Source: an uncultured Acidimicrobiia bacterium (GTDB lineage Bacteria > Actinomycetota > Acidimicrobiia > Acidimicrobiales > AC-14). Taken from it: a stretch of DNA of 64,000 nucleotides. The stretch lies in the NCBI GenBank assembly GCA_963836205.1, contig CAWIIV010000006.1, positions 64,001-128,000 of the forward strand, read 5' to 3'. Each line of letters opens with the position of its first letter. Within the stretch, counting starts at the first letter, position 1. Made by a program: the position numbers and the translations under genes. The notes beneath the pieces are model-generated. The model saw only the letters and a program-made list of their open reading frames with translations, was not told the DNA's origin and searched no databases. Below are positions 1 to 64,000 of this stretch, one piece after another.

Positions 1-716
1 CCGCAGGCCAGCGCCACCAGGGCGTCGGCGGCGTAGGCCTCGTAGGGCTCCCGGCGCCCCTCGCCCCGGGCGGTGGCGAAGATCCGCCGCTGGTGGACCT
101 CCAGCGCGGCCAGCAGCTTGGCCCCGGCGTCGGGACAGAGCCGGGCCTCGAGGCGAAAGGCCCCCTCCTCGTCGCTCCAGTGGCGCAGGAAGCGGTGCTG
201 GTGGACTCGTCGGTAGCCCTCGGAGGCGGCCGATCCCTCGGCCCGCACCGCCCGGCACCGCTCCTGCAGCGCGGGCAGGGTCTCGGAACCGGCCGCCGCC
301 ACCAGCTCGGCCTCGCGCTCGGGCCGTTCCCCGGCCACCGAGGCGACCTCCTTCGCCTGGGCCAGCGACAGCTTTCCGGAGCGAAGCGCCTCCTCCGTCG
401 CCGGCAGCGACTCCAGCCGGCGGGCCGTCTCCAACGCCACCACCGCCGAGCGCAGCGACGAACCCCAGCGGGAGGCCACGAAATGCGCCGCCGAACGAGT
501 CCCCGAGCCCTGCCAGGCCCGGGTCGCCTCCACCCGCCCCCCGGCCAGCGCCACCCCCGCCGCCCCCAGCCGCTCGACCTCGCCGAACAGCCCCAGCGCC
601 TCCACCGCCGCCGGCCCGTCGAGCGATCCCGGCTCGAAACCCGACACCATCTCGCGCAGCATCGTCACAAGCTCTGCCAGCCTGCCCCCCGTCCGACCCT
701 TCCGACATACCCTCAT
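1..716 (-). CDS. DUF222 / HNH-endonuclease-associated protein, N-terminal part (runs off the window start)
   Basis: Manual translation, not in ORF track: ...LAELVTMLREMVSGFEPGSLDGPAAVEALGLFGEVERLGAAG...ETARRLESLPATEEALRSGKLSLAQAKEV...RFLRHWSDEEGAFRLEARL...YAADALVALAC, typical of DUF222. In-frame ATG at 716; a leaderless ATG at 708 is one base out of frame across a C6 run. Confidence 0.75.
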   Translation of the reverse strand, partial: MRVCRKGRTGGRLAELVTMLREMVSGFEPGSLDGPAAVEALGLFGEVERLGAAGVALAGGRVEATRAWQGSGTRSAAHFVASRWGSSLRSAVVALETARRLESLPATEEALRSGKLSLAQAKEVASVAGERPEREAELVAAAGSETLPALQERCRAVRAEGSAASEGYRRVHQHRFLRHWSDEEGAFRLEARLCPDAGAKLLAALEVHQRRIFATARGEGRREPYEAYAADALVALAC

Positions 717-744
717 GCTATCGAACACACGTTCGGTGTGTCAA
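715..744 (-). promoter_or_regulatory. SigA-type promoter with a LexA (SOS) box in the spacer
   Basis: Minus strand TTGACA-18 nt-TAGCAT. The spacer holds TCGAAC-ACAC-GTTCGG (721-736 on +), matching the actinobacterial TCGAAC-N4-GTTCGA consensus. Confidence 0.8.
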
Positions 745-862
745 GCGATGAGGACAGGATCTCGGCCGACGCGGACCTCCCTCCGGCGGCGGGCAAGGGG
801 TTCCCAGGAAGCTCTTAGGTTGTGGCTGGGGGGCTCCCAGGGGTGGGGCTGACTATCAGGTC

Positions 863-1237
863 ATGAGCATGCAGACCGACCTCCGACCGACTGTTCCTCA
901 ACCGCCCGAGCCCCGGAAGCCCCGCCGGCTGGCCAACGTGCGCGACCACGCCGCGCCCGAAACCTCGGTTTCGGTGCGCCTGGAGCAGGCGGGGGCGATG
1001 GCCGTGCTGGTGGTGGCCGACGACGGGCCCGGGGTGACGGCGGAGGAGGCGGCCCGCGCCTTCGACCGCTTCTGGCAGGCAGACGGGGACAGTTCCGCCA
1101 GCCGGGGTCACCGGGGCACGGGCCTGGGCCTGTCGATCGTGGCCGAGATCGTGGCCGCCCACGGCGGCGACATCCGCCTCGAGACGGCCCCCGGCACCGG
1201 CGCCACCTTCACCATCACGCTGCCCGTCCGAGGTTGA
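863..1237 (+). pseudogene. Sensor histidine kinase remnant (HATPase_c only)
   Basis: N, G1, F and G2 boxes (LANVRDH, VADDGPG, AFDRFWQ, GTGLGLSIV) follow a ~22 aa leader, with no HisKA or sensor region. Confidence 0.65.
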
Positions 1238-1289
1238 CGCCAGGTACCCTGGGACCCGTGCGCCGACGACGTTGATCCCGACCCAAACC

Positions 1290-3018
1290 TGAGGTTCGCC
1301 GGCTCGGCCGGCTCGCAGTCGGTTGGTCCGCGCTCGCCGACACCATCCCGATCTACCCGCTGTACGCGCTGCTGTTCGCCGACGCCGGGTTGTCGGAAGG
1401 CCGCATCTCCACCCTCTTCCTGCTGTGGTCGGCGGTCGCCATCGTGGCCGAGGTGCCGGGGGGCGCACTCGCCGACCGCTTCTCCCGACGGTCGGCGCTG
1501 GCGGTTGCCTGCGTCTTCCAGGCCGCCGCCTACGTGCTGTGGACGGTCGCTCCCGGCTACGGCGCCTTCGCCGCCGGCTTCGTGGTGTGGGGCCTCGGGG
1601 AGGCCTTCGCCTCGGGAGCGCTGGAGGCACTGCTCTACGACGACCTGCTGGCCCTGGACAGCGAGGACCACTACCCCCGGATCTACGCGCGGGTCACCGC
1701 CGTCGGCCTGGTCTGCCAGCTCCCGACAGCGATCGCCGCCACCCTGCTGTTCGCAACCGGCGGCTACACCCTGGTCGGCTGGGCGAGTGTCGCCTGTTCC
1801 CTGGCCGCGGCGGCCGTCGCCACCCGTCTCCCCGAGCACCGAACGGAGCCCACCCCGGCCGCGACCACAGCCGGCTCGACCCCGCGCCGCGCCACCGGCA
1901 GCCCGGACGACGGCGACACCGAGCCGGAGGCACCGAGCGGGGCCGACACCGTTGTCCGGGCCGGTCACGGCGACGGCAGCAGCCCGGTCGGCGCCGGCCG
2001 AGGCAGGGACACGGACATCGCCGCCCCGACCGAGGTAGGCGCCCCGACCGAGGTAGGCGCCCAGACCGACGCCGCCCCGATCGATGTCGGCGTCCCGATC
2101 GATGTCGGCGTCCCGATCGATGTCGGCGTCCCGACCGAGGTCGGCGTCCCGACCGAGGTCGGCGTCCCGACCGACGTCGGCGTCCCGCCTGAGATCGGCG
2201 TCCCGACCGACGTCGCCGTCCCGACCGGCGTCGGCGTCCCGCCCGAGATCGGCGTCCCGACCGGCCTCCCGGCCTCGGCCGTAGCAGCCGTCGCTACCGG
2301 TAGGGCCGTCGCTACCGGTAGGGCCGTCGCTACCGGTAGGGCCGTCGCTACCGGTAGGGCCGTCGCTACCGGTAGGGCCGTCGCTACCGGTAGGGCCGGC
2401 TACCTCGCCGTCCTCCGCGAGGGGGTGGCGGAGGCAGCGCGCAACCCGGCGGTGCGGGCGGTGGTGGTGGCCGTCGCCGTGCTCACCGGGCTCGACGGCC
2501 TCGAGGAGTATTTCCCGCTGCTGGCCCACGACTGGGGGGTCCCGGCGTCGCTCGTCCCCGTGGCGGTGGTCGGCATCCCCCTGGCGGGCGCGGCCGGGGC
2601 CGCGATCGGCGGCGCCGCCAGCCGCTTCCGACCTCGGACCCTCGCGCTCGTCCTGGTGGCGGCCATCGGCCTGTTCTGCGCCGCCGTCCTCGTCCACCGA
2701 CCGGTGGCGGTGGCCGGGATCGCCCTCTCCTACGGGCTCTACCAGCTCGTCCTGGTCGTCACCACCGCCCGTCTCCAGCCCCGAATCGAGGGCTCGTCCC
2801 GGGCCACGGTGACCTCGGTGGCATCCTTGGGCACGGAGCTCAGCGCCGGACTGCTCCTGGCCGCGTGGGCCCTCGACCGCCGGTGGCTGGTCGCGGCGCT
2901 GGCCCTGGCCGTGGCCTGGGCACTCCCCCACCTGCTCCGGCCCCAGGCCGGCGACGGCGATCTCGCAACCGACCCGACCGGCTCGAAGAGGGGAGTGACG
3001 AGCCGCTCGCGGAAATGA
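1290..3018 (+). CDS. MFS transporter with a repeat-expanded central loop (true start unclear)
   Basis: Motif-A-like GGALADRFSRR and many hydrophobic helices. The frame is open upstream of 1390 (RLGRLAVGWSALADTIPIYPLYALLF) to a stop at 1273, suggesting a 5' indel. Confidence 0.8.
2023..2265 (+). repeat. Degenerate 18-bp tandem repeat, about 13 units, encoding PTEVGV/PIDVGV
   Basis: Units such as gtcccgaccgaggtcggc and gtcccgatcgatgtcggc read directly. Confidence 0.9.
2287..2394 (+). repeat. Perfect 18-bp tandem repeat x6 (gccgtcgctaccggtagg, AVATGR)
   Basis: Six identical copies, each containing the palindrome CTACCGGTAG. Confidence 0.95.
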
Positions 3019-3737
3019 CAGCGCTTGTCAGTACGCTCTACGACGTGCAAGGCCAATCGCGCGGACGAATCCTTGTCGTCGACGACGAGGACGACGTGCG
3101 CGCCCTTCTGGCCAGGTACCTCGAGACCGAGGGCTACCAAGTAGACCAGGCCGCCGACGCGCGCAGCGCCTACAAGGCCCTCGCCGAGCACCCGCCCGAC
3201 CTGGTGCTGCTCGACGTGATGCTCTCCCCCGACGACGGCCTCGAGGTTCTGTCCCGCCTCCGCAAGGAGAGTGACGTGGGCGTGATCCTGCTCACCGGCA
3301 AGGGTTCGGAGGCCGACCGGGTCGTCGGGCTGAAGCTCGGCGCAGACGACTACGTGGTCAAGCCGTTCTCCCCGGCGGAGGTGGAGGCCCGCATCGCATC
3401 GGTGCTGCGACGGGTGAGGCCGGCCACCACCACCCCCTCGTTCGACTTCGACGGGCTCTCCATCGACATGGCCACCCGGGAGGTCCGGGTCGGCAACGAG
3501 CTGGTGTCGCTCACGGCGAAGGAGTTCGACCTCCTCGCCTTCCTGGCCTCGTCCCCCCGCCAGGTCTTTTCCCGCGACCAGCTCCTCGACCAGGTCTGGA
3601 ACTCGTCGTCGGAATGGCAGAGCGCGGGCACCGTCACCGAGCACATCCGCCGCCTCCGCAACCGGATCGAACTCGACGTCGACCACCCCCGCTGGATCAC
3701 CACGGTGTGGGGCGTCGGGTACCGCTTCAACCCGTAG
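3015..3737 (+). CDS. OmpR/PhoB-family response regulator
   Basis: ILVVDDE, LVLLDVM, GADDYVVKPFS, LTAKEFDLL, TVWGVGYRF. The ATG overlaps the MFS stop (ATGA). Confidence 0.93.
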   Translation: MTALVSTLYDVQGQSRGRILVVDDEDDVRALLARYLETEGYQVDQAADARSAYKALAEHPPDLVLLDVMLSPDDGLEVLSRLRKESDVGVILLTGKGSEADRVVGLKLGADDYVVKPFSPAEVEARIASVLRRVRPATTTPSFDFDGLSIDMATREVRVGNELVSLTAKEFDLLAFLASSPRQVFSRDQLLDQVWNSSSEWQSAGTVTEHIRRLRNRIELDVDHPRWITTVWGVGYRFNP

Positions 3738-3746
3738 AGCCGAGCC

Positions 3747-6432
3747 TCAGCCCTGGCGGCGGCGCTTGGCCTCGTACATGGCCTCGTCCGCCCGGCGGAT
3801 GATCGTCTCCGGCTCCTCGGCCGACCCCCGCCCGAGGGACAGTCCGACACTGGCCGTGACCAGCTCGGTTGCGCTGCCGAGGACCATGGGCCGGGCCACC
3901 GCCTCCTCGATCCGGGCCCGCATCTGGGCCAGGTCCTCGTCGGTGTCGAGCCCGCCGCAGACCACCACGAACTCGTCGCCGCCGATGCGGCCGACGGTGT
4001 CGCCGGGACGGACCGCCCGCGAGAGCCGGCGGGCCATGCGCACCAGCACCTCGTCGCCCGTGTCGTGGCCCCATCGGTCGTTGATCGCCTTGAAGTCGTC
4101 GACGTCGAGGTAGAGCAGCGCCACCCCGCCGCCCGTACGCCCGGCCCGGGCCAGCTCGAGACGGATGCGGTCGAGGAGCAGGGTGCGGTTGGCCAGCCCG
4201 GTCAGGGGGTCGTGCAGCGCCTGCTCCGCGAAACGGGCCTCCAGCGCCTTGCGCTCGATGGCGTGGCGCACCGACCGTGACAGCCGCTGCCCGTCGACGC
4301 TGCCCTTGACCAGGTAGTCCTGCGCCCCCTCGTGGACGGCCTGCAGCCCCAGCTGCTCGTCGGCCAACGAGGTCAGGATGACGATGGGGACCATCGGGTC
4401 GAGCGCCGTCATCTGGGCCAGCGAGTCCAGGCCCTGGCCGTCGGGCAGGAAGAGATCGAGCAGGATGCAGTCGGCGGGATGGCGGTCGAGCTCGGTTCTG
4501 GCACCGGCCAGGTCCCGGGCCCGCCGCAGCCGGTAGGCCCCCTCGGCCCCGCCCGCCAGGATCTCCTCGACCAGGCGGGCGTGGTCGTCGTCGTCCTCCA
4601 CCAGGAGGAGGTCGAACCCGCCGTCGGGCATGGGAGCGCCCCGCCCCCCCGCACCGGGCGTGGCCGCCGGCACGATTGGCATCGGCGAGGGGCGGACGGC
4701 AGCCGCGGCGGCGGTGGGACCCGCCACGGCGGGACCGGCACCGGCGGTGGGACCGGCCGGGGCGGCGATGCCTCCGGCGGGACCGGGGCCGGCGAGCCCC
4801 GAACCGGAGGCGGCCTCGGTGAGGTCGTCGAGATTGTGGGCGCCCACCTCGTCGGGGACGGTGAAGCGGAAGCGGCTGCCGCCGCCCGGGTTCTCCTCCA
4901 CCCAAAGGGATCCACCCCGCTGCTCGACGATCCGCTTGCCGATCGCCAGGCCGATGCCGGTGCCTTCGTAGTCGTTGCGGTGCAGGCGTTGGAACATCCC
5001 GAAGATGTGGTCGCGGTGTTGGGGATCGATGCCGATGCCGTTGTCGGTGACGTCGATGCACCAGGCATTGACCATCCGTGACGCCGACACCCGGATCCGG
5101 GGCTGGGTGCCGGGGGCCACGAACTTGAGCCCGTTGGCCACCAGGTCGTGGAGGAGATGGACGAAGAGCGGCGGGTCGCCGGTGACCACCGGCAGCGCCT
5201 CGTGCTCGACCGACCCGCCGGAGGCGGCGATCTCGGCCTCGAAGCGAGGCCACCACCTCGTCGACCACGCCGTCGAGCGCCACCGGCACGTGCGGCCGCC
5301 GCTCGGCGCCGACCTTGGCGTAAGCCAGGAGGTCGTCGATGAGGACGTTCATGCGCACCGCGCTGCGGAGGATGAACCCCAGGAACTCCTGGCCCCGCTC
5401 GTCGAGGGTGTCGGCCTGGGTCTGCTCCAGCAGGCCGGCGAAGCCGGAGATGACCTGCAGGGGGGACTTGAGATCGTGGGCGGCGACGGTGGCGAACTGG
5501 GCCAACTCGGCGTTGGAGCGGGCCAGCTCCTTCTCGTAGCGCTCCCGCAACTCCTCGGCCTGGGCGCTGGCGGCCTCGGCCAGCTTGCGATCGGTGACGT
5601 CGAGCGCCTGGCAGATGAAGCGCTCGGGCGACCCGTCGTCGTCGCGCACCAGCGACCAGGTCAGCACCGTCCAGGCGATACGGCAGTCGGAGCGAACGAA
5701 GCGGTGCTCGTCCTGGACCCGGAGCCCGAGTCCTCGACGCCCAGCAGGCGCCGACGCAGCCCGGCACCACGCTCGACGTCGCCCGGATGGCTGATCGCAT
5801 CAATCCCGGAACCGAGAATCTCGGCCATGGGCCGGGCCACGATGCGACAAAAGGCGTCGTTCACCTTCTGGAACCGGCCTTGGAGATCGACGAGGGCCAT
5901 TCCGATGGGCGCGTGGTCGAACGCCAGGCGGAACCACTCCTGGCCCGGGTGACCGACATCGCCCCACGAGTCGAAGCCATCGGGGACGGGCGCCCCCGCG
6001 TCGCCCCCGTCGGGCAGCCGGCACGCATCCACCAAGCGCTCGACCAGCGACTCCGACAGCAGCCGCTTCTCGATGAAGGCGTCGGCCCCCGACGCCAGGG
6101 CCTGGTCACGTACCCGGCCGGGGTCGATCGCCGACAGGACCACGATTCGAGTCGAGGGTGAGGTGCGGCGGATGTCGGGGATCGCCGCCAGCCCGTCCAG
6201 CACCGGCATGGCCAGGTCGAGCAGGACCACGTCGGGGTGGTAGGCGCCGGCCATCCGCACCGCCTCCTCGCCGTCGCTCGCCTCGCCGACGATCTCGAAG
6301 GCGGCGGAGTCTTCCAGCATCCGCCGGAGCAGGGCCCGCATGGCCGAGGCGTCGTCGGCGATGACTACCCGGAGCCGGTCGCCGGGCGGTGCGTCGGCGA
6401 GATCGGTCGGATTCCCACATGGTGGCTGCCAT
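3747..6432 (-). CDS. Multidomain REC-PAS-HisKA-HATPase-REC-GGDEF signalling protein (frameshifted)
   Basis: Consecutive ORF pieces: REC (VVLLDLAMP), PAS (FDHAPIGMALVD), H-box (AAHDLKSPL), HATPase (DNGIGID, GTGIGLAI), REC (LLVEDD, ILLDLFLPD), GGDEF (RPGDTVGRIGGDEF). Breaks near 5690 and 5240; start approximate. Confidence 0.8.
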
Positions 6433-6683
6433 TCTCACGTGGATGACCACCCTCGACGCCATCCGGCCCCGCCAGCGCCAGTTGACACCGAGCTCGTCAC
6501 CCGGGTCGATGCCATCTCCCGCTCCTCGTCCCATCCAGCGGCGGGCGGGGCCGATCCCCATCCTGACGCCTGCCATGGAACGTTCGGGTGTCGACATCAA
6601 CCGCCCCACCACGAACTCTCAAAATCCTCGCAACTCTGAGAGTTGGATTGTCGGTTTCGGCGGACTGGGCGCCGGCGTCGTGC

Positions 6684-6977
6684 TTATCGGGAGACTGGCC
6701 GCCGGCCCGCCCGCCAGATCCGGCGCAGGCGGCGACGCTCCTCCTCGTCCGTGCCGCCCCAGATGCCCGCCTCCTGGTTGGTCTCGAAGGCGAACTGCAG
6801 GCAGGCGGTCTGCACCGGGCAGCGCCGGCACACCGCTTTGGCCGCCTGGATCTGCTCAACCGCGACCCCGGTCGTCCCCACCGGGAAGAACTGGTTGGCG
6901 TCCGACAGGCGGCAGGCGGCATCGACTCGCCAGCCCTCTTTGTCCCAGTCGAAACTTGGGCTCCACGTCACTGCCAC
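6684..6977 (-). CDS. whiB: WhiB-family Fe-S transcriptional regulator
   Basis: W..DAAC...FFP...AKAVCRRCPVQTAC...GIWGG: four Cys plus the GIWGG motif. Confidence 0.95.
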   Translation of the reverse strand: MAVTWSPSFDWDKEGWRVDAACRLSDANQFFPVGTTGVAVEQIQAAKAVCRRCPVQTACLQFAFETNQEAGIWGGTDEEERRRLRRIWRAGRRPVSR

Positions 6978-7206
6978 TCAGACCTCTCCTGCGATCGTCC
7001 AACGGTTGGACGCTGCCGGGGTCCGGGGCAACGACCTTCGCAGTTTAGGAGATCGCGGGGGTCTAAGGTCGAGGCGGGACCGATTCGGTCTCCCAGCGAT
7101 GCTCCAGATCCCGGCAGCGCGCGCCCGTCGCCGCTCCAACCGATCAGGACGTCTGGATGACCGCATGAGGTCTGTCTGTCTCTCAGGTCCGGGTTGGGCC
7201 GCGCCG

Positions 7207-7920
7207 ATGAGGGGCGAACGGCGGCTGCGCATCCTCGGCCGGCTGGCTGAAGGCGGGGGCGGAGCTGTCACCGGGTCACGGCTGTGCGACGTCTGCCGGG
7301 AGGTGACCGGAGTGACCGGTGCCGGCGTCATGCTCATGTCCGGCGACCTTCCCCTCGGGTCGATGTGCACGACCGATCGGGTCAGCGCCCTCATCGAGGA
7401 CCTGCAGTACACGTTGGGAGAGGGACCCTGCGTCGACGGCCACCTCCTCGGCCGCCCGGTGCTCGAACCCGACCTCGCCGATCCCGCCGTCCGGCGCTGG
7501 CCGGCCTTCAGCGGACCGGCGGTGGAGGCGGGGGTGCGGGCCGTCTTCGGGTTTCCGATGGTCGTGGGCGGCGTCCGGCTGGGGGCCGTCGACCTCTACG
7601 TCGACCGACCCGGCGCCCTCACCTACGACCAGCACGCCGACGCCCTCGTCCTGGCCGACGTGGCCGCGGAGGCGGTGCTCTGCCTGCAAGGGGTCGGGGC
7701 GGACGACGCCCCCGGCCTGGAGGCCGAGCTCGAGCGCGGTTCCAACTTCCAGTACGTGGTGCACCAGGCCGCGGGGATGGTGTCGGTGCAGCTCGACGTC
7801 AGCGTGACCCAGGCCCTGGTCCGACTCCGGTCTCACGCCTTCAGCCACCAGCGGGTGCTGGCCGACGTGGCCGCCGACGTGGTCGTCCGCACCCTCCGCT
7901 TCTCCGAGGAGGACATATGA
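7207..7920 (+). CDS. GAF + ANTAR domain protein
   Basis: QYTLGEGPCVD (GAF) and VHQAAGMVSVQLDVSVTQALVRLRSHAF (ANTAR). Confidence 0.88.
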   Translation: MRGERRLRILGRLAEGGGGAVTGSRLCDVCREVTGVTGAGVMLMSGDLPLGSMCTTDRVSALIEDLQYTLGEGPCVDGHLLGRPVLEPDLADPAVRRWPAFSGPAVEAGVRAVFGFPMVVGGVRLGAVDLYVDRPGALTYDQHADALVLADVAAEAVLCLQGVGADDAPGLEAELERGSNFQYVVHQAAGMVSVQLDVSVTQALVRLRSHAFSHQRVLADVAADVVVRTLRFSEEDI

Positions 7921-7987
7921 CGCCGGCCGTGGGTACCCTGACCCAGTCGTCCAAACCGCGGGCGAACGGTACGTAGGGGGCATCGAC

Positions 7988-8707
7988 ATCCCGAGAGAAG
8001 CGCTGCTGGCACGCACCTTGGTCGCACTCGCCGACAGCTTGGTCGCCGATTTCGACGTGGTCGAGCTGCTCACGCTGCTGACCGACCGCTGCGTCGACGT
8101 CCTCGACGTGGGCGCGGCCGGGATCATGCTCGTCTCGCCCGACGGCGAGCTGCGGGTGGTGGCTTCGTCGAGCGAGGCGGCCCGGGTTCTCGAGCTCTTC
8201 GAGGTGCAGGCCGACGAGGGACCGTGCGTCGACTGCTTCCGCACCGGCCAGCCCATCCTCAATCTCGCCCTCGACAGCGTCGACGGCCGCTGGCCCCACT
8301 TCGGCCCCAAGGCGATGGCGGCCGGCTTCCGGTCGGTGCACGCCCTGCCCATGCGGCTGCGGAACCAGACCATCGGCGCCCTCAACATGTACCGCGTCGA
8401 CGACAGCCTGATGCGCGACTCCGACGTCGTCGCCGCCCAGGCCCTGGCCGACGTGGCCACCATCGCCATCCTCCAGCACCGCGCCGTCGCCGACGCCCAG
8501 CTCCTCAACGAGCAGCTCAGCCAGGCCCTCAACACTCGCGTCGCGATCGAGCAGGCCAAAGGGGTCGTCGCCGAGCGGGCCGACGTCGACATGCGAGAGG
8601 CCTTCGCCCGCCTCCGCCGCCACGCCCGCAACCACAACCTGCGCCTCGCCGACGTGGCCCAGGCGGTGAGCTGCAAGTCCCTCCCGGTGGGCGCCCTCGA
8701 TCCCTGA
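7988..8707 (+). CDS. GAF + ANTAR domain protein
   Basis: EGPCVDCFRTG and IEQAKGVVAER...AFARLRRHARNHN. The family-like N-terminus PREALLARTLV begins at an ATC codon (7988) after an AGGGGG RBS; the track start is 8018. Confidence 0.9.
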   Translation: MPREALLARTLVALADSLVADFDVVELLTLLTDRCVDVLDVGAAGIMLVSPDGELRVVASSSEAARVLELFEVQADEGPCVDCFRTGQPILNLALDSVDGRWPHFGPKAMAAGFRSVHALPMRLRNQTIGALNMYRVDDSLMRDSDVVAAQALADVATIAILQHRAVADAQLLNEQLSQALNTRVAIEQAKGVVAERADVDMREAFARLRRHARNHNLRLADVAQAVSCKSLPVGALDP

Positions 8708-8748
8708 TCCGTGGGTCCTGATCACTCAAGGCTGCCGGCCCCTCCGCC

Positions 8749-9318
8749 GATGATGGAAGGACGAGCCTCGGACCCGCCTTCGACTCCGTCCTCGCCGCCG
8801 CCCGTACCGGTGCCGGTTGGGCGCGGACGCGGCTCTACCAGTCGCTGGCCCCGGCCGTGGCCGGGTACGTGCGGGCCCAGGGGGTCGCCGACCCGTCCGA
8901 CCTGACCAGCGACGTGTTCGTGGCCGTCCTGACCCGGCTGCCGTCGTTCGAGGGGAACGAGGACCAGTTCCGCAGCTGGGTGTTCACCATCGCCTACCGG
9001 CGGGTGGTCGACGAGTGGCGGACCCGGGCCCGGCGGGACACGGCGTTGCCCGACCCTCCGGCGGTAGGCGATGCGGCCTCGTCGTCGCCGGCGGAGGCCG
9101 TCGCCCTCGCCCGCCTCGGGGACGAGCGGGTGGCCGAGCTGCTGGCCACCCTCACCCCCGACCAGCGCCACGTCATCGCCCTGCGGGTGGTGGCCGATCT
9201 CAGCCTGGAGCAGGTGGCCGAGCTGCTGGACAAGCCGGTGGGCGCGGCGAAGGCGCTCCAGCACCGGGGACTGGCCACCCTCCGGCGCACGATGGCGGGC
9301 AAGGCCGTATCCCGATGA
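8749..9318 (+). CDS. ECF RNA polymerase sigma factor (5' frameshift)
   Basis: Region 2 (FRSWVFTIAYRRVVD) and region 4 (LTPDQRHVIALRVVADLSLEQVAELL). Confidence 0.88.
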   Translation, partial: DDGRTSLGPAFDSVLAAARTGAGWARTRLYQSLAPAVAGYVRAQGVADPSDLTSDVFVAVLTRLPSFEGNEDQFRSWVFTIAYRRVVDEWRTRARRDTALPDPPAVGDAASSSPAEAVALARLGDERVAELLATLTPDQRHVIALRVVADLSLEQVAELLDKPVGAAKALQHRGLATLRRTMAGKAVSR

Positions 9319-10096
9319 CGCACTCCTCCGATGGCTGGGGCGACATGCGTGACGAGCAGCTTCCGGACGAGCCCCTCGTGACCGACTTCCTGGCGGAGTT
9401 GCGGTCGTGGGGCACGGGTGAGGCGCCGACTCCCTCGGCGTCGCTGGCGACGCTGCTCGACGCCGAACACGTGGCCCCCGCGGCCCCCGTGCACCCCGTG
9501 CCGCAGCCCATCAGGAGGAAGAGGATGCTCGTCACCAAGCTCGCCGGACTCGGACTGGCGGCCAAGGTCGCCCTGGGCGCCGGCGTCGCCGCCGCCGCCG
9601 TCACCACCGCCGGGGCCGGCGGGGTGCTCCCGGGACCCGCCCAACACGGGGTGGCCGTCGCCATCATCGCCGTCTCCCCGCTCGACATCCCCGACCGGGC
9701 CAAGGACAAGGCCGTCGCCGACGAAGCCCGATGGACGCCGATGACGGGTGACGCCACCACCACGACGCTCGCCCTGCCGGGAGTCGGTGACCCCACGGAT
9801 GACGTCGATGACGACGAGGACGGCGACGCGACGAGGCCACCGACAACCACGGCGCCTGCGTCTCCGCCGTCGCCCGCGACAAGGGCCTGAGCGGCCGCGA
9901 GCACGGCCAGGCGGTGTCGGCCATCGCCCAGAGCGACTGCGGCAAGGAGGACGAGCCCACCACCACGACCACGATCCCGACGTCGACGACCACAACCATC
10001 GCCACCATCGCCGAGACCCCGAGCGAGACCTCCGGCCCGGGCAACTCCGGCGGGAACGGGAACGGGAACAAGGGCAAGGACGCCGGCAACTCGTAG
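9315..10096 (+). CDS. Membrane-anchored Thr/Gly-rich protein, possible anti-sigma partner (frameshift near 9840)
   Basis: ATGA-coupled to the sigma gene, one hydrophobic segment, low-complexity C-terminus (HGQAVSAIAQSDCGK, GNGNGN). Confidence 0.5.
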
Positions 10097-10334
10097 TCCC
10101 CGTCGGACAGTTCGCTGCGCCCGTGGGGACGTGATCGAGGCCAAGGACGGCCGAACTCACGTCCTACGGGTGATCCGAGCCGTCGAGCCGGTCAGCCGTG
10201 GGCGGGCGGGATGTTGGCGTTCCGGACGAAGGCGTGAGGTCGGCGGCATCTGGGTGTCGATGACCGCCGCCGCGGCTGTCGGCAGGCGACTGGACCGGTC
10301 CGGCGTCGTCACTGGTGACGGTCACGTTGAGGCA

Positions 10335-10435
10335 CCGGGCCTGGGCCGACGACCGAAAACCGGCCCACTCGCGAGCGGCGGACGGGGCATCCGGCACGGA
10401 ACAGCAGGCCGTCGTCGGCGACGACTACCCGGCAC
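10335..10435 (-). pseudogene. Relic of a NarL-type receiver-domain N-terminus
   Basis: Minus strand reads RVVVADDGLLFRAG and then, with indels, A.FSVVG-like residues; no continuation. Confidence 0.35.
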
Positions 10436-10608
10436 GGGACCGCCCGCTGACCTGTCGCACCGTCGAAGTCGTGACGACCCGCGGCGCGGGCACTCTGGGA
10501 CCACGTCGGGAGCGGGCCCAGGGCGCCAAACGGGCGCCGGGGGTTAGGGCCGTGACAGGTGACTGTGCCGGTTTTATCGGGAGATGGCCGGGGACGCCCC
10601 GGAGTCCC

Positions 10609-11208
10609 TCACTCCGATGGTTTCGACGACCTCGACGCGGACCATCGTTGGAAGATCCACCGTTCGTCCGGCGTGGCGTCCGTCGGCAGATTCGTGGGCT
10701 TCGCCGCCTGCCAGTCGTCGGTTCCCTCGCGCTTCTCTTCCAGCGAGAACGGCCGGCGGGTGCCGACGTCGTACGTCATCCTGGACCGAAGGCGGCTGGC
10801 GATCTCGCGGAGATGGTCGAACGTCGTGTCGTCGACCCGCTCCACGCTCGTGTCTTCCCATCGGTCGGACGCGACCACCACTCGAACGGCCCGTTGCAAG
10901 GCGATGCAGGCATCGCGGGTCTCCACGGAGAGGTAAAGGCCGCCCTTGTCGAAGTACCAGTCCCGGAGCGCCACCGACAGCGCCTCCAGGTCGTCACGGG
11001 AGGGATTGTCGACACGAGCGAACGCAGCCAAGGGCTTCGTCACCTGCCAGAGATCGCAGTACGCCCCGAGTCGGAGGCCGCGAAGGCTGTCGTCGTACTT
11101 GGCCTCGAGATCCTTGCGGATCTTCCAATGGATGCCGAGATAGGTCCCGATGGCCGAGACCACCAACCCGATGAGCCCGGAGACGAGCGCGGTTCCGAAA
11201 TTGCCCAT
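10609..11208 (-). CDS. Hypothetical protein with an N-terminal TM helix
   Basis: Clean 199 aa ORF with protein-like composition and a hydrophobic N-terminus. Confidence 0.7.
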   Translation of the reverse strand: MGNFGTALVSGLIGLVVSAIGTYLGIHWKIRKDLEAKYDDSLRGLRLGAYCDLWQVTKPLAAFARVDNPSRDDLEALSVALRDWYFDKGGLYLSVETRDACIALQRAVRVVVASDRWEDTSVERVDDTTFDHLREIASRLRSRMTYDVGTRRPFSLEEKREGTDDWQAAKPTNLPTDATPDERWIFQRWSASRSSKPSE

Positions 11209-11277
11209 TTGGTAATCGTCGCGCCGACCGGTTCACCGGGCTCGGATCGGGTCGGCCATATGCCGTACCATATGGTC

Positions 11278-11523
11278 ATGGGCCGCAAGGAAGTGCTCGT
11301 GCAACTCGACGACGACCTCGTCGATCGACTCGACCGGTTGGCCGCTGAGCAGCACACGAGCAGGTCAGAGCTGTTGCGGCGCGGCGCGGCCGCGGTCCTG
11401 GAGGCCGCCGCGCTGACGGCGGCGGACCGCCAGCTTCAGGAGGCGTACCGTCACGTCCCGCAGGACCCGGCGATCGTCGCCGCCGCTGCGCACCTGGCCG
11501 CCATCACCGCGCCGGAGTGGTAG
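11278..11523 (+). CDS. CopG/RHH antitoxin
   Basis: MGRKEVLVQLDDDLVDRLD...SRSELLRR, overlapping the toxin. CCATATG repeats at 11256-11275 are a likely operator. Confidence 0.85.
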   Translation: MGRKEVLVQLDDDLVDRLDRLAAEQHTSRSELLRRGAAAVLEAAALTAADRQLQEAYRHVPQDPAIVAAAAHLAAITAPEW

Positions 11524-11841
11524 CCCGCGGTGACATCGTGTGGGCCGACCTCGGCCCCCCCGCAGGTCGCCGCCCTGTCTGCGTGCTCACTCGGGACGCC
11601 GCGATCGCCGTGCTCACCGCCATCACGTGCGCCCCGATCACCCGAACCAGGCGCGGAATCCGATCGGAGGTCGAGAGTAGGCCAATCTTCGGGGTTGCCG
11701 GAATCGAGCGTGATCAGCTGCGACAACCTGATCACCATCCCGACTGTGCTACTCGACGACGACCCCGTCGGCCACCTCGATCTCCAAACTCGAGCCGACC
11801 TCGACCAAGCCCTCCGCTACGCCCTGGACATCCGATACTGA
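11517..11841 (+). CDS. mazF: MazF/PemK toxin (frameshift near 11675)
   Basis: RGDIVWADL...RRPVCVLTR...APITRT, then SVISCDNLITIP...LDQALRYALDI in a second frame. Confidence 0.88.
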
Positions 11842-12146
11842 CCGCGACCCGCCGATCTCGTATCCCGACGACGAACGACTGATGAGGCCCGAAGCGCCTT
11901 GAGGAGCAAGTTCGGTCCATAGAAGAGGTTCTCTCCCCCGGAAAGCCGATGGACGGAGATGGCCGGATCGAGGTCGAACATCGGGGTCGTTCGTCGGCAC
12001 CCGGATAATGAACGCCGCTCCGACGGACACAGTCCCTGGGTCGTCCAGCCGAGGGACGACTGCGGCGGGGTGTGAGGATCTGCGATTTGGGTCGGTCCGT
12101 CGTATATGGCGACGCACACCCGCCGGTGGGCGGTATGGTAAACGGT

Positions 12147-12404
12147 ATGGCCACCAAGAAGGTCACCGTGACGCTCGACGAGCTACACCTTGATCGAATC
12201 CGGGCGCTTGTCGAGGCGGGGTCGGCACCGAGCGTCTCGGGGTTCGTCCAGCACGCGGTCAATGTCGCCCTCGACGACGTCGCCGGCTGGGGAGCGCTGC
12301 TGGCCGAGGCCCTTCGGGAGACCGGCGGCGCCTTGTCCGACGATGAGCGCGCCTGGGCCGACGGGATCCTGGGTACGTCGCCGGCATCGAGTTCTGCGGC
12401 CTGA
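12147..12404 (+). CDS. Antitoxin (RHH-like)
   Basis: MATKKVTVTLDE...SVSGFVQHAV, coupled to a PIN gene. CGGTATGG direct repeats at 12131-12150. Confidence 0.8.
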   Translation: MATKKVTVTLDELHLDRIRALVEAGSAPSVSGFVQHAVNVALDDVAGWGALLAEALRETGGALSDDERAWADGILGTSPASSSAA

Positions 12405-12781
12405 TGCCAGGCGTGACCCTTGACGCCGGAGCGCTGATCGCACTTGAACGCGGCGACCGCCGCGTCCTGGTCCTCCTCGCCCGGGCGCGGGAGACCGGAG
12501 CCACCATCACGGTGCCGGCGACTGCGCTCGCTCAGGTCGTCCGGGCGCCGGCACGCCAAGTGCGTCTTGCCCGCCTTGTCCGGCAGCCCGCGGCCGAGGT
12601 CGTCCCCCTCGGTAGAGTTGATGCCACGAGCGTCGGCCGTCTCCTCGCTGCGAGCGGGACCGCCGATATCACGGACGCGCATGTCGTTATCTGCGCTCGA
12701 AGAGCAGGCCACCACGTCGCCACTTCGGACCCCAACGACCTTCGGCTGCTCGACCCAAATCTCTGCGTCGTCCTCGTGTGA
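12404..12781 (+). CDS. vapC: PIN-domain (VapC-like) toxin
   Basis: VTLDAGALIA, DITDAHVV, ATSDPND. Confidence 0.88.
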   Translation: MPGVTLDAGALIALERGDRRVLVLLARARETGATITVPATALAQVVRAPARQVRLARLVRQPAAEVVPLGRVDATSVGRLLAASGTADITDAHVVICARRAGHHVATSDPNDLRLLDPNLCVVLV

Positions 12782-13252
12782 GACGGCCGCGCGGGCATTC
12801 GCGGCCGGGCTAGCCAGCCGCCCACCACCGGCGGCTGATGGGCACGGGCCGCTCATCGTCAAGGGGCCCCGGACAATCGGACATTCCGGTGATACCGCTC
12901 ACCCCTACGAGGCCCACGAGCTTTGCGCAAGCGAGAAGGATCGGCACATCATTCTCACCACTGTGCAAGATGCGGGACGAAGGGCATCCTGCGGCCGTGT
13001 CCCCACCTACTTGCACCTCGGGGGCGACGCCACTCGGGGACGACGATGGCAGTGCGTGGACCAACATCCCGCCAACACATCGGTTCGGAGAGGTCTCATT
13101 GAGCTAAGCGCGCGAGTCGAAGGGCGGCATCGGTTGGTTCGATCGCTTACGGCGGCAATTTCATCCGGGCTTCGCTGCGAAGATGTCCCTTTGCGCGGCG
13201 ACGTTAATGCGCGCACGCCCTAAGGGTGCTCGCAAAGTTGCGTTAAGCTCCT

Positions 13253-13660
13253 CTAGGTGCGCTGGCAGAAGTTCTTCGCGTAATAGGCCGACCAGACGTC
13301 ATAACAAGTGACGTTTAGGAGAATCCCGCCGCTCGCATAATAGTACTTCGAACGATTGGTGCTGCCCCACTTTTGAGGGGATCCACCGCAACCGACGTGT
13401 AGGCGCACCTGTGTGAGATCTCCGGAGTAGCTGATCGATGCACTGTAATTAGCTTCGTAAGGTGCGCCGCTAACAGCTTTCCAAGAGGCCCACTTGCTCC
13501 CGCCTTTGGTGCTCTCAATCCAGACGCCGACCACAGAATTCTGTGACACGCACATTACTTCGCCGCGAACACTGACGGTGCCTGCACGGGCTGGTGGTGC
13601 TACCACCATTACTAGCGCGGTGACCGTCAGCGTTATCACAGCGACTCGGACTTTCCCCAT
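13253..13660 (-). CDS. Secreted hypothetical protein
   Basis: Signal-peptide-like N-terminus ending PPARA, four Cys, visibly AT-richer codons. Confidence 0.65.
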   Translation of the reverse strand: MGKVRVAVITLTVTALVMVVAPPARAGTVSVRGEVMCVSQNSVVGVWIESTKGGSKWASWKAVSGAPYEANYSASISYSGDLTQVRLHVGCGGSPQKWGSTNRSKYYYASGGILLNVTCYDVWSAYYAKNFCQRT

Positions 13661-14019
13661 GGCCCCTCCCACATCTTGGGTGCGCCGCCCCATGGCGGGC
13701 TACGGAGAGAGTACACAAACGCCAGCAGGACGCGCCTTGCACTGGAGGCCGAGTCCGCACCCTCCATCCGCTCGGTCTTATCGCGCGGCGCCACGGCGAG
13801 CGCCCCTTGCTCTCCTGGCCGGGATGGCGGATGCCCGTGCGGGCGGAGCACCGGCCGGGGAAACAGGTCGTATTGCCCCGAGCCGGGCTTGGGCAGGGGC
13901 GGTGGAGGTATCGGGTTCTTACCGAGGGAGACACACGGACGAGGAGCCGATTGCCGGCCGATAAGGACCGGTTCTACCGCACACCGGCACGCCCAAGTCT
14001 CGCATGGCCGAAAGTGCTG

Positions 14020-14946
14020 TCACCGATTGAGCCTTGGCCGGCGGGGCTTCTGTCCACTGATGAGGACCGGGCTAACCATCTCACCGTACGCCACCCCGAG
14101 TAGGGCAGCAGTCAATAACTCCGCTGCGTCATGTTTCGTCAACGGGCTCGGCGACAGGGCGCGATGCGCTTGGTAGTTGCGGAGCTTGTTCAGACGATTG
14201 AGAACCCCACGAATAGAATCGAGTAGCGGTGGAACCTTGCCTAACGCGGCAACGACCGGCAACAACACGTTTAGCTGGTGACTGTATGTGGCCACCTCGA
14301 GAAGCCGGTGTACACGATCGTGGCCAGCATAACGATCAAGACTTGCCCGCACAAGAGGCGTAACAACAGACTCGACCGCGACATTCGCAGGAATAATCGC
14401 GTCGATGTATCGTTCGTTGACGAAGGCGCTCATCGCGTTGACCAACTGCCTTTGAGGCGTGTGCTCACCACGCGGCATCCAAACAACAGCCATGGTCAGA
14501 TGGTCGCCCTGCCCTTCACTGGTGGCGAGCCCAGTCAGAGACAGTTGGCGCGGTGCTTCAGCCGGGAAGCGTTCCGGGAGAGCGATATGGGGAACGACAG
14601 TTAGGCTCTCGGCATCGGGAGCTGAGAACACCGCGAGTATATCGGCGTCAAGTGGGACACCGTACTCGCTCAAGTCGATCGTGATGGGCATTCCGGCGAG
14701 CGGTGATACTCGAAAGAAAGGGACACGCGCTCCAACTATTGCCATCGCAACTTCAGGCTGCGCCTGCAAAGCCAGATAGTCGCGGAGAGCGACGGGAAGA
14801 TCGATGTTCACTCCACAGCGCTCGCACGGTAGAGCCTGGTCCCAAAGGTAGACCTGTAGCTCTGCCGGCAGAAGGAGGTTCGGGTTGTGACAACCCGGGC
14901 ACGGAAGTTGCGGTGCCCACTGCGGATGGTACTGCCGCGGTGCCAA
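14020..14946 (-). CDS. Zn-ribbon plus HEPN-like hypothetical protein
   Basis: CPGC...CERC at the N-terminus. Helical C-terminus with ANVAVES and RNYQAH (Rx4H). AT-richer than the flanks. Confidence 0.6.
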   Translation of the reverse strand: MAPRQYHPQWAPQLPCPGCHNPNLLLPAELQVYLWDQALPCERCGVNIDLPVALRDYLALQAQPEVAMAIVGARVPFFRVSPLAGMPITIDLSEYGVPLDADILAVFSAPDAESLTVVPHIALPERFPAEAPRQLSLTGLATSEGQGDHLTMAVVWMPRGEHTPQRQLVNAMSAFVNERYIDAIIPANVAVESVVTPLVRASLDRYAGHDRVHRLLEVATYSHQLNVLLPVVAALGKVPPLLDSIRGVLNRLNKLRNYQAHRALSPSPLTKHDAAELLTAALLGVAYGEMVSPVLISGQKPRRPRLNR

Positions 14947-15096
14947 CTACAGCTCCGGATACGAGGAGGGCGACAGCGGAGGGAGAATGCTCAGGCTACA
15001 AGTCTGCCATCAACAACGCCGGCTCACGAATAGCGAAAGGATGAGCCGGTGGACGGTGAGACTGCCGGCCCTCAATATCTTACTCGGGCTGTGCGG

Positions 15097-15300
15097 CTAC
15101 GGGTTTCCCGGAGCTTGGCGCCGTCGCTTCACGTCGACTGCGATCAACAGCGCAACGACCGGCAACGCGATCAGGATCATCGCCAACGTGCCGACCGATT
15201 GTGTGAGGAACCAGACGAGCATCCCGCCTACGATTTCGCTCAGAACCAGCATGATGGTCACGCGGACGCGAATCGATCCGAGGCTTGTCACCGCGAACAT
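15097..15300 (-). CDS. Small two-TM hypothetical protein
   Basis: 67 aa, two hydrophobic helices and a basic tail. Confidence 0.4.
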   Translation of the reverse strand: MFAVTSLGSIRVRVTIMLVLSEIVGGMLVWFLTQSVGTLAMILIALPVVALLIAVDVKRRRQAPGNP

Positions 15301-15521
15301 CGGTCAGCCAGCGTCAGCTCAGCTCGTGCCTCAGCTCGTTTCCGGGGACGGAATCCATACCCAGAGTGACAGACAGGACGGCGTACAGGGTCGTGATCGA
15401 TAAGAAGGGCCGGATACATCGCGAGGGTGCTGGCAGGTCGCCTGACGAGGAACGGCGTGAACGCGCTGTTATCGACGGCGCGCCAGTATGAGCCGCACCC
15501 GCCGCGGGCTCGCCAGATACT

Positions 15522-15887
15522 TCAGCGACGACTTCGAAATGCCTCGACGATGGCGTTTTCGACATCGAGGCCCGACGCCGCCCGCACGAGAAGATCGCCG
15601 AGGACACGATCGTCGGGGGGAACGACCTGCTCACCGTCGATCCCGTTGCGATCAAGCAGCCACTTCGCCAGCAGCAGGGCTGTGCGCTTGTTTCCCTCAG
15701 CAAAACCCTGCGCCCGAGCAATGCGGTACGCGAGAACGGCAGCGGCGTCGATCGGGTCATCGACCTCATCGACGGCAGCAAGCGCCCTTTGAACCCGGTC
15801 GAGATCGTCAGGCTCATCGAACCACTCGTCAACATCACGAACGGCGCGGTTGAAGGCGATGGCAATCGCGATGGTCGGGCGCCTCAA
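15522..15887 (-). CDS. doc: Doc/Fic-family toxin
   Basis: QGFAEGNKRTA matches HxFx(D/E)GNKR except at the His. Confidence 0.85.
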   Translation of the reverse strand: MRRPTIAIAIAFNRAVRDVDEWFDEPDDLDRVQRALAAVDEVDDPIDAAAVLAYRIARAQGFAEGNKRTALLLAKWLLDRNGIDGEQVVPPDDRVLGDLLVRAASGLDVENAIVEAFRSRR

Positions 15888-16006
15888 TGCTCGCGAAGAT
15901 AGGCAAGCAGCTCGCGATAGCGATCGAGCTGCTCGTCAAGCCAGACGCGGTCCTCGGCGTCGAGGGCGGTCTCCTCCTCCTCGATCACCTGCTTCGCGTC
16001 TGTCAT
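15884..16006 (-). CDS. 40-aa putative antitoxin (not in ORF track)
   Basis: MTDAKQVIEEEETALDAEDRVWLDEQLDRYRELLAYLREH; acidic, and its stop overlaps the Doc start (TTGA). Confidence 0.7.
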   Translation of the reverse strand: MTDAKQVIEEEETALDAEDRVWLDEQLDRYRELLAYLREH

Positions 16007-16290
16007 GGTCCAAGCGTACCGCTGTGCCCCCACGGCCGTCATCGGCACCGGTCGTCGGGTTCAGGCATCCGGTACTGCTGGATATGCGGGCAATCCGTGA
16101 CGAGGGTTGGGGGCCGTCCGCGAGACGGCGCTCGACCCTCTGGAAGGAGCCCGGCGGTGCGGCGCCATTGATGTGCAGGTCCTGGCGCGAAGGCGGGGAT
16201 CACTCCTGCTGCCGCCGCGTCCAACCCTTGCGCCCAGCACGGGCCTCGGCCGCTGCGTAGTTGCTCGGCGACGCGACGACTCCGTCGAGT

Positions 16291-19200
16291 TCAGCCGATG
16301 GCGCGGCGGACGGTGCGGGTGGCGACGACGAGGGCGTCGAGGCGGAGGGTGGGCTCGGCGTCGATGCGGCGGAGGAGGGCGGTCATCTCGGCCGAGTGGC
16401 GGGTCTGGGCGGCCAGGAACTTCGCCACCGCCTCGCCGACCTCCACGTCGGAGGCCGCCGCGAGGGCCCGGCGGGCGGCCTGGCGGCGGAGGTCGTCGAG
16501 GTCGTCGAGCAGGCCCCGGATGGCGTCGTGCGACCACCGGTCGCCCTCTTGGACGGCCACGTTGCGGAGGCGCTCCACGAGTTGGTCGATGCCCAGCGCC
16601 TCCTCCACCGCCACCAACGCTTTCGCCACGCCAATCACGGGCCGGCCGGTGTCGCGGGCCACCTCGGCCACGTCGGCCACCATCTCCAGCTCGCCGATGC
16701 ACGCCCACCGCACGGCAGCGTCGGGCTCGATCCCGTCGTCGACCAAAACCTCGGCCAGGCGGGCTCGCCGGCGGTGGCGGAGGGCGGTCTCCAACTCCGG
16801 CAAGCGCCGCCTCCAGTACCGAGGCGGTGGGACGGTCCCGGGCGACGACGGCGGCGATGTCGGCGCCCACCGCCCCGACGGAGGTAGTCACGGGTCAGCG
16901 ACTCGAGCACCGTCCGCACGACGGTCACCTGCTCGTGCACCAGCCGCCGGCCCAGCCCCCCTTCGCCGTCGAGGTCACGCCACCAGGCCGCCGCCCCGAC
17001 CACGTCCCGCGCGATCCACCAGGCGGCGGCCACCTCGGCCTGGTTCGACCGGGTGTCGGCCGCCAATCGGGAGGCGAACGTGACTCCCATGCGGTCGACC
17101 ACCTCGTTGGCGACCACCGACGAGATCAGCTCCCGGCGCAGGCGGTGACGGTCGAAGAGGTGACCCCAGCGGGCAGCGAGCCGGGCGGGGAAGTACGACT
17201 CCAGCGCCGCCCGCAACGCGGGCTGGTCGGGCATCCCCGACGCCAGCAGGGCCGCAGTCAGCCCCCGCTTGGCGCCGGCCAGCAGCACCGCCAGCTCGGG
17301 ACGGGTCAGGCCGGCGCCGGCCCGGGCCCGGGCCGCCATCTCCGCCGTGGTCGGCAGTGCCTCCACCGCCCGGTCGAGGACGCCCGCCTGGCCCAGCTCC
17401 ACCATCAGGCGCTCGATCGCCCCCACCCGACCGGCACTCGCGGCGGTGGCCCACGTCAGGGCCATGCTCTGGCGGGCGCTGTCGTGCAGGACCGCCGCCA
17501 CCACGTCGTCGCACACATCGGCCAGCACCGAGTCCCGCTCGGCCGCCGTCATCTCGCCCGCCTCCACCGCCGGCCGCAGGAGGATCTTGAGGTTGACCTC
17601 CCGGTCGGAGATGTCGACGCCGGCCGAGTTGTCGATGGCATCGGTGTTGATGTGCCCACCCCGGCGGGCGTACTCGATGCGGGCCCGCTGGGTGAAGGCC
17701 AGGTTGGCCCCCTCCCCCACCACCCGGGCCCGCACCTGTGACCCCGTCACCCGGACCTCGGCGTTGGCCCGGTCATCGATCTCCCGGTCGGGCTCGTCGC
17801 TGGCCCGCACGAACGTCCCCACCCCGCCGGCGAAGAGCAGCCCGACCGGCGCCTGGAGGATGGCCCGGATCAGCTCCGGCGGGGAAAGCTGCTCCACCGA
17901 CGGGTCGAGCCGCAGCGCGCCCCGGACCTGGGCGCTCACCGGGATGCGCTTGTCGAGCCGTGACCACACCCCTCCGCCGGCGGAGATGAGCGAACGGTCG
18001 TAGTCCTGCCACGAGGATCGGGGCACCGCGAACAGCCGGGCCCGCTCCCGGTAGGAGGCCGTCGGGTCGGGGTCGGGGTCGAGGAAGATGTCGCGGTGGT
18101 CGAAGGCGGCCACCAGCCGGATGCGGTCGGACTGGAGCATGGCGTTGCCGAACACGTCGCCCGACATGTCGCCGATGCCCGCAACGGTCACCGGCTCGGC
18201 CCCGCCGTCCCCCTCGACGTCGAGGTCGATGTCGAGCTCGGCGAAGTGGTGGCGCACGGCCACCCACGCCCCCCGGGCGGTGATGCCCAGCTTCTTGTGG
18301 TCGTAGCCCCGCGACCCTCCCGAGGCGAAAGCGTCGCCCAGCCAGAACCCGTGCTCCTCGCTCAACCGGTTGGCCAGGTCGGAGAAGGTGGCGGTGCCCC
18401 GGTCGGCGGCCACGACCAGGTAGGGGTCGTCGCCGTCACGCCGGCGGGGGATGCCCACCACCCGGTTGCCGACCACGTTGTCGGTGACCTCCAGCAGGCT
18501 GGACACGAAGATCTCGTAGCCCCGGCGCACGTCGACCCCTCCGTCGCGGCGCACCACGAACCCGCCTTTGGCCCCGGTGGGCACGATGACGGCGTTCTTC
18601 AACACCTGGGCCCGCATGAGTCCCAGCACCTCGCTGCGGTAGTCGTCGGGCCTTTCGCTCCACCGGATCCCGCCCCGAGCCACCGGCCCCCACCGCAGGT
18701 GGACGCCCTCCACGTCGGGTCCGTAGACGAAGATCTCCCGGTAGGGGACGGGCCGGGGGATGTCGGGCACCGCCGCGCTGTCGAACTTCAGGGCCAGGTG
18801 CGACCCCTGCCCCGCGCCCAGGTAGCGGTTCGTACGCAGGGTGGCGTCGACCAGGGCGAGAAAGCCCCGGAGGATGCGGTCGTGGTCGAGGCGGGGGACG
18901 GCGTCGCAGCCGTCGACGATCCGGTGTCGCAGCTCCTCCGCGATCGACGTGCCCGCTGCCCGCACGGGGTCGAAGCGGGCCTCGAACAGCTCGAGAATCG
19001 CCCGGGTGACGACGGCGTTGTCGACGAGCACGTCGTTGACGTACTGGCTGGTGAACGTCGTCCCCACCTGGCTGCGGTAGCGGCGGTAGGCCCGGAGGAC
19101 GGCCACGTCGTCCCACGGCACGCCCGCCCGCAGCACCAGCCGGTTGAGGGAGTCGACCTCGGTTCGGCGGTCCCACATGGCCAGGGCGGCCTCGGCCAGC

Positions 19201-21026
19201 CGGCGGCCGTCCCCCTCGATGTCGAGGGCCCGACCGGTGGGGTCGGTGACGGCGAAGTCGTGCAGGTGGGCGGAGGCCTCGGCCGAGCCGAGGGTGTACG
19301 GCACCTCCTCGACGGCCCACAGACCCAGGCTCTCGATGATGGGCAGGAACCGGGACAGCTCCACCGCCCGGCCCCGGCTGAACACCTTCAATCGGGCGTG
19401 GGCCCCGCCCTGCGGGTCGAGCGCGAGCACAACCGCGACGTCGCGGTCGGCGGCGAAGAGCGCGTCGAGCTGGAGGACGTCGTCGACCGCGGCCGGGGCG
19501 TGGACCGCGTCCCGGTACCGGGAGGGGAACCAGTCGGCCCAGGCGTGGGCCAGGCGAGTGGCCCGGCCGTCGCCCACCCGGTCGGCCAGGGCCTGGGCCA
19601 GCTCCTCGTCCCACGTGCGGCACAGCAGACGCACCTCCCGCTCGAGTGCGTGCAGCGGCGGCTCAGGGAGGGGGCCGTCGACCTGCACCACCAGCCGGGC
19701 GATCACGTCGGCGCCCTCGACCAGGGAGACGTTGGCGTCGACCCGGGTGCCGTCGAGCTGGGCCACGAGGAAGCGCTCGATGCGCTGGCGCAGGGCGGTG
19801 GAGTAGAGCTCCGGGGGGACGGAGAGCAGGGCCGACACAGTGTGGTCGGCCGGCTCCACCTGGAGCATGACCTGGACGTCGTTGGTCTGCTCGGCCGCGG
19901 CCAGGCCCATGATGACGCCCCGCAGGGTCTCCACGTCGGCCTCGAACAGCTCTTCCTTGGGCAGGACCTGGAACAGCGACACGAGCGTGTTCTCGTCGTA
20001 GCCACCCGCGACCACGTCCTCCAGCTCGAGGATGCGGCGGAGCTTGAACCGCAGCATCGGGGTGACGACCGCAGGCTCGGCCGCCGCCTTGCGGCTGAAG
20101 ACGCCCACCACCCGGAAGCTGCCCACCACCTGGCCCTCGGGGCCCACGTCGACCGCGTCGATGCGGTGCATCGGCACCTGGCGGTGGACGGTGCTGATCT
20201 CGGCCGTGCGCACGATGCGGACCGGCTGGTCGGGCGCGGCGGCACCGGCTGCACCGGCGGCAGCGGCGGCTTCGACCTCGGCGGGCGGCGGCGGCTCGGT
20301 GGGAATGCCGAGGATGTCGAGGACCTCGGCGCCAACCCGCCGGCAGCACCCCTCGAGCACGAAGTTGTCGTCGAGGAGCCACTCCAGGAGGTCGGCCCCC
20401 TCGGCCACCTCCTCGGCCGGGTAGCGGAGGGCGGCGTGGGCCCGCAGCCGGGCGGCGGCGGCGGACACCTGCTCCCGCATGGCCAGGAAGTCGCCGGTGG
20501 CCGAGAACACGTCGCCGAGAACCGCCTGGAGCGCGCTCACCAACGGACGCCGGGCCTCCGGGGCCACCCGTCCCCCCAGCTCGGCCTGGAGGAACGACTC
20601 CCGGTGCTCGGCGTCGCGGGCGGGGAGGATGGCGCGCAGCCGCCCGTCCGCACCCCGCTCGCTGCCGAAGACGGGGTGGAGCATGCGGGTCACCTTGTGG
20701 CCCAGGCGGTGGAGCTCCTCCTTCACCGTGGTCACGATGAACTGGCGGTCCTCGCAGTTGACCTGGACGACGGTGCCGGTGGAGTGCCAGCCGTCGATCG
20801 TCACCCGGGGGTCGACCAGGCGCACCCGGATCTCGCCCGGCGGGCGGGCGTCGACGAAGTCGAAGGCGTCGACCAGGGCCACCGCGACGGAGACCTGGTC
20901 GCCGTCGTCCAGCTCCTCGGCCGGCACCCGCCGGAGCACCGCCCGGGCGAAGGCCTCGGCCAGGACGCCCCTCTCCCCCGGCGGGCCCACCAGGGCGAGC
21001 ATCGGCTCGAGCGCGTCCTCCTCCAT
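16291..21026 (-). CDS. gdh: Large NAD-specific glutamate dehydrogenase (frameshift near 16830)
   Basis: VEGVHLRWGPVARGGIRWSER, KNAVIVPTGAKGGF, YLVVAADRGTATFSD, GDAFASGGS, GIGDMSGDVFGN, NTDAIDNSAGV. Confidence 0.95.
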
Positions 21027-21949
21027 CACGCGGCGCGGACCAGGTCGCGCACCTTGGCCAGGCGGTCGAACGACGCCAAGACCTCGTCGTGGTCGTCCGC
21101 CAGGTGGCGGACAAGGACGTCGGTGTAGCCCAGCTCGCCCAGGCGGAGGAAGGCCTCCGCCACCTCCTCGGGGCCGCCCACCACCGGCGCGTCCGGCGGC
21201 AGGCCCCGGTAGCCGGCGGCGACGACGGGGTCGGCCACCCGGTGGGCGTCGGCCGAATCGGCCCCCACGTGGACGTCGCGGCGGATGGCAACCACGCCCG
21301 GCGGCCGGCCGAGGGCGGCTCGCCGGTCGAGGTAGGTGTCGGCCTGGGTCCGGGCCTCGTCGAGCGGTAGCCATGGGCCCGCGATCCACCCGTCGCCCAG
21401 GCGGGCGGCGCGGTCGATGCCCTTGGGCGCGCCCGCCCCGATCCACACGTCGACGGGCGTGGGCGGGAGCGGTCCGACGCGAGCATCCGCGATGCGCACC
21501 GGCCGCTCCTCGCTCACCGTCTCCCCGGCCAGGAGGCGGCGGACGATGTCGAGGGAGGCCTCCAGGTCGCCCGCCCGCCGGCCGAGGGTCGCGCCCATGC
21601 CCGCGAACTGGGCCTCCCCGTCGCCCAGTCCGACCTGGAGGACGAACGGCCCCCGAGCCAGGGCGGCCAGGGTGCCGACCTGCTCCGCCACCAGCACCGG
21701 GTGCCAGAGAGGCAGGAGGAACAGCGCCCCCGCCGGCCGGTCGCCCCATTCCCCCAGCAGCCGGCCGAGGATGGGGACGTTCTGGAGATAGTTCGAGCCG
21801 GTGACGTGGTGGTCGCCCACGAACAGCGAGTCGAGGCCGGCGGCCCGGGCGGCCCGGGTGCGCTCCACCATGCGCCGGACCGCCACCCGGGGCTCGACCG
21901 CTCCGTATCCGCTCCGCAGCGATACACCGACTCGCATCGGGAGCATCAT
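21026..21949 (-). CDS. LLM-class (luciferase-like) oxidoreductase
   Basis: GLDSLFVGDHH, HPVLVAEQVGTL, VWIGAG...RAARLGDGWI; ATGA-coupled. Confidence 0.9.
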   Translation of the reverse strand: MMLPMRVGVSLRSGYGAVEPRVAVRRMVERTRAARAAGLDSLFVGDHHVTGSNYLQNVPILGRLLGEWGDRPAGALFLLPLWHPVLVAEQVGTLAALARGPFVLQVGLGDGEAQFAGMGATLGRRAGDLEASLDIVRRLLAGETVSEERPVRIADARVGPLPPTPVDVWIGAGAPKGIDRAARLGDGWIAGPWLPLDEARTQADTYLDRRAALGRPPGVVAIRRDVHVGADSADAHRVADPVVAAGYRGLPPDAPVVGGPEEVAEAFLRLGELGYTDVLVRHLADDHDEVLASFDRLAKVRDLVRAA

Positions 21950-23913
21950 GGCCCGTCGCCCGCCGCCCCGCCGTCGGCAGCGAAGTCGATGAAGAAGCGC
22001 AGGGCATCGGGGTTGGCCATGCCGTCGACGGTGACCACCCTCTGCCACGGTTCGCCCAGGAGGATGCGCTTGACCGGCACCTCCAGCTTCTTGCCGTTGA
22101 GGGTGCGGGGCACCTCGGCCACGGCCACGATCTCGTCGGGGACGTGGCGGGGCGAGAGCTCGGCCCGCAGGCGGCGGCCGATGGTGGCCCGCAGGTCGTC
22201 GTCGAGGTCGGCCCCTTCGGCCAGGACCACGAACAGCCAGCAGCGGCCGTCGTGGCCCAGCCGGCCGGTGTCGACCACCAGGCTGTCGACGATCCGGTCG
22301 AGGTCCTCCACCACCCGGTACAGCTCGCTGGTGCCGATGCGCACGCCGCCCCGGTTGAGGGTGGAGTCCGACCGCCCGTAGATCACGCAACTGCCCCGCT
22401 CGGTGATCCGGATCCAGTCGCCGTGGCGCCAGACGCCGGGGTAGGTGTCGAAGTAGGCGGTCCGGTAGCGGGCGTGGTCGTCGTCGCCCCACAGGAACAC
22501 CGGCATCGACGGCATGGGCTCGGTGACCACCAGCTCGCCGACCTGGTCGACGACGGGCTTGCCGTCGTCGTCGAAGGCGTCGACGGCCGCCCCCAGGTAC
22601 CGGCACTGGATCTCGCCCGCCACCACCGGCAGGACCGGGCACGAGCCGACGAAGGCGGTGCACACGTCGGTGCCACCGCTGACCGATCCGAGGGCGAGGT
22701 CGGGCTTGACCTGGTCGTAGACCCACCGGAACCCCTCCGGGCTGAGCGGCGCGCCCGTCGACCCCAGGCCCCGCAGCCGGGAGAGGTCGGCCACCTCCCG
22801 GGGGACGACGCCCGCCTTCAGGCACGACTGGACGTAGGCCGCGCTGACCCCGAAGTAGGTCGTGCCGGTGTCCTCGGCCATCCGCCACAGCGCGCCGAGG
22901 TCGGGGGCGGCCGGGGCTGCCGTCGTAGAGCACCACGGTAGTACCGACGAGCAGGCCGCCGACCAGCAGGTTCCACATCATCCAGCCGGTGGAGCTGAAC
23001 CAGAAGAAGCGGTCGTCGCGGCCCAGGTCGTGGTGCAGGGAGAGCGCCTTGAGGTGCTCGAGGACGATGCCCCCGTGGCCGTGGACCAGCGCCTTGGGCA
23101 GGCCGGTGGTGCCCGACGAGTAGAGGACCCAAAGGGGATGGTCGAACGGGACCCGCTCCACCGCGAGGTCGGCGCCGACGCCGGCCGCGGCCAGGTCGTC
23201 GAAGCGGACACCGTCCATCGGGAGGCCGACGTTGGCCACGGTCGACCACCGCCTCCACGCTGGGGAGGTTGCGGGCCAGCTCGGCCACCTCCGGCCGGCG
23301 GTCGTAGACGGTGCCCCGGTAGAGGTAGCCGTCGGCCGCCACCAGCACCTTGGGCTCGATCTGGCGGAAGCGGTCGAGGACGGCCGTCACCCCGAAGTCG
23401 GGCGAGCACGACGACCAGATCGCGCCCAGGCTGGCGGTGGCGAGGAAGGCGATCAGCGTCTCGGGGACGTTCGGGGCGTACGCCGCCACCCGGTCGCCCC
23501 GCCCGACGCCGAGGCCGCGCAGCCCGGCCGCCACCTCCGCCACCCGTCGCCGCAGGTCGCGGTGGCTGATCGTCTCCGGGGGACGACCACCTGGCTCGGA
23601 GCGGAACTCGACCGCCGGCCGGTCGTCGTCCCACCGCAGGGCCTGCTCGGCGTAGTTCAGCTCCGCATCGGGGAACCACCGGGCCCCGGGCATGGTGCGG
23701 TCGGCGAGGACGGTGCCGCCCCGGGTGCCCGGGCACGTCGAAGTAGTCCCAGATCGACGCCCAGAACCCGTCCAGGTCGTCGACCGACCACCGCCAAAGG
23801 TCGTCGTAGGACTCGAAGCCCATGCTCCGCATGTACCGGGACAGGTTGGTGGTGGCGACCGCCTCCGCCGACGGCTGGTAAAGGACGTCGACGATGTTGG
23901 GGGTGGCGGTCAC
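21946..23913 (-). CDS. Acetoacetate-CoA ligase (about 3 frameshifts)
   Basis: PGARWFPDAELNYAE, WSSCSPDFG, YSSGTTGLPK, GWMMWN, SGGTDVC, GRSDSTLNRGGVRIG, GKKLEVPVK. Confidence 0.92.
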
Positions 23914-24374
23914 GGCCGGATCACGTCGGGCTCGTCGAGGAGGAGCAGCGTCTGGGCCGACTGCACCTCGGGCATGGCCTGGAGCCCCTCGAGGATCACG
24001 TCCCGGAGGTGGTCGACGTCGGGGGCCCGCACCAGCAGGACGTAGTCGAACGAGCCCGTGCTCAGGGCCAGCCACTCGACCCCGGGCAGCCGGCGCAGCC
24101 GTTCCGACACGCCCCGCCACGAGTGCTGGGCCACGCTGACGAGCACCAGGGCGGCGATGGGCAGGCCCATCTTGCGGGGGTCGACGTCGACCGTGAAGCG
24201 CCGGATCACACCGCTTTCCCGCAGCCGGGCCAGGCGCTGGTAGGCGGTGGCGCGGGACACGTTGACCCGGGCCGCGAGCTCGTTCACCGACAGCCGGCCG
24301 TCGACCCGAAGCTCCTCGACCACCCGCCGATCGACAGGGTCCAGCTGGACGCTTTGCTCCGTCAGCTCGGTCAC
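23910..24374 (-). CDS. Lrp/AsnC-family regulator
   Basis: LDPVDRRVVEELRVDGRLS...ELAARVNVS, TGSFDYVL. Confidence 0.92.
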   Translation of the reverse strand: MTELTEQSVQLDPVDRRVVEELRVDGRLSVNELAARVNVSRATAYQRLARLRESGVIRRFTVDVDPRKMGLPIAALVLVSVAQHSWRGVSERLRRLPGVEWLALSTGSFDYVLLVRAPDVDHLRDVILEGLQAMPEVQSAQTLLLLDEPDVIRP

Positions 24375-24381
24375 ACTTCCA

Positions 24382-24416
24382 GTATGTATCGAATTCTCCC
24401 CGTTGGCTATACATAC
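24382..24416. promoter_or_regulatory. Inverted repeat in the divergent lrp/phhA promoter (putative operator)
   Basis: GTATGTAT-19 nt-ATACATAC, AT-rich in a GC-rich context. Confidence 0.5.
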
Positions 24417-24442
24417 CGCGCCCATCGGCCGACACTGGTCCC

Positions 24443-25372
24443 GTGGCCACAGGGTCGCTCTACGCACCTGTCGTGCGGGACGGACAGGGTGAGGTCGAGG
24501 TCGTCCTCGGCCCCGGACACCCCGGGTTCCACGACGCCGACTACCGCCGCCGGCGCAACGATCTCGCCGCCCTCTCCGTCGACTGGAAGGCGGGCGACCC
24601 CGTCCCCCGGGCCGACTACTCCGTGGCCGAGCACGAGGTGTGGCGCATCATCGCCCGCGAGCTGGCACCCCTCCACCACGCCCACGCCTGCCGGGCGTTC
24701 CTCGAGGCCAAGGAGGAGCTCGGCCTTCCCGCCGACCACGTCCCCCAGCTGACCGAGGTGACCCGCCTCCTCCGGCCGGTCACCGCCAAAGGAAAGCCAG
24801 CATTCCGGTACCACCCCGTCGCCGGCCTTGCTCCGTTGCGGGACTTCTACGGCTCCTTCGCCGACTCCGTCTTCTTCAGCACGCAGTACCTCCGCCACCC
24901 GTCGCAGCCGCTCTACACACCCGAGCCCGACATCGTCCACGAGGTGGTGGGCCACGCCAACCAGCTGGCCTGCCCCGAGCTGGCCGACCTCTACCGGCTG
25001 GTGGGCGGGGCGGTGGCCCGGTGCCGGACCGACGAGGCCCTCCAGCTGCTGTCCCGGGTCTTCTGGTTCTCGTTGGAGTTCGGGCTGGTCGAGGAGGACG
25101 GCGAGCCCAAGGCCTACGGCGCCGGGATCCTCTCGTCGTGCGGGGAGACGGCCACGTTCCTCGGCGCCGACATCCGCGCCCTCGACATCGGTGAGATGGC
25201 GGCCGTTCCCTACGACATCACCCGCTTCCAGCCGGTGCTGTTCGCGGCCCGCTCGATGACCCACCTCACCGACACCCTGTCCGCCTTCTTCGCCGCCTAC
25301 GACGACGACACCCGCCACCTCCTCCTCCGCCACCGATCCGTCCGCCACCCTTCCGTCTGGGAGCCCGCATGA
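24443..25372 (+). CDS. phhA: Phenylalanine 4-hydroxylase
   Basis: STQYLRH...YTPEPDIVHEVVGH, FWFSLEFGL, YGAGILSS (His-His-Glu iron ligands). Confidence 0.95.
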   Translation: MATGSLYAPVVRDGQGEVEVVLGPGHPGFHDADYRRRRNDLAALSVDWKAGDPVPRADYSVAEHEVWRIIARELAPLHHAHACRAFLEAKEELGLPADHVPQLTEVTRLLRPVTAKGKPAFRYHPVAGLAPLRDFYGSFADSVFFSTQYLRHPSQPLYTPEPDIVHEVVGHANQLACPELADLYRLVGGAVARCRTDEALQLLSRVFWFSLEFGLVEEDGEPKAYGAGILSSCGETATFLGADIRALDIGEMAAVPYDITRFQPVLFAARSMTHLTDTLSAFFAAYDDDTRHLLLRHRSVRHPSVWEPA

Positions 25373-26497
25373 CACTCACCGCATCGAACCCGACCGACGT
25401 CCTCACCGCCCGCGCCGCCCTCCTCGGGTGGGACGCAGTCGAGCTGTGGGTCGGCAACGCCGCGCGCGTTCGCCGGCTTCCTGGCCTCCGGCTTCGGTTT
25501 CAAGGTCACGGCCTACGCCGGCCCGGAGACGGGCTGGCCCGACCGGGCGTCGTACGTCCTCGAACAGGGACGCATCCGCTTCGTGGTCACCGCCGCCCTC
25601 ATCCCCGACTCCCCCATCGCGGCCCACGTCCGGGAGCACGGCGACGGTGTCCACAACCTGGCCCTCGCGGTCGCCGACGTCGACGGCGCCTACCGCGCCG
25701 CCGTGGAGCGGGGGGCCCGGGGCCTCGACGCGCCCCACACCGACGCCGACGCCGACGGCCTGGTGCGCTCGGCGAGCATCGCCACCTACGGGGAGACCCG
25801 GCACACGTTCGTCGACCGCTCGTCGTACCGGGGCCCCTACCTGCCCGGCTACACCACCGAGGGCCTGCCCCCGGAGCCGGCGGCGCTGGTGGTCGGCCTC
25901 GACCACGTCGACCACGTGGTGGGCAACGTCAAGCAGGGGACGCTGGAGGAGTGGGTGGGCTTCTACCGCTCGGTGCTCGGCTTCGAGCGACTGCGCCACT
26001 TCGACGACTCCCAGATCTCCACCGAGTACTCGGCCCTCATGTCGACGGTGGTGTGGGACGGCAGCCGCATCGTCCTCCCCCTGAACGAGCCGGCCAAGGG
26101 ACGGCGCAAGAGCCAGATCCAGGAGTACCTGGAGACCTACCGGGGGCCCGGCGTGCAGCACATCGCCCTCCACACCGACGACATCGTGGCCGCGGTGGCG
26201 GCCCTGCGCAGCCGGGGCGTGCGCTTCCTGACCGCCCCGCCCGCCTACTACGACGACGTCCGCACCCGGCTGGCCCACCTCGACCTGCCGTGGGACGACC
26301 TCCAGCGGCTCGGGATCATGGTCGACGAGGAGCCCGACGGCTGGTTGCTCCAGATCTTCACCGAGACCATCACCGACCGCCCCACCGTCTTCCTGGAGAT
26401 CATCCAGCGGGGCGGGGCGCGCGGCTTCGGCACCGGCAACTTCAAGGCCCTGTTCGAGGCCATCGAGCGGGAGCAGGCCCGGCGGGGCCACCTGTGA
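25369..26497 (+). CDS. hppD: 4-hydroxyphenylpyruvate dioxygenase (frameshift near 25465)
   Basis: DHVVGNV, SQIQEYL...GPGVQHIAL, LLQIFT, FLEIIQR...GFGTGNFKALFEAIEREQ. Confidence 0.95.
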
Positions 26498-26580
26498 CCC
26501 GGACCCTCGGCGGCACCCGGCCGTCGGTGGTGGGATCGTTGAGGAATGGCCATCAGGCGCGCGCCCAACGGACGGTACGG

Positions 26581-27834
26581 ATGACGGACGGGGCGGGCGC
26601 GGGCGGCGCCGGGTTCGGCATCGAGAACCTGCCGTTCGGCGCGGCCCGGCTGGCGGGCGGGGCCCACGCCTGCGTGAGCGCCCTGGCCGCGAAGCTGATC
26701 GACCTGTCGGTGCTCGACCGGGCGGGGTCGTTCGAGCATGTCGACCTCCCCGAGGGCGTCCTGGAGGAGGCCACTCTCAACCGGTTCCTCGCCTGCGGGC
26801 GGGAGGCGGTGGGCGCGGTCCGGGAACGGCTGGCCGAGCTGATCCGGGCCAGGGACGACCGGCTGGAATCCGCCCTCCTGCCCCGGCGGGCGGTCGACCT
26901 CCTCGTGCCGGTGGCGGTGGGCGACTTCGTCGACTTCCACGGATCGCTGCACCACGCCCTCAACATGGGCCGGCTGTTCCGCCCCGACGGCGATGCCCTC
27001 CCCCCCAACTGGCGCCGGCTGCCCCGGGCCTACCACGGGCGGGCGGGCTCGATCATGCCGACCGGCACCCCGATCATGCGGCCCTACGGGCAGGTGCCGG
27101 GCGACGAGTGGCCGGTGGTGGGCGTCACCCGCAAGCTCGACTTCGAGGTGGAGGTGGGCTTCGTCGTCGGCGTCGGCAACGAGCCGGGGCGGCCGGTACG
27201 GGCCTCCGCGTTCGCCGACCACGCCGCCGGGCTGGTGCTGGTGAACGACTGGAGCGCGCGCGACATCCAGGGCCTGGAGGCGCAGCCCCTAGGACCGTTC
27301 CTGGGCAAGTCGTTCGCAACATCGGTGTCGCCGTGGGTGATCACCTTGGACGCGCTGGAGCCGTACCGGGTGGACGGGCCCGTCCAGGACCCGAAGCCGC
27401 CGCCCTACCTCACCGCTCCGGCCCGGTCGGCGTACGACATCCGCCTGGAGGTGTCGGTCCAGAGCCAGTGGATGCGGGTCAACGACATCCCCCCGGCCGC
27501 GATCACCCACAATCGCCTGGCCGAGCAGTACTGGACGTTCCCCCAGATGCTGGCCCACGCCACGGTGAACGGGGCGTCGGTCCGTGCAGGCGACCTCTTC
27601 GCCTCGGGGACGGTGTCCGGGCCCGATCCGGGGACGGAGGGGTGTCTCATGGAGCTGGCCGCCAACGGCGAGCGCCCGGTGGCCCTGCCCGACGGCACCA
27701 CCCGGGCGTTCCTGGAGGACGGGGACATCGTCACGATCACCGGCTGGGCCGGTGGCGACCGAGATGATCGGCCCCTGCTTTGCGTCGGCGAGGTCACCGG
27801 CCAGGTGCGCGCCGCCCGCCGTCTGGAGGTGTGA
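26581..27834 (+). CDS. fahA: Fumarylacetoacetase
   Basis: IENLPFG, YHGRAGS, LDFEVEVGF, NDWSARDIQ, PLGPFLGKSF, GDLFASGTVSG. Confidence 0.93.
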   Translation: MTDGAGAGGAGFGIENLPFGAARLAGGAHACVSALAAKLIDLSVLDRAGSFEHVDLPEGVLEEATLNRFLACGREAVGAVRERLAELIRARDDRLESALLPRRAVDLLVPVAVGDFVDFHGSLHHALNMGRLFRPDGDALPPNWRRLPRAYHGRAGSIMPTGTPIMRPYGQVPGDEWPVVGVTRKLDFEVEVGFVVGVGNEPGRPVRASAFADHAAGLVLVNDWSARDIQGLEAQPLGPFLGKSFATSVSPWVITLDALEPYRVDGPVQDPKPPPYLTAPARSAYDIRLEVSVQSQWMRVNDIPPAAITHNRLAEQYWTFPQMLAHATVNGASVRAGDLFASGTVSGPDPGTEGCLMELAANGERPVALPDGTTRAFLEDGDIVTITGWAGGDRDDRPLLCVGEVTGQVRAARRLEV

Positions 27835-27835
27835 C

Positions 27836-29002
27836 ATGCCGAACTACCGATCCTTGGGAGACGTCCCTCGCAAGCGCCACCTGCGGGTGGCCGGCCCCGA
27901 CGGGGGGCTGCTGTACGAGGAGCTCATGGGTGAGGAGGGCTTCTCCGGCGACTCGTCGATCCTGTATCACCGGCGGTCGCCCTCGGCGATCGTCGACGCC
28001 AAGGAGGTGCCGTTCGAGTCGCCTGGCCTGGTGGCGAACCAACCGCTGGTGCCCCACCACCTGCGGACGGGCCTGTTGGGTGTCGGCGGGGACCCCGTGA
28101 CCGGGCGGCAGGTGCTGCTCGGGAACGACGACGTGGTGCTGTCGTGGGTGGCAGCCGACACCGGGGGACCGCTGTACCGGAACGCGGTCGGGGACGAGCT
28201 GGTGTTCGTGCAGTCGGGCTCGGCCGTGCTGGAGTCGGTCTTCGGCCGGATGGCGGTGGGCCCGGGCGACTACGTGGTCGTCCCCGCGTCGACGACGCAC
28301 CGGTGGGCGCTCGGCGGCGGCGTGGTCGAGCTGTTGGTCGTGGAGGCGCGGGGCCACGTGCGGCCGCCGCGGCGTTACCTGTCGCCGACAGGGCAGTTCC
28401 TGGAGCAGGCGCCGTACTGCGAGCGCGACATCCGCAGTCCCGAGGTCCTCGTCGGCGGCGATGGCGGCCCGGTCGACGTACTCGTCCGCCATCGGGGTGG
28501 GCTGACCCGCTACGCACTGCCCTCGTCGCCCTTCGACGTGGTCGGTTGGGACGGGTGCCTCTACCCGTGGGCCCTGTCGATCCACGACTTCGAGCCCATC
28601 GTGGGCAGCATCCACCAGCCGCCCCACGTCCACCAGACATTCGAAGGCCGCGGCTTCGTCGTCTGCTCGTTCGTCCCCCGCCCCTACGACTTCCACCCGG
28701 GGGCCATCAAAGTTCCCTATCACCACGCCAACGTCGACAGCGACGAGGTGATCTTCTACTCCGCCGGCGACTTCATGAGCCGGGCCGGGTCGGGCATCGG
28801 GGTGGGGTCGATCTCGCTGCACCCGGCCGGTTTCGTCCACGGTCCGCAGCCCGGGAGCATGGAGCGGGCGGCCGACCAGGACCGCACCGAGGAGGTCGCG
28901 GTGATGATCGACACCTTCCGCCCGCTGGGGCTGGGCCCGGCCGCCTTCGCCTGCACCGACCCCGACTATCCGTGGAGTTGGGCGACCGACGGTCGGGGGT
29001 AG
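27836..29002 (+). CDS. hmgA: Homogentisate 1,2-dioxygenase
   Basis: EELMGEEGFS, HQPPHVHQTF, PYHHANVDSDEV, LHPAGFVHGPQPG, AVMIDTFRPL. Confidence 0.93.
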   Translation: MPNYRSLGDVPRKRHLRVAGPDGGLLYEELMGEEGFSGDSSILYHRRSPSAIVDAKEVPFESPGLVANQPLVPHHLRTGLLGVGGDPVTGRQVLLGNDDVVLSWVAADTGGPLYRNAVGDELVFVQSGSAVLESVFGRMAVGPGDYVVVPASTTHRWALGGGVVELLVVEARGHVRPPRRYLSPTGQFLEQAPYCERDIRSPEVLVGGDGGPVDVLVRHRGGLTRYALPSSPFDVVGWDGCLYPWALSIHDFEPIVGSIHQPPHVHQTFEGRGFVVCSFVPRPYDFHPGAIKVPYHHANVDSDEVIFYSAGDFMSRAGSGIGVGSISLHPAGFVHGPQPGSMERAADQDRTEEVAVMIDTFRPLGLGPAAFACTDPDYPWSWATDGRG

Positions 29003-29061
29003 GACAGACCTGGGCGTTCCGACGTATGGGCTCGGCGAGCAGGAACGCCCGAGGAGGAACG

Positions 29062-29448
29062 ATGGCATTGAATCTCACCAACGTCATGCTGGGGTCCGAG
29101 GACTCCAAGCGTCTGGCCGACTTCTACACCCAGGTGCTGGGCGCCCCGAACCCCGACTGGAGCGACGAAGCCAACGGCTGGTTCGGCTTCAAGGCGGGCG
29201 ACGGGAGCATCGCCATCGGACCTCACAGCGAGGTCACCGGCCGGAGCCAGCAGCCCGGACGAATCATGCTCACGTTCGCGACACCCGACTTCACCGGCGA
29301 GTTCGAGCGGGTCAAGGCTCTCGGCGCCGAAGTCGTCGCCGAGCCCTACGCCCCGGATGGCGGCGGCGGGATGCTGATGTGCACCTTCGCCGACCCCGAC
29401 GGCAACTACTTCCAGCTGGCCCCGCCCTGGGACGCGACGTCGACGTAG
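29062..29448 (+). CDS. VOC/glyoxalase-family protein
   Basis: LADFYTQVLG...FADPDGNYFQL; GAGGAGG RBS. Confidence 0.85.
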   Translation: MALNLTNVMLGSEDSKRLADFYTQVLGAPNPDWSDEANGWFGFKAGDGSIAIGPHSEVTGRSQQPGRIMLTFATPDFTGEFERVKALGAEVVAEPYAPDGGGGMLMCTFADPDGNYFQLAPPWDATST

Positions 29449-29487
29449 GCGGTGTACGTCGCTGTACTCCCACGTACAAAATGGGCC

Positions 29488-29806
29488 ATGGCAATGATGT
29501 CGGTGAGTGAGGCACGGGCCGCCCTCCCGCAAAATCCTCGACCTGGTCCAGGCCGGTGAGGAGGTGACCCTCACCCGGCACGGCCAGCCGGTGGCGGTGA
29601 TCGTCCGTCCGGACACCCTCCGCGCCCGCCGGGCCGATCAGGCGTTGGCGACGGCGACGGCGACCGTACGAACGGTGCTGGAGCTGGGCCGGCGAGCCCC
29701 CCTGGGACTCGTGCCGACCCTCAGCGAGGAGCGGGCCGACGCCCTGGTCGCCGATGTCGAGGCCTCACGTTCGAGCGGGTGGACTCCTTCGACGCCGACG
29801 TCCTGA
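29488..29806 (+). CDS. Phd/YefM antitoxin (frameshift near 29532)
   Basis: SVSEARAALP..ILDLVQAGEEVTLTRHGQPVAVIV. Upstream TGTACGT/ACGTACA inverted repeat at 29453-29478. Confidence 0.85.
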
Positions 29807-30209
29807 CCTACGCGGCGGTGGCGGACCACGATCCGGGGCGGCGAATACGGGCCCTGTTCCCGTCCGACCCGCTCGGAATCGCTGGCATGGCTCGGTGCTG
29901 CTCCTCCCGGAGTTGCTGACGAAGCCGTTGCGAGCGCAGTCCACCGACGAGGTCGAGGCGCTCGGCGCGCTCCTCGGCCGGCTCGACCTGCGTGCGGTCG
30001 ACCTGGCGACAGCCGAGCTGGCGACCGCGCTGGGTGCGTACTACGGACTGCGAACGGCGGTCGCGGTCCATCTCGCCACCGCCGTCGCCGCCGGTGCCGA
30101 CCGTTTCCTCACCGACAACCAACGCGATTTCCCGAGATCGATCACCGAGATCGACGTGACCTATCCCGGCGACCTTCCCGACTCTGCGACCACTGAACCT
30201 CGTGCCTGA
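29779..30209 (+). CDS. vapC: PIN-domain toxin (frameshifted)
   Basis: MDSFDADVLTYAA, then SVLLLPELL...AVHLATAVAAGADRFLTDN. Confidence 0.8.
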
Positions 30210-30240
30210 CCGGGAAACTGATCGGGTTGTATCGTCGTGA

Positions 30241-30463
30241 TATGGCAAAGAATCGGCGGAAAGACTTCGACCCACTCGCGTCGCAACCACGAACGCCGAC
30301 GCGTCGACCTGGGAATTTCAACGAACAAGCCGACGCCCGACCCGACCCCAACACCGACTTCATCGGGGTCCACAGCCAGGCAACCGGTGGCGACCCGACC
30401 GCCGGGATCCTGCGACTCTTCCGCTGGCTCGGGCGGGCGGTCCGCAACCGGGGTAGTCAATAA
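30241..30463 (+). CDS. Small hypothetical protein
   Basis: 73 aa ORF with an amphipathic basic C-terminus. Confidence 0.4.
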
Positions 30464-30532
30464 GTCGCTTCTGGATGCGCGGGGCGCGTCGGCTGCACCG
30501 ACGCCCGGATCGCCGATCCTGATCGCAAGCGA

Positions 30533-31032
30533 TCACCACTTCCAGGTGTCGGCCAGTCCCTGTCGGACGGTGGCGGATAGCCCTCGAGGGCGCCCAGTCG
30601 CTCCTCCGGGTTCAGCTTCATCTCCGAGGACCGCACGAACCAGGCCGGCACGCCGTCGAGCCGCCGGGCCTTGATGACCGCGAAGACCGACTCGATCACG
30701 TACTGGTCACCGACGCCAACGGTGTCGAGCCCGGCCAACAGCTCGCTGAACTGCATGGGGGGCAACGGCACACCAGTGCTCGGCGGCGGCGATTGCCCTT
30801 TCCAGGAAAGAGAGAGTCGCTGGCGCATCGAAGTGGTGAGCCCGTCGAGGACGCCCAGCAGTTCCTCCGCGGTCAGAGGGGTGCCACCGCTCCGGACCGA
30901 CCACGCCGCGCTCCCGTTCTCGGCCCGGACCTTGAGGAGTGCGAACACGGACTCCACTCGCAGCCCGTCACCAAGCGACGTGGTGCCGTAGCCGGCCAGC
31001 AGCACGCTGAACGACGTGGGCTCCTCAGCCAC
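30533..31032 (-). CDS. Hypothetical protein made of two ~80 aa repeats (frameshift near 3' end)
   Basis: GGAGG RBS and GTG start. The FS.LLAG...ESVFA..K.R...G..AW.VRS....L..EE.LG.L.G pattern occurs twice. Confidence 0.65.
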
Positions 31033-31312
31033 CCGACGTGTCCTCCACAAGACCCACGGCCAACGGAACCTACTCGCTCCCCCTGCGTGTGCGGGAGGCG
31101 GCCACGACTGTCGATCTTCCGGGCGACCCCCGCACGCCCGAGCGTCCAGCCGACCGATCACGGAGCCGTCGACCTTCGCCATCGCCCTCGCCCCGGCCCG
31201 ATCCAGCCCGCCAGTGGCCGTCCGTGCCGGCGCCTTGGGGCTGAGCACGGTCCGACGGTGGGCGCCGAGCAATTGCCTCGTGGGGCGGGTCGCCAATCGC
31301 AGGGAGGCACTC

Positions 31313-31807
31313 ATGGACGAGCAGGAGATTGCAGAGGTCATGGCCAAGCCGATCTCGATCGAGCTCATGGGCTCGTCGATCCCGGCGCGGCTCGCCTACA
31401 CGGGCATCGACGGCGACCCACGGGTGATCCCGATCGCGTTCGGCCTGGGATGGTTCGCGGCTCACGGTGTGCACCGTTCCGAAGGCGGCGAAGGTGCGGG
31501 CCCTGCAACGCAATCCCCGAGTGGCGATCACCATCGATACCGAACGCTTTCCACCGCACGTGCTGCTCATCCGGGGCGAGGCGACCGTCGAGATCGTGGA
31601 CGGGGTGCCGGACGTGTACATCGACGGTCACGGACAATTGTGCCAGCCGAGCAGTTCGAAGCCTGGGAGGCCGGGGTTCGAGCCCTCTACTCGCAGATGG
31701 CGAGGATCACGATCACACCCGACTGGGCGAAGCTCTTGGACTTCGAGACGACAATCCCCAAGGCGGTCGAAGATCTGGTCAACGCCCACGGCGATCGTCG
31801 AGGATGA
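31313..31807 (+). CDS. Pyridoxamine 5'-phosphate oxidase-like (split-barrel) protein (frameshifts)
   Basis: ARLAYTGIDGDPRVIPI, KVRALQRNPRVAITID, ITPDWAKLLDFET. Confidence 0.8.
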   Translation: MDEQEIAEVMAKPISIELMGSSIPARLAYTGIDGDPRVIPIAFGLGWFAAHGVHRSEGGEGAGPATQSPSGDHHRYRTLSTARAAHPGRGDRRDRGRGAGRVHRRSRTIVPAEQFEAWEAGVRALYSQMARITITPDWAKLLDFETTIPKAVEDLVNAHGDRRG

Positions 31808-31866
31808 CTGGCAACCACCCCGTATCGACGAGAACCATGTGACGAGCTCGTCTTCACTGGGCAGTG

Positions 31867-32760
31867 CTACTTTCGGTCGGACATTGCCTCCCGCTTCGAC
31901 GACATCGCCTTCTCGCCCTGCATCGTGAGCAGATGAGTTTGGGCGGTGTGGCTCGCTGCAAGTGCAGCATCGATGAGCTTGTCCCGAGTCTCGTTGTCAG
32001 TCGGAAACCTGTTGAATGCTTCCGATGCGAGCCAGACCGCGTGGAGTAGGTAGCAGTGGACAAGCGGCTGCCCGTAGTAGTAACTGAGCTGTCGCGACGA
32101 CATCGTGTACGTCCGCACGAATGTTCTCGTAAGGAACCCGGACAGAACGGCGCCGGCAGCCGTGAGAATGGCGGCTGTGATCTTCGCGCTCGGCATACCG
32201 ACGCCTGCCGACGCCGCCGTTCCCGTCACCAGCGCCAGAAATCCCACGGACGCTGCCACCAGGCTGGCGTAGTACGACATTCGAGCCTGTTTCTGCGCGA
32301 TCGCGACGAACTGGCTCATTTGCGTGAAATTGACGTTCGCAAGTCCGGCCAACGTCCTGTTTTCCAGATGTTCAAGAGCCTTGCCCATTTGGGCGCAGTG
32401 GGAGTTGCTCTGGTCTTCTTCGTCCTTCCGCATACGGATCTCCCGAGCCAACAGGGCCGGCACGACGACACAACTCAGGAGGGACGAAGCGGCGAGCGTG
32501 AAGGCCGCGGGCGCCAGACGACTCTCGCTTTGGACGAGGAAAAGGCCGCCTACCGTTGCGGACACGGTAAGGGCCAGAAAGGGCACCACGCTGAGCGCGA
32601 TGACGTGCTTCTCATGGGCCGTGCGACCTCGACGTGGTTTGTCTCGATGATCGGATGAGGCGGGGAGCGACGCGGAACTTTGTGGATCCGCGCCGTTGCC
32701 ATTAACAGGGGTATGAGAGATCAGGTCTCCGGGATTCGCCCCAGACTCATTCGTCGCCAT
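31867..32760 (-). CDS. Four-TM hypothetical protein, C-terminal half resembling the TRADD-N-associated 2TM domain
   Basis: Starts MATNESG after a GGA RBS. Q.QA..SY..S..A..VGF...AG.VLS.F....F...Y....QL pattern recalled from that family, not searched. Confidence 0.55.
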   Translation of the reverse strand: MATNESGANPGDLISHTPVNGNGADPQSSASLPASSDHRDKPRRGRTAHEKHVIALSVVPFLALTVSATVGGLFLVQSESRLAPAAFTLAASSLLSCVVVPALLAREIRMRKDEEDQSNSHCAQMGKALEHLENRTLAGLANVNFTQMSQFVAIAQKQARMSYYASLVAASVGFLALVTGTAASAGVGMPSAKITAAILTAAGAVLSGFLTRTFVRTYTMSSRQLSYYYGQPLVHCYLLHAVWLASEAFNRFPTDNETRDKLIDAALAASHTAQTHLLTMQGEKAMSSKREAMSDRK

Positions 32761-32796
32761 TCCGCCGTCCTCGCATGAATCGGATGAGGCCTCGGA

Positions 32797-34226
32797 AGTT
32801 GCGTCCACAGACGTGGTGTACGAGTCGGCGCTGAGGGCCTGACGGCCTGACCATCCCCCCGACGCGACGACCACCGCGTCAACCTCAGAAGGAAGAGACC
32901 AAGCAACCAACTGAGGAGGAACACGGTGGTCCCTGACACCTTTAGCGCACTCGCCTGGCTGCGCAAGCACATCGACGGCGAGGGCGGCAACGACGTCATC
33001 CGCGACATGGTCAAGGTCTTCGCCGAGCAGCTCATGTCGGCCGAGGCCGACAACGCCTGCGGCGCGGCCTGGGGCGAGCGCAGCCCGGAGCGGGTGAACT
33101 CCCGCAACGGCTACCGCGGCCGTGGCTTCGACACCCGGGCCGGCACCATCGAGTTGGCCGTGCCCAAGCTGCGCTCGGGCAGCTACTTCCCCGACTGGCT
33201 GCTCGAGCCCCGCCGGCGGGCGGAGAAGGCCCTGGTGGCGGTGGTGGCCGAGGCCTACGTGGCCGGCGTGTCGACCCGGCGGGTGGACGCCCTGGTGCAG
33301 TCCATGGGCATCGACGGGATCTCCAAGTCCCAGGTCTCGGAGATGGCCCGCAGCCTCGACGCCGCCGTCGACGCCTTCCGCTCCCGGCCCCTCGACGCCG
33401 GGCCCTACGCCTACGTGGCCATCGACGCGCTGACCCAGAAGGTGCGGGAGGAGGGCCGCATCGTCAACATCGCCTGCGCCGTGGCCTGCGGCGTCAACGC
33501 CGACGGGCACCGGGAGATCCTGGGCATGGACGTGTTCACCACCGAGACGGGAGCAGGCTGGACGACGTTCCTGCGGGGACTGGTGGCCCGGGGCCTGTCG
33601 GGGGTGTGCCTCGTCGTCTCCGACGCCCACGAGGGCCTCAAGGCCGCCATCGCGGGGGTGCTGCCGGGCGCCACCTGGCAGCGCTGCCGGACCCACTTCG
33701 TGCGCAACCTGCTCTCCAAGGTGCCCCGCTCGGCCCAGACCATGGTGGCCACGGGGGTGCGCACCATCTTCGAGCAGCCCGATGCCACCCAGGTCGTCGC
33801 TCAGCACGCCCGGGTGGTGGAACAGCTGGTGGCCAAGTACCCCGAGGCCGCCGGGATGCTCATCGACGCCCGGGCGGACCTGTTGGCCTTCACCACCTTC
33901 CCCAAGGAGCACTGGCGCCAGATCTGGTCCAACAACCCCCAGGAGCGGCTCAACAAGGAGCTGCGCCGGCGCACCGACGTGGTCGGCATCTTCCCCAACC
34001 GGGCCGCCGTGATCCGCCTCGTGGGGGCAGTGCTGGCCGAGCAGAACGACGAGTGGGCCGTCGCCCGGCGCTACATGTCCCCCGAGCTGCTGGCCAAGGC
34101 CCGAATGATCGTCATCGACGGAGGGCTCGATGACACGACCAACGACACCGACCTGGCCAAGGTGGGGTAAACAAGTCCCCGAGGTTGACGTGGTGGTGGT
34201 CATACACCACGTCCGTGGACGTGACC
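32797..34226 (+). mobile_element. IS256-family insertion sequence (1430 bp)
   Basis: TIRs AGTTGCGTCCACAGACGTGGTGTA and revcomp GGTCACGTCCACGGACGTGGTGTA. 9-bp TSD GGCCTCGGA at 32788-32796 and 34227-34235. Confidence 0.95.
32926..34170 (+). CDS. IS256 transposase
   Basis: SRNGYR...TRAGTIELAVPKLR.GSYFP, VVSDAHEGL, WQRCRTHF, SNNPQERLNKELRRRT. Confidence 0.97.
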   Translation: MVPDTFSALAWLRKHIDGEGGNDVIRDMVKVFAEQLMSAEADNACGAAWGERSPERVNSRNGYRGRGFDTRAGTIELAVPKLRSGSYFPDWLLEPRRRAEKALVAVVAEAYVAGVSTRRVDALVQSMGIDGISKSQVSEMARSLDAAVDAFRSRPLDAGPYAYVAIDALTQKVREEGRIVNIACAVACGVNADGHREILGMDVFTTETGAGWTTFLRGLVARGLSGVCLVVSDAHEGLKAAIAGVLPGATWQRCRTHFVRNLLSKVPRSAQTMVATGVRTIFEQPDATQVVAQHARVVEQLVAKYPEAAGMLIDARADLLAFTTFPKEHWRQIWSNNPQERLNKELRRRTDVVGIFPNRAAVIRLVGAVLAEQNDEWAVARRYMSPELLAKARMIVIDGGLDDTTNDTDLAKVG

Positions 34227-34259
34227 GGCCTCGGAGTTTCGCGCACGTGCCGTTGGTCG

Positions 34260-35036
34260 TCAACGAGTCGCGAGCGATCGGCGTTGTTCGCCAGGAACAC
34301 ATGCGCCAAGGTCACCTCCCCATGACTTCGGCCGAGAGTCACCCTGGACCGTTGGCGCCCGTCGACGCTCGGTTGAACCGCCACGCCCCCCGCGTCGACA
34401 ACCGCCGACGGCGGGCCGAAATCGCAGCGCTCGAGCTAGCGCGGCATGGTGGGCCCGGATGTTGTCTCGGGCGAGGTCGACCGTCTCGATGATTCGGCGG
34501 GCGCGGGTCTCGGGGCGCTTGGCGGTCGCGATCCACTCCAGGATCAGCCGTCGCGACGACGGGGGGAAGGCCTGGAAGTTGGCCAAGGCCTGCTCGTCCT
34601 CGTCGAAGAGGCGTTGCAGATCGTCGGGGACGACTGCGTTCTGGGCGTCGGCCAGGGATTCCCACGTGCCGGTGGTCCTGGCCAGGTCGACGAGGGCCCG
34701 GCCGTGGGGGGTCATCAGTCCCGCGCTCGTCAGCCGCTCGACCCGCTCGCGGTTGCGGTTGCTCCACGTGCTCTTCGGGTTGCGGGGCGAGAACCGGAAA
34801 TAGCTGCTCTCCGCATCCCGCTTCACCCCCTTGCTGTCGATCCAGCCGTAGCAGAGGGCGTGCTCCACCAGATCGTCGAACAGCGCGCTCGGCGTATGGC
34901 TGCCCTTGTTGTAGACGATCAGCCACACCGCCGGCGCGGACTCGCAGTTCGTCTCCAGCCACGCCCGCCAGTCGTCGACCGACGCCGCGTAGAAGGCCGG
35001 CTCGCCGTCGAACGCATCCTCGTGGTCAGTGCACAT
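34260..35036 (-). CDS. YdeI/OmpD-associated family protein (3' end probably near 34435)
   Basis: WRAWLE, ALCYGWIDS, FSPRNPKSTWS, WIATAKRPETRARRI. Confidence 0.88.
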   Translation of the reverse strand: MCTDHEDAFDGEPAFYAASVDDWRAWLETNCESAPAVWLIVYNKGSHTPSALFDDLVEHALCYGWIDSKGVKRDAESSYFRFSPRNPKSTWSNRNRERVERLTSAGLMTPHGRALVDLARTTGTWESLADAQNAVVPDDLQRLFDEDEQALANFQAFPPSSRRLILEWIATAKRPETRARRIIETVDLARDNIRAHHAALARALRFRPAVGGCRRGGRGGSTERRRAPTVQGDSRPKSWGGDLGACVPGEQRRSLATR

Positions 35037-35203
35037 CCGGCTGGTACCTCCCGCTGGACGAAGTGGACCCCGCGACATCTGGAGGACGGCGGCGATCATC
35101 GGTCGAAGGTAACCGGCGACTCACCTTCGGGCAGGCCCGCCGTCCACACGCCTCCGGCAAACGCGAGAAACTCCCACGCGACGCCGGGTGACGGAGGTAG
35201 GCC

Positions 35204-36166
35204 ATGAGCGACAAGCAGGTCAACATCGGGCGGGAAGTCCGGGGCGACGGTGGCGTGCGGCCCATCCTGCTGGCGATCGCGGGCGACAGCGGCACGGGGA
35301 AGACCACCCTCACCGCGGGCCTGGTGGCGGCGTTGGGCCGGGACCGGATCACGTCCATCGGCGCCGACGACTACCACCGCTACGACCGCGAGGAGCGCAA
35401 GTCGCTCCCGTTCACCCCGCTCCATCCCCGCGCCAACTACATCGACGTCATGGAGCAGCACCTCCAGCTCCTCGCCCTCGGCCAGCCCATCCTGAAGCCG
35501 ATCTACAACCACGACACCGGCCAGCTCGACCGCCCCGAGTACATCGAGCCCCGTGAGTTCGTGATCGTCGAGGGCCTCCTCCCCCTCCACACCCGGCTGG
35601 CGCGGGCCTGCTTCGACATCACCGTCTACCTCGACCCGCCGGAGGACATCCGCGTCGCCTGGAAGCTCGCTCGCGACACGAAGAAGCGGGGCTACACCGA
35701 GGAGCAGGTCCGGGCCGAGCTGGAGAAGCGGGAACCCGAGTCGGCCGAGTTCATCCGCCCGCAGCGGGCCCACGCCGACATCGTGGTGCGCTTCGCACCG
35801 ATCGAGGAACGGGGCGAGACGCCGGCCGACCCGCTCAGCGCCTACCTCCTCCTCCGGCCCACGATCAGCCACCCGGACCTGACCACCATCCTCGGCGACG
35901 ACACCCGCCAGGCCATGCACCTCAAGCTCCGGCGGGACGAGGACGGCAAGCCGGTCGACTCCGTCCACATCCATTCCTACGCCGACCGCGAGGAGACCAA
36001 GCAGGTGGAGCAGGCCATCTGGGACGAGCTGGGCGTGGAGGAGCCCGTCCCCGAGTCGCTCGGCCGCATCGACTCCGACATCCGCGACGAGCCCCTCGCC
36101 CTCACCCAGCTGATCCTGCTCTACCACCTCATCCAGGCCCGAGCCTCGGCCGCGGCCGCCCGCTGA
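35204..36166 (+). CDS. prk: Phosphoribulokinase (cyanobacterial/plant-like class)
   Basis: IAGDSGTGKTT, DDYHRYDR, TPLHPRAN, ILKPIYNH.TG, VEGLLP, WKLARD..RG, FIRPQR..AD. Confidence 0.85.
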   Translation: MSDKQVNIGREVRGDGGVRPILLAIAGDSGTGKTTLTAGLVAALGRDRITSIGADDYHRYDREERKSLPFTPLHPRANYIDVMEQHLQLLALGQPILKPIYNHDTGQLDRPEYIEPREFVIVEGLLPLHTRLARACFDITVYLDPPEDIRVAWKLARDTKKRGYTEEQVRAELEKREPESAEFIRPQRAHADIVVRFAPIEERGETPADPLSAYLLLRPTISHPDLTTILGDDTRQAMHLKLRRDEDGKPVDSVHIHSYADREETKQVEQAIWDELGVEEPVPESLGRIDSDIRDEPLALTQLILLYHLIQARASAAAAR

Positions 36167-36272
36167 CCGAAGCGGAACAGCGGAGTCGGGCCTGCCGGAT
36201 GGGACTGCGAACGCTGGACCTCCCGGGTACATTGGCGAGAAGTCCCTGGCAAGAGGAGGCGTGGTCGACGCT

Positions 36273-37093
36273 ATGACTGAGATCCGCTTCCGGCCGGCCG
36301 TGGCCCCCCGTTGAACGCAGGTTCGCTCCTCATCACCGTCATCTACGCCGGGCTCCTTGCGTGGGGCTTCAGCGTGGGCGCCCGCCAGATCTACCAGGGC
36401 TTCAAGCGGCCCCAGGAGCTGCTCAACCCTCTCTTCTCCAACCGCTACGCCATCCGGCTGTTCACCCTCCACATCATCATCGTGTCGGCCGACCTCTTCG
36501 TGATCGGCCCGCTGGCCGTGGCCCACAAGAGCACCCTCTGGTACTGGGGCGGGCGGATCGCCCTGCTGCTGTCGTCACTGCCCCTGGCCACCTACCTCAA
36601 CCGCAACCCCCAGTCGTTCGGCAAGCTCATCGGCCGGTGGGTCGTGTTCCGCAACTTCTTCGAGTACACGCTGCACGTGGTGTTCGCGGCCATGGTGGTG
36701 AGCTGGTTCCGCTACTACCTGCTCCTGTGGTGGCTCGTCGCCTACCGCTACCTCGACGTCGGCCCCCGCCGGCTGCTGCAAAAGCTCTACAACACGCCCG
36801 AGAAGAAGGCGGCCCGCCCGTGGGCGCCCACCCTCAACTGGGCCGTGATCGCGTCTCTGTATTTCCTGACCTTCTTCGCGATCTACCACCGGCAGGTCCT
36901 GTTCGCCGATGTCCCCGATGCAGACGTACCCACCTACGTGGCCCAGCGCTGGGAGTATGGAGTGGTGATCGGGTTCAACCTGGCCCTCGCCCTGGCCACG
37001 TGGGTCATGACCAAGAAGTACACGGTGTCGCTCATGCAAGAGGCGGCTGAACGCCGGCAGGTCCCCGAAGTCGGACCGCTGGGCGCGCACTAG
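36273..37093 (+). CDS. Polytopic membrane protein of unknown function (indel in the C6 run near 36305)
   Basis: About 7 hydrophobic segments, host-like codon usage, GAGGAGG upstream of 36273. Confidence 0.7.
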
Positions 37094-37105
37094 GAGGAAG
37101 CACAC

Positions 37106-39106
37106 ATGAAGGTGGTCAAGAAGGTCACGAAGGCGGCGGTCGTGGGGTTCCCGGTGGTGATGTGGTTGAAGAAGCGCAAGTCGCCGGGACCGGTCGTGCC
37201 CAAGGGCTACCACGACAACTTCATCTGGAACACCTGGGACCGCATCGCCACCGCCGTCGACCACAAGCGGGGATGGGACAAGCTCCCCACCTTCCTCGGG
37301 ATCCCGATCCTGATCGGCGTCCGCGACGTCCTGCGCAAGCAGAACCTGTTCGACACCACCGGTCAGCCGGCGGTGAACCCGCCGCCCGTCGACGCCTACG
37401 ACGGCCACGTCCTCACCACCCGCACCGCCGACGGCACCTACAACGACCTCGAGAACCCGGCCATGGGGATGGCGGGGTCGCGGTTCGGGCGCAACGTCCC
37501 GATCGAGGACACCTACCCCGAGGAAGGACCCGATCTCCTCACCCCGAGCCCCCGCGAGATCAGCCGCACGGTGATGATCCGGGACAAGGGAATCATCGAG
37601 GCCACGTCGTGCAACACGCTGGCGGCCAGCTGGTTGCAGTTCATGATCCGGGACTGGTTCAGCCACGGCAAGAGCCCGGCCGACAACCCCATCGAGATCC
37701 CGCTGGCGCCCGACGACGAGTGGCCGACGAACCGGCAACCCGACCGCAAGCCGATGACGATCCCGCGCACCCGCCCCGACCCCACCCGTCCGCCGGGGCC
37801 GAGCGACCTGCCGCCCACCTACACCAACACCGAGACCCACTGGTGGGACCTGTCGAGCATCTACGGCAGCACCAAGCCGTACCGCGACCTGGTGCGCTCC
37901 CGCGTCGACGGCAAGCTCCACGTCACCCAGGCCGGCCTCATCCCCTATCCCACCGACCCCGACCTCAACCCGGCCCTCGTCCCCGGCTTCTGGCTGGGCC
38001 TGGCCATGCTCCAGAACCTGTTCACCCTCGAGCACAACTCCATCTGCGACCACCTGAAGTCGCAGTACCCGGCCCTCACCGACGACCAGCTGTTCGAGCA
38101 CGCCCGCCTGATCACCGCCGCCCTGGTGGCCAAGATCCACACCGTCGAGTGGACGACGGCCGTGATCAGCCACCCGACGACGGTGGTCGCCCTGCGCACC
38201 AACTGGTGGGGCCTGGCCGGCGAGCGCGTCCACAAGCGTTTCGGCCGCATCAGCAAGAGCGAGGTGATCAGCGGCATCCCCGGCTCGGAGGCGCAGCACT
38301 ACAACGTGCCCTACTGCCTCACCGAGGAGTTCGTCGCCGTCTACCGCATGCACCCGCTGCTGCCCGACGACTACCCGCTGTACTCGGCCGCCGACCACTC
38401 CGTGATCGACGCCAAGGCCACCCTGCGCTCCATGGCGGGGCAGGGGGCGATCGACACCCTCGACAAGGTGTCGATGACCGACCTCTTCTACTCCTTCGGC
38501 CAGCTCCACCCGGGGGTGGTCTGCCTCCACAACTTCCCCCGCTTCCTTCAGGAGTTCATCCGGCCCGACGGGCTCATGCTCGACATGGCCGCCCTCGACA
38601 TCGTGCGCTCACGGGAGCTGGGGGTGCCCCGGTACAACGAGTTCCGCAAGCTGCTCCACATGCCGCCGGCGAAGGACTTCCACGACCTCACCGACAACCC
38701 CCAGTGGGCGCAGGAGCTGGAGGACCTCTACGGCGACATCGACAAGGTCGACGTCACCCCGGGCATGTTCGCCGAGCGCCTGCCGAAGGGCTTCGCCTTC
38801 AGCGACACCGCCTTCCGCATCTTCGTGCTGATGGCGTCCCGGCGGCTCAACAGCGACCGGTTCTTCACCGACGACTACACGCCTGAGGTGTACACCAAGG
38901 CCGGGCTCGATTGGATCGACGACAACACCATGGTGACGGTGCTCCTGCGCCACTATCCCCACCTGCGGGGCACCATGCGGGGCGTGCAGAACGCCTTCCA
39001 CCCGTGGGTCAAGGCCGGAGACCTGACCTCGCGCTCCCGGCTCGTCCGGCTCTGGCGCCAGCCGGCGGCGCCGAACACCACCAGCGCGCCGAGGGCGGCG
39101 ACGTAG
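37106..39106 (+). CDS. Heme peroxidase-cyclooxygenase superfamily, alpha-dioxygenase-like
   Basis: RTADGTYNDL, RFGRN, HWWDLSSIYG, AKIHTVEWT, LTEEFVAVYRMH, RSRELGVPRYNEFR, MASRRLNSDRFFT. Confidence 0.9.
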   Translation: MKVVKKVTKAAVVGFPVVMWLKKRKSPGPVVPKGYHDNFIWNTWDRIATAVDHKRGWDKLPTFLGIPILIGVRDVLRKQNLFDTTGQPAVNPPPVDAYDGHVLTTRTADGTYNDLENPAMGMAGSRFGRNVPIEDTYPEEGPDLLTPSPREISRTVMIRDKGIIEATSCNTLAASWLQFMIRDWFSHGKSPADNPIEIPLAPDDEWPTNRQPDRKPMTIPRTRPDPTRPPGPSDLPPTYTNTETHWWDLSSIYGSTKPYRDLVRSRVDGKLHVTQAGLIPYPTDPDLNPALVPGFWLGLAMLQNLFTLEHNSICDHLKSQYPALTDDQLFEHARLITAALVAKIHTVEWTTAVISHPTTVVALRTNWWGLAGERVHKRFGRISKSEVISGIPGSEAQHYNVPYCLTEEFVAVYRMHPLLPDDYPLYSAADHSVIDAKATLRSMAGQGAIDTLDKVSMTDLFYSFGQLHPGVVCLHNFPRFLQEFIRPDGLMLDMAALDIVRSRELGVPRYNEFRKLLHMPPAKDFHDLTDNPQWAQELEDLYGDIDKVDVTPGMFAERLPKGFAFSDTAFRIFVLMASRRLNSDRFFTDDYTPEVYTKAGLDWIDDNTMVTVLLRHYPHLRGTMRGVQNAFHPWVKAGDLTSRSRLVRLWRQPAAPNTTSAPRAAT

Positions 39107-39861
39107 ATCCACACGGCCGGGGTCGACCAGTCGATCTCGTCCGGGTAGCGGGCGACCGCCACCAGCTGGAGGACTCCGAGCACCACGTAGGTGATGCTCA
39201 GGGGGCGGAGGCGGGCCCAGTCGTTCTCCCATGCGGCCTGGCCGGCGGTAAGTCCGACGATCACCAGCCACGCCCCCACCGCCCGGCTGGTGAGGACGGT
39301 GAGCGACCACGGCCACCACTCGGCCGCGTCGGACGGGATGAGGACGAGGGCCGCGCCCAAGAGGGTGACGGCCACTGCCAGCACGCTCGTCACCAGCCGC
39401 AGCCAGGCCGGCAGGGGAGCCCGGCGGGACGGCTCGCCCCCGGCGATACGGCGCTGGTAGAGGAGGACGGCCGTCACCGACGGGGGCAGGAGGGCGTAGG
39501 TGACCAGCCACGCCCAGCCGAAGAACGAGTCCATGTGGAAGGTGTCGAGGTGGACGAGGGTGACCACCAAGGTGGTGGTGGTGAAGACCAGCACCGCCGG
39601 CAGCGGCACCCGGGCCACCGCCCACAGCCGCTCCCGGGCCGACATCCCGTCGAGGCAGGCGGCGGCCAGGTAGCCGGCACCGAGGAAGGCGGCGGTGAGG
39701 GGCGAGGCGATGGTCCAGGCGAAGAAGTCGTCGGTGTGCTCGGTGAGGACGAACAGGTCGAGCCCGGCGGCCAGCACCAGCACCGTGCCCGCCAGCAGCA
39801 GGCGGCGGGTGGGCGTGGAGACCGGCTTCAGCGTGGCGTTCGGGGCGGGGCTGTCGCTCAC
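38953..39861 (-). CDS. Membrane protein with two internal repeats
   Basis: FFAWTIASPLTAAFLGAGY and WWPWSLTVLTSRAVGAW; GTGA-coupled to the upstream small gene; 3' end uncertain. Confidence 0.7.
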   Translation of the reverse strand: MSDSPAPNATLKPVSTPTRRLLLAGTVLVLAAGLDLFVLTEHTDDFFAWTIASPLTAAFLGAGYLAAACLDGMSARERLWAVARVPLPAVLVFTTTTLVVTLVHLDTFHMDSFFGWAWLVTYALLPPSVTAVLLYQRRIAGGEPSRRAPLPAWLRLVTSVLAVAVTLLGAALVLIPSDAAEWWPWSLTVLTSRAVGAWLVIVGLTAGQAAWENDWARLRPLSITYVVLGVLQLVAVARYPDEIDWSTPAVWIYVAALGALVVFGAAGWRQSRTSREREVRSPALTHGWKAFCTPRMVPRRWG

Positions 39862-40100
39862 GGCACCTCGACCTCCCGCACCTCGACCGCCACCGTCCGC
39901 CGGGCGACGTAGCCGGGGAGCTGGGCCAGCGCCGCCGTCTCGTCGCCCGCCTCGACCGTCCACCACAGGCCGTGGCCGCCCGAGTCGCACGACGCCAGCA
40001 CCGGCTGCTGGCGCAGGGGGCTGTCGAAGCCGTTCCAGGCGGCGAAGGCGACCGGGCACTCCCGGGGCCGGTGGGAGTGGCAGAGAAGAAAGGTAGGCAT
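39858..40100 (-). CDS. 80-aa His/Cys-rich hypothetical protein
   Basis: MPTFLLCHSHRPRECPVAFAAW...SCDSGGHGLWWTVEA...EVREVEVP; leaderless after CATTCT. Confidence 0.75.
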   Translation of the reverse strand: MPTFLLCHSHRPRECPVAFAAWNGFDSPLRQQPVLASCDSGGHGLWWTVEAGDETAALAQLPGYVARRTVAVEVREVEVP

Positions 40101-40165
40101 GACCGTAGAATGACCGCCCCGCGGAGTCGGCGCATCAGGGAAACCCTTGATCGCCGTCCCTGAAG
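40101..40165 (-). promoter_or_regulatory. Putative LAL-activated promoter A
   Basis: Minus strand TCAGGG-N6-ATCAAGGGTTTCCCTGATG-20 nt-CATTCT-ACGGTC-ATG. Confidence 0.6.
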
Positions 40166-40184
40166 AAGCGCTGGGTGACCGAAG

Positions 40185-43116
40185 ATGGCTGAGGGAGCGC
40201 GGATCGTCGGCCGGCGGGCGGAACTGGAGACGCTCGGCCACGCCCTGGCCGCCCTCGACGAGGGGTCTGCGGCCATGCTCTACGTGGTCGGGGAGCCGGG
40301 CATCGGCAAGACCCGGCTGCTGGCCGAGCTCCACGCCCAGGCCCAGGCCCGCCGCCATCTCGTCCTCGTGGGGCGGGCGGCCGAGTTCGAGCGCGACCTG
40401 CCGTTCGGCCTGTTCGTGGCCGCCCTCGACGACTACCTGGCGTCGCTCACCGACGGCGGCGGGCCGGTATTGCCCGCCGAGCTGGGCGGGATCTTCCCAT
40501 CGCTGGGACACCTGGCCCAGGGCGCGGACACCGGCCTCCAGGAGGAGCGGTACCGGGCCCACCGGGCGGTGCGGGCCCTCCTCGACGGCCTGAGCGAGCG
40601 CCGGCCGGTGGTCCTCGTCCTCGACGACGTCCACTGGGCCGACGCCGCCTCCACCGAGCTCCTCTGCCACCTGGTCGCCCACCGCCCGGCCGGTCCCGTC
40701 CTCCTCGCGGTGGCCATGCGTCCGGTGGGGACCTCGCAACGCCTCGTCTCCGCCCTCGAACAGGCGGCGCGGGACGGCTCCGCCCACCGGCTCGAGCTCG
40801 GTCCCCTGTCGCCCGACGACGCCCGCCGGCTCGTCGGCGGGAGCGCCCCGGCCGACCCCCGGCTCTACCAGGAGAGCGGCGGGAATCCCTTCTACCTGCA
40901 ACAACTGGCGCGGGCCGGGCGGCCGGGCGGACGCGACCGGCGCCTACGACCTGGGCGAGCTGGGTGACCAGGGGGTGCCGCCGGCGGTGCGGGCCGCCCT
41001 GGAGGGCGAGTTGGACGCGCTGTCGGCGCCGGCCCGGGTGTTGCTGGCGGGGGCGGCGGTGTCGGGCGAGTCGTTCGAGCCGGAGCTGGCGGCGGCGGCC
41101 GCGGGGATGGACGGGGCCCAGGCCCTCGACCTCCTCGACGAGCTGGTGCGGCTCGACGTGGTGCGCCCGACGGCGGTCCCCCGCCACTTCCGGTTCCGCC
41201 ACCCGATCGTGCGCCACGGCGTGTACGAGTCGGCCGGCCCGGGGTGGCGGCTCACGGCCCACGCCCGCCTGGCCGAGGTCCTCGAGCGGCAGGGGGCGTC
41301 GCCCCAGGTGCGGGCCCTTCACGTCGAGCGCTCGGCCCGGGCCGGCGACGCCGGCGCCCTCGCCCTGCTGGAGGAGGCGGGCGCGGCCGCCGCCCCCCGG
41401 GCCCCCGCCACCGCCGCCCGCTGGTACCAGGCCGCCGTCCGCCTCCTTCCCCACGACCAGGTCGAGCGCCGCCTGGGCCTGCTGGTCGCCACCGCCACCA
41501 GCCTGGTGTCGGCCGGGCTGTTGGCCGACGCCCGGGCCACCCTGCTCGACGCGATCGACCTGCTCCCGCCGGCGATGGCCGCGGTGCGGGTGCGCCTCAT
41601 CGCGTCCTGCGCCGCCCTCGAACACCTGCTCGGCCGCCACCGCGACGCCCACGGCCGGCTCACCGCCGCCCTCGGAGGCCTGGCCGACCAGGGCTCTCCC
41701 GAGGCGGCCGCCCTGAAGCTCGAGCTGGCCGTCGACGCCATCTACACCTTCGACTTCCCAGCCATGCGTGCGTGGGCAGCGACCGCGGCCGCCGACGCGG
41801 CCGCCATCGGGGCCGCGCCCCTGGAGGCGGCGGCCCTCGCCCTGCTCGGCTTCGCCGAGTACATCCCGGGTGCCACCGCGGTGGCAGGCGGCCATCTCGA
41901 CCGGGCCGCCGCGATCGTCGATCACCTGGCCGACGCCGACCTTGCCCACCAGCTCGACGCCACCTACTACCTGTGCTGGGCCGAGAACTTCATGGAGCGC
42001 TTCGAGCGCTCGCTGCGCCACACCGAGCGGGGCATCGCCCTGTCGCAGGCGTCGGGCCAGGGCCACCTGCTCGTCCCCCTCATGCTCGGCCGGGTGTACG
42101 CCCTGGTGGCCCGGGGCCGGTGCGCGGAGGCGTGCGAGCTGGCCGAGGTGGCGGAGGACGCGGCCCGGCTGGCCGCCAATCCCCAGTCCCTGTCGTGGGC
42201 CCTGTGGGTACGGGCCCTGGCCGCCACCGCCGCCGGCGACCACGCATCGGCGTTGCGTTCGGGCGAGGAGTGCATGGAGGTCGGCCGCACCGTCGACGAC
42301 AACGTGATCTCCGCCACCGGCGGTTGGGTGTTCGGCGCCACCCTGCTGGCGGCGGGCGAGCCCGAACGGTGCCGGGCCGAGGTGCTGAAGGCCGGCGGCG
42401 GTCCCGACCTCGACCGGGTCGGTTCCGGCGTGCGCTGCACGTGCTACGAGCTGCTGACCCGGGCCGAGCTGGCCCTCGGCCGGCGGGTGGAGGCGGCCGG
42501 GTGGGCGGCGCGGGCGGCGTCGGCGGCGGCCGGGTTGACCCTCGACGTGGCCCAGGCGGCGGCGAACCGGGCCCAGGCGCTGGTGCTGGTGGAGGCGGGC
42601 GAGCACGCCCGGGCCGCGGAACTGGCCCTGGCCGCAGCCGCGGCCTGCGAGCGGGCGTCCGCCCCCATCGAGGCGGCCCGGTCGCGGGTGCTGGCGGGGC
42701 GGGCGCTGGCCCTGGCCGGCGACCGGGAGCAGGCGGTGCCCGAACTGGAGCGAGCGGAGCGGGAGCTGGCCGCGTGCGGGGCCCCGTCCTACCGGGCCGA
42801 GGCCGTCCGCGAGCTGGAACGGCTGGGGAAGCGGGTCCGGGTTGACGGCGGCGGAGGCGGTGGTGGCTCGAGCGGCGGCGGTGGTCCGGGTTCGTCCGGC
42901 GCGTCGGCATTGGTCTCCCTGACCGCCCGGGAGCGGGAGGTGGCCGATCTGGTCGCGGCCGGCAACACCAACCGGGAGATCGCCAGTGCCCTCTACCTGA
43001 GCGAGAAGACGGTCGAGAGCCACCTCTCGCACATCTTCACCAAGCTCGGCGTTTCGTCCCGGGCCCGCCTCACGACCCTGCTCGCCCGCCACCCTCAGGG
43101 TCCGGGATCAGGGTAG
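40185..43116 (+). CDS. LAL regulator (AAA ATPase + LuxR HTH; frameshift near 40940)
   Basis: GEPGIGKT, LVLDDVHWAD, SGGNPFYL, FRHPIVR, LTAREREVADLVAAGNTNREIA...SEKTVESHL. Confidence 0.92.
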
Positions 43117-43173
43117 GGGAACCGAGTTTCCCCCGATGGCGCCGGGGGCCCTCCGCTTCAGAGTGTGGTCATC
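43094..43173 (+). promoter_or_regulatory. Putative LAL-activated promoter B
   Basis: TCAGGG x2, then AACCGAGTTTCCCCCGATG-20 nt-CAGAGT-GTGGTC-AT; same geometry as promoter A. Confidence 0.6.
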
Positions 43174-43215
43174 GGGATCTACGAACGATCCCCACTCGTC
43201 CGGGAGGGACTCCAA

Positions 43216-43689
43216 ATGCACGCTTCGATCCGCCGCTTCGCCTCCGCCCTCGTCGCCGCCGCCGGCCTCGCCGTCGGCATCGGCGCCTCGTCCGCCTCGG
43301 CCGTCCCGTTCGTATCGGCGACCCTCGGCATCACCGCCATCGCCGACAACGACTACATCATCTCCGTGAACGGCCATGTGGAGATGAGCCAGGCCGACGC
43401 CCAGGCGGCATGTAGCCACCCCGGCGACCCGGTCGACGTGGAGCTCTACGGCGACGACTTTGGCTTCGACGACCTGCTGATCTCGACGTCCGAGTTCGCC
43501 GCGGCCACCATGACCTGCACGACGTCGGCGTCCGGAATGGACTACCGAGTCTCGCTCACTCGTGACGGTGACGTCCTGAACGAGGATCGACCCGGCGAGG
43601 ACGAGCTCCGCGCCTTGGTCACCTTCCTCGACATCCGCACCGGCACGACGACCGTCGCCTACTCCCCCCTGCAGCTCCGCCGCATCTAG
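43216..43689 (+). CDS. Secreted hypothetical protein
   Basis: GGGAGG RBS, signal peptide ending ASA, acidic mature part (LYGDD..DD.L, LNED...DE). Confidence 0.75.
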   Translation: MHASIRRFASALVAAAGLAVGIGASSASAVPFVSATLGITAIADNDYIISVNGHVEMSQADAQAACSHPGDPVDVELYGDDFGFDDLLISTSEFAAATMTCTTSASGMDYRVSLTRDGDVLNEDRPGEDELRALVTFLDIRTGTTTVAYSPLQLRRI

Positions 43690-43702
43690 TTCCGATCGCC
43701 CC

Positions 43703-43740
43703 CGAAACTGGCCCCCTCAACGGCGAGGGGGCCTGTTTCG
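43703..43740. terminator. Hairpin between convergent genes
   Basis: CGAAAC-T-GGCCCCCTC, 6-nt loop, GAGGGGGCC-T-GTTTCG. Confidence 0.7.
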
Positions 43741-43747
43741 CGTCCCG

Positions 43748-44203
43748 CTACCCGGCAAGCACGCCGTTGACCAGCGCATTCCAGGTGATCGGGCCGACGA
43801 TGCCGTCGACCACCAGGTCCGCCGCCTCCTGGAAGCCGCGCACGGCCGCATCCGTCTTCGGCCCGAAGATCCCGTCGACCTTGAGGCCCTTCGACGGGTC
43901 GCCCGACAGGTTCCGGGCCTGGAACTGGCTCTGGACGGCGCGCACCGCCTCACCGTTGCTCCCGACCTCGACATCGACGATCAGCGCGGCCCAGGTCTTG
44001 TCCCCGACGACGCCGTCGACCTTCAGGCCGCGCTTGCCCTGGAAGGCCTTCACCGCCGCGGTCGTGGCCGGACCGAAGACCCCGTCGACCTTCACCGTGT
44101 CCCCGTGGTGGCGGAGGAGGTACTCGACGGTCTTGATGGGCTCCTTGCTCAACGGTCCGGGCGACGGTTGCCCTTCCCGTTCGATGGGCCACTGCAATGC
44201 CAT
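43748..44203 (-). CDS. Peptidoglycan-binding protein (two PG_binding_1 repeats)
   Basis: VDGVFGPATTAAVKAFQ...VDGVVG..TW, twice. Confidence 0.9.
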   Translation of the reverse strand: MALQWPIEREGQPSPGPLSKEPIKTVEYLLRHHGDTVKVDGVFGPATTAAVKAFQGKRGLKVDGVVGDKTWAALIVDVEVGSNGEAVRAVQSQFQARNLSGDPSKGLKVDGIFGPKTDAAVRGFQEAADLVVDGIVGPITWNALVNGVLAG

Positions 44204-44394
44204 GGCGACTCCTCCCGCGGGGGTGCGATCTGCGTCCATCGTCGCGCGACGGGTTCGGTTGATCGGGTCAGGGGCCGACGGTTTGCGATCGTTCATCGGT
44301 AGGGACGTGATGCAGGCTCGCACGGCCGGTTTCACGGCCCCATCGACGCACGAAACGCGGGCTCCGGCGTGCGGCTGGCAGGCAGAATTCGCCT

Positions 44395-44715
44395 GTGGAA
44401 CAGTCCGTGACATCCATCGAAGCCGACGACGTCGGCCTCCGGGGGGTCGGGTCCAACGGCCGCCCGTGGCAGATCGGCTGGAGCGACCTCGTGGCGGTCG
44501 ACATCCGGACCACCTCGCGGGGACCATTCGAGGACGACGTCTTCTACGTGCTCACCGATCGAGCGGGCCTGGTCGTGATCATCCCGCAGGACCTCACATC
44601 GACGAGTGTGCTCGGCCGGCTACAACAACTCCCGGGATTCGACAACGAGACCTTCATCGCCGCCATGGGCTGCACCGACGACTCGACCTTCGTCTGCTGG
44701 CGCGCGGGGACCTGA
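44395..44715 (+). CDS. Hypothetical protein
   Basis: 106 aa: I.WSDL..V.IRTT..GPF.DDVF...LQQLPGFD. Confidence 0.65.
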   Translation: MEQSVTSIEADDVGLRGVGSNGRPWQIGWSDLVAVDIRTTSRGPFEDDVFYVLTDRAGLVVIIPQDLTSTSVLGRLQQLPGFDNETFIAAMGCTDDSTFVCWRAGT

Positions 44716-45725
44716 CTGGGGCGGGCGCAGCCGGCGGCCACAGCGTAAAGCGGTGCCACCGAGGTCGTGCGTCGATTCGGCGGGAGCGTGATGACTGCGA
44801 AGTGGACCGGACAGGCTCACTGAGCAAGCCGATGCCGGTTGTCGTCGAAGAGCTGCCGACCCGCCTCGGTTAGAACCCGATAGTCGCCATCCTTCCGCAG
44901 ACTCGCCGTGCCTTGGTAGAAGCCCGCCACACCTCGCGGGTCGTAGCCCTCCTGGACAGCGAGATCACGCGCCACGCTGTAGTGGTGCCGCCCGTCCGGC
45001 GCCTCGTAGAAGTGCTTCAGGTACCGAAGAAGCCGGACCATGCGCCAACCCGGCTCCCTGGCCTCCTCAGGCGTGATCGGCTCGATCGCATCGCCGATCA
45101 AGTCCGCAAGGTCGTCGGAGCGCAGCCGTTGACCGGGGTCGGCCCTTCGGCCAGCACCGAACCTCACCCCCTCCGCCTCCAGAACGAGGTGAATGTCTCG
45201 TCCATCGTTCGGGTCACTCCATCGAAACGCGTCGGCCACACGACCCTCCGACGTGAGAACCCGATGAGCATTGAGCAGGTCCGCCGTCCTCGCCAAGTGC
45301 TGGCCGACTGGGACCTGGTGAGAGCCGATCAGCTCAGCCAGATCGCCGTAGGTGGTCCAGGACCCCGTCGGTAGAGCTGCGAGTGCAGCGTGGAGGCGCC
45401 TCCAGTCCCGACCCTCCTCGGGTTCCTCGACGTCTGCCAACGGGGCGGGCCAGATTGCGATCGCGCGATCCGCCAGCTCATCCGCTCGGGCGAGAATGTC
45501 GGCGCGCCCCCACGTTTCCGCAGGCACGATGGCCCGATTCAGCTCGAGGTGGCTCCCATGGAGGATCTCCTGCTTCCGTTCGAACGGCCGGTTGGACAGC
45601 TGCCCGTTGTACGCCGTCACTGTGAGATTCCCAAGCGTGTGCAAGAGCTCAGAGTGCACCGCTGCTGGGTCCTGACCCTCCGCCGCGATCGCTTCTCTCC
45701 ATTCGTCAGTTAGCGACTGGGGCAT

Positions 45726-47664
45726 GGTGCGTCCTCGAAGCTGGACCAGACCAGCGGGTGTGAGTCCCGCCCGGGTAATCGCCGGAGAGCCCGGTAGCAG
45801 GCCCCGGTTCGTCGCCGAGAGGCGGCGGGCTGAGCGGGGCGTCAAGAGCCTCTTCGGAGGGAGCAAGCGTGCGGGCCGTAGCGCCACCAGGCGTGAGTCC
45901 TGCAGCCTCGTCAGATGTACAACGGGGGAGCCGAGCCGCTCATGTCACGGCCAAGGCCCACGTCCGACCGACTGGCGTTCCGGAATGCCCCTGGTCGGGT
46001 CCCCCCGGGGTATGGGGAGCGGCACGTACGCAAGGTCAGGTTCGGAAGGGGAGAGACCCGTCTGCGCAGCCTCGTCAGCAAAGACCGCTCGTATAAGCCA
46101 GTGGTGAAATCGAGCGGAGCGCAGCGGGAGTCCGACGGGGTCGTAGTACCGCCAGCCGGCGGGAAGGGCCCCGACTTTGGTCACGCCGACGATGGGGGTA
46201 AGCACAAGGGCATGGCCGGGACCGCCCGGTCCAAATCCCCCGCCGGGCAGACGCCCGTCGACAACGTGCGAAAACTCCAGAACCGGCTATGGGCTGCGGC
46301 CAAGCAGTCTCCGGGTCGCCGCTTCCACGCCCTGTACGACCGCATCCACCGGAGTGACGTCCTGTGGGAGGCGTGGAGGCGGGTCCGAGCCAATCGTGGC
46401 GCCGCCGGGGTCGATCGTCTGACCCTGGAGGCGGTGGAGGACTACGGGGTCGGGCGCATGCTCGACGAGCTTTCCCGTGACCTCCGTGCAGGCAACTACC
46501 GCCCGGCACCTGTGCGCCGGGTGGAGATCCCCAAGCCCGACGGCCGGATGCGGCCCCTGGGCATCCCCACCGTGCGCGACCGGGTGTGCCAGGCGGCAGC
46601 CAAGATCGTCCTCGAGCCCATCTTCGAGGCCGACTTCCTGCCGACCAGCTTCGGTTTCCGACCGAAGCGCTCGGCCACCGACGCCCTGGAAGCCATCCGG
46701 GTGGCGTTCCCCCGAGGACGGCAGTTCGTCTTCGAGGCCGACATCCGCGACTTCTTCGGCCAGATCGACCACGACCGCCTCCTGGTCGAGGTCGAACGGC
46801 GCGTCTCGGACCGGCGGGTGCTCAAGCTCATCCGCCAGTGGCTGCGTGCAGGGGTGCTGGTCGAGGGGGTGCGCTCCGAGACGGTCACGGGCACGCCCCA
46901 GGGCGGGGTCATCTCCCCGCTGCTGGCCAACGTCTACCTGCACGCCTTCGACCGGTCCTGGGCCGAGTCCGGCACCGGCGAGCTCGTCCGCTACGCGGAC
47001 GACTTCGTGGTGTTGTGCACGACCCGGGAACAAGCCGATGAAGCTCAATTGCGGGCAGCCGCCATGTTGGGCGACCTCGGTCTGAGCCTGCACCCGGACA
47101 AGACCCGCGTGGTCGATCTTCGGGAGGGCAAGGAGGGCTTCGACTTCCTGGGCTGTCACCTTCACGCCCGCATGTCGGGTCGCCTGTGGGAGCAGCGGCG
47201 CATCGTCCGCTACTACCTGCACCGGTGGCCGTCACAGCGGTCCATGAAGCGGGCACGACTGCGAATCAAGGCCCTCACCGGTCGGAGCCGGCTCGGTTTG
47301 GAGTTGGAGGACGTGATCGACGACCTCAACCTGTTCCTTCGGGGATGGGGCAACTACTTCCGCACCGGGAACGCGGCCGACAAGTTCGTCTCCCTCGACC
47401 GGCACGTCGTGTGGCGGCTCAAGCGCCTCTTGATCAAGAAGCGGGGCCGCAACCTGCGAGCCGGCCAGGCCGAGCGTTGGACGCACGCCTGGTTCCACGA
47501 CCAGGGCCTGCACCAGCTCATGGGCACCATCCGTTACCCGAAGGCTGCGTAACCATGTCCAGAAGACCATCGGTGAGCCGTGTGCGGGAAAACCGCACGC
47601 ACGGAATCGAAAGGGGGAGGGGGAAACGTGCTCGTCAGCGAGCGGCGCGCCCCTGACAACCAAT
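45726..47664 (+). mobile_element. Group II intron, antisense to its host gene (1939 nt)
   Basis: 5' (G)GTGCG; domain V GAGCCGTGTGCGGGAAAACCGCACGCACGG near 47575-47604; 3' AT. Removal restores the host's HVMPQ. EBS1 candidate ATGCCCC at 45985-45991. Confidence 0.92.
46212..47552 (+). CDS. ltrA: Intron-encoded reverse transcriptase/maturase, no endonuclease domain
   Basis: GAAGVD, RPLGIPTVRDR, GTPQGGVISPLLAN, RYADD, GFDFLG, LRGWGNYF; ends after the maturase domain. Confidence 0.95.
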   Translation: MAGTARSKSPAGQTPVDNVRKLQNRLWAAAKQSPGRRFHALYDRIHRSDVLWEAWRRVRANRGAAGVDRLTLEAVEDYGVGRMLDELSRDLRAGNYRPAPVRRVEIPKPDGRMRPLGIPTVRDRVCQAAAKIVLEPIFEADFLPTSFGFRPKRSATDALEAIRVAFPRGRQFVFEADIRDFFGQIDHDRLLVEVERRVSDRRVLKLIRQWLRAGVLVEGVRSETVTGTPQGGVISPLLANVYLHAFDRSWAESGTGELVRYADDFVVLCTTREQADEAQLRAAAMLGDLGLSLHPDKTRVVDLREGKEGFDFLGCHLHARMSGRLWEQRRIVRYYLHRWPSQRSMKRARLRIKALTGRSRLGLELEDVIDDLNLFLRGWGNYFRTGNAADKFVSLDRHVVWRLKRLLIKKRGRNLRAGQAERWTHAWFHDQGLHQLMGTIRYPKAA

Positions 47665-48292
47665 GACGTGCTCAATCGAGAGCTTGGACGCTGACCAATC
47701 CACGGGCTCGGCGTGCTTGTAGCTGTCCTCCAGCCGTTGAAAGACCAGCATCTTCTGGTTCTGCCGACCCTGGTAATAGAACGGCTGGCTGCGAATCGCG
47801 ACACGGAGACGACGATCTGACGGCCAATACTTGCGCGGCCCTGACAAGGCGTGCCTGACGGCCTCGACGATCGGCATCTTCACTGGCAGCTGCGACACCA
47901 GTGAACTGAATACGCGGTTGAGGTTGTTGGTCGGGACACTCGCGATCATTCGTCGAACAAGGAAGCTCTCGACGTACGAGAGGGCTTCGAGCACTTCGAC
48001 GGGGGTGCACTCGCCGGCCTCGCGAAGGAGGTAGAGATGAAGCAGCAGCGGGTACGTCGTTGACGCTCCCCAGGCATCGAGCCGGGTGAGCGCCCCTCTG
48101 ACCTCCGGATCCTCCTCGTATTCGGGCTGGACGATCCGGCGGAACAGGGCTGCTCGTCGAACAAGCTCTCGTACTTCCGCTTCGACGCCAGTCTCGTCGC
48201 CTTCGAGGCCTCGCAGCCGATCTTGTTGAGCTCTGTAGATGTCAGGCCGTTTGATCGTGTTCCGACCTCGGACGACGAGATCGACGAAAACC

Positions 48293-49596
48293 GGCTCTCC
48301 TGACCACGATGTGGATCAGGACGCCTCTTTCCAGACCACCCGCTCGTGCGGCAGCTTGATGTCGATGGGCCCGGCAGCGAGCATGACGAGGGCCAGGGCC
48401 GCGTCGGCGGAATGGAACCCGTACGCCCTGCGGATGATGAGGCGGACCTTGGTGTTGAAGCCCTCCACCCGGCCGTTGGAGATCCCGTGCTCGACGGCGT
48501 TGAGGATCATCTCCCGACGCTGGCGCATGGTCTTGGCCACCTTGACGAACGGCGCCAGCCGCGATCTCTGGGCTCGGGCGCACCACCGGTCGAGAAGCTC
48601 GCCCGCCTCGTCGCGGGTGAGGTCGCCGGCCAGGATGGCCCGGAACTGCTCCTTCATCTCATAGGCCCGCCACATCCCGCCCCGGTTGCGTCGGATGCGC
48701 TTGAGCTGGGCGGCCTGGGTGCTGGTCAGGTCCTCGGGGTTCTTCAGCAGGGCCCACCGGGCTCCCTTGAAGTCCTTGGCCCAGCGGTCGTCGGGAAGCC
48801 GGCGCAGCTGGTTCCACAGGTCCCGGCGGACCTCGTCGAGAGCGTCGCCCACCAGGCACACGAGGTGGAACGGATCGGCGCACACGATGGCCTGGGGAGC
48901 GTGTCCCTCGGCCTTGACGCTCTTGAGGTAGGCCGGGCCCAGATCCATGGAAATGGCGCTGAGCTGGGACGATCGCTGAAAATGAGTGTGTAGGAGATGG
49001 TAAGGAGGTAGGTGGTGTGGAGAGATGTGAGATGGAGGCGTCGAGGCGGAGCTAGTGTGCGGGCGCCGTCGCCAGAAGCAGGAGAGACCGCCGTGCGGTC
49101 CATCCTCGTCGCCAGCCACGCCAGCAGGTCGTCGAGGTCCCGGGTGAGGTTCGCCCCCGGCCGGGCGAAGGGGACGGCCTCCACCACCACGCCGTGGTCG
49201 GGGCAACGAAGACGGCGCAGGCTGGCCCGGACCTCCAGCCGCCAGGTGCCCAGGTCGAGGTGGCGCCACCACGACGGCGCCGGCCGGGTGTCGTAGCGGA
49301 ACCGGGTCTTGAACCCGCAATGGGGGCAGACCAGCCGCCGCCGGCGCAGGGCCACGGTGACGATCACGATCGTGGTCAGGAACTCCACGGCGACGACGTT
49401 GACGTCGTCGAGCCGAAGGAGGCGCTTGAATGCGGTGGTGACGCGCACGGGTTGAGGACCTCCCGGTTCAGGGGTGTGAGAAGTCCGTGAACCTTGGCCC
49501 GGCCCGTGCGCGTCACGCGGATACCGGAAGACCTGCTCAGCCAGCCACTACACGCCTGCCGGCTCCGATCCCATCCACACTTGGGTCAGGAGAGCC
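48293..49596 (-). mobile_element. ISL3-family insertion sequence (1304 bp as assembled)
   Basis: TIRs GGCTCTCCTGACCACGATGTGGAT and revcomp GGCTCTCCTGACCCAAGTGTGGAT. 8-bp TSD CGAAAACC at 48285-48292 and 49597-49604. Confidence 0.95.
48316..49448 (-). pseudogene. ISL3 transposase with the central part missing
   Basis: CPHCG, WRHLD, CPDHGVVVEAVPFA, then ISMDL...ADPFH...SNGRVEGFNTKV...AYGF. About 48975-49090 is unrelated low-complexity sequence. Confidence 0.85.
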
Positions 49597-50590
49597 CGAA
49601 AACCAAGGTCTCGAGTTGAGCGGGAGTGAGTTGCTCCTGCATCGGTCGCCAGAGCTGCTCGTAGACGACCTCCGATCGCGTTGGCAGGAGCATGAAGACG
49701 AAGTTACGAAGCAGGTCAGCCTGCGTGAGGCGGACGCCGCGATCGTTCAGTGACTCGAAGATACGATGGACGTTGTCGTTCGCATCGGCTGTGATCGCTA
49801 CGAAATGAAGTCTCTGGCGCACCACTGCTTCGATACGTTCAGGGTCGAGCGGCTCGTTGTCAGGGCCCACCTGTGTCAGACGGGAACGGAAGAACGAATA
49901 GGCGCTGCCTATTCCGCCGCGCGCTTCGCTTGGTCGGCTCGGTCGACGCACGCGAAGAACGCCTGACGGTCGACCTGCGTAGGAAGCAGACGGTAGAACG
50001 ACGACCCCTTCCCGTACTTGTTGATGAGGTACCGCTCGTTGAAGCGCTCTACTGCCCCCGGATCGTTCGCCGCCACGTGATCGCGCAAAGCGCACAGGGC
50101 CACGAGGAGTGTCGTGAGGCGCTGTTGGCCATCGATTACGAGAAACGGGGTGACACCGTGAGCCTGAATAAGAGGTGACGGGGCGAGAACAAGACTCCCG
50201 AGAAAGTGCGTCGGCGCCCGGCTATCGAGCTTGCCGAATTCATCCGGGGTGAGGACGTCGTACTGTTCAAGTACGTCCTCCCAGAGCTGGCTGAGCTGTG
50301 GCGAGCCCCAGGCGTATTGCCGCTGATACAGGGGAACCTGAAATTGCTTCTCGCCTTCTATGAGCTCCTTGAGAGTGCTCTCTCCGACCTGCATGCCCCC
50401 TACCAGCCCCACCGGGCGGGGAGGACACGGGTTGCGGCCCCCCGGATCGTGACCATCGGGAACTCACGCACCGTAACGCCCCGCCCGGCCCCGAGGTTCA
50501 TCGTCCTGTACCGCTGGACGAACAACCGGCGGCGACAGGGGCATGTCGATCTCGACTCGGGCCTGCGCTTCGGGCCGATGTAGCGCTGGG

Positions 50591-50986
50591 TCAGGCATCG
50601 AGTTCGCCGGGGTGCTCGACCCGCAGGTCGCCCATCGGGAAATCGTCGGTGTTGTGGGTCAGCAGGACCGCGCCGTGGGCCCGTGCGGTTCCGGCGACGA
50701 GCGCGTCGGGCGTTTGATGGTGCGGCCCCGCCTCGCCCAGTCGGCCTGGTACCGCCCGGCTCGATGGGCGGCTTCGCGGTCGGTGACCAGGAATCGGAGC
50801 CGGCCGAGCAAGGCCGTTGCCTGACGGCGCTCGGGCTCCCGGAGGCCGGCCTCCACCTCGGCCAGGTTGACGCACGTCGTGGCGAGCACATGACCGCCCG
50901 CAACAAGGCGAAGCATGGTCGGCCTTCACCTCCGGCCGTCCCCGCAGCCACTCGATGAGAACGGTGCTATCGAGTAGGAAGGTCAT
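50591..50986 (-). CDS. vapC: PIN-domain toxin (frameshifts)
   Basis: FLLDSTVLIEWLRG, VNLAEVEAG, PDALVAGTA...LLTHNTDDF. Confidence 0.88.
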   Translation of the reverse strand: MTFLLDSTVLIEWLRGRPEVKADHASPCCGRSCARHDVRQPGRGGGRPPGARAPSGNGLARPAPIPGHRPRSRPSSRAVPGRLGEAGPHHQTPDALVAGTARAHGAVLLTHNTDDFPMGDLRVEHPGELDA

Positions 50987-51230
50987 CGGCGGTCAGATCT
51001 CCCCGGCGGGATGCGCGTACCCACTCTTTGACGTCCTCGGGGTCCCGCCAGTGCGGGTAGTCCTCGTCCTTCAGAATCCCGGCGCCATCGTGGATCGCGG
51101 CCTCCAGCTCGAGCCGTTCCAGCTTCTCCCGGGCCGCTTCCTCCAGGAATCTGCTCCGGCCCCGCTCGCCGACCCGCTCGTCGATGGCGGCGATGACCTC
51201 GTCGGCGAGGATGACGTGCGTTCGAGCCAC
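50967..51230 (-). CDS. RHH-type antitoxin
   Basis: ARTHVILADEVIAAID...RSRFLEEAAREKL. TCGTCCCACTG direct repeats at 51242-51264. Confidence 0.8.
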   Translation of the reverse strand: MARTHVILADEVIAAIDERVGERGRSRFLEEAAREKLERLELEAAIHDGAGILKDEDYPHWRDPEDVKEWVRASRRGDLTADDLPTR

Positions 51231-51292
51231 CGAACCTACCTTCGTCCCACTGCTCGTCCCACTGTACCGGGTGGGGTGTGCGCCGAAACGGT

Positions 51293-51318
51293 GGAAGCCG
51301 ACCCGGAGGCCGGCTTCC
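51293..51318 (-). terminator. Hairpin downstream of the tRNA
   Basis: GGAAGCCG-10 nt-CGGCTTCC. Confidence 0.55.
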
Positions 51319-51341
51319 TGTGCGTGACGCGGGGGTTGTGC

Positions 51342-51416
51342 TGGAGCGGACGACGGGATTCGAACCCGCGACCCCAACCTTGGCAAGGTTGTGCTCTACC
51401 ACTGAGCCACGTCCGC
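51342..51416 (-). tRNA. tRNA-Gly(GCC)
   Basis: GCGGACG acceptor stem, TGGCTCAGTGGTAGAGC D-arm, anticodon GCC, GGTTCGAATCC T-arm, encoded CCA. Confidence 0.97.
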
Positions 51417-51546
51417 GTTCGGCCTCAGCCTACCAAACGGGGTCCGGTGGTGGCACCCCCCGACGAGGGGAACCGGGGCCGGCCTAAGTGGTCGAGTGTG
51501 CGAAAACCTACGAAACGTGTCGGTTCTTGCACACTCGATCGCCCGC

Positions 51547-51984
51547 CTACCGGCCGGTGTGGCCGAAACCGCCTTCGCCCCGGTCCGATGGCGGCAGGTC
51601 GGCGACCTCGACGAACGAGGCCGCCTCCACCCGTTGGACGACGAGCTGGGCGATCCGGTCGCCCCGGCGGACGACGTAGTCGCCGGTGCGGTCGGTGTTC
51701 ACCAGGGCCACCCGTAGCTCGCCCCGGTACCCGCAGTCGACCAGGCCGGGGGCGTTGAGGACGGTGACACCGTGGGCCACCGCCAGCCCGCTCCGGGGGA
51801 GGACGAAGCCGGCGTACCCCTCGGGGATGGCCACCGCCACACCAGTCGGCACCACCGCCCGCCCGCCACCGGCGGCCAGCAGCACGTCCTCCCGCGCCAC
51901 CAGGTCGGCACCCGCGTCGCCGGCGCGGGCGTAGGCGGGTGGGGTGAGGTCGGGGTCGAGGCGGACCATCGGGATCTCGATCAT
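51547..51984 (-). CDS. dut: dUTP diphosphatase
   Basis: DAGADL, PRSGLA, GLVDCGYRGE, RIAQLV, RGEGGFGHTG. Confidence 0.96.
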   Translation of the reverse strand: MIEIPMVRLDPDLTPPAYARAGDAGADLVAREDVLLAAGGGRAVVPTGVAVAIPEGYAGFVLPRSGLAVAHGVTVLNAPGLVDCGYRGELRVALVNTDRTGDYVVRRGDRIAQLVVQRVEAASFVEVADLPPSDRGEGGFGHTGR

Positions 51985-52021
51985 CGGGGACCAATCACAG
52001 ACACAGCCTACGATCGCCTCC

Positions 52022-52609
52022 ATGCTGGCCTGGATCGACCTGGAGATGACCGGGCTCGACCCGTCGACCGAGGTGATCGTCGAGATCGCCGTCCTGCTCA
52101 CCGACGACGACCTGGAGATCGTGGCCGAGGGTCCCGATCTGGTCGTCTTCCAGCCGGCGGAGAAGCTGGCGGCCATGGCCGACGTCGTCCAGCGCATGCA
52201 CCAGACGAGCGGGCTGACGGCGGCGGTGGCGGCGTCGACCACGTCGTTGGAGGACGCCGGGCGCCAGGTGCTCGACTTCCTCCGCCGGCACATCCCCCAG
52301 CCGGGGACGGTGCCGCTGTGCGGGAACTCCATCGGCACCGACCGGCGCTTCCTGGCCGCCTACCTGCCCGAGCTCGACCGCTTCTTCCACTACCGGTCGA
52401 TCGACGTGTCGACGGTGAAGGAGCTGTGCCGGCGGTGGTACCCCGACGCCTACGGGGCGGCACCGGCCAAGGCCAGCCACCACCGGGCCCTGGATGACAT
52501 CCGGGAGAGCGTCAAGGAGCTGCGCCATTACCGGGAGACGATCTTCCTGCCCCGGCCCGCTCCTGACCCGACCCCCGACCCCGGTCCCGGTCCCGACCCC
52601 ACGCCGTGA
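52022..52609 (+). CDS. orn: Oligoribonuclease
   Basis: WIDLEMTGL, LCGNSIGTDR, IDVSTVKEL, HRALDDIRES. Confidence 0.96.
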   Translation: MLAWIDLEMTGLDPSTEVIVEIAVLLTDDDLEIVAEGPDLVVFQPAEKLAAMADVVQRMHQTSGLTAAVAASTTSLEDAGRQVLDFLRRHIPQPGTVPLCGNSIGTDRRFLAAYLPELDRFFHYRSIDVSTVKELCRRWYPDAYGAAPAKASHHRALDDIRESVKELRHYRETIFLPRPAPDPTPDPGPGPDPTP

Positions 52610-53370
52610 GGCGCTGGGCCTACCTCGACCACCCGGGGCCGCTGGCCTTCGCCCACCGGGGCGGCGCCGGCGAGGGCCCCGAGAACACGATGCTGTCGTT
52701 CGAGCGGGCGCTTCGCCTCGGGTACCGGTACCTGGAGACCGACGTGCGGACGACGTCCGACGGGGTGCTGCTCGCCTTCCACGACGACGTCCTCGACCGG
52801 GTCACCGACCGGTCGGGGAAGGTGTGCGAGCTGCCCTGGTCGGAGGTGGGCCACGCCCGCATCGACGGCCAGCCCATCCCCCGCCTGGAGGAGGTGCTGG
52901 CCGCCTGGCCCGACGCCCGGGTGAACATCGACGTCAAGGACGACGCCGGGGTCGGGCCCCTGGTCGACGTCATCGAGCGGGCCGGCGCCCACGACCGGGT
53001 GTGCATCGCCTCCTTCTCCGACGCCCGGCTGCGGCGCTTCCGGAGCCTGACCGGCGCCCGGGTGTGCACGGCCATGGGCCCGAGGATGATCGCCCGCCTT
53101 CGGGGCGCCAGCTACCGGGCACCGACGTGGCCGTTCGCCGCCGGCTGCGTCCAGGTGCCGCTCTACCACGGACGTCTCCGCATCGTCGACAGCCGATTCG
53201 TGGCCGCTGCCCACCGGCGCGGGCTCCACGTGCACGTGTGGACGATCGACGACCCCTCGGAGATGGACCGCCTCCTCGACCTGGGCGTCGACGGCATCAT
53301 GACCGACCGCCTGACGACCCTCCGGGACGTGCTCGAACGCCGGGGGCAGTGGGTGGGCGGCGGGGGGTGA
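52606..53370 (+). CDS. Glycerophosphodiester phosphodiesterase
   Basis: AHRGG...PENT, ETDV..T.DG...FHD, VHVWTID, GVDGIMTD. Confidence 0.93.
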   Translation: MRRWAYLDHPGPLAFAHRGGAGEGPENTMLSFERALRLGYRYLETDVRTTSDGVLLAFHDDVLDRVTDRSGKVCELPWSEVGHARIDGQPIPRLEEVLAAWPDARVNIDVKDDAGVGPLVDVIERAGAHDRVCIASFSDARLRRFRSLTGARVCTAMGPRMIARLRGASYRAPTWPFAAGCVQVPLYHGRLRIVDSRFVAAAHRRGLHVHVWTIDDPSEMDRLLDLGVDGIMTDRLTTLRDVLERRGQWVGGGG

Positions 53371-53415
53371 GCGGCGGGACGTGACCGTCGCAGCCTCTCG
53401 GTAGCCTCCCTGGAG

Positions 53416-56013
53416 ATGGACCTCACCGGCGAGCAACGGCGGATCGTCGACCACGCTGGCGGACGCCTGCGGGTCGTCGGCGGCGCCGGCACCGGAAAGA
53501 CGACGGCCCTGATCGCCCGCTACCTGCGTCTCGTCGGCGACCGCGGCGGGGCCCGGCCGTCGTCGGTGCTGGTCCTCTGCCGCACCCGGGCCGCCGCCGA
53601 CCGCATGCGAGACACAGTCCTCCCCCACCTGGCCGGGGGCTTCGACGCCCTGCCGATCACCACCTTCTTCGGCCTCGCCTACGACCTTGTCAGCCGCCAC
53701 TCCGGCCCCGTCACCCTGGTCACCGGGGCCGAGCAGCGCCACGCGGTAGCCCGGCTGCTGGCCGCCGAGGACCCGTCCGACTGGCCGACGTTGGGGCACC
53801 TCCTGCGGCGGGCCGCGTTCGCAGGCGAGGTGGCCGACGGACTCTTGCACCAGCATCAGCACTCCCACTCGGAGCTGGCCGCCTTTGCCCGGCGCTACCG
53901 GGAGGCGTTGGCGGCCGATGACCGGGTCGACGCGTCCGGCCTCCTGGCCCAGGCCGCCGACCTGCTCGCCGACCCGGCGGTGGCGGCGGCCACCCGGGCC
54001 CGCGCCGAGCACGTCCTGGTCGACGACTTCGAGGCGGCCACCGTCGCCATGGCCACGATCCTCGACCGGCTGGGCGCCACCGACGTGGTGGTGGCGGGCG
54101 ATCCCGAGGGCGCCGCCGGCGGGTTCCCCGGTGCCGACCGACGGCTCCTGGCCGACTTCCCGGCCGACACCGAGGTCGATCTCGGCGACCTCTCGTTCCG
54201 CCACCCCGGCGGCCCGCCCCTCCTCATCGCCACCCGCCACCCGTCGATCGAGCCCGAGGCGGTGGCGGGCGAGCTGCTGGCGGCCCATGCGGGCGGGGTG
54301 GCGTGGTCCGACATGGCCGTCCTCGTCCGCCGCCCCCGCCACCGGGCCCCCGCCATCGCCCGCGCCCTCGCCCGCCACAGCATCCCGGCCCGGGCGCCGA
54401 CCCTGGTGGCCGCGGCCGCGGTGGCCGACGACCCGGTCGTCGGGAGCGTCGTCGACATGCTCCGGTGGGTCGACGGTGACGAGTCGGCCCTCGACCGGCT
54501 GCTCGTGTCACCTCTGTCCGCCCTCGACGCGGTCGAGGCCCGCCGGGTCCGGCTGCGGGCCCGGGCCGGCGAGACGGCTCTCATCGACGACGCTTGCCTC
54601 GCGCCCCTCGTCTCCCTCCGCGACCTCCTGGCCGCCCGAGCCGCCATCGCCACCCCGGCCGACCTGGCCTTCCAGGTCTGGCAGCGGGCGCTGGGCCACC
54701 TGGTCGACGCCGACGATGCCGTCCTCGACGGGCTGGTCGCCTTCCTCGACGCCCTCCAGCGGGAGGCCGACCGCAACCCCCACCACCGGCTGGCCGAGAT
54801 GCTCGCCGTCCTCGACGACGAGGGTGTCGCCGCCGACCCCTGGCGGGTCGACTCGGCCGCCGCCACCGCCGCCGACGCGGTGACGGTCACATCAATCCTG
54901 GCGGCCGCGGGGCGGGAGTGGCACACGGTGGTGCTCGCCGGCTGCGTCGAGGGTGAGCTTCCGTCCCTCCGGAGCCGGGGCCGGCTGTTCGGGGGCGGCG
55001 ACGCCGACCTGGCCGAGGAGCGGCGGCTGTTCGCCCTCGCCTGTTCCCGGGCCACCACCCGCCTGGTCGCCACCGCCGGTCCCGAGCCGGGCGTCCTCCT
55101 GAGCCGGTTCGTCGAGGGGTGGGAGACGGCGCCGGTGCGCATTCCCGCTCCACCAGGGCAGGCGCCCGCCTTCCGCCGGCCCACGGAGAACCCCCGGCCG
55201 ATCGTCGTCGACACCGGACTGGCCCTGTCGGCCACCCAGCTCGACACCTACGACGACTGCCCTTTGCGCTACGCCTACCGCTACGTCCTGCGGGTGCGCG
55301 ACGCGGGCGGGGTGCGGGCCGACCTGGGCACGCTCGTGCACGAGGTGCTGGCCCGTTTCCTCGACCCGGAGACGGCGGGCGACCGGCCCCATACCCAGCA
55401 GACCCTCATGGCGATGGCGGAGGAGATGTGGCGCCACGACATCGCCCGCTACCGACCCCAGGTCGACGAGGCCCGCCGCGACTTCTTCGCCATGCTCGAG
55501 ACGTGGTGGCAGTTCGAGGGCCAGAGCGAGCTGGCGCCCGACGTGCTGGCCGTCGAGCGCGGCTTCGACATCGCGGTCGCCAGTAGTGACGGATGCAGCC
55601 ATCGGCTGCGGGGCTCGATCGACCGCATCGACCGGGTGGAGCGGGCCGACGGCAGCCCCGGCCTGCGCATCGTCGACTACAAGACGGGCAGGAAGGAGCC
55701 CCGTCCGGGGGAGATCGACGACAACATCCAGCTCGCCGTCTACCACCTGGCCGCCACCCGCGACCCCGCCCTGGCCGCCCACGGCCCCGTCACCCAGCTC
55801 CGCCTCCTCTTCCTCCGCACCATGCACGCCTACGACCAGGAGGTCACCGCCGGCCACGCCGAGTCCACCGAGGCCAGGGTGCTCGACGTGGCCGGGCGCA
55901 TCCGGGCCGAGGACTTCGAGCCGTCGGTCGACGCCACCTGCCGGTGGTGCTCGTTCCAGCGGCTGTGTCCGATCCAACCCGAGGGCCGCCAGGTGGAGTC
56001 GTCGTGGCCCTGA
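53416..56013 (+). CDS. adnA: AdnA-like UvrD helicase-nuclease subunit
   Basis: GGAGTGKTT, degenerate Walker B (VDDFE), AAAGREW, EERRLF, GSIDRID...IVDYKTG, four C-terminal Cys. Confidence 0.8.
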   Translation: MDLTGEQRRIVDHAGGRLRVVGGAGTGKTTALIARYLRLVGDRGGARPSSVLVLCRTRAAADRMRDTVLPHLAGGFDALPITTFFGLAYDLVSRHSGPVTLVTGAEQRHAVARLLAAEDPSDWPTLGHLLRRAAFAGEVADGLLHQHQHSHSELAAFARRYREALAADDRVDASGLLAQAADLLADPAVAAATRARAEHVLVDDFEAATVAMATILDRLGATDVVVAGDPEGAAGGFPGADRRLLADFPADTEVDLGDLSFRHPGGPPLLIATRHPSIEPEAVAGELLAAHAGGVAWSDMAVLVRRPRHRAPAIARALARHSIPARAPTLVAAAAVADDPVVGSVVDMLRWVDGDESALDRLLVSPLSALDAVEARRVRLRARAGETALIDDACLAPLVSLRDLLAARAAIATPADLAFQVWQRALGHLVDADDAVLDGLVAFLDALQREADRNPHHRLAEMLAVLDDEGVAADPWRVDSAAATAADAVTVTSILAAAGREWHTVVLAGCVEGELPSLRSRGRLFGGGDADLAEERRLFALACSRATTRLVATAGPEPGVLLSRFVEGWETAPVRIPAPPGQAPAFRRPTENPRPIVVDTGLALSATQLDTYDDCPLRYAYRYVLRVRDAGGVRADLGTLVHEVLARFLDPETAGDRPHTQQTLMAMAEEMWRHDIARYRPQVDEARRDFFAMLETWWQFEGQSELAPDVLAVERGFDIAVASSDGCSHRLRGSIDRIDRVERADGSPGLRIVDYKTGRKEPRPGEIDDNIQLAVYHLAATRDPALAAHGPVTQLRLLFLRTMHAYDQEVTAGHAESTEARVLDVAGRIRAEDFEPSVDATCRWCSFQRLCPIQPEGRQVESSWP

Positions 56014-59000
56014 TCCCGACGCCCGAGCAGCGGGACGCCATCGAGGCACCGCTGGAAGCCCAGCTCCTCGTGGCCGGGGCGGGCGCGGGCAAGACCACGG
56101 TGATGGCCCAGCGCATCCTCCATCTGGTCGGGTCGGGCCAGGTGCGGGCCGACCAGGTCCTCGGCCTCACGTTCACCAACAAGGCGGCCCAGCACCTCAA
56201 GGAGGCGGTGCGCAAGGCCCTCGGCCCCGACGCCGACGTCACCATCGCCACCTACCACTCCTTCGGCGCCTCCCTGGTGGCCGACCACGGCCTGGAGCTC
56301 GACCTCTCGCCCGGCACCCAGGTCCTCAACCGGGCCCAGTCGTGGCAGCTGCTCTTCGCCGTGTTCGACGAGTTCCGCTTCGACCGGCGCAGCACCCTGT
56401 CCCCCGAGTTCGTCCTCAACGACGCCCTCGCCCTCGCCTCGCGGTGCGCCGACCACCTGGTGCCGATCAGCAGGGTCGAGGCCGACAGCCGCCAGGTGAT
56501 GGAGACGGGCCGGTGGAAGACGATGCGCGACACGGCCGCGTCCCGGCTGGAGCTGTGCCAGGTGGTGGCCGCCTACGAGCGCCGCAAGCAGGAGCGCAAC
56601 CTCCTCGACTTCGGCGACCAGGTGGGGCTGGCCGTCCGCCTCCTCACCGACCACCCGGACGTGGCGGACGAGGTGCGCCGGCGGCACCCGGTGGTGCTGC
56701 TCGACGAGTACCAGGACACCAACTTCGCCCAGCGCCGCCTGCTCCAGCTCCTCTATCCGCCGGGGTCGGCGGTCACCGCGGTGGGTGACGACATGCAGTC
56801 GATCTACGCCTTCCGGGGCGCCCACCTGGTCAACATCCTGCACTTCAAGGACCACTTCCCCCCGGTGACGGTGCGCCAGCTGCAGACCACGTTCCGGTTC
56901 GGTGCCGGCCTGGGCACCCTGGCCAACCGCATCCAGGACCAGGTCGGCGAGAGTCTGAAGAAGGTCCTCACGCCCCGCCCCGACGCTCCCGACACCGTCA
57001 TCGAGTGCTTCCTGGCCGCCGACGACGCCGAGGAGGCGGCGGCCATCGCCGCCGATCTCGCCACCCGGGGCGGGCCGTGGGCGGAGGTGGCCGTGCTGTG
57101 CCGCAAGCGGCGGCTGATCCAGCCGATCGTCGCCGCCCTCGAGGAACGCCGGGTGCCGGTGGAGGCGGTGGGCACCAGCGGGCTGCTCGACCGGCCCGAG
57201 GTGGTCGACGTGGTCGCCTGGCTGGAGGTGTTGGCCGACCCGTCGACATCGGTGGCCCTCCTCCGCCTGCTGGCCGGCCCCCGGAACCGGATCGGGCTCC
57301 GCGATCTCGCCGCCCTGTCCCGCCACAGCCGCGACCTGGGCCGCTACGACGACACCGCCCAGGCCGAGCTCGAAGCGGCGGCCGCCTCGTCCTCGGTCGA
57401 CGACGAGGCACCGGCCCTGGCCTCGCTCCCGGTCGTGGAGGCGATCCTGGCCGACGCGTTGGCCGATCTCGACGGCGTGGCCGACCTGTCGGCCGAAGCC
57501 CGCTCCCGCCTGGCCGCCTTCGACCGGGAGCGACACCTCCTGGCCGACCAGGCCCGGCGCCTCCCCGTGCTCGGCCTGGTGGAGGCGATCCTGGCCCGTA
57601 CCGGCCTGTGGCAGGCGGCCGGGGTGCTCGGGCGCCAGAACCTGCTGCGCTTCCTCGACCTGGCCGAACGCTTCCGCCCGGTGGAGGGCGACCCCGGCCT
57701 GGCCGCCTTCGTCGAGTACCTCCACCTCCTCGACGACTCCGAGGAGGACGTGGCCGAGGCCCACCTGGGCGACACCGACGCGGTCCGGGTCATGACCATC
57801 CACCAGGCGAAGGGCCTCGAGTTCGACACGGTGTACGTGCCCGGGATGGCGGGCGCCCGGGGGTCGTCGCGGATCTTTCCCGACGGCCGCCCGGGCGAGA
57901 ACGCCCTGGGGAACTCGTCGGCCCTGCCCTGGTGGCTGCGGGAGGACGACGAGGGCTTCCCGCCGGTCGCCACCGCCCGCATGCAGGACATCGACGACGT
58001 GATCCGCCGGCGCAAGCTCGACGAGGAGTGGCGCCTGCTGTACGTGGCCTGCACCCGGGCCAAGCGGCGGCTGGTGTGCTCGGCCGCCCACTGGTACCCG
58101 GGGGCTGCCGAGCCCCAGGGCCCGTCCGATTTCTACGACTTCGTGGCCGGCCAGACCGACATCGTGCGGGAGTGGTTCCGCCACCAGCCGGCCACCGTCG
58201 ACCCCGAGGTGGCGGCCAAGGAACGGTTCCGGGCGGCGGCCGCCCGCCGGTACCCTGATCCGGTGGCGTCCGAGCTCGCAGGCCAGCTCCGCCTCGATTC
58301 GGTGCTGGCCGACCCTCCCGAGGCGGTTGCCCCCGCTCGCCGGCAGGCGCCCACCGCCCTGTCGGTCACCGGCCTGGTCACCTACGCCCGCTGCCCGAAG
58401 CAGTTCTACTGGAGCGTGGTGCGGCCCCTCCCCCGCCGTTCGACGCCCGCGGCCCGGCTCGGCACCGAAGTCCACCGCTGGATCGAGCAGCGGGCCGGCC
58501 GTCAGCTGCAACTCATCGAACCCGATGCCCCCCGGTCGACAGCCGGTACACCCGACGTCGTCGCCCGCCTGAAGGAGTCGTTCCTGGCCAGCCCGTGGGC
58601 CGACCTCGACCCGGTGCGGGTGGAGGCACCGTTCGTCCTCGCCCTGGGCGCCCACGTGGTGCGGGGCCGGGTCGACGCCGTCTACAAGCGCGACGACCGC
58701 CTGGAGCTGGTCGACTTCAAGACCGGGCGCCCCCACGCCGGCGGCGACGGGGCCGCCGAGGTCCAGCTCGACCTCTACGGCCTGGCCGCCCTCCAGACCT
58801 GGTCGGCCGAACCCGACCGCCTGCGCACCACCTACTGCTGGCTGCGCACCGACGGCCCCCCGGTCGTCGAGAGTTCCGACTGGGACGAGGCGGCGGTCGA
58901 ACGGGTGCGAACCCGGGTGGCCCGCACCCTCGACGCCCTGGCCGCCGGCCGGTGGGCCCCGGCGCCTGGACGGTGGTGCATCGGCTGCGACTTCCGGTCC

Positions 59001-59036
59001 GTATGTCCGGAAGGCTCCGCGGTCGTCGGGGAATAG
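56004..59036 (+). CDS. adnB: AdnB-like UvrD helicase-nuclease subunit
   Basis: AGAGAGKT, LDEYQDTN, VGDDMQSIYAFRGA, TIHQAKGLEF, LYVACTRA, GRVDAV...VDFKTG. Confidence 0.85.
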   Translation: MALIPTPEQRDAIEAPLEAQLLVAGAGAGKTTVMAQRILHLVGSGQVRADQVLGLTFTNKAAQHLKEAVRKALGPDADVTIATYHSFGASLVADHGLELDLSPGTQVLNRAQSWQLLFAVFDEFRFDRRSTLSPEFVLNDALALASRCADHLVPISRVEADSRQVMETGRWKTMRDTAASRLELCQVVAAYERRKQERNLLDFGDQVGLAVRLLTDHPDVADEVRRRHPVVLLDEYQDTNFAQRRLLQLLYPPGSAVTAVGDDMQSIYAFRGAHLVNILHFKDHFPPVTVRQLQTTFRFGAGLGTLANRIQDQVGESLKKVLTPRPDAPDTVIECFLAADDAEEAAAIAADLATRGGPWAEVAVLCRKRRLIQPIVAALEERRVPVEAVGTSGLLDRPEVVDVVAWLEVLADPSTSVALLRLLAGPRNRIGLRDLAALSRHSRDLGRYDDTAQAELEAAAASSSVDDEAPALASLPVVEAILADALADLDGVADLSAEARSRLAAFDRERHLLADQARRLPVLGLVEAILARTGLWQAAGVLGRQNLLRFLDLAERFRPVEGDPGLAAFVEYLHLLDDSEEDVAEAHLGDTDAVRVMTIHQAKGLEFDTVYVPGMAGARGSSRIFPDGRPGENALGNSSALPWWLREDDEGFPPVATARMQDIDDVIRRRKLDEEWRLLYVACTRAKRRLVCSAAHWYPGAAEPQGPSDFYDFVAGQTDIVREWFRHQPATVDPEVAAKERFRAAAARRYPDPVASELAGQLRLDSVLADPPEAVAPARRQAPTALSVTGLVTYARCPKQFYWSVVRPLPRRSTPAARLGTEVHRWIEQRAGRQLQLIEPDAPRSTAGTPDVVARLKESFLASPWADLDPVRVEAPFVLALGAHVVRGRVDAVYKRDDRLELVDFKTGRPHAGGDGAAEVQLDLYGLAALQTWSAEPDRLRTTYCWLRTDGPPVVESSDWDEAAVERVRTRVARTLDALAAGRWAPAPGRWCIGCDFRSVCPEGSAVVGE

Positions 59037-59105
59037 TTGAACGTGCAACAACCTTGGGATAGTCTAGAACGGTAGACGGACGATCAAGCTCTAGGGGGCA
59101 TCAAC

Positions 59106-59663
59106 ATGACGGTCAGCACTCCCACCACAGAACTCCTGCCCACCGGCACCTGGAACATCGATCCGACGCACTCCAGCGTCGAGTTCTCCGTGCGCCACCT
59201 GATGATCGCCAAGGTCAAGGGCAGGTTCCAGACGTTCTCCGGCTCGGTCACCATCCCCGAAGACCCTTTCCAGGCGTCGATGCAGGTCACCATCGACCCC
59301 AACTCGATCGACACCCGCGATGCCAACCGCGACAACCATCTGCGGTCGGCCGACTTCTTCGAGGTCGAGAAGTACCCAACGGCGGAGTACGTCTCGAGTT
59401 CGGTCCGAGCCGACGGCGACGGCTACGTGGTCGACGGCCAGCTCACCCTCCACGGCGTCACCCACCCGGTGGCACTCGACCTGGAGTTCAACGGCACCGG
59501 CGGCGACCCGTGGGGCAACACCCGGGCCGGGTTCACCGCCACCACCGAGATCAACCGGCGCGACTTCGGCATCGACATCACCATGCCGCTGGAGACCGGC
59601 GGCGTGGTCGTGGGCGACAAGATCAAGCTCACCATCGAGGTCGAGCTGGTCCTCGCCAAGTAA
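59106..59663 (+). CDS. yceI: YceI-family lipid-binding protein
   Basis: WNIDPTHSSVEFSVRHL, RDNHLRSADFF, DPWG. Confidence 0.95.
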   Translation: MTVSTPTTELLPTGTWNIDPTHSSVEFSVRHLMIAKVKGRFQTFSGSVTIPEDPFQASMQVTIDPNSIDTRDANRDNHLRSADFFEVEKYPTAEYVSSSVRADGDGYVVDGQLTLHGVTHPVALDLEFNGTGGDPWGNTRAGFTATTEINRRDFGIDITMPLETGGVVVGDKIKLTIEVELVLAK

Positions 59664-59717
59664 GAGAGGTTCACGCACCGCGAGTCGGAGGCCGACCGGG
59701 ACGTTCGCCGGCCGGCC

Positions 59718-60052
59718 TCAGTCGCTCGGGTCGTCACCGATCAGATCCCAATACTCCTCGTCGACCTCGAGATCGATCGTCTCGACGGCATCGTCGCTGA
59801 CCAGGACGGCGTAGATCACGAGGGCTGGGATGCGCGGCACCGCGTGGGTCATCACATAGCGGATGGCAGGCTCTTCGGCGATCGCGACCGGCAGATCATC
59901 GAACTGGCGTGAGAACTGAATCTCGGCGGCTCGGAGGATCAGCTTCCCGAAAAGCTCGAAGGAACGCTCGTCCGGTGGGTGGAACCGCCGGGCGGGAACA
60001 TCGAGCGGGCCTTGGCCAGGAACTCGGGGGAGTGCCGGACGCTGCGCCGCAC
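59718..60052 (-). CDS. Putative toxin coupled to a Panacea antitoxin (frameshift)
   Basis: GTG overlaps the antitoxin TAG. MRRSVRHSPEFLAKARSMFPPGGS, then SFELF...FDDLP...IRYVMT...VIYAVL. Confidence 0.5.
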
Positions 60053-60589
60053 TACAACGGGGAGCGCTCTGCTGCGATGTCTCTGACCCGTCGGCGGACG
60101 CGCTCGGTGACGACGGGTCGACGGAGAAAGGCGGTCTCGTACGGGATCGACTCGTTCTCTTCCACCATCTGCCAGCCGGGCTCGAGATGCGACGCCGCGC
60201 TCGCGTCTGCACCGCTCCGTGCCTTCTCGACCGTGATGGCCTGATCAAGCATGGCCAGCTCGGTGGCTGACAGCCGGTTGACGTCGGGCGCCCGGAGCGG
60301 AAGCAGGCGCTTGACGGTGCGGCCGAGATACAGCTCCTCGCTCATCCGCGCCGCACCCGACTCGATGAGGGCGGCGCGTACCCGGAAGCAGACGGCGCGG
60401 CGCGGGACCGTGAGCCAGCTTCTGATAGTCGGCACCCGTGATCGGCTGGCCGTACGCCCGCATGTGGCCGAAGTCGGCGTTGAAGAGGGCCTTGTTGATC
60501 TTAACGGCGCCACCGGCAGGGTCATCTTGCAGACCGGCTGCGACGTACAGCAGGGCCTCCGCGAACTTCCGCTCGTCATAACCGTCCAT
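60052..60589 (-). CDS. Panacea (DUF4065/SocA) antitoxin (frameshift near 60385)
   Basis: KINKALFNADF...YGQPITGADY.KL.HGPAP...SH..PGW...IPYE. Confidence 0.85.
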
Positions 60590-60662
60590 GCGGGCCTACC
60601 TCCTGCCCTTGGCCTGGGGCCTCTTGCTGGGCATCGCACACCCGTCCGGATAGCACGACGAT

Positions 60663-60678
60663 GCGAACGTGTGTTTGG
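60663..60678. promoter_or_regulatory. LexA (SOS) box upstream of the Panacea operon
   Basis: GCGAAC-GTGT-GTTTGG; shares the core GAACGTGTGTT with the box at 721-736. Confidence 0.6.
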
Positions 60679-60696
60679 TCTGGGTTCGCGTCAAGC

Positions 60697-61440
60697 TACA
60701 AGTACTGCCCCGGCGTCGGCCGGCGGTCGGCGGTCGACACTCGGCTGACGCCGCCCCGGCGTTCGAAAAGCTCGGCCAAGGTCATGCCCTCCGCCAACCG
60801 TCCCCCGGCCCAGGAAGGCGGCGCTCTCGGCCGCCGTCAGCGGGGTGAACTCGACCTCGGCCCCGGATGACCGTCGTCTTGCCCGTTCCAGGCCGTGCCA
60901 CAGGAGGAGACGACCCCCGCTGGCGGGCGGTGTCATCGCCATGAGCCCGTCGTGCCGGCGGCCGGCGGCGGACGGCGGCCGTGTAGTGGTCGGCGATCGA
61001 GTCCCACGTCGGCGCGTCGAGCTGGCGGCGCACGTTCTCCGGGTTGCAGCGGCCCTGGTACCAGAACTCGACCGGGATCATCTGGGGCCGGGGCTCACCA
61101 CCGGCGCCCGCGACCGTACGTCGGCCACCAGCTTCTCGAGCTGCTCGGGGTCGGTTGCCGCCACCCGCACCGTGGCCGAACCCGAGTTCCACCGCTGCAC
61201 GAGCACGGTCCAGTCGTCCCCGCCTGCCAGCACCCGGTGCCACTTCTCGGCCGTCACCTGCCACCGCACCGAGCCGACGGGCACCAGGTCGGCGGCCCGG
61301 GGCACGACGTCGAGGTCGAGGCACATCACGTACGGCTGCGTCCCGTCGACGAAGCGCGCCAGGGCCAACGCCGTCAAGGCGTCGTCGAAGTCGGTGCTCT
61401 CGTCGAACGTGAACCGCACCTGCGGTTCGGATCCGCCCAT
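60697..61440 (-). pseudogene. DUF5925-type AAA ATPase, internally deleted and frameshifted
   Basis: ALARFVDGTQPY, APTWDSIADHY, GRLLLWH..PGTGKTT, then a jump to EVEFTPL...TLAELF with no Walker B region. Confidence 0.6.
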
Positions 61441-61485
61441 CGGTCCAGGGTGACAGGCGGTGCTCGGCGGGATCGCCGATCTACC

Positions 61486-62082
61486 TCAGACGAACACGAC
61501 CAGGGCGTCGGGCTCGACCCGCACCGACAGCACCCGGGCCTTGCCCATCGCCTGCCCGTCGAGGCGGAGGGGCAACGCGCGGTCGAGCTCGACCTGCATG
61601 GCCTGGGTCCTGCGCTCCTTGATCCCGGGATGGGGCAGGTGGGAGCCGTGGGCCAGGCGGGAGCGCACGGGCGCCAGCTGCCCCGGTCGCAGGTGGACGT
61701 CGTACGTGTCGAGCAGGCCGTCGCCGGGGTGGGCCCGGGGGGCGACGTCCCACGGTCCCAGGTACTGGGCGTTCATGGCCACGAAGGCCCTCGTCCACAG
61801 GCGGGTGCGGGCCACGAGGGACGCCACGAACAGGTGCAGGCGACCGTCGGCCAGGACCAGGCCCAGGTCGACAGGGAAGCGCACGCCGGCCAGCTCCGGG
61901 CCTGTCCCCCCGCCCAGGGTGCGGCACAGGTCGCCCCCGAGCAGGCCCAGGCCCGGGTATGGCCGCCGCTCCCGGCGGGCGTCCTCCAGCGCCGCCCGAG
62001 CCTCTCGGTCGGTCCGCACCACCACCAGCCCGTCCGGGACAGGAGCCGGCTCCCCGTAGGGCGAGCCCTTGGAGATCGGCAC
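61486..62082 (-). CDS. Diacylglycerol-kinase-like (YegS C-terminal) protein
   Basis: GGDLCRTLGG, PRAHPGDGLLD, GSHLPHP, LDG...VEPDAL. Confidence 0.7.
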   Translation of the reverse strand: MPISKGSPYGEPAPVPDGLVVVRTDREARAALEDARRERRPYPGLGLLGGDLCRTLGGGTGPELAGVRFPVDLGLVLADGRLHLFVASLVARTRLWTRAFVAMNAQYLGPWDVAPRAHPGDGLLDTYDVHLRPGQLAPVRSRLAHGSHLPHPGIKERRTQAMQVELDRALPLRLDGQAMGKARVLSVRVEPDALVVFV

Positions 62083-62153
62083 CGGCTACGACCGCCAACC
62101 GGTGACGGATCTGGCGGTCCTGGCCACCGAAAACGTCACCGGTTCGGACATGG

Positions 62154-64000
62154 TCACACCACCGACGAGGCGGCCACGACGCCCCGGAACAGGCGGTCGG
62201 CGGCCTGGCCGGCGGCGTCGGCGGTGCGCCTGTCGGGGGCGACGATCGACAGTTGGCGCAGGAGGTCGATGAGCTGCTTGATGTTGCGGACGAAGTCGCC
62301 GCCGGTGACGACCTCGTCGGCGATGACGTCGGCGAGGTCGTCGCCCGACGCCCAACCGTGGGCGGCGGCGAAGAAGCCGGGGTCGGGGGTGCGGGTGAGG
62401 GGCAGCCCGGCGGCGGCCTCGGCCGCGTTGAGGTCGAAGGCCAGCTTCTCCAGCTCGACCCACCGCCGCTGCACCCTCCCCGACGGGAACCACACCTTGG
62501 GCTCCTCGCCCGGCCCGCCCCCCCGATGGCCCGACACCCGCCGGGCCTGGAACGTGAACGACGACGCCAGCGCGGCCAGCGCGGCCGGGCTCCAACTCGT
62601 CGAACAGCCCCTCGCCCAGGGCGTGGGCCACCAGCAGGTCGGACTCGTGGTAGATCCGGGTCAGGCGGCGGCCGGCGTCGGTAAGCATCCAGCCGTCCAC
62701 GTAGCCCCACACGTCGAGCACCCGCAGGACCCGGTCGAACTGGCGGGCCAACGACTCGGTGCGACCCTCGATCCGCCGCTCCAGCCGGCGCAGATCCTTC
62801 TCCAGCCGCTCGGCCCGCTCCGCCGCCCGCAGGTGGCGGCGGGCGTCGGGACAGTCGGCGACCGGGTGCGCCTCCGCCGAACCGGCGACCGAGCGGGGCG
62901 CGTGGCGGGCCGCGCCCTCGCCGGTCCGAGGCTGAGCCTTGACCTTGCCCAGTGCCTGGGCCACCTCCCGTTGGAAGGCGGCGTTGCGGGGGGCAAAGGG
63001 CGTGGGCAGGTCGAGGTGGGCGACCATCTGGGGGGGCGACGTGAAGTCCCGGGCCGAGAGGGTGAGGTAGCGGCGATCGGGCGTGATCGCCCCCAGCCGG
63101 ACCTCCGAGCCCCGGCGCCTGGCCGTCGACAGCACCGCCACCCGTCCCGCCGACTTGCCCCCCGAGAGCAGCAGGACGTCGCCCGGTTTGATCCTCTCCA
63201 GTGCCTCCACCACCGCGTCCCGGGACGACGGCGCCCGCCGACCCCGGTCACCCTCCCCCGTCCTCGCCAGCCGCCGGCGGTACTCCTCCACGTCACCCCG
63301 CTCGCAGGTGGCCTCGGACCGGGCCGTCTCCAGCTGCTGGCGGCTGCGCTCCACCTGCCGCTCCAGGCGGACGACGTCCTTGTCGGCCCGGTACTGGGCG
63401 AAGGACAGGTTGAGCAGGTGGTGGGCCGACTCCGGCGTGTACCGCCGCACCAGGTTGACGGCCATGTTGTACGTCGGCCGGAACGACGACGTGAGGGCGT
63501 AGGTGCGGGTCGACGCCAGCCCCGCCACCTGGTCGAAGGGCACGAACGGCGACCACAGCACCACCGCGTGGCCGACCTCGTCGATGCCCCGCCGCCCGGC
63601 CCGCCCGGTGAGCTGGGTGTACTCCCCCGGCGTGAGGAACTCGTGCTTCTCGCCCGTCCACTTCGACAGCTTCTCGATGACGACGGTGCGGGCGGGCATG
63701 TTGATCCCGAGGGCCAGGGTCTCGGTGGCGAAGACGGCCTTGACCAGCCCCGATTCGAAGCACGCCTCCACTGTCTCCTTGAAGGGAGGGACCATCCCCG
63801 CGTGGTGGGCGGCGAAACCCGCCTCCAGCCCGGCCAGCCACTCCCGGTAGCCGAGGACCTCGAGGTCGTCGTCGGACAGGCCCGACGTGCGGGACTCGGC
63901 GATGGCGCGGATGGCGTCGCGCTCCTCGGCCATGGTCAGGCGCATCCCCGTCATCAGGCACTGGCGGACGGCGTCGTCGCAGGCCGCTCGGCTGAAGATG
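62154..64000 (-). CDS. helY: HelY / Ski2-like helicase, C-terminal part (frameshift near 62590)
   Basis: HHAGMVP, ATETLALGINMPART, QLTGRAGRRG, SSFRPTYNM, GDFVRNIKQLIDLL. Confidence 0.93.

Follow-up and report, generated by a model that had tools for sequence, protein, structure and literature searches.

A group II intron without an endonuclease domain, antisense in a GmrSD-type gene, and its relatives on start codons of apparently leaderless genes

The intron and the gene it interrupts

The window analysed in this work is a stretch of 64,000 nucleotides from an uncultured Acidimicrobiia bacterium (GenBank assembly GCA_963836205.1, contig CAWIIV010000006.1, positions 64,001 to 128,000 of the forward strand), and all coordinates given here are those of the window. 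Its plus strand carries a full-length group II intron, composed of a ribozyme and a reverse transcriptase (RT) with a maturase (X) domain that is encoded in domain IV, while the two pieces of the interrupted gene are read from the minus strand:

44817..45726, minus strand: downstream piece of the GmrSD gene, with GmrSD_C positions 55-137 and an MGMT-like DNA-binding domain
45727..47665, plus strand: intron in the favoured register GUGCG...AAUG, 1939 nt (equivalent alternative 45726-47664, GGUGCG...AAU)
45752..45886, plus strand: domain I segment, Rfam group-II-D1D4-4 (RF02003, 91.1 bits)
46104..47552, plus strand: RT/maturase ORF, endonuclease-less; the putative start is drawn at the GUG that the leader-frame stop overlaps
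46128..46134, plus strand: J2/3, AGUCCGA; C46132, directly before GA, is the candidate gamma
47666..48315, minus strand: upstream piece of the GmrSD gene, whose last 54 residues match GmrSD_C 1-54

The match to RF02003 (gathering score 49) is accompanied by a partial match to RF02005. The intron ORF contains RVT_1 (3.7e-36) and GIIM (8.7e-16) domains according to Pfam, scores 413.7 bits with TIGR04416 (cut-off 300) and ends around 27 residues past GIIM, and Pfam gave no match to a D/En (HNH) domain after domain X. Among solved structures, the closest to this protein is the GsI-IIC RT (1.6e-61). A preliminary description of the locus had proposed an endonuclease-less group II intron, which is borne out by the domain I match, the RVT_1 and GIIM domains, the TIGR04416 score and the missing endonuclease domain. 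We consider it reasonably probable that the element is a full-length and recently mobile intron with a IIB-like structure. With respect to J2/3, C46132 is invariant within the clade and is replaced by G in the sister clade; by analogy with known group II introns, it is a candidate for gamma. A gamma-gamma' contact between A46128 and the 3'-terminal U was also considered and dropped, since this A is replaced by C in three relatives (L068, L073 and L076) whose 3' ends are unchanged.

Cutting out exactly 1939 nt opens a frame of 519 aa and joins positions 1-54 of the GmrSD_C profile to positions 55-137. This split GmrSD_C (DUF1524) domain points to a GmrSD type IV restriction enzyme as the probable product of the host gene. 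That the host frame is restored by this removal had been noticed before, and both length and frame hold, but the orientation had been overlooked: the host frame, once restored, is read from the minus strand, which makes the intron antisense to its host and leaves the gene simply broken. A DNA search for the empty GmrSD site in 26 genomes returned only the window genome itself and one 28-nt match at chance level. A DGQQR-type N-terminal ORF, a candidate for the DUF262 part of such an enzyme, was spotted by eye at 49909-50412 (minus strand), and an ISL3 element lies between this ORF and the split GmrSD gene.

Eight copies of the intron are present in the same genome. Three of them, at different sites, are 100% identical (compared over 1939, 1939 and 644 nt, one being clipped by a contig end), and one of these three occupies a cognate GTG start with TACCAT. 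About 70 relatives were found in many phyla, and cultured carriers include Embleya sp. NBC_00896, Sorangium sp. So ce176, Nannocystis pusilla Na p29 and Pelomonas dachongensis DC23W. The 5' junction was obtained for 74 of the 98 loci examined, which gave 73 unique flanks, and both ends were found in 66 relatives; the resulting counts are not independent, as many of the sequences are related to one another. In an RT phylogeny built with a quick search, every start-codon junction falls within a single clade (64 rows, SH-aLRT 99).

Target site and exon-intron pairings

The junctions common to the relatives read ...TANNNT-N6-8-RTG/GTGCG... and ...CUA*CCAAUG/N, and these introns are inserted in sense orientation at initiation codons, in genes with the appearance of being leaderless. 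In 70 of the 73 unique flanks the last base of TANNNT is at -9, -10 or -11, the window copy being one of the three exceptions. Position -1 is T in all 73, position -2 is A in 56, G in 16 and T in one, and position -3 is C in 56. When the downstream ORFs were read from the junction codon, a Pfam domain appeared in that frame in 45 out of 54, and 29 of those domains begin within 25 residues of the start and at profile position 8 or lower (table count). The targets include tRNA synthetases, SmpB, LigA and MnmE. For one of them the orthologous site is uninterrupted in 7 of 7 congeneric genomes, where the hexamer is followed by 6-7 nt and GTG or ATG. In Mycobacterium tuberculosis, a -10 motif of the form TANNNT, transcription starts at purines and many leaderless genes have been documented (PMC3898074). 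The elements of the window copy that correspond to this target, and the intron positions that may recognize it, are the following:

45711..45717, plus strand: IBS2 region, a degenerate -10-like hexamer TAGCGA and the next base; cognate sites have TANNNT
45723..45726, plus strand: IBS1, CATG; at cognate sites, C and the start codon; G45726 is the last exon or the first intron base
45836..45842, plus strand: GGGGCGU, candidate alpha-like internal partner of the AUGCCCC loop, from complementarity in relatives
45914..45917, plus strand: EBS2 (GAUG), pairing with hexamer positions 4-6 and the following base
45941..45944, plus strand: EBS1 (CAUG), in the terminal loop CUCAUGUCA, covarying with the exon
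45985..45991, plus strand: AUGCCCC, formerly described as EBS1, more probably an intramolecular tertiary partner
46013..46013, plus strand: EBS3 (U), partner of A47666
47662..47666, plus strand: 3' tail AAUG and A47666 (IBS3), recreating ATG before the downstream sequence

Pairing between these elements and their targets was compared with permuted data. In EBS1 (n=60) the bases CA are invariant, and exon positions -2 and -3 are each paired in 98% of the cases; for position -3 pairing under permutation is 68%, and 0 of 2000 permutations reach the observed value. Beyond these two positions EBS1 pairing is at chance level, and C45941, opposite the junction G, is invariant. The four positions of EBS2 (n=46) are paired at 0.83/1.00/0.93/0.74, versus 0.49/1.00/0.53/0.41 with permuted targets, a sum that was matched by none of 2000 permutations; three of the four pairs form in the window copy. 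EBS3 is complementary to the nucleotide that follows the junction G in 50 out of 51 sequences, with all four Watson-Crick types represented (0/2000 permutations), and in 40 of 41 in a second count, versus just 33 of 51 when the junction G itself is taken as the partner. Hexamer positions 1-2 (TA) are conserved and have no matching RNA pairing. The last T of the hexamer is also accounted for by its pairing with the invariant A of EBS2, so that the "-10 box" signal could partly correspond to target recognition rather than to a promoter.

The loop AUGCCCC had been considered to pair with the exon sequence GGGGCAT, and it does so at 7/7 positions in the window copy. However, it is CAUG at 45941-45944 that covaries with the exon, and by hand count the loop matches the exon at 6/7 and 5/7 positions at two other identical copies and at only 2-5/7 in five B-type copies. 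Its complementarity to GGGGCGU, an internal segment of D1, is 6-7/7 in 11 of 12 unique pairs, mostly with one-sided changes. From these comparisons, AUGCCCC is probably not EBS1.

Insertions of the lineage are located in or beside initiation codons; the window copy is an off-target insertion that inactivates the GmrSD gene, at a site where CATG is present and IBS3 matches but the hexamer is imperfect.

Splice boundaries, domains V and VI and the state of the window copy

The bases T45725/G45726 are repeated as T47664/G47665, and as a consequence three boundary registers are equivalent in DNA. The same repeat is present in 7/7 complete copies of the window's own genome and in 66/66 relatives with both ends found, so that comparing boundaries across copies leaves the register ambiguous, as is bound to happen with boundary calls made from DNA when a short repeat occupies both junctions. 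Thus, the earlier placement of the intron from G-GTGCG at 45726 to AT at 47664 is possible, although it is just one of three equivalent registers. Compared with the GUGYG...AY norm, the termini would be either GUGCG...UG or GGUGCG...AU. We favour an intron that begins canonically with GUGCG at 45727 and ends, oddly, in AAUG at 47665, based on the covariation of EBS3 with IBS3 and on C45941, which is invariant and faces the junction G. Under the usual rule for EBS1 and EBS3, splicing would take place at RUG/GUGCG and AAUG/N; the 5' end would thereby be canonical, the 3'-terminal UG would be unusual and the branch A would lie seven bases before the 3' end, and with these features a lariat would be expected. 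The "extra" first base would then probably be the G of the captured start codon, because it is exactly there, at the first codon of apparently leaderless genes, that relatives insert.

The main alternative is that the extra 5' base is real (GGUGCG...AAU, with junctions RU/G and AAU/G), and that splicing proceeds by hydrolysis or circle formation, with mobility as linear or circular RNA. The 3' end would in this case be a canonical AU. All 5' variants would then keep a 5' G, and those of the types GUUGCG and GUCGCG, which are contrary to the favoured register and keep that of the 1-nt 5' extension alive, would also keep GU. Within a shallow clade, the base that follows the junction G has switched repeatedly between G and U, with U or C next to it, and such repeated switching would be expected of an unconstrained inserted base; with the favoured register, active introns would have to begin with UUGCG or UCGCG, and the 3' terminus of every member would be UG rather than AY. 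Introns of the GTT/GTC type are mostly located at RTG-G sites (14/18 vs 3/23), and at such sites an EBS3 C would pair with a +1 G too. Against the extra base stand the preference of EBS3 for the position after the junction G and the invariance of C45941, and the loop on which the argument for a 5' extension had been built is probably not EBS1. The domains towards the 3' end bear on the proposed pathway:

47574..47608, plus strand: domain V, GAGCCG...CGGAAUC; opposite the G of the AGC triad stands AA in place of U
47613..47661, plus strand: domain VI; G47613-C47661, G47614-C47660 and G47616-C47657 pair, and A47659 is the bulged branch candidate

Domain V of the window copy has the hairpin, the AGC triad and the AC bulge. 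Its closure GGAAUC (47603-47608), already pointed out in the preliminary description, is real and unique to the window subfamily among 56 unique sequences, and RF00029 scores 30.1 bits on this domain (gathering score 40). In domain VI, G47615 and A47658 are mispaired above the candidate branch A, which is again unique to the subfamily. Both the extra A in domain V and this weakening of domain VI could be taken in favour of an unusual splicing pathway. However, a bulged A homologous to A47659 and the two G-C pairs that flank it are present in 56/56 unique domain VI sequences, and the A is bulged in thermodynamic folds of two relatives (L005 and L066). A stem with a bulged A, said before not to be obvious, is therefore present, although one of its neighbouring pairs is broken in this copy, and the loss of the branch point, from which a linear or circular pathway had been deduced, is unsupported given that the bulged A47659 is invariant. 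EBS2 is present and covaries, an RT is encoded, and there is little similarity with the mitochondrial lineages that reportedly have 5' insertions. Taking all this together, we regard this alternative as a whole as rather unlikely. What the preliminary description observed was thus confirmed in part, and its interpretation was supported in part.

Off-target copies that could break the register were searched for with CCCCTGACNACCARTH in 401 genomes of the class (three matches, no intron) and with CGCGCCCCTGACTACCAATH in a metagenome collection (one match, no intron). Two odd copies were seen among the relatives, one (L092) with 5' ...CAU-U-UCGCG and 3' AAUG/G, the other (L094) with 3' ...UAAU/C and its 5' end off the contig; both are compatible with either register. 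In four metatranscriptome runs, contigs 88-99% like the intron cover only positions 45721-47637, and no exon joint, branch joint, circle joint or mapped end was found in them; being confined to the intron, they carry no information on boundaries or pathway.

It could also be argued that the window copy is a decaying, immobile relic, the oddities of domains V and VI being damage and nothing in it being functional. Its site is non-cognate, lacks a proper hexamer and is entered in antisense, and the extra A and the G x A mispair are restricted to the subfamily among the 56 sequences and are known from the assembly alone. Nevertheless, the RT frame is intact, and the three copies at different sites have remained 100% identical, one of them at a cognate start, which makes a relic improbable.

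The frame opened by the start codon and comparison with known introns

The junction codon opens a frame into the intron, which in the window copy ends where the RT frame begins:

45724..46107, plus strand: open leader frame of 127 codons, from the junction ATG through domains I-III

The UGA of this frame (46105-07) overlaps the GUG at 46104-06 of the RT frame; in the window sublineage the leader and RT frames differ. Among the 66 introns, the junction-codon frame has no stops in its first 160 codons in 29, while each of the other two frames is free of stops in 0/66. In 19/66 the junction-codon ORF exceeds 600 codons and runs straight into the RT; the fused ORF carries RVT_1 and GIIM in 7/7 tested and is found in three separate subclades of a quick tree. 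For the three codon positions, column entropy amounts to 0.57/0.65/0.68 in the part of the frame that crosses domains I-III, without third-position excess, versus 0.64/0.50/1.13 in the RT part. It is the openness alone that is conserved in the former, where GC content is 66%.

The explanation that we favour, and consider fairly likely as a whole, is that of a large, multi-phylum lineage whose usual homing site would be the start codon of a leaderless gene, which it captures, the window copy being off target. The DNA target would consist of a -10 hexamer TANNNT, whose 3' half and next base pair with EBS2, followed by a few unpaired bases, C-RTG (EBS1 = CAYG) and the next base (EBS3). With a homing target made of hexamer and C-RTG, the intron would always have a promoter and a start codon immediately upstream of it. 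The frame from the captured codon would be kept free of stops across domains I-III and would often continue into the RT, in which case the intron protein would probably be translated from the leaderless AUG of the host; in the window sublineage, translation could proceed via the leader frame and its UGA overlapping the RT-frame GUG.

That TANNNT...RTG is nothing but the sequence recognized by the intron particle, with the promoter and leaderless link and the long frame as by-products of GC-rich DNA, would be in agreement with the EBS2 and EBS1 pairings, which account for hexamer positions 4-6, C-RTG and the next base, and with the missing codon periodicity in domains I-III, but it seems very improbable to us in view of the conserved, unpaired TA, the 45/54 junction codons that start Pfam-supported genes, the empty orthologous sites that retain hexamer and spacing, the two other frames that are never open and the fused frame of three separate subclades.

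A bolder version of the favoured explanation, which we put forward tentatively and hold to be a little less likely than not, is that this widespread endonuclease-less lineage, present in at least eight phyla, parasitises leaderless genes, homing onto -10 box and start codon, gaining a promoter and an AUG at each new site and translating its RT from this AUG through domains I-III. Splicing would then occur from a primary transcript with a 5' exon of just the 2-3 bases of the start codon, which would account for the 4-bp IBS1 and the altered termini, and an element devoid of endonuclease may enter the DNA through the single-stranded promoter bubble itself. Bacterial group II introns are generally regarded as promoterless, with their protein translated from its own signals in domain IV. 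If true, systematic capture of a host promoter and a leaderless start codon would represent a new way to express a retroelement, with essential genes interrupted at base 3, and would raise the question of how splicing by a ribozyme can work when the 5' exon is only 2-3 nt long. The intron junctions could also mark leaderless genes across phyla from sequence alone. In the openly accessible main texts covered, we came across no account of leaderless start codons being occupied by an endonuclease-less lineage, nor of introns with the ends GGUGCG or GUUGCG.

Li, Costa, Bassi, Lai and Michel reportedly described in 2011 IIB1 introns of mitochondrial rRNA genes that have insertions at their 5' terminus and have lost the branch point; these are said to splice by hydrolysis, to be without bulged A and EBS2 and often to hold LAGLIDADG genes. 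They would share with this lineage a single base between the 5' exon and GUGCG, if the register of the preliminary description were right. Unlike them, the lineage has an invariant bulged A and a covarying EBS2 and encodes an RT. Some organellar group II introns have an ORF in frame with the upstream exon that is read via domain I. Reading from an exon-supplied start codon through domain I, as proposed here, would be similar, except that the "exon" gives just the start codon of a leaderless bacterial gene.

The very short IBS1 (4 bp), the conserved genomic signal adjacent to the site and the missing endonuclease domain are reminiscent of group IIC, to which the nearest solved RT also belongs. 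Group IIC introns have a terminator or attC hairpin as target and are devoid of EBS2 (PMC12584367). By contrast, EBS2 covaries here with the hexamer, the signal is a promoter element and a start codon instead of a hairpin, and domain VI of the lineage has a normal bulged A. RmInt1 and the endonuclease-less classes D, E, F and g1-g4 resemble the window lineage in having an RT/maturase, a IIB-like RNA and many copies per genome, and the part of PMC3552965 available makes no mention of start-codon homing or a fused ORF for these or other endonuclease-less lineages.

Site-specific residence in or beside initiation and termination codons is shared with a specialised subgroup IIB1 clade (Michel et al. 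2007) found at start and stop codons of housekeeping genes, such as Avi.groEL and EcKTE56.groEL; in groEL, the stop codon is split after its second base, and the G of the intron rebuilds a stop codon (PMC12584367). The studied member of that clade has a CL1-lineage RT, an endonuclease domain and an insertion of 300-700 nt (PMC12584367). The window lineage differs in having neither the endonuclease domain nor the 300-700 nt 5'-subterminal insertion, in the -10 hexamer of its target and in the ORF fused to the captured codon, although some start-codon members of the clade of Michel et al. 2007 may belong to the same lineage. Between the 5' end and the D1 anchor motif there are 66-70 nt in most introns of the lineage and 96-115 nt in the rest.

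The intron, its copies and the gene it interrupts

A complete group II intron lies on the + strand between 45.7 and 47.7 kb of the window. Its ORF carries a reverse transcriptase domain (Pfam RVT_1, 3.7e-36) and a group II maturase domain (GIIM, 8.7e-16), scores 413.7 bits against NCBIfam TIGR04416 and has the GsI-IIC RT as the closest solved protein (1.6e-61). It stops around 27 residues past GIIM, and among Pfam domains no endonuclease was found in it, which bears out the preliminary description of an endonuclease-less intron. The general model of domains V and VI (RF00029) gave 30.1 bits, under its gathering score of 40, with domain VI mis-aligned beyond the intron end. The elements of the region are as follows.

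43748-44527, minus strand: ORF with two PG_binding_1 repeats (8.8e-34), immediately downstream of the GmrSD remnant
44817-45725, minus strand: GmrSD piece, GmrSD_C profile positions 55-137, then an MGMT-like DNA-binding domain (Pfam match)
45752-45886, plus strand: domain I segment of the intron (Rfam group-II-D1D4-4, 91.1 bits, gathering score 49)
47665-47994, minus strand: GmrSD piece, GmrSD_C profile positions 1-54 (Pfam match)
48316-49448, minus strand: ISL3-family IS inside the same GmrSD gene (DDE_Tnp_ISL3, 1.1e-52)
49586-50412, minus strand: two overlapping ORFs with a DGQQR-type motif, typical of the GmrSD DUF262 N-terminal half (by eye)
51345-51416, minus strand: tRNA gene (RF00005, 72.9 bits)

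In-silico removal of 1939 nt yields a frame of 519 residues; the length proposed earlier for restoring the host frame was therefore correct, with the qualification that this frame is on the minus strand. Being antisense to the GmrSD-type restriction gene, the intron could not be spliced from its mRNA, and the insertion is a plain disruption. Since the ISL3-family element, whose zinc-ribbon and HTH parts are in a second, overlapping frame, lies within the same gene, this has been struck by two mobile elements. The overlap of the two DGQQR-motif ORFs, of which the N-terminal one spans 49909-50412 (by eye), suggests a frameshift or an assembly indel.

The source genome holds eight copies of the intron: three of subfamily A, 100% identical, including that of the window and one truncated by a contig end, with 5' start G-GTGCG, and five of subfamily B, around 90% identical to the window copy and starting G-TTGCG. 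In two B-type loci (L003 and L004, contigs C7 and C15), otherwise near-identical to the other copies, the RT match is split (residues 1-150 and 144-445), which points to a frameshift or assembly indel. RT matches at E<=1e-60 were obtained in 17 of 61 genomes (a tally including the unpublished G015 and G017).

Target sites and exon recognition

A scan for relatives, limited to a single genome for each species, gave 80 loci (RT identity 49-90%), assigned by record title to Actinomycetota, Chloroflexota, Gemmatimonadota, Planctomycetota, Myxococcota, Acidobacteriota, Pseudomonadota, Spirochaetota and Nitrospirota. The 5' junction was recognisable in 74 of 98 loci, giving 73 unique flanks, the remaining 24 being contig-end cuts, other insertions, variant ends or members of a sister clade. 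A TANNNT hexamer is present in 70 of the 73, ending 9, 10 or 11 nt upstream of the junction G (44, 22 and 4 cases), and just five more were present elsewhere in the 40-nt flanks; the three flanks without it include that of the window copy (TAGCGA). The final exon T is invariant, preceded by A (56), G (16) or T (1), and the base before that is C in 56. ORFs starting at the junction ATG or GTG contained an in-frame Pfam domain in 45 of 54 cases, 29 of these domains beginning no more than 25 residues into the ORF and at or below profile position 8 (hand count); examples of the domains encoded at the targets are MoCF_biosynth, PIG-L, HIT, SOR_SNZ, tRNA-synt_1, tRNA-synt_1b, SmpB, TrmE_N, DegV, TP_methylase, CcdA and PhdYeFM. 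One copy identical to that of the window targets a mog/moaB-like gene, the orthologue of which is intact in 7/7 congeneric genomes, with the hexamer, 6-7 nt and GTG or ATG. According to PMC3898074, 26% of Mycobacterium tuberculosis genes are leaderless, and TANNNT has its centre 7-12 bp before purine start sites, without a -35 motif. On the strength of these flanks, the Pfam-supported starts, the empty orthologues and this precedent, we interpret what is targeted as a leaderless gene's promoter together with its start codon, the intron lying in sense and transcription presumably being driven from the hexamer. This is an endonuclease-less lineage that homes to start codons, predicted to be leaderless, adjoining a putative -10 box. 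In around 28 of the 73 unique targets an in-frame stop also lies three codons ahead of the start codon, a consequence of many hexamers opening with an in-frame TAG or TAA, and perhaps no more than incidental.

Three elements, on the plus strand, account for exon pairing:

45914-45917: EBS2, GAUG within the internal loop GUCA-NANN-, pairing with positions 4-6 of the hexamer plus the base that follows
45939-45947: EBS1, terminal loop CUCAUGUCA, identified by covariation with the exon
46013: EBS3, the U following GGGGUA, partner of the exon base immediately 3' of the junction G

The 'CA' of the EBS1 loop does not vary across 60 unique intron/site pairs, in which pairing reached 98% both at exon position -2 (92% with permuted targets) and at -3 (68% permuted; 0/2000 permutations), the latter through G-C, A-U, U-A, U.G and C-G. 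From -4 to -7 it was at chance level, so that IBS1 consists only of C-R-U-G. EBS2 pairing was 0.83/1.00/0.93/0.74 versus 0.49/1.00/0.53/0.41 in permuted sets (n=46, 0/2000), and for EBS3 it was seen in 50 of 51 cases, each of the four Watson-Crick types being represented (0/2000 permutations), and in 40/41 in a second extraction. Exon pairing is therefore minimal (4 + 4 + 1 bp). The AUGCCCC loop (45985-45991) previously taken as EBS1 does fit 7/7 at the off-target site of the window, but only 2-5 of 7 at B-type sites (hand count). It is complementary to the internal GGGGCGU (45836-45842) in 11 of 12 unique pairs, with mainly one-sided changes (the twelfth is a regex mis-hit), and more likely makes an intramolecular contact.

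The nearest known case (PMC12584367) is the IIB1/CL1 clade found in start and stop codons, which has its own endonuclease domain and a 300-700-nt insertion, whereas the window intron is devoid of the former. Our literature search returned no description of endonuclease-less introns homing to leaderless start codons with a frame opened by the captured codon.

Reading frame from the captured start codon

In 66 introns (GC 66%), the frame of the junction codon stays open over 127 codons (median), compared with 17 and 3 for the two remaining frames; it is stop-free over the first 160 codons in 29 (none in either other frame) and continues for more than 600 codons, up to the RT stop, in 19. The fused ORF carries RVT_1 (from around residue 275-302) and GIIM in 7/7 tested. 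Fused forms appear in three subclades of a quick RT tree, so this state is probably ancestral. In the sublineage of the window the frame stops after 121-128 codons, and in the window itself the UGA at 46105-46107 overlaps the GUG at 46104-46106 of the RT frame (and GUG 46101-46103); other sublineages present cAUGAcc or UAG-GGC-AUG. Column entropy by codon position was 0.64/0.50/1.13 in the RT part and 0.57/0.65/0.68 in the domain I-III part, where no third-position excess was found. Only openness is conserved there, as would be expected if ribosomes need passage and the peptide is irrelevant. We conclude that the intron protein frame begins at the captured start codon, its translation being predicted from the open frame.

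At the 3' junctions, the final bases of the intron plus the junction G always give a start codon in frame with the host ORF, mostly AUG, with GUG in loci L010, L027, L045, L083, L085 and L023, and ACG in L097. The L043 intron has 2789 nt (usually around 1957), the surplus falling after domain I and before the RT ORF.

Splice register and domains V and VI

All 5' junctions of the eight copies read [A/G]T G and all complete 3' junctions CCAAT G, with an identical pattern in near relatives from other genomes. Since T and G are present at both ends, the registers 45725-47663, 45726-47664 and 45727-47665 are identical in DNA; comparing copies confirmed the same T/G everywhere and fixed no single one, and only the purine preceding T, which is A or G between 100%-identical introns, is demonstrably exonic. 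An established rule sets the splice site between two exon bases, one pairing with the 5'-terminal base of EBS1 and the other with EBS3. Applied here, it gives RUG|GUGCG and AAUG|N; the intron then rather probably corresponds to 45727-47665, with a canonical 5' end, the branch A seventh from the end and a 3' terminus UG in place of AY. The J2/3 C preceding GA (AGUCCGA, 46128-46134), which by analogy we take to be gamma, is invariant in the clade and G in the sister clade (AGUCGGA), whose 3' ends resemble CCUCAC; this change fits a possible gamma-gamma' switch in support of 45727-47665.

The preliminary description had the right length and chose 45726-47664, with an extra base before GUGCG, which we consider possible though doubtful. 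The junction G is followed by G, U or, further on, UC (GGUGCG, GUUGCG, GUCGCG), switching at least five times inside a shallow 26-row RT clade; that register gives every intron a 5' G, while 45727 would make multi-copy introns start with UUGCG or UCGCG. Furthermore, RTG-G sites are used by 14 of 18 unique GTT/GTC-type introns versus 3 of 23 GGT-type ones (Fisher 7e-5, on related and hence non-independent sequences). Against it, EBS3 pairs with the base beyond the junction G, and with that G itself in just 33 of 51. With 45727-47665 preferred, the '1-nt 5' extension' that headed the earlier account is probably a register artefact of the TG repeat, and we judge the lineage finding of greater interest.

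A lost branch point and movement by hydrolysis, as linear or circular RNA, had also been proposed. Neither is supported: all 56 unique DV-DVI sequences have the bulged A and, at the base of domain VI, the same two pairs (G-C, G-C). Above the bulge, the pair is G.U in 52, G-C in 2 and A-C in 1, G x A being confined to the subfamily of the window; the G-C pair that follows does not vary. In MFE folds the AA of the window copy fell in an internal loop, with the GG/CC pairs retained, but a single-A bulge was obtained for the B-type L005 and the distant member L066. The unusual domain V closure was correctly noted: GAGCCG...GGAAUC is peculiar to this subfamily, its apparent extra A being read from the assembly, while the wider clade has AAGC...GGUUU (canonical G.U) and the Actinomycetota-type clade ...GGAUU or GAGCUG...CAGAUC (G.A). 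That three copies are identical speaks for continued mobility of this domain V/VI variant. In loci L053, L091 and L105 a second GUGYG-starting element, twintron-like in appearance, splits domain V or J5/6 (after or inside domain V), and L087 has a ~35-nt insertion within the domain V loop.
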